DNA from: Eledone cirrhosa
Lineage: Eukaryota
Reading direction: 5' to 3'
Length of the DNA: 64,000 nucleotides
Assembly: GCA_964016885.1 (NCBI GenBank)
Contig: OZ024745.1
Location: forward strand, 126,418,001 to 126,482,000
Shown: positions 1 through 64,000 of the stretch, piece by piece
How positions within the stretch are numbered: position 1 is the first letter of the stretch
Layout of the letters: each line of letters begins with the position of its first letter
Translations under genes and position numbers: made by a program
The notes under the pieces: generated by a model
Database searches by the model: none
What the model was told of the DNA's origin: nothing
What the model saw: only the letters and a program-made list of their open reading frames with translations

Positions 1-181
1 ATCCCCGCTAGCCACTTTGTTGAATTTAAGATTATATGGTTATGTTTATTAATTGTTGTCACCTATACAACAAAACCATAATACAGACAATATACATTTA
101 GGGGAAAAAACTTTCGAGGCATATAAATGTTCGCAGAGATGCGATGAAAATGTTGATACATCACGAAACGAAAATGAAATA

Positions 182-330
182 CAGTAAACCCCGCCATTCG
201 CGGAATCTTCCATAGAACCTAACTAATAATTGTTCGTGGAAAAGAAGTTCAACTCAGAAATTAAATATCCGCGAAATATGAAATCATAAGACCTATCTAT
301 ACAAATAGGTGTCGTATATGCAGGAATTAT
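182..330 (+). mobile_element. Tigger/pogo-like MITE fragment (right boundary approximate)
   Basis: Starts TA|CAGTAAACCCCGCCATTCGCGG. Shares TAGAACCTAACTAATAATTGTTCG with the copy at 62850-63140. Confidence 0.45.
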
Positions 331-751
331 TACTTCAGATTACGCTTCCGTTCAAGCAGCTTTGTATATATCAACTGATTGCCAATTTATTACTGTTAAT
401 GGTGAAACAAAATATATCCCAATCATTGTTTGGAGTATTTTTTCCGGTGACTACGTGACCGTTGAAGTCAACTGTCATCTATTAAAGCACAGCAGAATCC
501 TTTGGCGTTCATGGGGAAAGGTGGGCATATGTCGGCAGTTGGAAGGTTGTTTCACTAGCAACACATCAACTAATTACGCATAAGCTACTGAGCACTATTG
601 TTAAAAACCACCAGTGCCATCACAATAGCTAATTACGCTCTCAACATCCCTGGAACACCACAATACTTTCAAAATATATTTGAACAATGAAAGTAAAAAA
701 AAAAAGACCATATGTAAAGTATTACAGGAGCGGTGTTAGATGAGACACGGA

Positions 752-1152
752 CATTTAGGAAGATACATCAAATAAAATCGTAATTAACAATATACACAGA
801 AATTGAACGAAGACTGCGTTACATTCTCTTATGTAATCAGTAACGTAATCCATGATACATAAAAAAAAGACGATATTATATATAAACTGCATTAGGAGAA
901 AATTAGTGACAGAAATATATGAATGTTTATTGAAGCGATCGCTAACCGGAAGTGTTGACATTTGAAAATTTTAAAGAAGTGAATCTTTAAATAAGCAATA
1001 AAATATATTTAATCAAAAGCTACGAAATTTAGTAGATAAATTATGTAATATTCATTCATTATTTATTCAAAATAATCCAACTTATTTTACAAACGGGATA
1101 ACAATTATATTCAGGACGCAGTCCCGCACTCCTTTCTTTATTATAGTTTAGA
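752..1152 (-). mobile_element. Non-autonomous Helitron-like repeat, 5' portion
   Basis: Minus strand begins TCTAAACTATAATAAAG. Homologous blocks lie at ~33040-33260, ~33845-34090 and 56204-56823; the last has a 3' hairpin. Confidence 0.55.
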
Positions 1153-1243
1153 TTTTACTCATTCTCGTACATAAACATGTACTTCTAGCTCAATGTCGTA
1201 TTGACCCTTTCTAAGTATTTGCACCTGGAAATAAGACATAACC

Positions 1244-1702
<459 letters not shown>

Positions 1703-2132
1703 TTCCCCACTCACTCCCTGTGCGTGTATGTGTATAACTAAACAGTTGTTGACAGGATATTAGAGACCTAACTACAACAGTGTTTTTTTTTTCTTTTAAG
1801 TAACAATATTTCTTTCACATTTTCTTTTTTAGCCAGGTGTCCAACTCACAACATTCAAAGTATACACCCAGCTTGATTTCTAAAGAAAGCCACATAGATA
1901 TATATGCATATGATAGATTTCTGCAACGACCTGATTGACAATGTACTTTTATCTAGGTCATATTACCCTCAGGCGTTCTTATGATTCACTAGAAAATAAT
2001 CTTTTATGGTGGTCAAGATATTTTCAGCTTTGTCTGTTGCAATTTATGGCTTTATTTACTCACCAATATCGATGTTATATGTGAACTGATAAATCTTGAA
2101 TAAAACTTGAATCATATGTGCATTCCATTCAG

Positions 2133-2144
2133 AGACACAAACAG
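2133..2144 (+). CDS. Candidate 12-nt phase-1/1 microexon (xTQT)
   Basis: cattccattcag|AGACACAAACAG|gtaact. Splice signals only, no homology support. Confidence 0.2.
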
Positions 2145-2380
2145 GTAACTTAATATTAAATTAATCAGAAACATTTTGTAACCTAGGGTTACACCCCCCC
2201 CCCCTCCCACTAAGGAACTTATCAGAAACGTTGGGGGTAAATATGAGTATGTCTCTAGGTGGAAACTCCAACCCCAATCCTGGTGGGGTTGTAAGGGTGC
2301 CGCCGTCGAGAAATGATATACGGGTGGCTATTTAACGGGGACTATGATATTTTTTAACTAACTAACCAGGGATTTGTTCA

Positions 2381-2572
2381 ATAATTGTTTCTACTTTTGG
2401 CACAAGGCTAGCAATTATCCAGTGCATTACTGGTACTTTATTTTATCTACCCTGCTAGGATGAAAGGCAAAGTTAACCTCGGCGGGATTTGAACTCAAGC
2501 TGTAAAGGGCCGTAACTCTATGCTGCAAAGCATGGCGTCCGACTCTCTACTGATACTGCCAATCCACCGCCA
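2381..2572 (-). mobile_element. tRNA-derived SINE, major family of the window (short subfamily)
   Basis: Reverse complement has an A box (TGGCAGTATCAG), a B box (GTTCAAATCC), a central GCCTTTCATCC...AAAATAAAGTACCAG block resembling the MetaSINE domain, and the tail GTAGAAACAATTAT. Confidence 0.9.
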
Positions 2573-2596
2573 ATAATAATGCCCATTTAATAATGT

Positions 2597-3030
2597 ACGA
2601 GGGTCGGCTGTAAATTTCAATGGTTGACGAAGATACTCTCATGGAATGTGACCAAATGAGGTTTATTTTCAACACTGTCCTCCATGTGGTTCACACACTT
2701 CTTCGATCGGTGTTGCACTGCTTGGATCCCATTGGTGAAGAAGCTTTCATCTTGTTTGTAAAAACGTCATCAACAGCAGATAATTTCATCTATTCTAGGA
2801 GCCATACTACTGGTACTACTACTACTACTACTACTACTACCACTACTATTACTACAGCTTGTGCGTCTTTTTATCATCGTTGCGCTACTTGTTGCCAGCC
2901 AAGTTATTTTTCATGGGAAACACATGATAGTGAGATGGGGCCAAATCAGGAGTATTTGCCTATGAATCAACGCAATTTCGTACTCCTAGCTATACTATTC
3001 TTTAACACAAACTGAGAATGTCATGCCTGG
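2597..3030 (-). mobile_element. Mariner (irritans/Himar1-like) 3' end with TIR, degenerate transposase C-terminus
   Basis: TA+CGAGGGTCGGCTGTAAATTTCA TIR. Minus strand encodes YSPDLAPSHYH and DEIISAVDD with frameshifts. Confidence 0.8.
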
Positions 3031-3164
3031 AAAGATCGTAGTAGTTTTTAATCTATGCTGACCTGGGGCTAAAAAGAAAGAACTATGTTCGCTTGTAATA
3101 ATTGCAAGTAAAAACTCAAAGTTAAAATGTTAAAGTCTGTCCTATGTCCGTAGGCCGATCAGAC

Positions 3165-3310
3165 ACATGCTTATCCCGATTCCTTCATCATTAAACGACT
3201 GACAGTACAAGACTCGACCCTGGTTATGACGCCAGTCCATCGTAGGGATAACACCCAGCTATTGCGTATATCAATTTTCAACTGAGTGTACTGGGGCAAC
3301 CTGAAATAAA
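3165..3310 (-). mobile_element. V-SINE-like fragment (same family as 14190-14424)
   Basis: Shares GACGCCAGTCCATCG(T/C)AGGG and CTGAGT(G/A)TACTGG blocks with 14190-14424. Confidence 0.6.
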
Positions 3311-3851
3311 GAGTAGGTGTCAAAGGCAGCAAAATGCCTCGAGTCTAGCATACTTATGAATTAAGGGGATACTAAACGTCTTCTCCCCAGGATATTTGAG
3401 CTTTTTGCCACGCCCCAGTAGCCACAATCTATCACCAGTTTCGCCATGAGGTGGATATTATCTTTGAAATTTCAGCTATCGAAATATTCATAATATATAT
3501 ATATATAGTTCTTTATATTGCCTAAAACCCTTCTATATACCGTCACCTTTAGGCGAATAGGGTCAATCAGAATTCAGTATTTTTTATAAAGATATATGAT
3601 AACTGTGACGATATGTGACGGTTAATTTCAATCCATAAGTCAGAACCCAATCAGGTGGTAGTGAATCTATCTATATAATACTAAAGGTCCGTCATTGCTT
3701 GGTTGCTTGCCTGTAATGTAATACAGTCAAAATGGCGCATAATGGGAAAATACTTTGAAAGGAAGTTGACCCTGACTAGGGAATACAAATGGAATAAAAC
3801 AAGTTTCGCATAAATCGGACCATGGGTTCCCGAGAGGAGACAGAGAAGGAG

Positions 3852-3917
<66 letters not shown>

Positions 3918-3930
3918 CTGGCGGTAGTGT

Positions 3931-3992
<62 letters not shown>

Positions 3993-4082
3993 ACATGTGA
4001 GTGTGTGTGTATATATATATGTCTGTGTGTGTGTATCTGTGTGTGGGTCTATGACCAGTGTATATAGATCACAAACACCCAC

Positions 4083-4114
<32 letters not shown>

Positions 4115-4460
4115 GCACATATATATGTATGTATACATATATATATGGGCCTTCCATTTATATATATATATATATACACACACGTATATATATGGGCCTT
4201 CCATTATCATTTCACATTATATACATGTCTGTGTCATTCTGAGTTCAAATCCCGCCGAGGTTAACTTTGCTTTTCATCCTTACGGGGTCGATAAAATAAA
4301 GTACCAGTAATGCACTGGATAATTGCTGGCCTTGTTCCAAAAGTAGAAACAATTATATATATATGTCTGTGTATATTTTAATTGTTTAAAAATTATTTTT
4401 AAGCGAACATGATTTTTTTTTTAATATTTTGAAGTGAACGTGACCCAACGGGTCACGGAT

Positions 4461-4680
4461 GGTCTAGTGTAAGTACATACTAGTATAGGTACATACCACC
4501 AGGGTGGTCTAGTGTAAGTACATACTAGTATAGGTACATACCACCAGGGTGGTCTAGTATAAGTACATACTAGTATAGGTACATACCACCAGGGTGGTCT
4601 AGTATGAGTACATACTAGTATAGGTACATACTACCAGGGTGACTAGTATAAGTACATACTAGTATAGGTACATACTACCA
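4461..4680. repeat. 45-bp minisatellite, about 5 units
   Basis: GGTCTAGT(G/A)TAAGTACATACTAGTATAGGTACATACCACCAGGGT units start at 4461, 4506, 4551, 4596 and 4641. Confidence 0.9.
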
Positions 4681-4797
4681 ACGCATTTAAGATGCTACAT
4701 TTTCGCTCGTGTTAAATTTTTAGATCGCATAAAATGCTGTTGTGACCTGAAAGTCTTGTCTATACACAGCTGGACCGTCGTATTGTCTTCTATATGT

Positions 4798-4807
4798 CTA
4801 CTACTAT

Positions 4808-4856
<49 letters not shown>

Positions 4857-4921
4857 GCTACTACTACTACTACTACTGTTACTACTACTGGTACTACTAC
4901 TACTACTACTACTATTACTGT

Positions 4922-4976
<55 letters not shown>

Positions 4977-5060
4977 ACTACTACTACTACTACTACTACT
5001 ACTGTTACTACTACTGGTACTACTACTACTACTACTACTACTACCACTACTATTACTACA
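4798..5060. repeat. (ACT)n/(GCT)n trinucleotide microsatellite
   Basis: Directly visible. Confidence 0.95.
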
Positions 5061-5532
5061 GCTTGTGCGTCTTTTAATTCTCTGACTCTATGACTAAAAC
5101 CAATTGATCTGCTCTCATATCCTTTATTCCAGTCCAAAACTCCTTTTCAGCTCAATTTTGCTTTGAATTACATCTTAGCTCCCCCTCTTTCTCTCACTCA
5201 CACTCTTCCATCCTCTCTCACTTACACTCCACCCCATTCATTTTTCTTCTTAATGATGATTTTTAAGAGTCATAAAAGTTATAAATTTGTAAGAACGTTT
5301 ATAGTTGATTGAATCAACTGTAATATATGATTAGTCGATATTTATCGAACCATTAGAATGAAATTCAAAGTCATCCTTTGTGGGATCTTGAACTTAGAAA
5401 CGTAAAAAGACGCGTAAAGTGTTTAGTCTAATGCTTCATAGTTGCTGCCCCTAAATATTAATGCTCATCAGTTCCAAATGGACATTAAACACACTAACCT
5501 CCTTATTTATCGTTATTTCCTTGTTTATATAG

Positions 5533-5550
5533 ATCCCAAGGAAGAAAATG
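5533..5550 (+). CDS. Candidate 18-nt phase-1/1 microexon (xPKEEN)
   Basis: CTAAC branch point and long pyrimidine tract, then tatag|ATCCCAAGGAAGAAAATG|gttaga. Confidence 0.35.
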
Positions 5551-5593
5551 GTTAGAGGTGCATTACCCATTCTTCCTACGAACGAAGAAAAAA

Positions 5594-5781
5594 TAATTGT
5601 TTCTACTTTTGGCACACAAGGCCAGCAATTACCCAGTGCATTACTGGTACTTTATTTCATCGACGCTGTGAGGATGAAAGGCAAAGTTAACCTCGGCGGG
5701 ATTTAAACTCAGAATGACAAGGACCGTAACTCTATGCGTCAAAGCATGGCGTCCGACCCTCTACCGATACTGCCAATCCAC
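5594..5781 (-). mobile_element. Major SINE, near full length, with TSD
   Basis: Family match. Flanked by GAACGAAGAAAAAATAAT at ~5580 and ~5784. Confidence 0.9.
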
Positions 5782-8700
5782 GGAACGAAGAAAAAATAAT
5801 GTTAAGTGTGTCCAAGTTTTAGTACTATACGGTTTAGATTTAGATTTAGATTTCAAACATCTGCAATGATTTATTCCATGGCAGCACTGAACAATGTTTC
5901 ATTGGCTTTTTAGCCATAAAGCTTCTTGTTATTCTTCCATTGCTACTTATTATCTGACAGTCAATATCATTACCTCGGACCTAACGTTCGTGCTCGTACA
6001 TCAAGAGAAGCAGCTTTCTTATTATTGATGAGACATTTCACAAATAGAACTATTTATACATACTTTGCTGTTGATATTGTTTGTGTAGCAGCAGTGCAGC
6101 TGGTGTTTTAAAACTACCTAACTTTCGCTTCCTAAACCATTACTACAGTATCTTTCTAATTCTCTCATTCTTGCAAATCCATCATATTATATAATACTGC
6201 TAGTAAAATGTTATTACAAATCATGCCATTTTAGTCTTGCTACCCACGCAGCCAGCTCCTTTTGTCAGATTTTAAGGAAGCGAAACAATAGTAAGATCCC
6301 AGCAGACAGAATAAAAGTCGTTAGCTAAGCTTTTACAGGTCATAGCTTATCCTATGTGTGTTATCCAATGTGTCAACAACATTTCACATCCTCTGTTCAC
6401 TTCGAAAATTACTGTTCTTCTATTCAATTTCTATAGGTGTAACACATATCTAAAACATAACATAGCCTATATAATCTTGTTTATTGTATTATGGATTAAT
6501 AAATAATTCATAGGCGAATTCATAGGGTAGATTATTTCAGTATATTTTTAGATCTGCAAGGTTGAATGACAAAATTGGTTCCAGTAGAATTTGATCTCAA
6601 CAGCTACAAAGATAATCTTAAATACTTTAAAATATTCAATCTTCCGTTTCTGTTAATAATCCTGTTTAGCTGTTAAACAGGATTTTTTTGTTAATCCCGA
6701 AATTTTCAGTAAAATAATTTTATTGAAATTTATTAAAATATATGACAAATGATCACATCATTTTACATATAAAGTTAAAGCAAAATTAAATTGGCAATGT
6801 TCATTCACTTTGGGTTGTATGCCACCATTTTATATTGTGACCACAATAATTTGAGCAGTTACTTATTAGCACTGAGAGGCGTATGGCAGAGATATTGATC
6901 AATTACGTCTACCATATGATGTTGAATTGTTTATATCTAAACCGAACTGCTATCACTATGCTAAAGTTCTTCAACAATTTAAATAATGAAATGATAGATA
7001 TTCTTTATATTGACACTATATATAAATTCGAATAACTTACGGGCTCCATTTGCTTTCACCCCCAGACACACTCCATCGTGTTTCGATAAAATAAGTACTA
7101 GGATCGATAAAGTCGTCTACACGTTTCTCCTATAAAGGCGTGTTCTTGTCCTAATGTGAGAAATCATAATTATAATAGTGCTTTATTTTATTGACCGCGC
7201 AAGAATGAAAGGCAAAGTTAACCTTGGGCAGGGTTTGAACTCAGAACGTAAGGGGCCATAACTCTATGTTGCAAACCATGGTGTCTGACGCTCTATGTAT
7301 AATGTTCAACAGATCAGGTTTTATTATCGAGGATACGTCACCTCCTCTGTATGACTCCTAATCTTCAATAATTAATACATTTCTATATGGTGAAGTTATG
7401 TCATACAGGGTAAAATTATCAGATAAAAGCAACTAAGGTTTTGTTTCTAAATACAACTTTAGATAGAAATCTCTCACAATCTATGACGATATTTAATCTG
7501 CAGGTGAAATTGAATCTCTCTGCTCTCCGTTGACGTGTTTGTTCATTAGGTCATAGTGATATCTTACTACCTTCGATAATAAATAAAACCTTTCTTCCAA
7601 ATAATATCACGTATTCTCTAAATAAAGAAGTTAATGAGTTTAGCAATCAAAGATCTCTTTCACCAAGTTATCTTTAAAACCTCGAGGCTTCAAATTGAAG
7701 TACCGTTGGCCATGTGAATAAAATGTCAGCGTATCAGTTGTTGAGGGTGAATTCATTTACACGCTATAGCATGAAACAGTATGTCTCTCATTCGAAATGT
7801 TTTTTCTTTATTCTTTATTTTTTACCTTCTTTCTTGCTTATTTCGTTGGTAGTAAAGCTGAGAGAGGAGTGATAAGATACGTGTTGAGATGGTGGGTGGA
7901 CTCTGCTGCAAATTCCTAATTATGTTCTTTCATATATTTCTATATATTTCCTAATTACGTTCTATCTAATTGTATTTTGATATCTTAGTTAGGATTTATC
8001 AAGACAACTGTTATTTTAAATGCCGTTACTGTTAATGGCTGCACAGAGTTCATTCAGTAAATCATGTATTAATGCTTCCTATATATCCTTCCTATATATC
8101 GTTATCAACGAAAAATTCTTACATAAAAATATATAAATTTACTAATAAAATATATGAAAAGTTCGCCATAAGGATATGAATGTATCTATTAAATAATTTA
8201 ACGATTTATAGTTTGTAATATTTTTTTTCAGGGGAGTGGCAGTTCATTTAATATATATTGAAAGTTGTGCTTTTCAATAACAACATTACTATTTTAAAAA
8301 AAAGAAACTTATTTTCGCCAGTGTTTTTAACTCAATAGTTTGTCTCCCCATGAGACCTATGATATCGATTTTCATTCCAAATACAGCTTTCTGTTGATTA
8401 TATCCACTTTTATTTTTGAAGCAATCTACCTATTTTTTTTTTCATGCCACTTTTATAAAGATGGATATCTAATATCCTAATAATGAATACTTCAACTTGG
8501 GCGCCCAAATTAGTACGTTATATGTGGGTTTTTTTAAATAATTCCTAACATTAGCATAAAGGCATGGTTTTGTTGGCGGGAGAAAGAGGGCAGATAAACT
8601 TAAATACATAAATAACTCAGTTATTTAATCTGCTATTCAATGCGAAATCTCTGGTGTTCTAACAACGTTCATGAGACACATCCTTAAGCGCTCAAATTAT

Positions 8701-8786
8701 TGATAAATACCGACAGCAACAGAAACAACACCAATAAAGACACGTGTGAGTAATTATGACTGACCTCGGGGCCAAACAGTTACTAA

Positions 8787-8970
8787 TAACTGTTTCTACT
8801 TTTGGCACAAGGCCAGCAATTATCCCAGTGTATTACTGGTACTTTATTTTATCGACCCCGTAAGTATGAAAGGCAAAGTTAACCTCGGCGGGATTTGAAC
8901 GCAATCCGTAAAGGGACGTAACTGTGCTGCAAAGCATGGCGTCCGACCCTCTACCGATACTGCCAATTCA
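8787..8970 (-). mobile_element. Major SINE
   Basis: Family match. ACTAATAAC is duplicated on both sides. Confidence 0.9.
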
Positions 8971-8990
8971 CACTAATAACATAACCCCGT

Positions 8991-9134
8991 CAGTAGTGTA
9001 GCTAGAGGGAGTGAGTGGGGTGGTCCACCCTGGGTGACACTGTTATGTAGGTGGCAATTTGGGGTCTGCTATAGGCTATAAGCGTTCTTTTAATGCTGTA
9101 GCATAATTGTGCCTAAAAGTACACAGACAAGTAA

Positions 9135-9208
<74 letters not shown>

Positions 9209-9310
9209 CTTTAAGAGTGAGTCACTGAGCAATGTGTATTTCTTGTTGGGGCCCGTGGTCGGCAAACTGGAGGGCTGCCCCGGGTGGCACACACTCTTGC
9301 TACGTCACTG
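8991..9310. mobile_element. hAT-type MITE with internal (TG)n
   Basis: TIRs CAGTAGTGTAGCTAGAG / CTCTTGCTACGTCACTG and 8-bp TSD AACCCCGT. A related 3' end lies at 50448-50543. Confidence 0.85.
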
Positions 9311-9625
9311 AACCCCGTATCTCACTGTACAAAAACACCGAGGCATATATTCCGGCTCTGTAACGACTTTGCCAATTTGTCTTCTATTTGTGTCAGTTAG
9401 TTGAATAACTTCAATTAACAGAGAATATCCATGTAATTAGTAACAAAACCTTTTCCTAATTGTGTTTAAAAATCTAGAAACAACAAGCAGATGAGATAAC
9501 ACTAATTGCTAATCTAAAATAGATAGAATATTTTTAATACATGATTTTAGCTCTCTTATCAACAAATTTTACAATCTCAAGCCTCTTGGAAATTGGATAA
9601 ATACATAAATTGTAGGAGAACTTAC

Positions 9626-9747
9626 ACTGTAAAAAAGAATGTTGACTGTAGCAGAGAGCACTACTTTTGAATACAGGCCCCAAACCGATTCGCCAGAAAT
9701 CGTTATCTGCATTATCTAGAGGTCTTAATTTTGGGGCTCTACTTGAA
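9626..9747 (-). CDS. Candidate internal exon SSRAPKLRPLDNADNDFWRIGLGPVFKSSALCYSQHSFLQ, product unknown
   Basis: ttattttcag acceptor and GT|GTAAGT donor, 122 nt, only one open frame, non-repetitive sequence. Confidence 0.4.
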
Positions 9748-10979
9748 CTGAAAATAAGTGGGTTATTCGCTAACAACAATATAATTATGGATGTCACATC
9801 ACACCAATACAACTATGTTTTAATCAACAACATTAATAACAGTCAACAATAAGTGCAGCCGAACAGAAGCAACAGCCACGAACACCATCACTACTACAAA
9901 CATTAACGGCATAACATTGTATCTCACTCCTTCGTTTCATAAATAAAACACTTCTACTACATAAGTGGTTTATTTTAAACTCACAATTAAAAAGTCGCTA
10001 TCATAACCTCCCTACTTGGGTTTTACATTACTTGACATTTCTTGTAACAAGTATTTATATCCGGCCTTTGGTAATACAACAACTGTTTCAAACCTTGAAC
10101 GAGATATTGAGAGACAAAAATGACTGAGAGAACAAGAGGAGGAGTGGAGGGTGTAGGAAAGAGAAGGGAAAATATGATTCGAGCGTGTTAAAGAATGTTG
10201 TGAACTGTTATCTATTTTATCTACTTCAATTTTCATTTTACGTTTAATAGCCAATTTATATATAACAGCGAGGTTTTTCCTTCATTTTCTTTTTTCTATC
10301 TTTTTGGTTGGAGAAAGTGATCAGTTTGACCTAAATTAAGTCACAGTGGTGTGATTATATCGTCCAAAGAAATGTCACATAAAAAAGGGATCTAACGTGA
10401 TTGTGAAAGCCGAATGTTCTGGCATGTTCTGGCTACAGAAGCAACACTAAATCAATGACAGGATACGAAATGGCGGCGTGTAGACTGACTATTCCCTTAC
10501 ATCGGACAGCCAAATTAGTTTTAATTTCATCAGCAGTCATGTAGTCCCTGTTGATATGCATGCATACATTATCCCATAACTCCCGAAGAAGTTGGAAGGG
10601 CACCATTTTGGCAGATAGCGTTTCTAGAGCACTTTAGAAATCTGGTAGAGCCCATCTCCTCTCCGGGTGTGAATACAGCAGATTTCTTCCAGAGAAAGAT
10701 AGAGAATGAGAGAATTGAAGTGAGAAAGAGATATAGCATTTGAGTGGTACTTTTTTATCGTCCTCAATGGATGAAAGGCAAAGTTGAACTTGGCATGATT
10801 TGAACTTATAGAGCAAAGAGTAAAAGATTATATCCGACCTTCTCACGGCTCTGCCAATTCATCCGCCTCCCCTTTTGATAAGCAATACATTTAATTCGCA
10901 AATTAAATTTGGAAAATAGGTTGCTGTTAGTAGTTCTAGAGCCGCAGATTTAGATTTGGGTTTCCTACAATCTTGTAAG

Positions 10980-11270
10980 CGGCGAATTAGTAGAGTTGTT
11001 AGAACGCCGGATAGAATGCTTTAGGGTATTACTTCCGACTCTCTGTTCTGTGAGTTCAAATGGCGCCGGAGTCAACTTTGCCCTTCATCCTTTCGAGGCC
11101 GATAAATATAGCAATAGCCCAGTACTGGGGTCGGTTCTTCCTTTATATACCCCTCTCTCTCTCTCTCTCTCTCTCTCCCTTCCCCCCTCTCTCTCTCGCA
11201 GAAATCAGCTGTGCACCAGCCTGATGAAGGGATGGGCTCCACCATGTTTAACATGCACCCGCACCACAAA
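10980..11270 (+). mobile_element. SINE variant: major-family head and core with a (CT)n spacer and an alternative 3' tail
   Basis: A/B boxes and core, then (CT)n and a ...GGGCTCC... tail also seen at ~10640-10868(-), ~40150-40410 and ~59900-60140. Confidence 0.6.
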
Positions 11271-11909
11271 ACCCATATATCACTACAGTGTCCCTACATC
11301 TCTACCACGAGTTACGGGTCCATGTATATCATACATACAAAGTCATAATTAATAGTACGGCGTTCATTGTTGAACAAACCCGTGGTTAGTTAACAGTTAA
11401 CCAGCATCCTAGTTTCCATTGAACTACGATACATATGGTTCTATGATAAAACCTGTTCAAGAATCTTCCGTTCAATGTTAGACCACCATATATTTAGAAG
11501 TGCTTGGTAGAAAACTTTGACAATGGCTATGTGTTTACTGTTATACAACCACAGATTTAATCAGTAGGAAAAAAATTTCAGTTAATAAATGTTTATTTAC
11601 TACTAGACAACCTATCCATTTAGTTCCCATTTAAAAGACTTGCTCAACAACGTGTTATCTATTAACTATGCAATCAATTCTAAAATAGAAATCTCCATTA
11701 ACACACATGATGATAATGGGAAGAGGGAGAGGGAGGGAGATGGGGTAGGAGGAAGAGGGAGAGGGAGGGAGATGGGGTAGGAGGGAGGGGAGAGGGGTGG
11801 GGAGGAGGGAGAAGGAGATATATAGGGAATGAGGGAGATGGGGAGGAGGGAGAGGGTGAGAAAGTGGTGAAGGAAGATGAGGATCATGACGACTATAGGA
11901 AACTCTGCA

Positions 11910-11974
11910 GAAGAAGAAGAAGAAGAAGAAGAAGAAGAAGAAGAAGAAGAAGAAGAAGAAGAAGAAGAAGAAGA
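11910..11974. repeat. (GAA)n microsatellite
   Basis: Directly visible. Confidence 0.95.
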
Positions 11975-12496
11975 GAGTGAAGTAAAAACGGAAGATGATT
12001 ACTTGAAGATAGAAGTTGTCTCAGCAAGGAAGTCTTACTATAAAAAGCGACCCAATTCTTCACCTGAAATAAACCATTCATGGGACAATACCGTTGATAA
12101 ATTATTTCCGTCCACTTTCCGTTGGCTCAATATTTCACACAGCTTTGTGTGACAAAAGCCGTAGAACGAGGAATAAGCTTCCTGTTACTAGAATTGTCAA
12201 TGCTGTTTCAATCCCCGGTTGATGTTGTATCACTTTAGGTACGTCACTGGTGCTCTAGCAGACGACACAAAAAAAAAAACAATATACAATTTTTTTCGGC
12301 TCGCTAAACGTAGCGGGTATTTGTCTTTATTCAAAGTAGAAACTAATGCTTCGTACAGCTTTACGTTGCGAGCATTTTAGAACAGAGTGTAAACTTTCAG
12401 CTAGTTGAGTTCGCAATGCTGTTTCGATTCTCGGTTAAATATATATGACTTCATTTCATTTACAAAGAAATTGGCTTTTAAAATAACCAGAACATC

Positions 12497-12750
12497 ACCG
12501 GTCGCTCTCCGACAGGTTTGCGGTCGTGGGGACTTTTCGTGAAGACCCTTGGTAGTGGAGACTTTTGGTGTCCTTGGCCCAACGGCTACTTCCCTATTCA
12601 CCACCATAGGCGCTGGGCTAGCCAGCTGCAGGTGTGAGCCTCGCAAGATGGAATGGCTCTTCCAGCGCATCTCCCTTACCATCTTCCGGGGAAACGCCTT
12701 CTCCATTCTGTCCGCCGGGGCTGTGGGGAGGCCAGCACGTGGGACCCCAT
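12497..12750 (+). mobile_element. CRE-clade non-LTR retrotransposon 3' end (end of restriction-like endonuclease domain)
   Basis: VETFGVLGP...WLFQRISLTIFRGNAFSIL matches the typical C-terminus of CRE-type RLE domains. Confidence 0.8.
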
Positions 12751-13497
12751 TTGCTCATAATAGAGAGATATGGAGAGGGCGAGAGAGATGGAGGCGATGA
12801 CAGTGGGAGTTCGGCTCTTCCACGTTCAGACCATATCCTTGTGGTTGTTTTTATTATCTATATAGAAAATTATTTATTTCCTTTCGACATTATCAAAATC
12901 ATACGTTCTTAAAATATCAGAGTAACTCCTTTGAGAGTATTGTACCGTTCGTGTCTTTCTCAAGATAAGAAGCGACGTAGATTACAACTAAGTGTAAAAT
13001 TATCGGGGTTCAATTAAATAAACGGGGCTCAACTAAATAACGGGGCACAAGTGTCACGTGGTAGTGTTAGATACAACCGAGTAGATGAGGAATTCGTCTC
13101 GCAATCATGAGATCCAGAGTTTGAATAAACTAAATGATATCTTCAGCAAGTATATTTGTTTTCTTTTTAGTTAACGCAAACCTTTTGAGAGGAAGTGGAT
13201 AGACGGAAACTGTTTTGTCTGATGATCCTGTGACTGCATTGGTGAAACTCTAGAGTAACAAGACTCATCACTTAGCCATAATATACAATATTTAAACTCT
13301 GCTTCGGTATTGAGCACTCATTCACATGTCTGTCAATATCACACAGATATATGTATGTATATATATGCATGTATATATGTATGTATATATGCATGTATGT
13401 ATGTAAGTAAGTATGTTGTGTGTGTATGTATGTGTGTATGTATCTATGTATGTGTTTATATATAATGTATGTACGTATGTATGTATGTATATTTGTG

Positions 13498-14110
13498 AGG
13501 TCACCAGTTGGTACTACTGGTAACATGTATCCCAGTACAACCTGTCTCATGGTCGGGTCGTTGGCGACTAAACTGGCAACCCCACCAAGGTTTCTTGGTG
13601 TGGAGGGTGACTTTGGACATCCTGCAGGACTAGAAACAAAACCTGCCAGAGGGAAAAGGAGCTCTTAAAAGTCAATGGCCATCCACAATCACCGGGAGAG
13701 ATGACCCATTAGCCTTTGTGAAGGCAGAATTCTAGGAGAAGGAAAACTCTGATATATATAACACCTGCAACCCTGATGGTATCCAATGATGTTGGCTTGT
13801 TCTTCTTTTTGGTAAATATCATCTTGGTTAAGAGAGTGGGACTGGCTTTGTGCAGTGCCTTTGCTCACTATAAAAGCTTACCGGCACAGGCATTGCTTTG
13901 TATCTGGAGATCTCTCTACACTTGTCGTCACATGGTACCATGGGCCCAGCACTATGTGTCAATAATTGTCACAAGTGTAGTGTTTGTACCAGAGTTTTCA
14001 AGTCGCTGGCTGGACTAAAAAGTCACACTCGTTGAGCGCAACGGTAGGGGTTCTCCTACATGGATATAAAGTAGTGGCCGTACTCGAAAACGAGTTGGCA
14101 GCCACCATGT
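13498..14110 (+). mobile_element. Non-autonomous RTE-derived retroelement (5'UTR-like part fused to 3' end)
   Basis: 3' part encodes a C2H2-like remnant HKCSVCTRVFKSLAGLKSH and ends ACTCGAAAACGAGT...GCAGCCACC in a (TATG)n tract. A related copy lies at 58207-58465(-). Confidence 0.65.
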
Positions 14111-14189
14111 ATATATGTATGTATGTATCTATGTATGTATATATTATATCTAAAGTCTAAAGTCTGTCTTAAACCAGAAAGCTCATTTG

Positions 14190-14424
14190 GCTGGTGCTTA
14201 TCCTGATTTCATGGTGTGAAGCCAATGAGAGTACAAGACTTCCCCCTGGACAGGACGCCAGTCCATCGCAGGGTTAAACCTCCAGATATTGCTGGTACTC
14301 ATTTTCAGCTGAGTATACTGGAGCAATGTGAAATGAAATGTTTTGCTCAAGAACACAACACACAAGCCAGGAATCGAGCCCACGACATTATGATCGTAAG
14401 TCCAACACCCTTACCACTGAGCCA
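14190..14424 (-). mobile_element. V-SINE-like tRNA SINE
   Basis: Minus strand: TGGCTCAGTGGT A box, CTCGATTCC B-box-like motif, GTGTTCTTGAGCAA, and the V-domain-like CCTGCGATGGACTGGCGTCCTGTCCAGGG. Confidence 0.75.
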
Positions 14425-14808
14425 TATATTGTATGCGAAAATTAAAAGTAAAAAGAAGAGAACGATATAGTACAGGGAAGATATATATATTAGTTTAACG
14501 CTTGATATAGTAGGAAAAGAGTCTCAATGTTTCAGATATGTGTCCTTCATCACAAGATAAAATGTGGGATGGAAAAAGAAATAGAATGATAGGCAAGATT
14601 ATGATGCAGAAAGCATCATAAAAGAGAGAGTGAGGGTTTGAGAGAGAGGGAGAGAGAGGAGAAGGAGTGTGTGTGTGTGTGAGGAAGAGAGTGGGGTTGA
14701 GAGAGAGGGGGGGTGAGGAAGAGAGGGGGGTTGAAAGAGACAGAGAGAGTGAGAGAGAGGAGCGAAAGAGTTTGTGTGAGAGAGAGAGTGAGGGTCAGAG
14801 AGATAGTG

Positions 14809-14859
<51 letters not shown>

Positions 14860-15112
14860 GAGAATGAGAGAGGAGACGGGTACGGGTGGAGGAAACGTCA
14901 ATCATCGTTTTGTGAAATTAACCAGTGTGTGTTTTTTCTCTCTCAGTTTCTGTATAACTTAGTATTGTTATGTAAGATATGTCGGGAGATTTACATTACC
15001 CTATGTACGTCTGCACGTATTAGTGCACGTATTTCAAATATAGTCGGATAGCTTTGACATAACCTCTGAAATACACATATCTCATACACATATATTCTCT
15101 TCGTCTTCTTCC

Positions 15113-15356
15113 TCATCATCATCAACATCAGCGACGTCATCGTCGTCATCATTATCATCATAGTCATAGTCATTCATCATCATCGTTATAGTCATCATCG
15201 TCATGGTCGCCATCATCGTCACCATCATCATCGCCATCATCGTCATCTTCATTATCATCATCGTCATCATCATCATCATCATCATCATTGTCATTATCAT
15301 CATCATCATCATCATCGTCATCCTCATCGTCATCATCATCATCATCATCATCATCG
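15113..15356. repeat. (CAT)n microsatellite
   Basis: Directly visible. Confidence 0.95.
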
Positions 15357-15499
15357 AAGGGCATCTCAGAAGAATCCTTCCAACAGTACATAGAAGCATG
15401 GCAGAAAAGAATGGAATAGAACAGTAAACTCGAAAACTTTGAAAGGAAAACCATGTAGTTTGTTTATGGGAATTGAAATAAATTGATCGATAAATTGAT

Positions 15500-15668
15500 C
15501 GATAAAAGACCTTGGGCTGATCGCTTTTGATGTCCGTTTTAAGCGCCGAAACATCTATCATCTGCGGTTACAGCTGATGAAGGATTTCTTCTCTTGTTTC
15601 GTCCATATTACCATCTTAAACTTTGTTTACAGTAACAACACAGCTCACTTCGTTTCTTGTAATTTTGT
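15500..15668 (+). mobile_element. TA-flanked Penelope-like terminal fragment with degenerate HHR (family of 44971-45188)
   Basis: CTGAT..CGCTT-loop-AAGCGCC-GAAA-CATCTA. Colinear with the reverse complement of 44971-45106. Confidence 0.5.
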
Positions 15669-15920
15669 ATATATATATAAATGAAAATAGAGAAATTAAT
15701 GTGAGCAAGAAGCCAACAGGAGATCATAATATATAAGTGACTATTACGTCTAGATGGAAAATATTTAACGTAAGATATGGGAAAATATATATAACGAAGG
15801 AGGTGTGGTAAGGAACCAGATGGAACCAGAGTAAAACCGAAGTTGCAGCTAATGCAGCATCTCTCGAAAGAACAATCCTCTGAAGCTTGCACAAGTACTC
15901 GATAAGACATATATATATAT

Positions 15921-16084
15921 GAAAGAGTCGGAACCCCGGCGGCTGAGCTCTTGCCATTTCAACGGTCTGAAACTAGCTGTTGAAACAGCAACAGCTCAGC
16001 CGCCGGGATCCTGATTCTACTACCCTAAGTATCAAGTATTCTGGTAAGTAATTGTCTAACCAATTTCTAACTGAATCCATCATG

Positions 16085-16085
<1 letters not shown>
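15921..16085. mobile_element. TA-embedded hairpin element (ACGAAGG family), diverged copy
   Basis: Inverted repeat 15924-16018 containing CGGCTGAGCTC. Homologous to 44734-44937. Confidence 0.7.
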
Positions 16086-16183
<98 letters not shown>

Positions 16184-16231
16184 GATATCAATGATATTAA
16201 TAAATGGAAACTATATTTATAAAACCATATT

Positions 16232-16292
16232 TATTCTATTATATATATTTCAAGGGTACCAAAACTTTGGTACGCCCTCATCAGATAAAATA
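16232..16292 (-). ncRNA. Minimal type-I hammerhead ribozyme, canonical core
   Basis: UAUUUUAU-CUGAUGA-GGGCGUACC AAAGUUUU GGUACCCUU-GAAA-UAUAUA-UA-AUAGAAUA. Stems I and II pair, stem III is palindromic, cleavage triplet AUA. Confidence 0.8.
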
Positions 16293-16611
16293 CAAAGTTT
16301 GTTTTATAAATAGTGGCATACCCAGGAATCAGACCTGAACGGTTCAAGTTCCGTCTGGATAGGGTATTTTAGGAAAATCTGCTTCGTAGAATCAAGACGT
16401 ATCTGAGGACCTTGCGATTTTCAGAGTCAGGTTCGATCATCACATCGATCGTGCCTCCAGCTGGTCGCCAGAGAAACGATTATAATATGTCCAATAACTT
16501 CCATTCGTCGCAACACTGATTCTCTTTTTTTCTGTGATATCATAGTCTGCTCTGAGAGCATTGAGTGGTCATACGGCCTACCGCATACGGACGCTTTAAG
16601 CATCCAACACC

Positions 16612-16647
<36 letters not shown>

Positions 16648-16700
16648 CGAAGGAATTGTGGTAAGGAAACGGCTTGAGCTCTGCCGTCGGGGTCATACCT

Positions 16701-16731
<31 letters not shown>

Positions 16732-17199
16732 CGTACATATGGTGTTTATGTCAGGGGTGTGTTGGGATCTAACAGCGACACAAAATTGAAATTCTTATTA
16801 TTGTTATTAGACTGCTAATAAGGAAGCTAAATTGGTAGCGTCATTACAGCATTGTACAGATAATTAGCGAATTGTTCAAAATGCCAGCATATGACAATGG
16901 TAAATAATTGTTTCTACTTTTGGCACAAAGCCAGCAATTACTCAGTGCATTACTGGTACTTTATTTTATCGACCCCGTAAGGATGAAAGTCAAAGTTAAT
17001 CTCGGCGGGATTTGAACTCAGAATGGAAAGGGCCATAACTCTATACGTCAACGCATGGCGTCCGACCCTCTACCGATACTATGCATTTGCTTTTGCTGGC
17101 ACAAAGAAAGAGCCATAGAAATACTCTCTAACAGAACATATCTTTCAACAATAGTGATGCGAGCTTAGACAGTATGGAGGGGCGTCGTAGTGTGCAGGA

Positions 17200-17908
17200 A
17201 CCAATGTTGCTGGTCGGTTCGTGGCCCCAGTGCAGAGAATGGAGAAAACCTTTCCGCGGAAGATGGCGAGAGAAACTCTCTGAATTAACAACTCCAACTA
17301 GCTGGACTCACACCTGCAGGTGGCTCACTACATCCCGATAATTGTTTCTACGTTAGGCACAAGGCCAGCAATTACCCAGTGCATTACTGGTACTTTATTT
17401 TATCGACCCCGTAAGGATGAAAGGCAAAGTTAACCTTGGCGGGATTTGAACTCAGAATGGCAAGGGCCGTAACTCTATACGTCAAAGCATCGCGTCCGAC
17501 CCTCTACCAATACTGCCAATCCAACCTTATAACATAATTGTTTCTACTTTAGGCACAAGGCCAGCAATTACCCAGTGCATTACTGGTACTTTATTTTATC
17601 GAACCCGTAAGGATGAAAGGCAAAGTCAACCTCGGCGGGATTTGAACTCAGATCGTAAAGGGACGTAACTATGCTGGAAAGCATGGCGTCCGACTCTCTA
17701 CCGATACTGCCAATCCACATCCCGATAATATTGAGTAGGGAGGTCGCCCGAAGGCCAAGAACACTGCAATTCTCCACTGCTATAGGTTCGACCACAAATC
17801 TATCAGAAAGTGACTGTTACATCAACAGTTTGCTATCTTCCGTCTGACGAGCAGCAAAACTTGAGTTAGTCGCCGAATGTTTCAAATTGCCGTTGGAGAA
17901 ACTGTCAC
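17200..17908 (-). mobile_element. CRE retrotransposon 3' fragment interrupted by two SINE copies (17339-17718)
   Basis: Minus strand gives RFVVEPIAVENCSVLG...VSLAIFRGKVFSIL. TSD ACATCCCGATAAT at 17330 and 17718. Confidence 0.8.
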
Positions 17909-18205
17909 TGAGCAGTATTTGTTCAAGCTCTTTACGTTCTGAGTTCACATCCCATCATGGCCAACTTTTCATTTCCTCCTTCCAGTGCCGATAAATAAAG
18001 TACCAGTGAAGTATTGGGGGTCGATATAACAAACTTTCTCCTTCCCCCAAATTTCTGGATTTGGGCCAAAATTAGAAAGAATTATTACTACTGTTACTTT
18101 AAAAAATTACTCTTCGTAGATCTATTTCTTTTCTGATACAAACACACACACACATACACACATACACACATACACACATACACACGCGCGCAATATATAT
18201 GTATG

Positions 18206-18275
<70 letters not shown>

Positions 18276-18279
18276 TATA

Positions 18280-18314
<35 letters not shown>

Positions 18315-18402
18315 ATAATAATAAATGTGAAGACTAAAATCCAAAGAGGGCTCGATAAGGATAAATATATATCAAATATATAAGAACCATAGAGCAAATA
18401 TT

Positions 18403-18521
18403 TATTAAAATAACAGATTAAAATTTAAGCAAAGAATCGGTGCTTTCACCCTTAACGGTATCTTCAGAAGATCCCGTTAAGGGTGAAAGCAGCGATTCTT
18501 TTCTTAAATTTTAATCTGTTA

Positions 18522-18529
<8 letters not shown>
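18403..18529. repeat. Near-perfect palindrome, 63-bp arms and 1-nt loop, containing a partial HHR core
   Basis: Centre TCTTC-A-GAAGA at 18466 with about 3 mismatches. Minus strand reads CUGAAGA-UACC GUUAAG GGU-GAAA. Confidence 0.85.
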
Positions 18530-18610
<81 letters not shown>

Positions 18611-18652
18611 AATATAAATATTAATAAAATAGATGTTCTTTTGATCAATTAA

Positions 18653-18697
18653 ATTTTATTATACATATTTCAGAGGTACGTCCTCATCAGACAAAAT
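18653..18697 (-). ncRNA. Type-I hammerhead ribozyme with shortened stem II
   Basis: AUUUUGU-CUGAUGA-GGACGUACCUCU-GAAA-UAUGUA-UA-AUAAAAU. Confidence 0.65.
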
Positions 18698-18800
18698 ATA
18701 ATGATACATGACATACCCTGAGATGTTAAATGGTTAAGATTTAATCAAGGTAGTTAAATCTTAACCATTTAACATCTCAGGGTATGTCATGTATCATTAT

Positions 18801-18853
18801 ATTTTGTCTGATGAGGACGTACTGTTGTACTTCTGAAATATGTATAATAAAAT
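18801..18853 (+). ncRNA. Type-I hammerhead ribozyme, canonical core
   Basis: AUUUUGU-CUGAUGA-GGACGUAC UGUU GUACUUCU-GAAA-UAUGUA-UA-AUAAAAU, cleavage triplet AUA. Confidence 0.8.
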
Positions 18854-19229
18854 TTAATTGATCAAAAGAACATCTATTTTATTAATATTTATATTTTAAT
18901 ATTAATAACTCTGGAAAATATATAATACTGTAAAGTGCTTCCAATCTACTGTAAAACTTATTCTTTGATGTACTTATTGAATCTTGTTTAACTCTTTAAT
19001 ATATATATATGCGTGTATGTGCGTGTATGTGTGTGTGTATTGTTGTAAAACATTTCAGTAGACATAGAATGTGTTTTTTAAACAAAACAAAACGTTTTTA
19101 TTTGTTTTGTTGTGTTGTTGTATTGTTTTTATAAACGACTGTGTCTTACCATTCCTAACTGAACTGGCAATAATGGGTCCTATTTGCCAATATACTTTGT
19201 AGTCTTTGTGTTTAAATTAGTAATCGTTG

Positions 19230-19420
19230 GTGAATTGGCGGTATCGGTAGAGGGTCGGACGCCATGCTTTGCAGCGTAGAGTTACGTCCCTTTATTGTCT
19301 GAGTTCAAATCCCGCCGAGGTTAAATTTGCCTTTCATCCTTACGGGGTCGATAAAATAAAGTACCAGTAATACACTGGGATAATTGCTGGCCTTGTGCCT
19401 AAAAGTAGAAACCGTTATTA
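19230..19420 (+). mobile_element. Major SINE, full length, sense orientation
   Basis: TGGCGGTATCGGT A box, GAGTTCAAATCC B box, core and tail. Confidence 0.9.
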
Positions 19421-19497
19421 GACTCTTACTAATTCTCGAATATATCAATCTTTTAATTGCTTTACATTATCCTTGTTATCGACATACACCTATACAG

Positions 19498-19659
19498 TCT
19501 GACAATACTCCAACACACTACACACAAGTTCCAGAAGGTAAAAAGCAATATTCGGGAAGCGAAATAACTAATAATGGAGCCGAAGCCGAAGTCGATATCG
19601 AACCACAGATTTCGAACCCGCAGGGAGCTTACAAACACTACAACATTGACAGGCAATAA
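19498..19659 (+). CDS. Possible coding exon SDNTPTHYTQVPEG...YKHYNIDRQ*
   Basis: Non-repetitive open frame after a weak tatacag acceptor. An alternative AAG|GTAAAA donor lies at 19549. Confidence 0.2.
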   Translation, partial: SDNTPTHYTQVPEGKKQYSGSEITNNGAEAEVDIEPQISNPQGAYKHYNIDRQ

Positions 19660-20091
19660 AGACTAGGCCTGTTTATTTATTTATAATTGTTTCTACTTTA
19701 GGCACAATTATTTATAATGCCATTTTATCAATGTTTACGAAGCCAAAGAAAGGGGAATTAAAAAAATCGGAAGAGAAAAGAAAATATATGACAGTAAAAA
19801 TAAATAAACGCAAATTTATTGAAATCAAATGTGTGGAGAATGAAGAAGCTTCCTGTATGTTTTGGAACACAATCATCCGTTCATGTGTACTGCTACTAGA
19901 GAGACTCTTATCACATCCGACCAGATTCTAAAAATAAGCTGCGATATTTGTACAATTTAGATTCATTGCTTAATAAATAACATATATGCCCTGTTATTTA
20001 GATTCTCAGGACTTGTTTAGGAAAGGTGGGGTGGTGGTGGTGGTGCAAAGCATTAGCCAAAGTAAAATCGTCATCAAAGGACAAACACCTC

Positions 20092-20545
20092 TACCACCAC
20101 CGCGACCGTCACGTCCTCACCACCACCACCACGACCATCACGTCTCCAGCACTACCACCACCATCACCACCACCACCACTACCACGACCATCACCTCACC
20201 CCCTCACCACCACTACCATCACGTCTCCACCACCACCACCATCACCACCACCATCACCACCAACACGACCATCACGCCACCATCACCACCACGACCATCA
20301 CGTCCCCACCACCACCATCACGTCCCCCACCACTACCACCACCATAACCACCAACACCACCGCCACCATCACTACCACCATCACCACCACGACCATCACG
20401 TCCCCACCACCACCATCACGTCCCCACCACTACCACCACCACCACCATAACCACCAACACCACCGCCACCATCACTACCACCACCACCACCACCACGACC
20501 ATCACGTCCCCACCACTACAACCACTATTACTACTAACAACACCA
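20092..20545. repeat. (CCA)n-based degenerate minisatellite
   Basis: Recurring CACGACCATCACGTCCCCACC units. Confidence 0.9.
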
Positions 20546-20949
20546 GCGACACTACTTGTAATATCATCATCATTATCATCATAGTATACCTAATATGTTT
20601 GCCACCATTACCGCAGTTGACGACACCACGGCAGTCATTCCATTACAATCAGCTTCTGATGGTGGTCGTTGTTTTCGAGGGTTATCAAGTGTTGGGGGTA
20701 GTTATTAGTAATAAGAGTGGTTGTCGTGGAGACATACAGCCTAGCGAATGAGAGAGCGGGTGACTACCGAACAATCAGCAGAGAATTTGGTGGTAGAATC
20801 CCGCCACGACGTAGATAATTAACTAAAGTAGTCATAATCTGCAGCGGGAGCACTGTGGAATTAACGAATGTATATTCCGCTTGAGGGCCAATGTTCAGCG
20901 CCATCTTCCGGGGTAACGTTTTCTCCATTCTGTTTGACATAGACTTGCT

Positions 20950-21007
20950 CACACACACGCACGCACGCACGCACGCGCACACACAGACACACAGACACAC
21001 ACATACA

Positions 21008-21060
<53 letters not shown>

Positions 21061-21238
21061 GACACAAACACACGCACACATACAGACACACAGACAGACA
21101 GACACACACACACACACACAGAGAGACACACAGACACACACACACAGACACACACACAGACGCACACACACATACACACACAAACACATACACACATAGA
21201 CACACACAGACACAGAATCACACACACACACACACACA
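20950..21238. repeat. (CA)n microsatellite
   Basis: Directly visible. Confidence 0.95.
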
Positions 21239-21895
21239 AGCCCGCATCACTATGGTAGCGATGCTGAAGAACAAATGGCGCCCTAAACATGGGCTTCCAC
21301 ACAAACAAGGAAACGCTCCGCAGTCCACTTCACCCAGACTCGCAGCACTGCGGTGGTGATGCTAACTTGTACTCTCACCTAATGTTTCTTATTATTATTG
21401 ATATTTGTATTATTTTCTACGTGTGTTTGTATAGATAGACCTCTTCAGTGAAGTACAAACTTTATTGTGCTTCATAATATAATTGGTTCTACTTTTGGCA
21501 CAAGGCCAGCAATTACTCCAGTGTATTACTAGTACTTTATTTTATTGAACCCATAGGGAGAAAAGGCAAAGTTAACCTCGGTGGGATTTGAACTGAAACC
21601 GTAAAGGGCCTTAACTCTATGTTACAAAGAATAGCGTCCGACCTTCTACCGATACTGCCAATCCATCGCTTCATAATATAATTGTTTCTACATTTGGCAG
21701 AAGGCCAGCAATAACCCAGTACATTACTGGTACTTTATTTTATCGACCCGTAAGGATGAAAGGCAAAGTTACCCTCGGCGGGATTTGAATATAATGAAGA
21801 GAAGGTTGTTATGTTGATGTAAGGTGTTGAACATGAATAAGTGTGAACATCTACATGTGTTGCCTCTCTAAATTATCTAATTTGTGGTTTATATG

Positions 21896-22193
21896 TCCTT
21901 CTTCTTCGCCCACTTATTCCTGGGAGGATCTTTGGGGTAGAACCCTCAAACACTCCCTCTAGCGGGTCCTGTCTAAAGCAAACGTCTCCAAGTGATTCGG
22001 CTGGGTCCCCAAGTGAGACCAGCCAAGCTCATGGGTGTTATCCAACCATCTTGCTCGCCGTCTACCCCTGGGTCTCCTACCTGCTGGTTTTGCTCGTGAA
22101 AGCTGTCCAGAGACATTCTAACCACATGTCCATAGTATCGGAGCTGTGATCTCTCAATTCGGAAAAGTAGCGGCTCTACATGGAGTGACTCTC
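21896..22193 (-). mobile_element. 5'-truncated RTE-clade (Expander/Rex3-like) LINE 3' end
   Basis: Minus strand RESLHVEPLLFRIERSQLRYYGHVVRMS and, after a frameshift, AKPAGRRPRGRRRARWLD. 12-bp TSD GTGGTTTATATG at 21884 and 22194. Confidence 0.85.
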
Positions 22194-23105
22194 GTGGTTT
22201 ATATGATCCCTAAAATTCCTTCTTGTGGTATTTACTTAACTCTGGTTACACAGACTCTCACTTCCCTTGTCACCATTGGAAATGCAGTAAAATGGTAATT
22301 GACCAGTTGGAAACCTGTAACCAACGACATAAATGTTTATGAAATACAAGATATAACCTGAAAACAAGGCTAAATTAAATGCATTCTTCATTGACATTAA
22401 CTAAGTAGGTAATATAAGTTAAGTACAATAAGAGTTAAAACTACAGCTATCCTCAAAGATAAAGCGTTTTTGCCTGTCCTAACATACAGTGCTACTAGAG
22501 ATCTAAGGTTATATTTTGTAGTATAGTTAAAACCGAGAAGGAAATTGTATTATATGTCTTTCCTACGTCAACACCATACCATTTATTCACAAGGAAAATG
22601 TATGAAATTGTGTAACGTTCATTTTTTTCTCGTTTATAAATAAATCGTCTTGCTCAAGAATACAACGCATCGCTTGATGTTTGTGAATCCAACTCTCTAA
22701 TCACTAAACCACTGGCCTTCATAAGGAATCATATACTTATATTAAATAATCTATAAATATGTGGCTTTACATTATCTGGACTTGATACTTTATAAACAGT
22801 GGTTGGCATTCACCGTTTAGTTGGCCACATATAACCTCTGGTTTCGGTAACTTAGTTATATATTTTATTTCCTACACATTTTCATTTGATATAACATAGG
22901 CCTGTAGTAATGTTGAAAATATACATGACCTACAAAAGCTAAATATTATTTGCTCACAACAGACGTTGTATTCAAGCCGTTGGAAATGGGTCATGATATG
23001 TTTTTCACGTTAGGGAAATGACATTTATTTTTTAGCTGCAATTTTACAACTGTCAATGCTGCTTGTGATACTAGCCTGGTTTAGAGCGAGACAAATCGAT
23101 GCTTC

Positions 23106-23718
23106 TATGGGATCAACTGAAAAGTTGATAGGCTGACTATGAAGGAATGATAATAGAGCTGTGAAATCTTATATGTCATTAATTTCAACTCTTATAAATA
23201 ACTGCACTGTTTCCTTCCGGGGACTATGTCGAAAAATAAACCTCATTTAGTCATTCCATGAGAGTACCTTGGTCATAGATTAGCTATGAATGAGTGAAGC
23301 TAGAACTGTGAAATCTTGCATGCATTAATTCCAAACTGCATTGTTTCCTTCCAGGGGCTATGTCGAAAAATAAACCTCATTTGCTCATTCCATGAGAGTA
23401 TCATGGTCATAAGCTGACTATGAAGGAGTGATGATAGAGCTGTGAAATCTTACTTGCATTAATTCCAACTCTTCTTATTAATAGCTGCATTGTTTCTTTC
23501 CAGTGGCTATGTTCAAATATAAACCTCATTTGGTCATTCCATGAGAGTAACTTGATCATAGGTTAGCTATGAATGAGCTGTGAAATCTTGCATGAATTAA
23601 TTCCAACTCTTCTTGTTAACAACTGCATTGTTTCCTTTCGGGGACTACGTTAAAAAATAAACCTCATTTGATCATTCCATGAGAGTATCTTTGTCAGTCA
23701 ATGAACTTTCTAGCCTAT
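23106..23718 (+). mobile_element. Mariner-derived MITE with four internal tandem units of 134-149 bp
   Basis: TIR-like ends (ACTGAAAAGTTGATAGGCTGAC / GTCAGTCAATGAACTTTCTAGCC). Each unit ends with the mariner 3' subterminal AAATAAACCTCATTT..TCATTCCATGAGAGTA also seen at 2597 and 25896. Confidence 0.8.
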
Positions 23719-24339
23719 AAACGTTTCTGCCGATTCTCATACATCATCTTCAGAAGTTAAGCAAAGCCACACATAAAGGTTATCTTAAAAGAAGAATCCT
23801 TATCACATATATAATTTATATGTATTTAATCATTTTTCTAAGTAAACGAATTTATTTTGTGAATAATATAACGTGTTGTATATATAAAATGTAGTTGAAA
23901 CGTCACAATGAAACTTGGATATATTAATGAAAAGTAGTGATGTTGGTTTCAAGTATGTAGCAACTTATTGAGTTGTTGCTAATTCTATTTTCCACTTGAG
24001 CGACGTGGCGTTTCTTCTGCTGCTTTTATACCGACGGAGTGAATATGTTCTATAGGTAACCTCTTAAATGTGTTTTTTATGGGCCCCATGTACTTCTTCT
24101 TGGTATCATTTTCGCCTAATATTTTCCATGCTATCATTTAATTGTTTCTACTTTTGGCACAAGGCCAGCAATTATACCAGTGCATTACTGGTACTTTATT
24201 TAAGGATGAAAGGCAAAGTTAACCTCGGTGGGATTTGAACTCAGACTGTAAATGGTCGTAACTCTATGTTGCAAAGCATGGTGTCCGACCCTCTAGCGAT
24301 ACTGCCAATCTAATGCATGGTATCATGTAGTTAAAAATT

Positions 24340-25065
24340 AATGCAAGTTTTTAAACATTGATTTTAAAACACCGTATCTCTGTTCAGAATAAACTTTATT
24401 GATCCAAATAAAAACCATTAGAATCTCCAGATTTTTGCTGACATGATACAAGTTTATAGATTCTGATACCACAGAATTCTGAAGGTCTGAAGACGATGGA
24501 TTCCCCGAAGGTATTCGTGCGGCTGTTTGGATGTTGAAGACTTTTCCTTGCAAGACGTTGTTGAAATACTTGAAAAAGTGATAGTCGGTTTGTGAATGAT
24601 CTACTGAGTATGTCGTGGTGTATCGCAGTAAATTTCCTTCAACTCTTGGATCATTAATCGTGCGATGTGTGGTCGAACGTTGTCGTGATACTTTTCACTT
24701 GTGATAATACTTCTCTGCTGTGATTGTTTTGCCATAACCTAACTTTGGGGAGTGTTTAGGAGCTTGTTCTCGGTCCAACTACTATGATGAATGCCGTCCG
24801 TTCTTGTATAGGATGCATTTTTAATGCAATCAGGAAATGGATCATTTTTGTTAAAGAAGTGAAGAATAGACTTCGTAACGGGTATTTTCTGACTATCGCT
24901 CACATCGAGTAGTAGCCGTTTCTGAAGCTGCTTTGACTTTACAATTTCGTTCAAACGTTCAGAAATTGTTCCAATAATTACATCTAATTCTTCTGCGTGG
25001 TCTCAAACAGCTGTACGAAGATTTGCTCTTCCCAAACCCTTCAATTCATCGTGATGATGGATGAT
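24340..25065 (-). pseudogene. Degenerate mariner transposase (cecropia/Hsmar1-like)
   Basis: Fragments NKNDPFPDCI, HDNVRPH and YSVDHSQTDYHFFKYFNNVLQGKVF align by eye with the HDNARPH and YSPDLSPTDYHFFKHLDNFLQGK motifs. Many stops and frameshifts. Confidence 0.8.
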
Positions 25066-25104
25066 AGGCGATTGACTATAAATCAAATAGCCAATACTAT
25101 TAAG

Positions 25105-25738
25105 CATAATCTACGAGAAAGTTGAGAATATTTTGCACAAAGAACGTGGCATGCCGAAAGTTTTATGCTCGGTGAGTGCCACGTCTTCTGACACCTGATC
25201 AAATGTGCACCAAAACCTGTCATTGTTTGAGGCAGGGCCACCTGGTTTCCTTGCACATTTCCTAACTCAGGAGGAGTGTTGGTTCATCACTTCGAGCCAG
25301 AGACAAGCGAAACACCCTTCCTCACCAGCTCCAAAGAAGGATAAGGACGGCTCATCTGCAGGGAATGTGATAGCCTCAGTTTTGGGGGATGCACAAGGCA
25401 TCGTGTTTATTGACTATCTTCAAAAAAGCCACAACATCATAGGAGAGTACTATGCCAACCTTTCGGATGCAGTTACGAAAAGCTATCAAGACCAGGAAAA
25501 CTGACGAAATGGGTCTTGTTTCATTAAGACACTGCTCAAGCACACAAGTCCTTGGTTTCAAGGGCTGCTGTGCGTGACTGTGGCTTTGAACTTGTCGATC
25601 ACCCTCCCTATTCTTCTGATTTGGCCCAATCTGAAAAAACACTTGGCTCGGAATCAGTTTCGCAGTGTTGGTGACTATTTTTACCAACAGGATGAAAGCT
25701 TCTTCACCAATGGAATCCAAGTACTCCAACAACGACCA
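25105..25738 (+). pseudogene. Degenerate mariner transposase (irritans/Himar1-like)
   Basis: VPRLLTPDQ, FLTQEECW, SAGNVIASVLGDAQGIVFIDYLQK..IIGEYYANL, HPPYSSDLA and QQDESFFTNGIQVLQQR. Confidence 0.85.
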
Positions 25739-26153
25739 GAAAGATAAAATTCAATTGACTCAACCATGCTTTAGCGCAACTCCAGCGTCTAGAATGACCC
25801 AAAATTCCCTAGAGTTGATCAAATCCCCTTTCCCTACCAGATACAAATATCATTGATTGTTTAGTAAAAGCATTATAAATTTTTACCATAAGCCATACGA
25901 AGGTCGGCTGTAAAGTTCATAGGCTAATCAATATATTCTCATGGAATATGACAAAATGAGGTTTATTTTTTAACATTTGGTCCACACACTTCTTGGTAAA
26001 AATGTATAATGCTTTTACTAAACAACCAATGATATTTGTATCTGATAGGGAAAGGGGATTTGATCAACTCTAGGGAATTTCAGGTCATTCTAGACGTTAG
26101 AGTTGCGCTAAAGTATGGTTGAGTCAATTGAATTTTATCCTCCTGGTCGTTGT
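25729..26153. repeat. Inverted duplication (~160-bp arms) enclosing the inverted mariner 3' terminus
   Basis: Arms 25729-25888 and 25994-26153. The spacer is the reverse complement of KKCVD...TIR. Confidence 0.85.
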
Positions 26154-26654
26154 GGGTGTTTAACTCAGGTCAGCACAGACAGAACAAAAGTATGATCAAA
26201 GTCATTACAGCCTTGATTATCCGTCCTTCATTCGGATAGTGCATATCAAGTATTTCGTTATTCGATGTATCATATCTTATCTTTTCAAGGCTGTAGTGTG
26301 TAATTTGAGCGAAATTTGGAAATGCATCTTTTAGCGCATTATGCGGTGGATTGGCAATATCGGTAGAGGGTCAGACGCCATGCTTTGACGCATAAAGTTA
26401 CGGCCCTTGCCATTCTGAGTTTCAATCCCACCGAGGTTAACTTTGCCTTTCATCCTTACGGGGTCGATAAAATAAAGTACCAGTAATGTACTGGGTAATT
26501 TCTGGCCTTGTTCCAAAAGTAGAAACAATTATGTGGTGGGGAGTGATATATTTTAAACATCGATTAATATATAGATACACCTGAACATTATGGAATCAAA
26601 TTCCTATTGTCACTGACTCCGTCTCTCTCACTCTCCCCATCTATCACTATTATT

Positions 26655-26915
26655 AGCCCACACGCTGCCCCACACCCCACCCGCGGCCCCGGTTGACGGA
26701 ATAGAGAAGACCTTTCCCCGGAGGATTGTGTGGGAGACGTGTTGGAAGAGCCATTTCAGATCGTGAGGCTCACACCTGCCAACTCCGTGCCGATGGTGGT
26801 GAGTAGAGAGGTAGTCCTAGGGCTAAAGATACCAGAAGTCTCTACTGCTATGGGTAGCCAACTCCGTGCCGATGGTGGTGAGTAGAGAGGTGGTTCTAGG
26901 CACAAGGACACCACT
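26655..26915 (-). mobile_element. CRE retrotransposon 3' end with internal duplication
   Basis: Minus strand PIAVETSGIFSP...WLFQHVSHTILRGKVFSI. GCCAACTCCGTGCCGATGGTGGTGAGTAGAGAGGT occurs twice. Confidence 0.75.
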
Positions 26916-28512
26916 GCATTAATATAATAGCGGTACAGTACTCATTGTCTTGCTAATATCACAAACTAGATTATTTCCTGAGTGTAAGTAGATGTTTAGA
27001 ATTTCTGTTAATGTAGTGTAATTCTTCTTTTGACATTCATAACGACATGAATAATTGGGTCTAACGTGATGTCTAAAACGCGATTTTCTTAAAATAGTTC
27101 TAACAAGTATATTTAGGTGAAATTCCACAAATGATTCTACAGAGTTATTTCTAAACTTTCCAGGTAGTTGCTGTTTACGTGCCGGAAGATTCTAAAGCTG
27201 TTGTCAGTTGGCATCCGTAGGGAGCTGATACTATTTCTGAGAATACCTTGAATGTATAAGATCACCAACTCACACACTGCTGTTCGACAGTAGCTAAGCT
27301 TACGTAAATAGCTTATCGCCCTTTTTATTTACTCAAAAGGAATAATCAAAGAACAGAAGAGATTTCTACAAAGACAAACATTATTACCGAGGGCGGTGGA
27401 TTGGCAGAATCCGTAGAGTGTCGGACGCCATGCTTCATGGCATGGCGTTATCGCCCTTTAAGTTCTGAGTTCAAATTCCGCCGAGGTTAGCTTTGCCTCT
27501 CATCCTTACGGCGTAGAGAAAATAATGCACCAGTAACGTACTGGGGGTCGATTTAATTGACTTTACCCCTCCCTTCAAATTGCTGGCCTTGTGACTAAAG
27601 TAAAAATCATGATTACACTGGTGTAGGTATCATTAATGTCATATATTTCGAGCGGAGCAGTGGATTGGAAATATCGGTAGAGCGTCGGATAACATGCTTT
27701 ACTGCATTTAGTTAGGGTCCTTTACATTCTGAGTTCAAATCTGGCCGAAGTTAGCTTTGCAATTCATCATTATGGGGTCCATAAAATAAAGCACCAGTAA
27801 CACACCGCGCCTTGTGCCAAATGTAAAAACGATTATATTTTTCACCAAATTTTAAAAGATTTGACGGGCAGTCTCTTGCGTCGACCTGGATAAATTTGCT
27901 GTTGGTTTTATTGTATGTTGCTAAATCTTTAATGCAGTGGTACAATTCTAGTATGATAAGTACGTGACTTTTTTAACGTTGCTATTCTTCTTTATCTCCA
28001 AATCGGCCTTGATCAAGCAGACCTCTGATCAAAAGTCTTCTAGTAAGTTTGTCTTTTATTCAGATATAGTGAATCTAAGATTACATTATCTATTACATCT
28101 CTTTTTGTTTAAGATAATTTAAAGGAAGATTTACAGCTATTTTTAGCAGATCGAATGACTATGCAAAGGTTCCGTTATTGGCTCGGTTTTTTTAATCTGT
28201 AAACTGACAAGTTCCAGACAATCTTACTATACTCAATTCGCATTTTGTGTGGTTTATACACTCCTATTAGCATTTAACGTCTTCTATGAAGTCTACTCCG
28301 CTATTATATAAAGGTTGGCTATATATAATCATGGTTAATCGTTCTACTAATAATACTAGTTAGTAATTAAATAATATCGTATATTTTCTTCTCACGACAT
28401 ATTTCTAATTAGCTATTTAATGTTTCCTGTATTAAATATGTTAACACTAACTTAAATATAGTATACATCATCTGCTTAATCCTTAGTTGAAGCTATTATT
28501 GTTGTTATTGAT

Positions 28513-28702
28513 GTTTAGCCCAAGGTCAGCCACTGATTGGTCAGATCTATTATCAATGCCGTTCAGGTCGTATTTTCGTATATCGTAGATTACATTATCA
28601 AATTTTTTCTTCATTTTTAAAGATTATAGGTTGTGATTATGTAATACTTGGCTCCTATTTCAAGCTGGTCGAATGATCGTGCGGAAGCTCCCTCGCCGAC
28701 AC
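28513..28702. repeat. Old dispersed repeat family, SINE-like, unclassified
   Basis: Diverged homologues at ~26158-26330, ~28005-28185 and ~41970-42130. Confidence 0.5.
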
Positions 28703-29287
28703 GTAGTGACTAGAGCTAGTAATATGGGATTTGTTTGTATTCTTTATTTTGTTGTTTGACGGGAGTTGACAGAATATCATATCTATTTCAAATGGAATTT
28801 TAGTTTTGTAAACGTATATGCCGATGTGGTGAGAATGCCTATTTAAATTTAAAATTTCCTTTTAGATACGTTTTTTTTTTGTAGTCGATAATGATTTTCA
28901 AATCCATACAATCAAAGAATGAACTTCCAACATGTATATTTCATGTTTAAGAATTGAAGTTAATGAAGTTGTTAAAATACAGGACTTTGTTTCCTGTGAC
29001 TTTAAGTGTCTACGTGCGCTGAGATATTGATTAACGGGGATGTGTAGATATCACTGACCTTTTTAATAAACTTGAAAACGTTGGTTTCTAATTTAGATAC
29101 AAGACTAACAAATTTTGTGGGAAGAGCAAAATTGGTTAAATGAATCCTAGTAAGGGCCAAAGGTAAAGTTGATTTCATGAGGATATAGATGTGCACACTA
29201 TTTCTTCTTCAAGATAGGAGATAGATATTTCACCATTGCACATGTAATTTTCCTTATGAGTCTATTGTATTATATGTGTATACACAG

Positions 29288-29356
29288 AGTCTACAGAGGA
29301 CATTGTTACCAAGCAAAGCGCAAATGAACAAAGTGATAGTGTATCCGGCGGGAAAG
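29288..29356 (+). CDS. Candidate 69-nt phase-1/1 exon xSTEDIVTKQSANEQSDSVSGGK
   Basis: tacacag|AG...AAAG|gttggc. Symmetric, open, protein-like composition. Confidence 0.4.
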
Positions 29357-31675
29357 GTTGGCACATTGTATACTGCCTCTGGTCTTGTGTGTGTGTCAAC
29401 GTATATGACTTTCAAATGTCGAGTCCGCTTAGCTTTAATCAAAAACTAAAAGGTTTAATTCCTCTCTGTAAGCAATGGTAGCATTGACATTTGTTGGCCT
29501 ATAGAGTCGGTTTCACTCCCTCTGGAAAGAGAAAACTATAAGTGATTTATCGAAAAAGAAATTAGTCTTCCATTCTCTTTATACAACCGAAAACATAGAT
29601 AATCAGATTTATTCTTGTATTTTGGAAATAACGAGCTTTTCTTACTGACCAAAGGATACGTAATTGGTACGTCTTAAAGGGAGTTGTACGATATCCCTAT
29701 TGAGTGAGAGAGAAGAGGAGGCTTAGTTCACGCATTTATAAAATACATTAGATGCTACACCAAAGTTCAGTACACCACTGGGTTTTTATGAGTGTAGTAA
29801 AGAAAAATCATATCTTTCCACGAACTCCTAGGGAGGGGATGAAAATTACCATTAGGTTTATAAGAGAATGAAAGACTTGGTTTTGATTTCCAGTTATGTG
29901 TCCATAGTATGTATATACATTAGTGCTGCAGCTATGATTTTCTCTTCCCCATACATTTATACAAAAAAACTATGGCATACACTAAAAACTGTTTCTATAT
30001 ATAATCTGGTGCTGCTTCAAGATTAAACTTATATTGCTGTGCTCTCTATTGGAACACGATAGCAAGAAAATGACTTGGATTCTGACGCCAAAACAAACAA
30101 GTTTTTCATAAAATTCTGTCTATGCTTCCTGATGGAAGAAGAAGCGTACTATTTTCTGTCTAGACAGAAGCGGGCCTTCTTTTCTCCTCTTTTACTTCTT
30201 TCTTTCTTTTTTCATCCATTTCTTCGTCTGTTATTTTTTTTTTATTTCTTCCATCCGTTTTCTTTCTCCTCAGTGTGTTTTTGTTAAAAAAAAACATACC
30301 CCCCCCCCCCTCTCTCTCTCTCTCTCTCGAACATTTTATTTGAGAATTCAAGCACAGGAATTATGTAAAATACCTTACTTAAACACTGCATGAAACGGGA
30401 TTGAAGTAAAACGGTTAAGCATTTTTGTCTAAGACAATGACAGTTTCTTGACTTGGAATACATTTACATGACACGATAAATATATCATGTCTTAAAATTA
30501 AGTTTCAACTTTATAATTCTGTAATCAACACTTTGAAGGCAAAGGCAAAGTCGAGTAAATAGACCCCAGTGCGTAACTGGTACTTTATTTTAAGGATGAA
30601 AGGCAAAACTAACTCAGAACGTAAAGGACCGTAACTCTATGCTGCAAAACAAGGTGTCCGATGTTCTGCCGATACTGCCAATCCACCGCCTTATTACATA
30701 TAATAATTGTTTCTACTTTTGGTGCAAGGCCAGCAATTACCCCAGCGCATTACTGGTACTTAATAATAATTGTTTCTACTTTTGGCACAAGGCCAGCAAT
30801 TACCCAGTGCATTACTGGTATTTTATCGACCCCATAAGGCAAAGTTAACCTCGGCGGGATTTGAACTCAGACCTAGGCAAAGGTTTATTATGCAGAAGGA
30901 CAGAATTAGCTGTATATGTTTTTATTGAACGGGAAAAGTTCGCCTCAGTTGTGGAATGAACAAGAAACACCAGCTTTCGTTGGTTCTGAACGTAGAATGT
31001 AGCGGAACTATTTACAACGTTGCTCTACCATTTTTTCCGTTCGCTACTCTTCTAAATATGTAATGATTTCGTTTGAATAGATTACTAATAATCAAACTTT
31101 CTATATTGAAATGTTACAGTCTACATATGAGCCCCAATTTTATATAGTATTTTTAGTAAGATCATTGAAATGAAATAAACTAATTTGTATTCTATATTTA
31201 CTATTATATTTTTACGGTAAAGTCTTTACCTCATATAATTATCTCACATAATATCGATTCTATGAGATTTTGATATTATTTATTTTGAGAACAATACCTT
31301 AACATCAGTATGAGCAGCCGGTTACAACCGGTTTGAACAGAAAGAGGTTAGAGAATTCTGGCCGGATAAAGCCGGTTTAAATACTATAGGGTTAGATATC
31401 TACCTGAAAAAAAAAAGTGAATCGTGGTCATTTAAATAAAAATGGTACAAACCCAGGTCCCGATTAGCTGCGGAAACGCAGTTAGAAATGATAAGGTTCT
31501 CCATCCAGAACAAATATTGATTTCTAATTTAGGTACCAGGCCAGCAAACTTTGGAAAAGAGCAAAGTTAATTGAATCGGCCTTAGTTCTTAACTGGTACT
31601 TTATTTTATGGATTAAAGACAAGGTTGACCTCACCAGGATTTGATCTCAGAATGCAAAGAGCCAGAACAAATATT

Positions 31676-32210
31676 GGTTTCTGATTTAGGCACAAGGCCG
31701 ACAATTTTTTGGGAGGGGAAAAGTGTATTAAATTGGCCCCAGTGCATTACTGATACATTATTTTATTGACTCCGTAAGGCAGGGATTTGAACTCAGGTCG
31801 TAAAGATCCGTAATACTATGTCATAAAGCATGTTTCCGACGCATTGTGAAGGCGCATAGCTAAGTGGTTAAAACATTGGGCTTGCAATTGAGAGGTTGTG
31901 AGCGGGTGATGCGTTGTGTCCTTGAGCAAGACACTTTATTTCACGTTGCTCCAGTTTACTCAACTATAGAAATGAGTTGCGTCGTCACTAGTGCTAAGCT
32001 GTATCGGTCATTTCCTTTCCCTTGGACAACATTAGTGGCGTGGAGAGGGGAGACTGTATGCATGAGCGACTACTGGTCTTCCACAAAACAAACCTTGCCC
32101 AGGCTTGTGCCTTGGAGGGAAACTTTCTAGGTGCAAAACTATAGTCATTCGTAACCGAGTAGGGCCTTCATGTTTGCGAAACTCTACCGATACTGCCAAT
32201 CCACCGCCCT
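31676..32210 (-). mobile_element. Major SINE (long subfamily) split by a second SINE
   Basis: TSD GCCAGAACAAATATT at 31661 and 32211. The SINE body resumes at CTCTACCGATAC (~32182). Confidence 0.85.
31845..32168 (+). mobile_element. Second tRNA-SINE family, nested
   Basis: TAGCTAAGTGGT A box and GTGTCCTTGAGCAAGACACTTTATTTCACGTTGCTCCAG. Degenerate TSD CATGTTT(C/G)CGA. Confidence 0.75.
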
Positions 32211-32261
32211 GCCAGAACAAATATTTAAAAGATTTTACTAACATAAACATTTTCTTGCCAG

Positions 32262-32352
32262 AATTTAAACTTAATGCACCAATTCAAAAGATCTACACAA
32301 TTAATCAACTATATCAATTTTATTTAACCGTTAAAGACACCGTGTCACAATG
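32262..32352 (+). CDS. Candidate exon xFKLNAPIQKIYTINQLYQFYLTVKDTVSQ
   Basis: TACTAAC branch point, ttttcttgccag acceptor and ATG|GTAAGT donor. Open in phase 1. Confidence 0.45.
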
Positions 32353-32503
32353 GTAAGTCAATTATCTACATTGCATGTATGCAATTGTTTGAATAATGAA
32401 AAGAAAATCAATCACGTTCCAGCTTGCATTGCATATTGTTCTTATCTCGGTGCATAATTTGACAATGCTAGATGTAATTGGATTTCTGCTTTTCTCGTTT
32501 CAG

Positions 32504-32556
32504 ATTTTAATATATTCATGTATGAGAATAATAGGTGGAAGGAATATATTCCTTGA
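32504..32556 (+). CDS. Candidate terminal exon start (completes a split TG|A stop, or encodes DFNIFMYENNRWKEYIP* if the previous exon is skipped)
   Basis: Strong acceptor ctgcttttctcgtttcag. AT-rich downstream sequence with AATAAA at 32751. Confidence 0.35.
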
Positions 32557-35500
32557 ATCCAACGGTATTTTTATGTTCTATATTCCAATATTTGACTGAA
32601 ACTAAATTCTAAAAATCATAATCTCAGTGTCTTCGTTTTATCAAAAGATACAGCTCTTTCTTTGTTATAGTTTATTAAAATATTGGAAATGAACGTCAAA
32701 TTTTATATTTAGCATTTATAAAGTTTCAATATAAAACAATATAAAGTTTCAATAAAAACTGAAATAATAATAACTTTTCATTTATTATGTGCTTGACTGT
32801 GAGGATTGTGTTTTTTGTTGTTATTTTTTTTACATAATAATCAAATTTTTGCTTTTGAAAACGCTTACAAAACTGCGTTTCATTCTTATTGGCATTTTGC
32901 ATTTCGGAATTTAATTTATCTAACAAAATTGTCACATCTGTTAAAAATGATAAATCTAATAACCAGTTTATTTTATTGAATTCCTAATAGTTATTACTTG
33001 TTCCATTAAAAATATTTCATTTCATACAGAAGTTCCAAATTAATTGACAATATATAATACATAGAAATTGAACGAAGACTGCGTTACACTGTCTTATTTA
33101 ATCAGTAACGTAATCCATGATACATTAAAAAAGACGATATTATATATAAACTGCATTAGGAGAAAATTAGTATGTTTATTTAAGCGATGGCCAACCGGAA
33201 GTATTGATATTTCAGAAATTTTAAAGAAGTCCCACGCTCCTTACTTTATTATAGTTTACATGAGTTTAAAAATAAAGAGTTAATAAATAAATAAAACGTT
33301 ATACTTGTTTTACCCTCCCATTTCCAATTAAACCGAACGCTATCATGACTGTATGTGTGTTTTTGTGTAAATGTATGAATGTATGTATGTTTATGTAAAT
33401 GTATATGTATGAATGTATGTATGTTTGTGTAAATGTATATGTGTGAATGTATGTATGTATGAATGTATGTATGGTTGTGTGAATGTACGTATATTTGTGT
33501 GAAAGTATACCCTCCCATCTCCAATTAAACCGAACGCTATCATGACTGTATGTGTGTGTTTGTGTAAATATATGTGTGAATGTATGTATGTTTGTGTGAA
33601 AATATGTGTGAATGTATGTATATTTGTGTGAAATATGTCCGTGAGAGTGTACTTTTATAAGTTTGCGTTTGCGCGATTATAGTTATATACTCATAATAGT
33701 TATATAGTCATACATCTATATGTATGTATGTACACAATCATACGCGCCAGGTGTAGAAAATCATAATCTCTCTATTTCTCTGATCACAAACTCTCTCTCT
33801 TTCTATATATATGGTAGTTGAAATGGTGGTGGTGGCGACGATATACCGGAAGTGCAACTTTGAAAAGAAGTCAATTTGAAATTATTTATTTTTACGAAAT
33901 TATTAGATAAATTATGTAATATTCATTCATTATTTATTCCTTTCATCCTTACGGGGTCGATAAAATAAAGTACCAGTAGAAAGTAGAAACAATTATTTAT
34001 TCAAAGTAATCCAACTTATTTTACAAACGGGATTAAAAAAAAAAAAAACGTACGCAATCCCGCAGACCTTCCTTTATTATAGTTTAGATCTGCTGAAGTT
34101 CCACACAAACTACATGTTGGTGGAATTTACTGATATCAATTAAATTTGGAAATTTGAGTGCCCATGCGCGTGTATTTGTTTACAAAGAGCAACAAATACA
34201 TAGCTGCAAGCTAAAATCCTTGGCGCGTTGTCCATAGTGATTAATAGAATGTTTCTGAAGTGATATACTGCCAATATTTGTTATATTTTATATAAGGATT
34301 CGAAAACATGTCTTCCCCGCCCTCAGTTTTCCTTTCTGATTGCTATACAGTTAATACAGTGCAATCCTTGAACATGAACACTATTTGAATATAAATGCAC
34401 ATTTGAGCTGCGTTGATTTATCCATTTGGAAATGAAAAATATTTTCAAAATGAAATTTTTTTATGCCGCCAGATGTCGTTTCGTAACTTATTTATTACAT
34501 TTATTATATCTGCATCGCTTCTAAAATCTGAAAATAATGAGTAACTAGTTTTCGAAAATGCTCCTGCATCTTTTCATAATTTTCAAATTTTTTTTTTTTT
34601 TTTTTTTTTATGCTTTTTAATTACATTGAATAGTGATGTTTAGAAATATTAGATGATTTGAAAAATGATTGCTGCTTTACCAAACTTGAAATTAATTCTT
34701 TTGTTTTTGTTTTTGTTTCCTGAATTTAGAGGTAACAGTGTTGCAAATGCGTTATGATGTTATTCCACTTCGTCTCCTTTAGTTTTCTATAATATATCCA
34801 AAAATACTGACGGCCATTTTAAAAGCGTTTCCGGGGAAAATACAACACGTCATTATCTTGATTTTTAAAGGAGTTATTTCGTTTCCTTTCAAAGGGATTC
34901 ATTTTATTGGTATTTACTAGAAATATTCTTTCGTTGATATAGTTTCGTTGATATAATTAAAGCTTCTTATTGTTGTTTTAAAAAACAAACAAATATAAAT
35001 ACATGGAAAATGTTTTTTTTGTTTTTTTTTCGAATTGATTCCCGTTGTTAAACTGTAACCAAGTATGTAATAATCTAGAGTTTTAGGTAGCTCACGGGCG
35101 CCGTAACTCCAACGAAAACATAACGCGATGGCTTAGATTTCACAACTGTAATAAGCTCACATATGATCTTTGACATCTGTTGGACATCTGACACCATCTA
35201 GCAGACCCAATGGTCGTTATGCATTAAAATCAAGGAAGCACATTCGTACGAGTCATAAACACACATTACGTATCTAAGCAGTAGACATTTTTGGTAATAA
35301 ATGCAGAGCGTCAATAACACAATAAAAAACAAAGTTTATAAACCCGGAAAGTCTTCTCGTAATTGAAAAATATTGAGTTGTGGTCATATCTTAACTGCAT
35401 ACACAGGCATACAAACACACTTACACATGTGCGAATATGTTCCATATGTTTGTACGTATGTGTGTATGTATGTGTGTATGTATGTGTGTATGTATGTATG

Positions 35501-35822
35501 TATGTATGTTTGTATGTATGTATGTGTGTATGTATGTATGTTTGTATGTATGTGTGCATATATGTATGTAGGTAGGTGTGTATGTATGTATGTATGCTTG
35601 CATGCATGTATGTAAGTATGTATGTTCTCTCTTTTTCTTAATTTTGAGTTTATTTTTAACCGGCCACCTTCCCGGTGGCAATGTTGCAAACGAAGGGAAA
35701 TTGTCATAGTCTTTTGTGTGGTCTTATGTAAGCGGTCATCCTTTGAATTGTAAGAATGTTTTACAAATGTTGAAGGTTTCAGATATTACGGCCATTTGTA
35801 GCTTATGAATTAAGGAGCAAAC

Positions 35823-36320
<498 letters not shown>

Positions 36321-36351
36321 ATAACCTTCGTTTTGTGTAGTAAATTACACT

Positions 36352-36428
<77 letters not shown>

Positions 36429-36429
36429 T

Positions 36430-36760
36430 AAATTAGCGAGAATCGTATTTCGGCTATTGGAAATTAGCGAAAAACAACTTCCGAGATGTGTGGCGAGCGC
36501 TCCATAGAAGCTAGTGAAATAGAGCAACAACATAAGTTAAAAGGCCAAACACACTGAGACCATGTTTAAACCATTATCCACACAACCATAGAAACGACCA
36601 AGTAATTCGGGTCAAACAAATAAAATATGATTGAAAATTATTCCCGGGCCACTGGAAAGTTGGTAAAATCCAGTATTGGGTTTCTGCAACTCCTAAATCA
36701 AGTACTGTCTGCTTAGACAAATAATGTTAAGCTTTTGGTATGATGATCGAACTCTTTCTC
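36430..36760. mobile_element. Unclassified TA-embedded element, homologous to 45258-45545
   Basis: Shared blocks AACGACCA..ATTCGGGTCA and CCACT(G/A)GAAAG(T/A)TGGTAAA..TTGGGTTTCTGCAA(C/A)TCCT. Confidence 0.6.
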
Positions 36761-36768
36761 TTTCTCTA

Positions 36769-36816
<48 letters not shown>

Positions 36817-36973
36817 GAGAGAAAGAGTGAGAGAGAGAGAGAATGAGAGAGAGAGAGTGTGTGTGAGAGAGAGAGTGAGAGAGAGAGAGTGAGAGAGAGA
36901 GTTTAGGGTTAGAATTCGAATTAGGGCTAGAGTTAGTGTTGGTATAGTTAGTGTGAACGGTCACGTGGCTTCA

Positions 36974-37011
<38 letters not shown>

Positions 37012-37720
37012 ATAATAATAATAATAACATATATATATATATATATATACAACATTGTATGTAAACCATCGATGTTCATAGAAGATATTTGGAAAATAAC
37101 TTGGATTATATAAATAATAGCTTAGAAAATCGGTAAAATAAAAAATGGCCAACGGCCGCTACGAAGAAACGAGGCTCAAATCCCTGCTGACTGCTCTAAC
37201 CATATATGTATACTGAACCCCTGATTCAATAGTACACACTGTCACACTCACACAAACGTGATCGGGTTTTTTAATAAATACGAATACGCCCACTACCATG
37301 CGTATGTATATCGTTACATACTTTCAAAGATTCATTTCATATTTTTCTTTCCTTTATTTCCTACTTTGCTTTAAGCTTAACATTCACTTGTCTCCTTCTC
37401 TCTATTTAATCTATTTAATCGAGTCGACGAGGGACTACCTGCTTTTTCAGAACTAAACAACAACTTTAAATCGTTATAAATGTAGCCGTGATATTAATTT
37501 CTAAATTTTACACAAGGCTACAAGCGTTGGAGAAAATGTACTGTTAAACATATATGGTAATAAGACTCTATATTCCAAATTCATGAAAAATTAATGCGTA
37601 TTAAACTAGATGCAATTATAAGTAAACTTTTTAGCAAAATTCAGACATACCAAACTCTAAAATCCCACGAAAAAAGTGCCCGAAAATGGGGAAAACTGAA
37701 GTATACTCGGGAGATTGTAC

Positions 37721-37852
37721 ATAATTGTTTCTACTTTTAGGCACAAGGCCAGCAATTACCCAGTGCATTACTGGTACTTTATTTTATCGACCCCGTAAGG
37801 ATGAAAGGCAAAGTCAACCTCGGCGGGATTTGAACTCAGATCGTAAAGGGAC
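37721..37852 (-). mobile_element. 5'-truncated major SINE with TSD
   Basis: TSD GATTGTACATAAT on both sides. Confidence 0.9.
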
Positions 37853-38162
37853 GATTGTACATAATGAAAGCTATAGCCATTTTCACAAAAATGGGGATAC
37901 TGAGAGAGTTGACAGGCCTGAAACTTGTAATCAAAAGAATGTGGTTTCAACAACGAAATAATAAGTACTCCACGTAACACAAATAATATAGGTAACAGAG
38001 CCAAGTATGGACCCAAAACTCCTGATAGAATCATTGGGGAAGGAGTCTCGTGATATATGGCTGGTTTGGGGGCTTTGTTTTATACCTGGAAGAACCCCTT
38101 TCTCTCCAAGCCTGAACACACCCACTTTTTTATTCTTTTAATGAAAGAATAAAAAAGTGGGT

Positions 38163-38243
<81 letters not shown>

Positions 38244-38814
38244 GGGCAAAGAGATATAAGGGAATAATCGACCCCAGTACTGGACTGGTACTTTTATTAT
38301 CCTTGTCAAAAAATTAAATGTAAAGTTGACCTCGACGGGATTTGAACTCAGAGAACACAAAGAACCCAGACGCATACCGCAAAGCATTGTATCCCACATT
38401 TTAACGACTTAGCAAATTCATCGCTTCATACATTTAATACGATTCTGTGTTTGATTCAACTTCTTCCAAAAACCTAACCTTCTCTGTGACCCTATTCAGT
38501 GTTAAAGTTTTATCATCGTGATAACGTTTGAAAGTACTCCTTGTATAAAAGAATATTTTATTAAGAAGATTTATTTTCTTCATGATTGCAATTTTTTAAG
38601 TTATAAAAATCATAATTCTGAGCTATTACAATCAAATTCTGTAGATATCGATCTATTTTCCACATGATTTTAAAATCATATCCGCGTGCATTTTATTGGT
38701 TAGTTTTACATAAATGTCATCTAGCTGTGTTTTTAAAAAAATCAATATAAAACGTTGAACAATCTTTTATAATGCCAATGTTAGGTTCAATATGTAGAAA
38801 CAAAAGCTCTAGCT

Positions 38815-39338
38815 CAGAGGTTCTCAAAGTGAGCGCTACCCCCCCCCCCCCCCCCGAGGGACATTCAGAAAGTCAAGGGAAGCTGGAGCCTAAGCGACTG
38901 GTGGGGAGGGAAAAGAGATGATATTAGATATCAAATGATATTATATATAAATATAGTAAAATAAAAAATATATAATATTTATTTATACATAGTATATATT
39001 ATATTATTTATTATATATAAATTAAACGATTTAATGTATTATATATGGATTGGCAGTATCGGTAGAGCGTCAGACACCATGCTTTGTAGCATAGAGTTAT
39101 GGCCCTTTACGTTCTGAGTTCAAATCCCGCCGAGATTAACTTTGCCTTTCATCCTTACTGGGTCGATAAAATAAAGCACCAGTAATGCACTGGGTTATTG
39201 CAGGCCTTGTGCCTAAAGTAGAAACAATTATTTACAATTTGCATATAGGCAGGTCTCTCTGGAATAGAGTTGGGGGACGCTGAGGTTATTACGTGATCGT
39301 GAGAAGGGGTGGCGGCCCCAAAAGTTTGAGAACCTTTG
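38815..39338. mobile_element. hAT-type MITE containing a nested SINE (39047-39230, +)
   Basis: TIR CAGAGGTTCTCAAA / TTTGAGAACCTTTG and 8-bp TSD CTCTAGCT. Confidence 0.9.
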
Positions 39339-40518
39339 CTCTAGCTATTTACGACTAATATTGGTTAGGAAATACTTGATTCTCCATATCCATAAATAGA
39401 AATTCTTATCGCATTGGAGGGGTCTTTGTTGGATTGCCAAAAATGTCTGGTTTGGCTATCTTGTCCAATTTGATTTTATAACTGATAAATTATAAGTTGG
39501 TGACACTTGTGATGTAGCAAGTACGAAATATTATCCATAAATTTATAAAAGCCGTATATCTTTGCAATCATAGCCAGCCTTGTCCAAGTATAAGACGTGA
39601 AGGAGGTAACTGTATTACAATTAAGCAGTTTTTAATAACTAGGATGTCTTCAACACGCTGGCGCGTGTGTGTGTATGTGCGTATGCATACATTCATAAGT
39701 ATGAGTATATAAATATAAACGTGCAAACACAGATACACTAACGAAAATACAGTCACAGACATACATTCACACAAACACACACACATACATAGCATACCAA
39801 ATGGCACGCCAGCCGCTATTTTGCTATAGTTTTTTCACCACCCCTTGCTTTCCTTTTAAACACACATACATTCATGCATGCAGCAGAGGTAAAGAGAGAG
39901 GGGAGTAGTATGAGGTAGTCAAACTACTCCTCTCTCTTTTTACGTGTTGTGACAGAATCACAGAAATTTATATAGATAGACATTTATATAGATAGATTTC
40001 TTTATTTGCCACAAGGGCGCACAAGAAAAGGGGACAAAACAAGGACACATGCCGGGGATTTTACATACAATCGTGTAAAAATATTGAAACAAACAAATTT
40101 AACAATCGAAATCCCCACAAGGGGGAAGGCACAACAAGAATGCTTTGCGTTATTCGTTTCGGCTCTCTACACTTTCGTTCAACTTTGCCTTTCATCATTT
40201 AGTGGTCGTTACAAAAAGTACCAGTCTAGTACTGGGGTTGATTCTTCCTCTATATCTCTTTCGCATTTCCTCTCTCTTCCTTTCTATCTTTCTCTGGAAG
40301 AAATTTGTTGTATTCAGACCTGGAAAGAGAGGGGCTCCGCTAGCCTTAAAATGCCCCCAAAACGTCGTATGCCACAACAGCGCCCCTAAGACTCCATTAG
40401 GTGTTAAGGGGCTATATAAATATCATTTAAAACTAGAGGGTTTGATATAAGAGTGACCTGGCTGCTGTTTCCAGCAGCCTGAGGTATCCTGCTGAGGCTA
40501 CCTCCCCCCTTAGCTCAT

Positions 40519-40629
40519 ATGTGTGTGTACAGATATGTGTGCTTATGTGAGTGTGGGTTTGAGAATGTGTTTTTGTACGTGTGTATCTTTGTGAGTGGGC
40601 ATCTGTCTCGGTGTGTGTGCTTGTGTGTG

Positions 40630-40660
<31 letters not shown>

Positions 40661-40853
40661 ATGTGTGTTTGTGTGTGTTTGTGTGTGTGTGTGTGCGTTT
40701 GTGTGTGCGTTTGTGTGTGTGTGTATGTATGCGTGTGTGTGTATTTGTTTGTGTGTTTGTGTGTGTGTGTGCGTTTGTGTTTGTGTGTGTGTGTGAGTGT
40801 TTTGTGTGTTTGTGTGTGTGTGTGTGTGTGTGTCTGTGTGTGTGTGAGTGTTT

Positions 40854-40908
<55 letters not shown>
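40519..40908. repeat. (TG)n microsatellite
   Basis: Directly visible. Confidence 0.95.
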
Positions 40909-40913
<5 letters not shown>

Positions 40914-41076
40914 GGTGCAATGACTCTGTCGGTCAGGTTATGCTATCTATCAGCTCAGTGGTTTAAAGAAACAAGTAACCGAATCTGTTATGAACAGACT
41001 CAGGTATTGTGTCAGTTCAGCTAGGCAGATCCCAAGATGACCTAGACAGGATAATGAAAACTGGTTCACAAGGCCG

Positions 41077-41366
41077 CACACACTCATACACATACATATT
41101 TGTACACAAACATATACACACAAACATACACTCATACACATACATATTTGTACTCAAACATATACACACACACGCACACACACATACACTCATACACATA
41201 CATATTTGTGCACAAACATATACACACACAAACATACACTCATACACATACATATTTGTACACAAACATACCAGCTAACAAACATATACACACAAACATA
41301 CACTCATACACATACATATTTGTACACAAACATATATACACAAACATACACTCATACACATACATA
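41077..41366. repeat. CA-rich minisatellite, unit ~48 bp
   Basis: ACACTCATACACATACATATTTGTACACAAACATATAC repeated 5-6 times. Confidence 0.85.
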
Positions 41367-43456
41367 AAGTCTCACAAAGAAACATGGGTCTATGCCCGCA
41401 TACACACACATACTGTCAAAGCAATTTTGTCTGAATTAGAGATCTCAGAGTCATGTACATAGAATAGAGGTGTTAGGTATGCTGGAGGGTCGGGGGGCCA
41501 GATGGCTTTTAGATCGTATTATTAATTTAAGATCTTAAGATTAACTATTAAGATAACCCTCATTGTTATATTTGCAGTCACCACCATCTCTACCATAGCA
41601 ACATACACTACCAACACCACTGCCACACACACACAACACATAATGCGACATACAAAAGCCACTGTAGCATCAACAACACCATCACCACCAGGCATATCTA
41701 TCAACTCCACCAGTTGTAATTGGTGATGGTGGTGTGTATATTGTTGTTGTTGTTGTTGTATAACCCAAGGTAGGCTGTGATCGGGTAGAGCTATAATTGT
41801 TTCTACTTCTGGCACAAGGCCAGCAGTTATCCCAGTGTATTACTGGTACTTTATTTTATAGATCCCGTCCCATAGGAATTAAAGGTAAAGTTAACCTCGG
41901 CGGGATTTGAACTGAGACCGTAAATGGCCGTATCTCTATGCTGCAAAACATGGCATCCGACCCTCTACCGAAGGCGTTCCAATCGTGGCCATTCTGTCTT
42001 TTTCTAATATGCATGAAACCAAAGAATATATTTTCAAATGTATCCCTTCTTTATGCGTTAGAAAATGAGATATAATTGGTAGCGATTTCTAGCAGGATGG
42101 GCGACTACGTGGAGGTTCTATCGTTGATACGAGCCCACAAATGAGCCTATGTGGTCACCACATCGTCTACAAATCCCGCCATACTCAATCGTATTAAATA
42201 AGGACAAGAATATGATTCCTAGGTTCTCTCATATAGGAAAAACACGCGATGGTCTCGGTTAAAATGCCTATCATCATAGGACTGCTCAATCAAAGTTGTG
42301 CTGGGGAAAAACATCAACAACAACATCTTGACCATAATGATGGTTGCTACGTATGATGGTCACCACAACATCCACCACCACCACTGCGACAAACAACAAC
42401 AACAGCAGCAACCATTGCCATTCACCACCACCATCATTCATTTTACTGACACTACACTATCACAGACACCACAACTGCCGCCGCCACAATTTATATAATC
42501 ATTCTTCAAAACCACTTCCTTCACTGCTACGACATCACTGTCATTTTTCACACCACCATGACCACCACCAGCACCACCAGCACCACCACTACAACAACAA
42601 CAACACCTAACAAAACAAGGACAACAACAATATAGGCTTAAAGACACCACCATTATACTGCCACACAAACACTAACGCCAGCACCAATACCGCCTTAAAG
42701 CCAACATCGATACTACTCTCACCACCATCACAATCAAAAGTTCTAATTAAAATTCTGTCTTCAGAACAGTTCTTGAAGCTAATAAATGGCAGAATTTGAT
42801 ACGATTTACGTAAATATAAAACTGTCTTTTTAGTTTTTATCTGATTTCTTCCGATTTTATAACATTCTGTTTTGTATGTTTGTGTGTATTTTTATGCACG
42901 CATGTGTGTCAATGCGAATATTTTTATATGTGCATATATGCTTGTCTGCATATTTGAGTTTGTGTATGCATATATCTTTCTGTATATGTAAGTCTATGAA
43001 TTTACACATGTATACATACTCTTACGTGTGTATTTGATTTTTTTTATATTTTATTTTCTATTTACCTTTTTCATATATGTGTGTTTAGATTTAATGTACT
43101 TGGATATATCCATATATCCATGTATTTATTTCCGTGTGTGCATGTCTAAGAGTAAATGTTTATGTGTATATGTTTAGGTGCCGTCATATGAGTTTCTGAG
43201 TTTAGGTATGTTGATTTATATGTATCCTTGCGTAAGTATAAGTGATTATGAGTGTGTGTTTTGTGGTGATAAATTTTACCATTGTCTGCTAAAAACCTAT
43301 TCTCTGCTATATATTCTCTATGTGTTCTGTATGGGTGATACATTTTACACATAATTTCTGCGTGATAAATGACTGTATCGTAATTGCCATAAAGCTAGAC
43401 AGACCGTCTCCTCAGTCTAATTATATTTCTGGCTCTCCTGCATAGACTGGTCGTTG

Positions 43457-43494
<38 letters not shown>

Positions 43495-44697
43495 GGCTGG
43501 TACTGATGCTGCTAGTGCTGCTGCAAAGCCACTTGACAGCTGAATATAATGTCCGTTGTGATAAAACCTGCTGACGAAGATGTTCTGGCCCTTCGTTGTT
43601 AGACTGCTGCTCTGCATATGTGTATTTTTCTGCATATCCCCAAATTGGAACACAAGAAACTATGTCAGTCTCGGTAAATATATAATGTTTGTTCGTTGGC
43701 ATTTATTGAATATTATTGATTGTGTGATGTCAACCTTGGGTGTCTGGATTCTGAATGCAGTATCTGGCTCATTGCAATTGAATTGAATGTTGCTACTCTG
43801 ATACACAAATACATTTCGTATCTCATACAGTATTAAGTGGGCTACCTCAGATAAATTGATCTGTGCTGCCTTTTGAATGACGCCAGAGAAGCAGGAGGAT
43901 AAAGAGATGTTATTGCCTGCGCTAGGCTGGATTAAACTTTGAGTAAAATAATACATGCTTAGGGCATCAATTTAATTCAGAATGTATTTGTCATTCAAAG
44001 TACATTTTTTGGCATACTTTATTTATGAAAGCACCGTAATCATTTAAGCACATAAGGTTAATCCCAACCTGGGACTTGGTCACAAGATGGCGAATGAAGA
44101 ATTGAATAATATGAAAGAATAATAATTTCTTTATTGGCCACAAGGGCCGATAAGGTGGAAGAATAATTGTTTCTACTTTTGGCACAAGGCCAGCAATTAT
44201 CCCAGTGCATTACTGGTGATTTATTTTATCGACTCCTGTAAAGATGAAAGGCAAAGTTAACCTCGGCGAGATTTGAACTCAGAACGTAAAGCGCCGTAAC
44301 TCCATGTTGCAAAGCGTCCAAACGTCTACCTATACTGCCAATCCACCGCTATGGAGAGGAAAGCAGTGATAAATAGTAATGGTAGAATAGTGGTACATAT
44401 GACCAATACATGGAGCAAGATTGAAGTTAAACGAAACATGGGGGACGTGTTCAGAGCCAGATAAAATGTATGGTGGGGGAGGGGATAATATAAAGGTTAG
44501 TAGTAAAAAGAACTGCATAGCTCAAGGAACAACTGAAAAAAACGAATGCGGGCAAACGTGCACAGATACACAAAAGGGGTGATAATGGGGCGAACAAGGA
44601 GTAGAGAGGGTAGCAACTAGAGTGGAATGGTGAGAATATCTAAGGTTTTAAGATGGGGTAAGGGGTAGTACTGATGGTTGAACAAGGGATAGAGATA

Positions 44698-44733
<36 letters not shown>

Positions 44734-44735
<2 letters not shown>

Positions 44736-44932
44736 CGAAGGAAATGTGGTACGAAACCAGATGGACCATAACGCACCAAAGTACTCAATACTAGGGTAGT
44801 AGAGTGGGTAATAGGAACGGGTAGGACCCCGACGGCTGAGCTCAAGCCGTTTCGACGGCTAATTCTGGACTAATTCAGTCCAGAATTAGCCGTCGAAACG
44901 GCTTGAGCTCAGCCGTCGGGCTCCTACTCGTA

Positions 44933-44937
<5 letters not shown>
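44734..44937. mobile_element. TA-embedded hairpin element (ACGAAGG family), most complete copy
   Basis: 61-bp arms 44811-44871 and 44877-44937 with a 5-nt loop, (TA)n on both sides. Partial copies at 15793, 15921, 16646, 53008 and 56000. Confidence 0.85.
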
Positions 44938-44970
<33 letters not shown>

Positions 44971-44975
<5 letters not shown>

Positions 44976-45184
44976 AAATACAGGTAAAAGAGGAAGGCTG
45001 TGTGGTTACTGTAAACAAATGTAAGATGGTAATAGGGACGTGAACAAAAGAAGAAAAGTAGCTCTTCATCAGCTGTTTACTGCGGATCATAGATGTTTCG
45101 GCGCTCAAAACATTTGTGATCCGCAGTAAACGGCTGATGAAGGGATACTTTTCTTTTCTTGTTCAAGACCCTATTACCATCTTA

Positions 45185-45188
<4 letters not shown>
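44971..45188. mobile_element. TA-embedded fold-back element with diverged ~78-bp arms
   Basis: Arms 45020-45098 and 45108-45186. Homologous to 15540-15668. Confidence 0.8.
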
Positions 45189-45261
<73 letters not shown>

Positions 45262-45753
45262 AATCGAGTATCGGAAAATCAGCTCATGAATTTACGATAA
45301 ACAAATCCGACATGAGTGGCAGAGGGCTCAATAATTCAGATAAATCAGAGCTATAACTATCGTTAAAATACCAACACACAAAGATTATGCCTAAAATCAC
45401 CCATGCAGCCGAAAAATAACGACCAGGAAGATTCGGGTCACTCAGATAAAATATCAATAAATCAATAATTTATATGAATGTAAAAACTTACACGGACCCA
45501 CTAGAAAGATGGTAAATCTAGCTTCTTGGGTTTCTGCAAATCCTTATATATATATATATATATATATATAATCCTTATATATATATATATGCAGAAAGTT
45601 CAGTAAATCCGAAGAAAACTGGCGAGAGAGCCTTAGCCAGCACTCGACGCAGAGTGTATACAATAAGAACAAAGTGGAGATGCTACATATGAGATTTATT
45701 GCTTAATCCTGGTTACAAATGTTTCCCTACCAGCTGGCTCGTGATCTGGGATG

Positions 45754-45818
<65 letters not shown>

Positions 45819-45975
45819 GACAAACATATATATATATAAATATATATACATGAATATGCAATATATATTGCAATTTGTTTATATATATTTGTGTGTGTGT
45901 TTATATATATATATATGTACGCGTGGAGAAATATATAAAGGAGAACAAACCGTTAAAACATGTTTATTTAAAATA

Positions 45976-46015
45976 GCACCTACGTACGTTTCGCCCGAAT
46001 GGGCTTCTCGGGGGC
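45976..46015 (-). ncRNA. Hammerhead-like motif with variant core
   Basis: GCCC-CCGAGAA-GCCC AUUC GGGC-GAAA-CGUACG-UA-GGUGC. Stems II and III are perfect; the core deviates from CUGANGA. Confidence 0.55.
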
Positions 46016-46239
46016 ATAAAAAACTAAAAAGCGTTCCTTACATGACCCAGAATGGGTTTTAGAGATAAGTTCACATCACAGTTCATTCTTCGTAAAAAAC
46101 ATGTATTGATTTTGCAGTAGGTCAAGGGAGATAACTCTAGCCGGTGTTAGAGCAGTGTTCCCCAGGCTACTTTTACCCGTTATTACTTTGTGGTTACTGC
46201 TATACCATTGTCGATTCAGGCAGGGTCAGGGATGCAAAG

Positions 46240-46250
46240 TATATATAGGT

Positions 46251-46292
<42 letters not shown>

Positions 46293-46479
46293 ATATGTAT
46301 GTATATATATATGTATATGTATATATATATGTATATGTATATGTATATGTATATATATATGTATATGTATATGTATATATATGTATATATATATGTATAT
46401 GTATATATATATGTATATGTATATGTATATATATGTATATGTATATGTATATGTATGTATATGTATATGTATGTATATA

Positions 46480-46514
<35 letters not shown>

Positions 46515-47041
46515 ATATATGTATATGTATATATATATGTATATGTATATGTATATATATGTATATATATATGTATATGTATATATATGTATATGTATAT
46601 GTATATGTATATATATATGTATATGTATATGTATATGTATATATATATGTATATGTATATGTATATATATGTATATATATATGTATATGTATATATATGT
46701 ATATATATATGTATATGTATATATATATGTATATGTATATGTATATGTATGTATATGTATATGTATATATATGTATATGTATATGTATATATATATGTAT
46801 ATGTATATGTATATGTATATATATATGTATATGTATATGTATATATATATATGTATATATATATGTATATGTATATATATATGTATATGTATATGTATAT
46901 ATATGTATATGTATATGTATATATATATGTATATGTATATATATGTATATATATATGTATATGTATATATATGTATATATATATGTATATGTATATATAT
47001 ATGTATATGTATATGTATATGTATGTATATGTATATGTATA

Positions 47042-47076
<35 letters not shown>

Positions 47077-47209
47077 ATATATGTATATGTATATATATAT
47101 GTATATGTATATGTATATATATGTATATATATATGTATATGTATATATATATGTATATGTATATGTATATATATGTATATGTATATGTATATGTATGTAT
47201 ATGTATATG

Positions 47210-47242
<33 letters not shown>

Positions 47243-47262
47243 ATATATGTATATGTATATGT
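46240..47262. repeat. ~1-kb (TATATG)n/(TA)n microsatellite
   Basis: Directly visible. Source of the 343-377 aa pseudo-ORFs. Confidence 0.97.
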
Positions 47263-47389
47263 CATGCAAACAATGTGAAAATATATGAATAAATGCTTTT
47301 ATCTTCCAGCTGAGATTGGAATAAAAAAGAGAAGAAAAAACCTAAAGTGAAGGCAGCAGCAGCAGCAGCTCCAGGACGACGACGACGGC

Positions 47390-48090
47390 CACCAACACCA
47401 CCACCACCACCACCTCAAGCTCGAAAACCACCACCACCACCACCACCATCATGACCAATAGCGAAGATGGTGGGCAACTCCAGCAGCAACATCACCACCA
47501 CCACCTCCACCACCACCACCAACACCAGCTCCTCCACCACCACCAACACCACCACCGTCATGAACGGCGATAATGATGGGCAACTCCAGCACTAACACCA
47601 ACGCCACCACCAATATCACCACCACGAACAACAGCTACCATGATTGGGACAACTCTACCACCACCACCATCATCACCATCATCACCATCACCACCACCAC
47701 CACCACCACCACCACCACCACCACCACCAACACAACCAGCAGCAGCACCACCACCACCACCAATATCACAACAGCTACCATGATGGAGACAACTCCAGTA
47801 CCAACACCACCAACACCACCAGCACCAGCACCACCACCATCACCACCAACAACAACACCACCACCATCACCACCACCACCACCACCACCACCAACACAAC
47901 CAGCAGCACCACCACCACCACCAATATCACAACAGCTACCATGATGGGAACAACTCCAGTACCAACACCACCAACACCCCCCTCACGACCAACAACAACA
48001 CCACCACCACCACCACCACCATCACCCCCTCTACCCACCCCCACCACCACCACCACCACCATGTACAATGATGGGGGACAACTCCAGTAA
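47390..48090. repeat. (CCA)n array punctuated by ATGATGGG(A)CAACTCCAG units
   Basis: About six recurrences of the motif are visible. Confidence 0.85.
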
Positions 48091-48289
48091 CAAGAAATCT
48101 ACAGTAAAATGAACTCTACAAAGAATAGATGTCAGATGAAACAAACAATATTTTCATTTATAGAAGTATCATTTCTTTTGAGAAATGCTAACATAGGCAA
48201 ATCGTTCATATTGAAAACAATATCATATCCAGGGTGTGGGGACATATAGTCACATGCACAAGCACACGTACACCTCCTGATCTCCCCCC

Positions 48290-48337
<48 letters not shown>

Positions 48338-48895
48338 GAAATACGAAGAAAGCAATAACGGGGGGGGGGGGAGTTTTCCTTATCTGTTGTCTACTGGTCG
48401 GACTAAGGAAACTATATTTCCATTGGTCTTTCTACCGTTTATATTACATGTCTGTGGCACCCTATATAGAATCTTCACCGCTTCACCTGTGGCAAGTCGT
48501 GAGGGCTGAAAACGCACGCAGCTGGATCAGATACCGCCTGAGGCTTCAACTATTTTCATAAGTCCTCCTATATGAAGGAGTCTGTTCCATCAGTTTTATC
48601 TCTCTATTTTAAGGTGTGGTTTTCTACAAATTTAAAAATTCATTATTTCATAAAGTATAGTGTCCTGGCCTGTGCCTAAGTTAGAAATCATGATATAACA
48701 TATCCCCTAAATTCCCTACTCTGTAGAAAAAATAATCGATACAAAATCTTTGGAATTAGAATCCGAATCGTGGGCTCGCTTTACTTGGGGTACTTAGTAC
48801 ATTAGACTAATCGTGGATTGCGTCAAGTAGGGGTCTAGATGGCACCAGGATTATCGTGGCCTTGCCTTAGTTGGGATTAATACAGAGCTTGTTTT

Positions 48896-49203
48896 TTTTA
48901 TAAATATTGACATATCCAGGAATGAGACCTTAACGGTTCAAGTTTTACCTGGATAGTGAACCATTAAGGTCTCATTCCTGGATATGTCAATATTTATAAA
49001 ACAAACTTTGTATTTTATCTGATGAGAGCGTACCAAAGTTTTGGTACCCTTCAAATATATAGAATAGAACAAATATGGTTTTATAAATATAGTTTCCATT
49101 TATTAATATCATTGATATTATACTCCAGAAAACTGTCGAGTGCTTCGAATCTGTTATAAATATATATATTTGTTGAATAACCAACAAATTAAATATCCCT
49201 TTG

Positions 49204-49205
<2 letters not shown>
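48896..49205 (+). mobile_element. Fold-back element (45-bp arms) with an inactivated HHR, same family as 16190-16365
   Basis: Arms 48896-48940 and 48957-49001. CUGAUGA at 49019, but GAAA>CAAA and UA>GA. Confidence 0.8.
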
Positions 49206-49263
<58 letters not shown>

Positions 49264-49303
49264 TTTTGCGAGGTTTTTTATATGAAATCGTGTGTCGAAA
49301 CAA

Positions 49304-50181
49304 ATATTGTTATACTTGGGGAGGGTCATATTTGTGTAATATTGCCAGAATTAATAACAGAACACACTCACTGTTTGGTTGGTTTTCGCTTCTGTGTCCT
49401 TTATATCGGTTAATTTAATTTATTCGGTCCTCAATGTTACCATTGACTGACCAACGGTCAAAAATACAGATACAATATAGACACAAACACATATATATAG
49501 TCTGACAAAGTTCTTTCGTTGCACATCTGCAACATCGTCAGTGGTGCTATTATGTTTCCTCCCGTTGCATTGAATGCCTACGCCATCTTTATTTAGTCTG
49601 TTTATTTATTTATTTGTGTATTTTTTTGTCTTCTCTGCGCATGCGTTTGCGTTTGTGTATAGTGTTGTGTTTGGTGTGTGTTCGTGTTTGGAATAACAAC
49701 AACACCCAAACAAACAACACTGACCTAAGAGAAGTATAAATAAATAAATAAATAAATACATACACAAGCACAATAACAACAAACACATATAAACAGACAC
49801 TAGTAAACTAAGATAGAATACAATAACCAATACACAGTCACCCAAATACGAACACACATCAAACAAAACACTATACACAAACGCAAACGCATGCAACGGG
49901 AGGAAACATAATAGCAACGGGAGGCAACATAATAGCACCACTGACGATGTTGCAGATGTGCAACGAAAGAACTTTGTTAGACTATATATATGTGTTTGTG
50001 TCTATATTGTATCTGTATTTTTGACCGTTGGTCAGTCAATTGCAACATTGAGGACCGAATAAATTAAATTAACCGATATAAAGGAAACAGAAGCGAAAAC
50101 CAACCAAACAGTGATTGTGTTCTGTTATTAATTCTGGCAATATTATTACACAAATATGACCCTCCCCAAGTATAACAATAT
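49304..50181. mobile_element. Large fold-back element (outer arms ~265 bp plus inner arms ~52 bp) with an HHR core in each arm
   Basis: CUGACGA-U-GUUGCA GAUG UGCAAC-GAAA-GAAC-UU at 49941-49974(+) and 49508-49541(-). Flanked by (TA)n. Confidence 0.85.
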
Positions 50182-50228
50182 ATATATATATAAGCAAAAA
50201 TCAGTGATGCATCTGAACTCAATTTATT

Positions 50229-50449
<221 letters not shown>

Positions 50450-50833
50450 AGTGAGCCACTGAGTAATATACATTTTGCGTGGGGGCCCGGGGGCATCGAC
50501 TGAAGGGCTGCCTCAGGTGGCACTCAGTCTAGCTACGTCACTGTTGAAGCCCTCCTTCATCCCCACAGAACATGGTACTCAGACCAGCTGACATGGCCCT
50601 ACAATCTCGAAGTAGGTCAGTCTTCTCAAATTCTAGTTTTTTTATCCTGTTCCGTTATTTGTACATACATCATGTGCACATGTACCCATAACACATAGAT
50701 AAACAATTGTTTCTACTTTTGGCACAAGGCCAGCAATTATACCAGTGCATTACTGGTACTTTAGTTTATCGACCCCGTAAGGATGAAAGGTAAAGTAAAC
50801 CACTGCGGGAGCACTGATTATTTGAATACTTAA

Positions 50834-51052
50834 CCCTTTAGCATTTAAACCGGTCATATCCGGCCGTAATTTTCTTACCTCTTTCAATTCAAACCTGTTG
50901 TAACCGGCCATTCATACTGACATTAAAGTATTGTTCTCAAAATAAATGATATCAAAATCTCATAGATTCGATATTGTGAGGTAATTATATAAGATAAATC
51001 CTTTACCCACAAAATACAATGGTAAATATAGAGTAATGTAAATGCTAAAGGG
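50834..51052. mobile_element. piggyBac-type MITE
   Basis: TTAA|CCCTTTAGCATTTA ... TAAATGCTAAAGGG|TTAA. A diverged inverted copy lies at ~31190-31392. Confidence 0.85.
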
Positions 51053-51368
51053 TTAAAGAATTTGAAATGTCGCCTACATTTCACGTCAAACCTGAACATT
51101 TATAGTACTTCCTATTCTATAGACAATGCATTGGTGTTTTAGCCAAATCAAGCTTAGCTGGAATTGAACTCAAAGAAGCAGGGCGAAACTAGATACTTCT
51201 AGATATTTCTAGATTATTTCTAGATATTTCTAGATATTTCTTCACACAGTCTTGTTTATGCCACTCCAAGAAGCAAGTGATGACTATGACGGCATAAAAA
51301 AATGTAAAACTATCAATTATGTCAACAATGTTACCAACAGCAAACATGTCATTTGATACTACTACTAC

Positions 51369-51411
<43 letters not shown>

Positions 51412-51428
51412 ACTACTACTACTACCGT

Positions 51429-51460
<32 letters not shown>

Positions 51461-51659
51461 TGGAGACTCTACGTGACCATTCGTTCTATGAGAAAGAGCA
51501 GCCAAATTTCTTTCAGTTGCACCCTAAAATCTTGAAAAAATAAGAAACATTAAATAGTGCTCGGGATAGGCCATTAGACCTAGGGCTAAAACTACAATAA
51601 CGACAACTTCTACTAGCTTTCCCCACTTCCACCTATACCACCACTACTACGTGTGGGGT

Positions 51660-52153
51660 GTCATCATCATCATCATCATCACCACCATCACCACCACCAA
51701 CTACACCATCTACACTACCGCAGCCACCACCACCACCACCACCACCACCACTACCGTCATCACCACCACCAACACTACTAACTACACCACCACCACCACC
51801 ACCACCACCTCCACCTCCACCAACAACAACAACAACTACAACACCTACTCCACCACCACCACCACCACCAACACCACCACCACCACCACCGCCACCACAC
51901 CACCACCTCCACCAACAACACCAACAACAACAACAATACAACAACAACTCCACCACCACCAACACCACCACCACCACCGCCAACAACAACAACAACTACA
52001 CCACCACCACCAACAACAACAACTAAACCACCACCACCAACACCACCACCACCACCGCCACCACCACCACCACCACCACCAACACCACCTCCACCGCCAC
52101 CACCACCACCGCCACCACCTCCACAACCACCACCAACACCACCATAACCACCA
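51660..52153. repeat. (CCA)n/(CAA)n microsatellite
   Basis: Directly visible. Confidence 0.95.
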
Positions 52154-52806
52154 GCTGTTATTACAGAAACCCAAAGCCCGCCGCCTTCTCTTTGCCTAAA
52201 CTTCACATTGCCTGTGATATTTCGGCGGCAGCAGGCAAAATGGGGGAAGAAAGTAATAAAGTACAAATTATGGTTCAAGGACGACTCTTTTTCTTCACTC
52301 CTCCACCCTGTGACCTCGTTATCCACACCGCCGCCGCCGCCGCCGCCATATCTCTCTCCTAGCTCATGGTATCTATCTCCTCTCTTACTTCCATTTCCCC
52401 ACCCATTTCTCTTCTCTCTTAAACCCCTCCTTCTTCCCCGCCTCCCCTCATATACATACTTTTAAGTGTTTACTCACTCTCTCTATCTATCTATCTATTT
52501 CTTTCCCCTCTCTCTGTCACACACGCACTCTCTTCCCCCTCTCTATCACACACACACATGCTCTCTCAATCCCCTCGCTCTGTCACGCACGCACTCTCTT
52601 CCCCCTCTCTACCTCACACACAAACTCTCTTTTTCCCTCTCTCTGTCATACACACTCTCTCCCTCAGCCTTTATTTTAGTTCTGTTTTCTTGTCTGTTGT
52701 CAACAACATTTCTTTACATAGCTGGGATTGGCTTACGCCAATGTATGTATATGTATATATATATATATATATATATACGTATATATACGTATATATATAC
52801 GTATAT

Positions 52807-52851
<45 letters not shown>

Positions 52852-52852
52852 C

Positions 52853-52953
<101 letters not shown>

Positions 52954-52971
52954 TATATATATATATATGTT

Positions 52972-53011
<40 letters not shown>

Positions 53012-53143
53012 AACAATTATGACCCCGCCGGCTGAGCTCAAGCCATCAGGGTCCTACTCGTTCCTACTACCCACTCTACTACCCTAAGTATTGAGTACTT
53101 TGGTGCGTTATTGTCCACCTGGTTCCTTACCACATTTCCTTCG

Positions 53144-53262
<119 letters not shown>

Positions 53263-53734
53263 CATGTATATATATATATTTATATATATATGTATATATA
53301 TATGTATATATATATACATTATATATATATATATGTATATATACATATACATGTATATATATATATATATATAAATATATGTATATATACACACACACAT
53401 AATATGTGTTTGCCTTCATGTTATTGCACGTGTTTGTAACCAGACGATATATAGTCGCCTGGTAAGCAAATTTAATATTTAGTTATATTCTAAACCTAAT
53501 ATCCTCTCTTCTGTGTACTAGATGAATAATAAATATTTAAAGGTCATGTTGCCTCCGATGTTTATCGTTTTTACACTAATTATCAAATTATCAGATTTAT
53601 TTTTAAAAAGTTATACGTAACATTCATACATTTCAAACGCCCCAAAAATGCAGGATACCCGACCAACCAAATATGCAGGATACACGGAAGCAAGATCTGC
53701 TGTTACAAATTCGAATTATAAACCTACTTCCAGC

Positions 53735-54335
53735 CACACAAATGAACTCTTTTGGCTTTACACCTACCATCATGCCGTTATAGTGCCGGCTACTTCCCAC
53801 ATCAGGGGACTCCCAAAGAGATCATTAAACATGGTTTGGACACCGCAGGCTTCCCTTCGCAACTTGAGATGGCGGGGCTGGGCCGAGGGGAGCAGAAGGC
53901 CAAATGGTATCACGATCTTCCTGTTCTCTTGTGGTAAGTCCCTCAACTCTAATGCAAAATGCGATGATCCTTTTTTCCAGCATCAATCTGGTGTATTTAG
54001 CGATAGACCCAGACTTCGATGCCTTACAAGAAGAACATTGCATTATGTCGAAGTATCAGCTGCTTTTTGACAGGTTAGTCGTCAAACCAATTCTGGTAGA
54101 GACATCCTGTGTTCTTAGCCCCGAGATCACCCACTTACACTCTTCTATCGAGGTCTTATTGGCCACTCACAAACGTGAGCACCGTCTGTTGGAATGGCAA
54201 TTTCAATGCGACTCCTTCGCCATCCTCTATTTTCTCCACTTTGACCCTTGTGATTACAAGACGGCTAGCGGCTAGGATTCTGCACACAAGGGTGCCTCCC
54301 ACGACACCTCCTAGGGCGTCCATTGGGGGTAGTTA
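53735..54335 (+). mobile_element. CRE-clade retrotransposon restriction-like endonuclease domain and 3' end, degenerate
   Basis: HLPSCRYSAG...IIKHGLDTAGFPSQLE..GL/RRPNGITIFLFSCGKSL.../KYQLLFDRLVVKPILVETSCVL, matching the Zn-knuckle plus R-P-D-G...D motif with frameshifts. Confidence 0.85.
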
Positions 54336-54432
54336 TGTTTGATCACTCCTTATTCACACACACACACACACATACATGCATATATACATACATACATACA
54401 TACATACATACATACATACATACATACATACA

Positions 54433-54463
<31 letters not shown>

Positions 54464-54781
54464 GTATATATATATATATATATATATAAAAACAAATAAC
54501 GAAACGAAATTAAATTTCGTTTCGTTTGTAACTCACTTTTGTATGACTGACGCTTAAACAATTAAGTTAAAAATGTACATCTACATATGCATACTGAAAT
54601 ACTAGTGTGTATATGAATACACACACGTATACATATGCAGATGTAACAAGTCTTTCACTGGTTGCTTTACTGTGAGCAACCCAGCTATTCTGTATGTAAA
54701 CACACAGACAAACCGGTTTTTAGAGTCATACTGGTTTTCGAGGAAACACCTTCCCTCTATTCTCCAGAAAGCCAGACAAGG

Positions 54782-54826
54782 AATATTGAACTAGTTTCGT
54801 TGTTGTTACAACTCATCAGCAATATT
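54782..54826 (-). ncRNA. Minimal type-I hammerhead ribozyme, fully canonical
   Basis: AAUAUUG-CUGAUGA-GUUGU AACA ACAAC-GAAA-CUAG-UU-CAAUAUU: 7-bp stem I, 5-bp stem II, palindromic stem III, GUU site. Confidence 0.88.
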
Positions 54827-55248
54827 TACCTATCTACCGGCCTTTCTGGAGAATTGTAAAAGCACATATCGTTATATGCTTTTTCTATGAAAATTAGTAG
54901 TGGGCAGACTAATTTGCATAGAGTGTGAGTACGCACCGGTTCAGCGGAGACGATAAAAACAAATAACGAAACGAAATTAAATTTCGTTTCGTTTGTAACT
55001 CACTTTTGTATGACTGACGCTTAAACAATTAAGTTAAAAATGTACATCTACATATGCATACTGAAATACTAGTGTGTATATGAATACACACACGTATACA
55101 TATGCAGATGTAACAAGTCTTTCACTGGTTGCTTTACTGTGAGCAACCCAGCTATTCTGTATGTAAACACACAGACAAACCGGTTTTTAGAGTCATACTG
55201 GTTTTCGAGGAAACACCTTCCCTCTATTCTCCAGAAAGCCAGACAAGG

Positions 55249-55293
55249 AATATTGAACTAGTTTCGTTGTTGTTACAACTCATCAGCAATATT
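55249..55293 (-). ncRNA. Minimal type-I hammerhead ribozyme, second identical copy
   Basis: Same sequence as 54782-54826. Confidence 0.88.
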
Positions 55294-55887
55294 TACCTAT
55301 CTAGTCTGCCCAAAAATATTGGTTAAAATACATGAAGATAAGCGGTTATATAGTGCAAATGTTATATGTGTGGCACGCATGTGCGTCTTGTTTATATAGT
55401 GTGGCAGAGAGATATGTGTGGTAGAGGCACTTAGGTAGGTAAATAAGAGTGTTAGGTTGGTAGATCTGGTGGCAAATTCTTTATATGATTGATATAGTCT
55501 GTGTGTGAAGAAATATTATAAGCATTAAAGATAGTGCAAGCATTAAAAGTGTTATAAGTAATGGAGATGCACAGCGCAGGGATGTCAAGTATTTCATGTA
55601 CTTCGGCATTTTCATGGTCAGGAGAGTGTATTTTTCGATTATATGCCCTTCACATAATCCACGACAATCCAGTTAGAGATCGTAGTCTGGTGATCTTTAG
55701 TTCGATACAGGAGGTTGTTACGTTTCTAGAAACGCCATTGAATACCGCCCGGAAGTGTGTGTGTGGCAAAGGGGAGTTAATGCATGCGGGGAGTTAACTC
55801 TGGGGTTTCCATATCTAGCCATTAAAATGTGTCCCAATGTCTCTCGGCTGAAAAGGAGGTCATATAACTGTCCATGCATTAATAAAT

Positions 55888-55934
55888 TGCTCCGAAGAAT
55901 CCAAACATCGGTTTGGAGGAAACAGCTGTAAGCA
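55888..55934 (+). ncRNA. Type-I hammerhead motif with U4C variant core
   Basis: UGCU-CCGAAGA-A-UCCAAAC AUCG GUUUGGA-G-GAAA-CAGCUG-UA-AGCA, GUA site. Confidence 0.65.
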
Positions 55935-56137
55935 CAATAATGTTTTGAGCAGTTCTTTGATTCTTATATTTCATATTTCATATATATATATATATATATA
56001 ACGAAGGAAGTGTGGTAAGGAACCAGATGGACCATAACGCACCAAAGTACTCAATACTTGAGGTAGTAGAGTGGGTAATAGGAACCAGAATTAGCCGTCG
56101 AAACGGCTTGAGCTCAGCTGTCGGGGTCTTACTGGTT

Positions 56138-56203
<66 letters not shown>

Positions 56204-56206
<3 letters not shown>

Positions 56207-56823
56207 TAACTATAATAAAGGAAGGTCTGCGGGATTGCGTCCAGAATATATTTTTTTACCCAGTTTGTAATATAAGTTGGATTACTTTGAATAAATAATT
56301 GTTTCTACTTTTGGCACAAGGCCAGCAATTATCTCAGTGTATTACTGGTACTTTATTTTATCGACCCCGTAAGGATGAAAGGCAAAGATAACCTTGGCGG
56401 GATTTGAACTCAGATCATATTACTTTGAATAAATAATGAATGATTATTACATAATTTATGTGTTAAATTTCGTGGCTGTTGATTTTATAGCTTAATCTTT
56501 GAAATTCACTTCTTTAAAATTATCAAATGTCAACACTTCCGGTTAGCGGCCGTTATATTATAACACCTATAATCGCATATATTTCCGTCGCTAATTTTCT
56601 ATTAATGCAGTTTATATATAATGTCATCTTTTTTTTTAATATATCAGGGATTACTGATTACAGAAGACAGTGTAACATAGGCTTTGTTAAATTTCTGTTA
56701 ATATTGTCAATTACGATTTTATTTGATGTATCATATTTACATGCATATATATATTTGTGTATAATATCAATATACACACTACACATGCTAGCAGAACCAC
56801 CCGTAGGGTGGTTTTTCTGCAAG
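56204..56823 (+). mobile_element. Non-autonomous Helitron-like element with nested SINE (56296-56416)
   Basis: A|TCTTAACTATAATAAAG start, 3' hairpin ACCACCC-GTA-GGGTGGT then CAAG|T. SINE TSD ATTACTTTGAATAAATAAT. Confidence 0.65.
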
Positions 56824-57086
56824 TATATATAAGTAACGAAGGTTAATTTGATACATCTCTCGAATTATCTTGGGTTTTCTTTTGAACTTCCAGCCATATA
56901 AATCAACAACAAAACTGAAAAAAAAAGATTAACCTGGAGTTCTAGCATGGCTGCAAGTCAACACATTTGCAGCATTACCACGGATGATAGCGAAGCCACG
57001 GCACTGGAATAACCAAGCAACCACGCCATTCGCCAGCAGCCCAGCTCCCTCAAACATCTCGATTGCCACTTAGAGAGATGTTATAT

Positions 57087-58621
57087 CAGAGATTCTCAAA
57101 CTTATGGGGCCACCGCCCCCCTCGAGGCCACGTAATACTCAGCGCCCCTAACCCTATTTCCGGAGAGACCTGCCCACACGCAAATTGTGAATAATATATA
57201 ATAAATAGAATCGTTAATTTATATGTAACTAGCAGTGGAGCCCAGCGTTGCATGGGATTGGAAAAATTAAACTTCAAAAGTGCAGTAACACGTATAAATA
57301 AAAAATCAAATATGATTGTGAGTTGCACACATGGAGCGGAAACATAGGTTGTAGTTTGTGCCCTACTTCTTTGGTTAAAAAAATAAACCAGTAACACCCG
57401 GTGTTATTGTTGCTAACCGTTGGCGGGGACTTTTTCATTAGATCCGTTCAGACTCTTTTTCACTAATTAAGCTTTTTCTGGTACAACCGATGTCTTATGA
57501 AATGCGCCCTTTATACTAAACATCTATGCATTGCGTGCTATGCCAGTGGGGGAAATTGATACACCGGCATGGACCAAGCAGTAAACCATGCAATTGAGGT
57601 GGCCGTTTGAGTTGATTTTCCGCTGCTAGGGGATACAGTAGGCAGAACAACTAAAATGGTATGAGTAAAAAATATTAAACGGAACACAATGCATAATTGA
57701 TGCAAATTTGAATAAAATCGGCCGCAAGCTGTAGAGGTTATTGGCGTCGATACTTTTTTAATTTAGTTCTTCTCACACAGGGCCCGAATTAGATAAACTT
57801 CGAAAAATCGGTTAGTCCAAAATAATGTTTGGTACATGAGGCATAGTTGTTCCAAATTTGAAGGAAATCGGTCACAAACTGTAGGTCTTATAACGTTGCG
57901 GATTATTTCGATTCGTTTTTCTAGTCCAGAGGTGCACTAAACAAAATATTATGACTCCAAAATAAAGTCGGGAACATAATGCATGTTTGTTCCAAATTTG
58001 AATGAAATCGGGTGTAAACTGTAGAACTTATTGACAAAAATGATTTTTTGAGTCTGTTTTTCTCTTATAGAGGTCGCAGTAGACACAAAGTTCGTACGAA
58101 GGTCAGGAAAATAATACAAGTTTGTGCCAAATTTGAAGAAAATCAGCTGCAAGTTGTAGAAGTTATGCGGAAAGAGACACACACACATAGTCTATTTTAT
58201 ATATGATGGCTGCCCCCTCGTTATCGAGTATGGCCATTGCACGATATACCATTATTAATAATTATTAATTAATTCTAACGTGCAATGCCTGTGCGTGAAG
58301 ATATTTTTTAAAGTGAGGAAAGACTGTGCACTGAGCCAGTCCCACTCTCTGAGCGACAGTAGCTATAACCCGAAAAGAAGAAAAGATCAACATCATCAGT
58401 AACTACTGAGCCGCAGGTTCTATGATCGGAGTTATCCCAGTTTCCTGAGTTGCCTTCTCCTATTCATAGATATTATATATTTTTTATTTTACTATATTTA
58501 TATATAATATGTATCATTTGATATGTAATATACTATTATCATCTCCACCACCCCTTAGGCCTCAGCAACCCCTGGACCTTCTCAACGCACCCGTCGGTAG
58601 CATTCACTTTGAGAACCTCTG
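57087..58621. mobile_element. hAT MITE (family of 38815) split by nested insertions
   Basis: TIR CAGAGATTCTCAAA / TTTGAGAACCTCTG and 8-bp TSD TGTTATAT. Confidence 0.85.
57229..58206 (-). mobile_element. Non-autonomous Helitron with internal subrepeats
   Basis: Minus strand A|TC start, CCCA..TGGG hairpin and CTAG|T end, four CAAATTTGAA..AATC subrepeats. Confidence 0.75.
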
Positions 58622-58785
58622 TGTTATATCTTACTACGAGCTGCGTACCATCCACGACACGTGTTAATATTTAACACAAACGACTCCCAGGATTTCCATT
58701 TAAAATGTGTTTTGGTTTTATACTCACTGCATAAGACAACCTGAAAATATTTTACAACAGCAAGTTACATGTATTGGGTTCTAAA

Positions 58786-58960
58786 TAATTGTTTCTACTT
58801 TTGGCACAAGGCCAGCAAATTACCCAGTGCATTACTGGTACTTTATTTTATCGACCCCGTAAGGATGAAAGGCAAAGTTAACCTCGGCGGGATTTGAACA
58901 CAGAATGGCAAGGGCCGTAACTCTATGCGTCAAAGCATGGCGTCCGACCTTCTACCGACA
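58786..58960 (-). mobile_element. Major SINE with TSD
   Basis: TSD TTCTAAATAAT. Confidence 0.9.
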
Positions 58961-61783
58961 CTTCTAAATAATGTACAGGGATATGTTACGAGACGGGCGT
59001 ATGTTTTGCATGTTTTAAATTGCGCTAATAGGTAATGAATTAGCGAATTAAAAATTGTTTCCATCTCCCTGAAATAGTATGTCTTTGGTGAGTGGAGAAA
59101 AGCACGACCAGTATTGAAATATCTGTACTTCCTTGTTGCTGCTGGGGGAATGCTTAAAAGTTAATATTATCAATTTTCAGTAATGGTGAACCGCCGGGCA
59201 ACATGCTTTATGACATCGGGTTACAGCCTTTACGATCTGAATTCAAATCCTGCCGAGGTTAGCTTTGCCTTTCATTCTTACGGGGTTGATAAAATAAAGT
59301 TAGATTTAATCGACTTTCCGCTCCCCAAATGTGTTGGTCTTGTGCCTAAATCAGAAAGCAATATTACCCATACTACGTTGATTGAACGATGTGTTTGAAG
59401 AAATGTGTTTGTTGTGGGGTCACCTGTGACAAAACAAAGTTGCGTTCAGAAATTCTGCATGCTGCTTTCTTGAAAGAAAGTTACGATCAGAAATTCTGCG
59501 AGTTGTTAGCTTCGGAATGCTGGGAGTTTGAAATGTCAGGTTGTCACCAATTTCAATGGGCAGTTGGTATGAAGTAGTGATGAAAATGTATGTTGAGAGA
59601 TTGTATATAAGTGATTCATGTGTGTTAAATGAAAATATATTTAAATTACATTATAAACAAGTGAAAACATTTTCAAATCACACACAGTCAGTTGAAAAAT
59701 TCCGTTATACAATGTGCAATACATATGTATAAAAGTCAGGAAGTGGTTAGAATGATAATGTGTGTACACGTTGGTGAGTTTTTTGTGTGGGTATGGTGGT
59801 CAGTGTCTTGAGTGGAGAAAGTGGCCTGGGTGGATGGATGGTAAGAGAGCAAGTGTCAATGAAGTTTGGTAGTTTAAACATCGCTACCCCCAATGATACA
59901 GATTGTTAGAACGTAGAGTAGACTGTTTTACGACATTCGTACCGACACTCTGCACTGAGTTCAAATCCCACCGAGGTCAACTTTACCTTTTATCATTTCG
60001 AGGTCGATAAAAACCGTACCAGTCCAATTGTAGAGTAGATTCTCTCTCTCTCTCTCTCTCTCTCCCATGAAATAAATTAGCTGTGTTCTAAACTAGAGAA
60101 AGCATGGGCTCCGCCAGGTTTAAGATACCTAAGCCACGTCATATGTCACTGTCCATACACACATAAAGAGTTACATATATAAATCACGTTGAAGCCAAAG
60201 CAACACTTGTTATGACCTATAGTTATATTTAGTTCACAAGTGCTTCGGTTTAGCGATAAGGACGATATTCCAACAGTTAAAGTGTTGATGCCTGGCACTT
60301 ACCATAGAGAGTTCACTGACCTAATAACCTTTACGACCATCCCAACAACCAGTGGAATTATGTTGCGAAGCACACTAAGCAACACAGTCTTTTGAATATT
60401 AAACTTTAAGCAGTTCACGTATACTCTTCGTCAGCTGTTGCAAATGGCGATGAGTGTGTATAGTAGATAAACAGACCAGCCAACCTGTAAAAGTCCAAAC
60501 TAGGAGTACCATGAAAAAAACGTGCTCCAAAACGGGGACAAATGAGGAATAATTGGGAGATTTTTACATAATGAAAACTATACCCGTTTTCACAAGACAA
60601 GACATCTCTCACCCACCTCAATCTGGATAGGAGATCTTCCCACCGACGGCAAGAGTTGACAAGTCTAGCAAAGCTTGATGTGATGATAGTACATTAGGAA
60701 GGTCTATAATGTATTTCAGTATTTCAATATACCATTGTTAAAGCGTTAGACGAAATGCATTGCAGTATTTGTTCCGGCTCTTTATTTTTTTAGTTCAAAT
60801 CCCACTGAGGTAAACCTTACCTGCTCTCAAGCCGGAAACCTATCGGGCAATTGTATGCTGCCAGAATTGAATGTACAAAATGCATACAGCCTCTCTAACC
60901 CTATTCTCTATGATAATAACAATATCATCCCCACCGACAAAGCAACGGGAAAGAATGTAGTTTTGGGCTATGTCGAACAATCTCTAATTAACATAACAGT
61001 AATATAAATGGGACGATTGCAGAGTATGAATTCAGTTGCTGTCTGGCAGGTTTTACAAGAAAATAGACGAGTTTGTTGCTCACTCGAGGATGCTAGAGTT
61101 CCTTGCTTGACTTATTAAAATCAAAGAGTTCTTTTGACACTTGAATCAAAGTTTTTGTATCATTTAGCAATTTTCTTGTGGATTTGTTTTTAGATTAAGA
61201 TAGGTAAATTATCATTTGAATATAATTCAATTTAACTGCATTTTGTGGTGTTTATTTCGGAAAATTAGTTACTGAAAGTCATCCCTATAGCCGACGCCTA
61301 GGTATTTTTCAGTTATACGCCCTATCCTCCCAAATAGAATAATTTCAACTTAGGCTGACTAATATTGACACTTCTTGCTCTGGGAATACTAAGAAAATTA
61401 CAAAAGCTACATTTTCCACTACTCAGTACATACTAACCCACTCAAATTATATTGCAGATCGTAACACCGTACGGACCTCTCCAAATCTAATCTAATTATG
61501 CATAATCGAAACTGCGATTCCGTATGGTTCATTAATGAGGTTCGCTGAGGTTTGTGTTCTAGGCGCGTTCCTAGTTGACCTCAATTGTAGCGCCGCCCCA
61601 GTTAGTAACCCATGCAATATGTTAAAGGTAAATTAGCTGAACTGAACATGTCCCTCTCCGGGTTATTACCTCTGACAGAGACTTCCTCGACATCTTACAA
61701 GTAAAGTATTCATCATCAAGTAAAGTATTTATCATCGAAATAGGATTGTTGTTTTGACCTCGCAACGTTTGTGCACAAGATTA

Positions 61784-62403
61784 ATAATTGTTTCTACTTT
61801 AGACACAAGGCCAGCAATTTTGTGGGAGGGGAAAGTCGATTAAATCGACCCTAGTGCGTGACTGGTACTTTATTTTATCGACCCCACAAAGATGAAAGGC
61901 AAAGTTAACCTCGGTAGGATTTGAACTCAGAATGTAAAGGGCCGTAACTATATGCCACAAAACATAATGTCCGACGCTCTACACTGCCAATCTCCCGCTC
62001 TAATTGTACAAGATTAATAAATAATAATGATTTCTAATATAGGCACAAGGCCATCAATTTCGGGGGAGGGGAAAACCGATTAAATCGACCCCAGTGCGTG
62101 ACTGGTACTTTATTTTATCGACCCCCGTAAGGATGAAAGGCAAAGTTAACTTCGGCTGGATTTGAACTCAGATCATTAAGGGCCGTAACTCTATGCTGCT
62201 AAGCATGGCGTCCGACCCTTTACCGATACTGCCAATCCACTGCCCTGCAATGGTCCTAGTGTATTACTGGTACTTTATTTTATCGACCGCGTAAGGATGA
62301 AAGGCAAAGTTAACCTCGGCGGGATTTGAACTCAGACCTTAATGGGCCGTAACTCTTTGCTGCAAAGCATGGCGTCAGACCCTCCACCGATACTGCCAAT
62401 CCA
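61784..62403 (-). mobile_element. Cluster of three major SINE copies (two long subfamily, one lacking the tail)
   Basis: Copies at 61784-62000, 62025-62225 and 62255-62403. Confidence 0.9.
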
Positions 62404-62849
62404 ACAATGCAACAGATAACGCTATTCGTTCTGATAATATAACGTTGGAAATTATTTCGGAACCTGTAATAAAAGCATGTATTTGCGGCAAATTAGTAGA
62501 GCCGATAAAACGTCGGACAGAATGCTTTGTGGTGTTCGTTTCGGCACTTTCTCAGCTCAGGGTTCAAATCCGAAGTCAACCTTCCTAACGTTCAACAATT
62601 CGAGATCCTCACATGAGTTGATTCTTACTCTATATATCTTTCTCAATTTCTCTCTACTACTCTGTGTCCTGTTCTGGAAGAAATCAGCTATGTTTAGTCT
62701 TGGTGAGAGGATGGTCTCTGTCAGTTTTATGAGTCCCTACATATTGTAAAAGCAAGTAGATGATTTTGTCCATGTTCGTTATCTTTCTTTCTTTAACAAG
62801 TAATTTTTTGTATTATCATATAACAATCATATGAGATTAAATAGAAATA

Positions 62850-63140
62850 CAGTATAACCCTGGCATTCGCGGTCCCGGCTATTCGCAGAATTTTCCTTAG
62901 AACCTAACTAATAATTGTTCGCGGAAATCACCGTATATTCGCCCGGTCCAAGAATCGAACTCACAACCTCAAGATTGTAAACCGAGGCTCAGAATATATA
63001 TATATATATAGTGTACCTGGCATATTCGCGGTATTTTCCTTAGAACCTAACTAATGATTGTTCGCGGAAATCACCGCATATTCGCCCGGTCCAAGAATCG
63101 ATCTCACAACCTCAAGATTGTAAGCCCGACGCTCTGAATA
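62850..63140 (+). mobile_element. Tigger/pogo-like MITE end plus SINE-head fragment, tandemly duplicated
   Basis: TA|CAGTATAACCC start. A ~140-bp unit is repeated at ~62880 and ~63023. Confidence 0.55.
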
Positions 63141-63160
63141 AATATATATATATATATATA

Positions 63161-64000
63161 CTAGCAGCTGAGCCCGGTTGCACCCGGGTCCACTTTTTAT
63201 TAAGTTAATAATTTTTAAAATATTTGAAAGTTTATTATAAAGAAGCAGTATCAGGGAAAATAATAGAAATATGCACTTGGGGCTGGACGGCGTACAATGA
63301 GAAGTGGGGCGACGTGAAAAAGCGTTGTTTATTAACAGCGAAATAGCAATGTCGACGATATGCAAGTTTGAAAATGCAGATTCTGAAGGTTTGTATGATA
63401 GTTTACACTTTGATTGCCCTGGTCAGCAAGAGAGGCCTCTATATATTAGACGTTTATTAGATGAGGGGGAAATAACTAACCCCAGTATTAGAACAGGGGG
63501 TTCGCAATGTAAGGGTTTTATTTCTTTTGTTAGAAAACAGTGACCTTTTTCGGTTTGGCATTTCGTAAAATTCTACTGCAGAATCGATTTCATAAAACGG
63601 TACTGTCTGATCGTTATAGAAGTATTTAAATTTAATATAGAGCAAACTGTAATTGAAAAATGAAAATGAAACGTACTGTAGAAGGCAACAGTTTATTAAC
63701 AGCGAAATAACGTTGTCTTTGATATGTTATTTTAAATAAGACAATGAATATTTTAAAAAAAACCTGAATTAATTAACTCGGCAACCAAAGGCTTATAGAT
63801 CCCATTCATTAAGTTTACATGCATGGATTCTTTAAACTTTTCATTTGACTTTGAAAAATACTATTTACTGTTAGTGGTGGTTAACATGTATTAGAATTAA
63901 AATAAAAATGATATCGGAAAAAACGTACCTTAGAACACGCGTCCCTTCTTCGCAATTTAAGGGTTTTATTTCTTTTGATGGAAAACAGTGACCGTTTTCG
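63161..64000 (-). mobile_element. Helitron-like element 3' end, running off the window
   Basis: CTAG at 63161 next to a CCCGG-TTGCAC-CCGGG hairpin. Internal repeats GTTTATTAACAGCGAAATA and AAGGGTTTTATTTCTTTTG. Confidence 0.65.

Follow-up and report, generated by a model that had tools for sequence, protein, structure and literature searches.

A tandem hammerhead element of Eledone cirrhosa with the layout of a non-LTR retrozyme and a probable Penelope-type route of reinsertion

INTRODUCTION

In a 64,000-nucleotide stretch of Eledone cirrhosa DNA (contig OZ024745.1, hereafter the window), two hammerhead motifs lie within long direct repeats on the minus strand at 54486–55303, next to a (TA)n run. 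What kind of element is this, what RNA would it give, and how was it inserted? Our analysis suggests that it is a young, non-coding copy of 1.75 tandem units. Its hammerheads would release monomers of 467 nt, which are likely to form circles, and a reverse transcriptase (RT)/GIY-YIG protein of the Penelope type, supplied in trans, probably places the element back into (TA)n.

RESULTS

Architecture of the locus

Sequence comparison showed that 54486–54836 and 54953–55303 are 351-bp direct repeats at an offset of 467, with 0 mismatches. By motif scan, each repeat was found to contain a type I hammerhead on the minus strand, the 5' one at 55249–55293 (C3 at 55286, H17 at 55256, GUU site) and the 3' one at 54782–54826 (C3 at 54819, H17 at 54789). 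Both have CUGAUGA (55286 and 54819), a 7-bp stem I, a 4-bp stem II (GUUG/CAAC) and GAAA; stem I of the 3' hammerhead extends further, with 54820–54851 pairing with 54759–54788. The two identical hammerheads named in the original prediction were therefore both found complete. The monomer between the two predicted cleavage sites, 54789–55255 on the minus strand, would be released as a 467-nt product running from 55255 to 54789, with 36% GC. When folded as a circle, it had a minimum free energy of -161.4 kcal/mol and was 68% paired (z = -10.6 against 60 dinucleotide shuffles).

The 116-bp segment that separates the repeats (54837–54952, minus strand, unit positions 304–419) recurs inside full-length tandem units of other copies. 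It also base-pairs with the first 30 nt of the unit, which lengthens stem I. The locus was therefore read as 1.75 tandem units (unit positions 420–467, 1–467 and 1–303), and the segment occurs once here because only 1.75 units are present. A reading of the repeats as two LTRs around a spacer was rejected, since 54837–54952 is part of the 467-nt unit and pairs with its 5' end. Stop-to-stop frames within the element did not exceed 70 aa, in agreement with the earlier statement that there is no credible ORF.

This copy ends on its 3' side at site A (see below) within a (TA)n target, 54460–54487, which adjoins (TACA)n and (CA)n runs; other copies were found in like context. On the 5' side, an 11-nt inverted copy of unit positions 345–355 was read at 55302–55312 on the plus strand, and it is likely the stub of a second arm. 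The simplest reading of this end would be that the second arm was aborted or deleted later. With its two intact predicted ribozymes, this copy could itself be a source of new insertions. The broken frames at 53621–54275 (plus strand) of the window resemble, as we assume, the endonuclease end of a non-LTR retrotransposon.

Predicted ribozymes and selection on the RNA

In both hammerheads stem III consists of 2 bp and a 2-nt loop. Its sequence ACUAGU is self-complementary, with a duplex energy of -4.8 kcal/mol. According to PMC4209133, hammerheads with a palindromic short stem III are poor as monomers and active as dimers. Self-cleavage, dimer dependence and circular RNA are predictions here.

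Rfam at the gathering score gave 0 matches in the 64-kb window, so the ribozyme call rests on the motif scan, conservation and covariation. No variant common to at least 4 of 130 insertions was found at any of the 11 core positions, and a full conserved type I core is present in each unit of the locus, as in non-LTR retrozymes. One stem II pair is swapped from U-A to A-U (46 versus 73 insertions). Pairing was kept in 20 of 37 inherited pair changes, compared with 18 of 62 singletons (p = 0.019), a count that includes columns 109–128, where indels blur the alignment, and that is drawn from related copies. The covariation is modest evidence of selection on the RNA. The cleavage site is GUC in older subfamilies.

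Copy number and related families

The 3.0-Gb assembly was searched for further copies. The 36-nt ribozyme had 5,098 exact matches, compared with 0 for the reversed control. For the 467-nt unit, a DNA search gave 605 candidate places; among the 38 that were scored, one, on another contig (C3), was identical over all 467 nt. Identity among copies ranged from 100% down to about 85%, and up to 31 ribozymes were counted in one arm elsewhere in the genome, compared with two at this locus. Tandem units that each contain a single type I hammerhead and are spread genome-wide have the layout of a retrozyme, as had been proposed.

A sister family with homology over the whole unit was also found. Its units are about 420–540 nt long (422–538), with a GUA or GUU site and a different stem II, and it keeps the retrozyme layout and both end sites described below (e.g. 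L063:7222-9901, L213–L224). The two families together gave 40,754 pattern matches (control, 52). Type I hammerheads of a third, unrelated family, with a palindromic stem III and an AUA site, lie in the window at 16240–16284 (minus), 18660–18690 (minus) and 18808–18846 (plus), the latter two forming a small head-to-head insertion that adjoins (TA)n; this pattern had 78,926 genome matches (control, 0). The three families account for about 120,000 motifs in 3.0 Gb, a number that variable-gap patterns may overstate somewhat.

Two fixed ends and two head-to-head arms

A total of 136 insertions were mapped from the top DNA hits and the first places on contig C1 listed for the ribozyme and site-A patterns, after removal of loci that overlapped, of low-complexity hits and of one duplicate (L155). 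The 3' ends were found to lie at two constant positions inside the unit, A (unit 303) and B (224–236), some 70 nt from each other. Among 221 scored 3' ends, 124 were at A (unit 298–306), 88 at B (224–236) and 9 elsewhere, mostly in (TA)n; more than half of the mapped insertions were chosen for an A end, so that the share of A is not a genome estimate, and the second end was unselected. At the present locus, end mapping placed the 'tail' between site B (unit 229–234, 54560–54555) and site A (unit 303, 54486), i.e. at 54486–54560 on the minus strand, with a hairpin at 54498–54527. We infer that A and B are RT start sites.

Complete head-to-head insertions with two arms had the combination A+B in 78 of 85 cases, with 1 A+A and 6 others. 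This paired footprint with inverted arms was absent from the original prediction and is the most informative feature of the family. Two probable B+B insertions (G000:C1:121677810-121679660 and C1:141066906-141067660) are exceptions to the A+B rule. The genome-wide search that had been suggested as a check returned, besides the ribozyme copies, 2,220 exact junctions of site A with (TA)n (0 in the control). Site-B junctions numbered 566 on the forward strand; the reverse count of 1,155 was inflated by overlapping matches.

Target duplications of about 12 nt, including junction homology, were observed where the target was not pure TA (L066, L074 and L116), and in most other insertions they are unreadable inside (TA)n. 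The family thus combines dispersal at high copy number with duplications of more than 4 bp when present, as do non-LTR retrozymes. It also has two alternative 3' ends and an inverted 5'-truncated arm, as do non-autonomous Penelope-like elements (PLEs). Fold-back synthesis was not accepted as the general origin of the second arm, because the central breakpoints usually differ and L070 contains two haplotypes. In L204, 65 unrelated bases were captured between the two arms, and a duplication longer than 35 nt flanks L166.

As reported in PMC11167929, the Poseidon PLE protein of anole, a predicted dimer, cleaves AT-rich DNA on both strands and extends both, and its reverse transcription starts in vitro from two internal positions, between which the genomic tail lies. 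PLEs carry inverted 5'-truncated arms with the tail at one end only (PMC8557442). Because the footprint matches both sets of data, PLE-driven target-primed reverse transcription (TPRT) is the likely route, and by this analogy reinsertion is likely to be carried out by a Penelope-type RT.

Circular or linear template

If cleaved linear monomers were copied, 5' ends should accumulate at the cleavage site. It was found that 182 of 227 arms run through this site (99 of 132 when only arms selected without regard to the ribozyme are counted), and that 5 arms have 5' ends exactly at it, against 4.9 expected. Since 5' ends do not accumulate there and most arms cross it, cleaved linear monomers are not the main template. 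A mild excess of 5' ends was seen 3–30 nt downstream of the site (25 versus 13.6; nominal p = 0.003, p = 0.25 after scanning all windows), from which some cleaved linear templates are possible.

The median divergence of units was 0.8% within an arm, 0.8% between the arms of an insertion and 5.3% to other loci. The arms were within 2% of each other in 68 of 78 two-armed insertions, compared with 12% of between-locus unit pairs, and more than 2.5% apart in 7 of the 78, of which L070 clearly derives from two haplotypes. All 22 insertions with at least 3 full units differ from their nearest neighbour at two sites or more, although about 136 of several thousand insertions were sampled, so that 'own haplotype' does not mean private. 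In M101 (18 full units) and M103 (20), counted over both arms, the internal difference was 0–0.02%. These arrays and the identical full unit on C3 are in keeping with the youth that had been suggested for the element. A bottleneck of one monomer, with expansion during insertion, would explain these patterns simply, and the haplotype and array data fit rolling-circle copying of a circular RNA. We therefore regard circular RNA as the somewhat more probable template.

The most serious alternative is that the same PLE-driven insertion starts from an uncleaved linear multimer, with rare or late cutting, and that long arrays come from long sources together with unequal crossing-over and conversion. 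The anole data are in its favour: uncleaved RNA was the dominant substrate of the PLE, and ribozyme mutants were inserted normally in vitro (PMC11167929). An older arm of 30 units showed nested, period-3 common variants and two adjacent units with the same deletion, from which arrays evidently grow at the DNA level as well. Unit types alternate in L109 and L066. Unit-level variants common to both arms were found in 4 of 59 informative insertions, clearly in L068, and for some insertions this indicates a multimeric template. Nevertheless, this alternative would need repeated re-homogenisation, since each of the 22 multi-unit insertions has its own haplotype and most are nearly uniform within and across arms. 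The 116-nt segment pairs with the 5' end of the unit, as in a closed monomer, and the catalytic core is conserved. Insertion from a linear multimer was therefore considered unlikely, and copying of a circular RNA remains our preferred reading.

Penelope-like elements and the search for a partner

RT plus GIY-YIG frames of up to 844–938 aa, 97–98% alike within a family, are present in the genome. At least 4 PLE families have a Cys-rich linker before the GIY-YIG domain (L051, L052, L054, L058 and others), some with frames of 844–938 aa; they have (TA)n ends, head-to-head arms and their own hammerhead-like motifs with a palindromic stem III. By the linker motif described in PMC8557442, they would be of the Neptune type.

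Among 10,595 candidates, 150 hits were scored and 35 GIY-YIG loci were taken from them; none of these loci contained a pLTR with homology to the unit. Searches by blastn and nhmmer with family 1, family 2 and joint profiles against the 35 loci and against the window extended by 10 kb at both ends returned only retrozyme copies and low-complexity matches. A by-eye likeness of the tail to the T-rich ends of two Neptune-type families was dismissed as low-complexity, with positions that do not match. There is no RT frame in the 467-nt unit, and tblastn of 15 PLE frames gave 0 matches in the window and 10 kb on each side. An RT plus GIY-YIG frame between pLTRs, by which an autonomous PLE would be recognised, is thus missing from this element, and the earlier comparison with the tandem pLTR of such an element found no support in the unit or in the 35 loci.

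By sequence search, a neighbouring high-copy, two-armed Penelope-type insertion was located at 55311–55985, cut off at 55311 by the retrozyme junction and lacking about 280 nt of its own end. It is not homologous to the unit. It is young (1,865 candidate places, best 98–99%) and has two end sites about 140 nt apart, and RT-like and GIY-YIG-like frames adjoin other copies of it (L231 and L232). It may resemble the Hydra clade. As a partner or the origin of a template switch it was set aside, given its 140-nt tail and absence of homology.

The repeats might also be pseudo-LTRs or 5'-truncated remains of an autonomous PLE, as PLE-type ends, hammerheads with a palindromic stem III and the PLE fragment abutting the 5' end of this copy could suggest. 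However, units directly follow units in arrays of up to 30, only 2 of 45 checked one-armed segment ends abut PLE coding sequence, from two different families, and the neighbour belongs to an unrelated family joined via the inverted stub; this origin is very improbable.

Contigs of 4 public runs were also inspected; X1–X4 may come from the source sample. None of them bridges the whole locus, and unit-to-unit junctions were found in X4 and X5. With these junctions and the genome-wide copies, the initial caveat that the repeat might be an assembly duplication can be lifted. It is scarcely conceivable that the locus is a satellite duplicated locally, or an artefact of assembly, in which a ribozyme-like motif arose by chance, as the 100% identity of the repeats and the missing bridging contig could have indicated. 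The exact motif copies against an empty control, the same junctions in X4 and X5, the fixed ends and the covariation speak against it, and for the family it is refuted.

DISCUSSION

Comparison with known systems

The element fits every sequence criterion of non-LTR retrozymes in PMC7229834. Like metazoan non-LTR retrozymes (Cervera and de la Pena 2020, PMC7229834; Li et al. 2026, 10.64898/2026.07.22.740005), it is built of tandem non-coding units, each containing one type I hammerhead, has less than 45% GC, is highly self-paired, lacks LTRs and probably PBS and PPT, ranges from dimers to long multimers and shares its genome with PLEs. In contrast to them, its 467-nt unit is larger than the tested circles of 170–400 nt, while within the 51–972-bp range of predicted families, and the parts of those sources available describe neither internal ends at fixed positions nor two-armed A+B insertions nor a preference for (TA)n targets. 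The newt and axolotl satellite-2 retrozymes (PMC7229834) also have a short stem III and a very high copy number; sequence and host differ, and their dimers cleave better than monomers, a dependence that is predicted here. Among predicted retrozyme dimers of Xenopus, 1 of 9 cleaved in vitro (10.64898/2026.07.22.740005). Plant LTR retrozymes have a type III hammerhead, LTRs, PBS/PPT and a 4-bp duplication, whereas the present element has a type I motif in tandem units and falls outside that class.

With EN+ PLEs (Frangieh et al. 2024, PMC11167929; Craig et al. 2021, PMC8557442) the element shares two internal 3' ends and a tail, an inverted 5'-truncated second arm, partial tandems, an AT-rich or (TA)n target and a hammerhead near the ends. 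It differs in that the unit has no RT or endonuclease, the tail is about 70 nt compared with 30–40, and both start sites are inside the repeating unit, 229–303 nt downstream of the cleavage site. MRC1 and other non-autonomous Chlamys PLEs (PMC8557442) are likewise non-coding, multicopy, head-to-tail and PLE-made. However, Chlamys clades are described there as lacking canonical hammerheads and as having 3' ends in common with known autonomous partners, and no such partner was found here among the 35 loci.

Circles, tandem cDNA and mobilisation of retrozymes by PLEs were proposed already in 2020 (PMC7229834). The preprint of Li et al. (2026; 10.64898/2026.07.22.740005) argues for a PLE origin from co-occurrence and pLTR homology, mainly in vertebrates, and in its available part leaves the mechanism open. 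In the literature searched, to which supplements and Repbase/Dfam did not belong, we found no report of a cephalopod retrozyme or of a paired A+B footprint.

Proposed mechanism

A possible cycle can be outlined. Read-through transcription would yield tandem units. Two hammerheads, the motifs of which are observed, would exchange the strands of their palindromic stem III and cut at GUU, and a host ligase, as suggested by other retrozymes, would close the highly paired monomer. By analogy with the enzymology of anole Poseidon, a probably dimeric PLE protein would nick both (TA)n strands a few bases apart. As the observed footprint suggests, site A (unit 303) would prime one cDNA and site B (229–234) the second, usually on the same RNA haplotype. 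On a putatively circular template, each RT would pass the ligated cleavage site for about 0.3 to at least 20 units, and the two cDNAs would be joined head to head, which is the arrangement seen in the insertions. In its most specific form, one dimeric Penelope-type RT on one ribozyme-made circle would prime both (TA)n strands at two fixed points and roll in both arms, giving at least 20 identical head-to-head units per event; this form is put forward tentatively, as somewhat less probable than not.

Significance

Retrozymes are already known as a class. What this family adds is a set of direct insertion footprints: start sites used in pairs, arms that continue across the cleavage site, and as a rule a single haplotype in each insertion. 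For the design of RNA-templated insertion tools, a TPRT enzyme able to write a small circular RNA into (TA)n would be of interest. The 467-nt RNA gives base-exact predictions on whether retrozymes move via circles and on how PLE tails and inverted arms arise. If true, the rolling-circle reading would prove from genomic data that an animal circular RNA is reverse-transcribed by a rolling-circle route, and it would explain the one-sided tail of PLEs.
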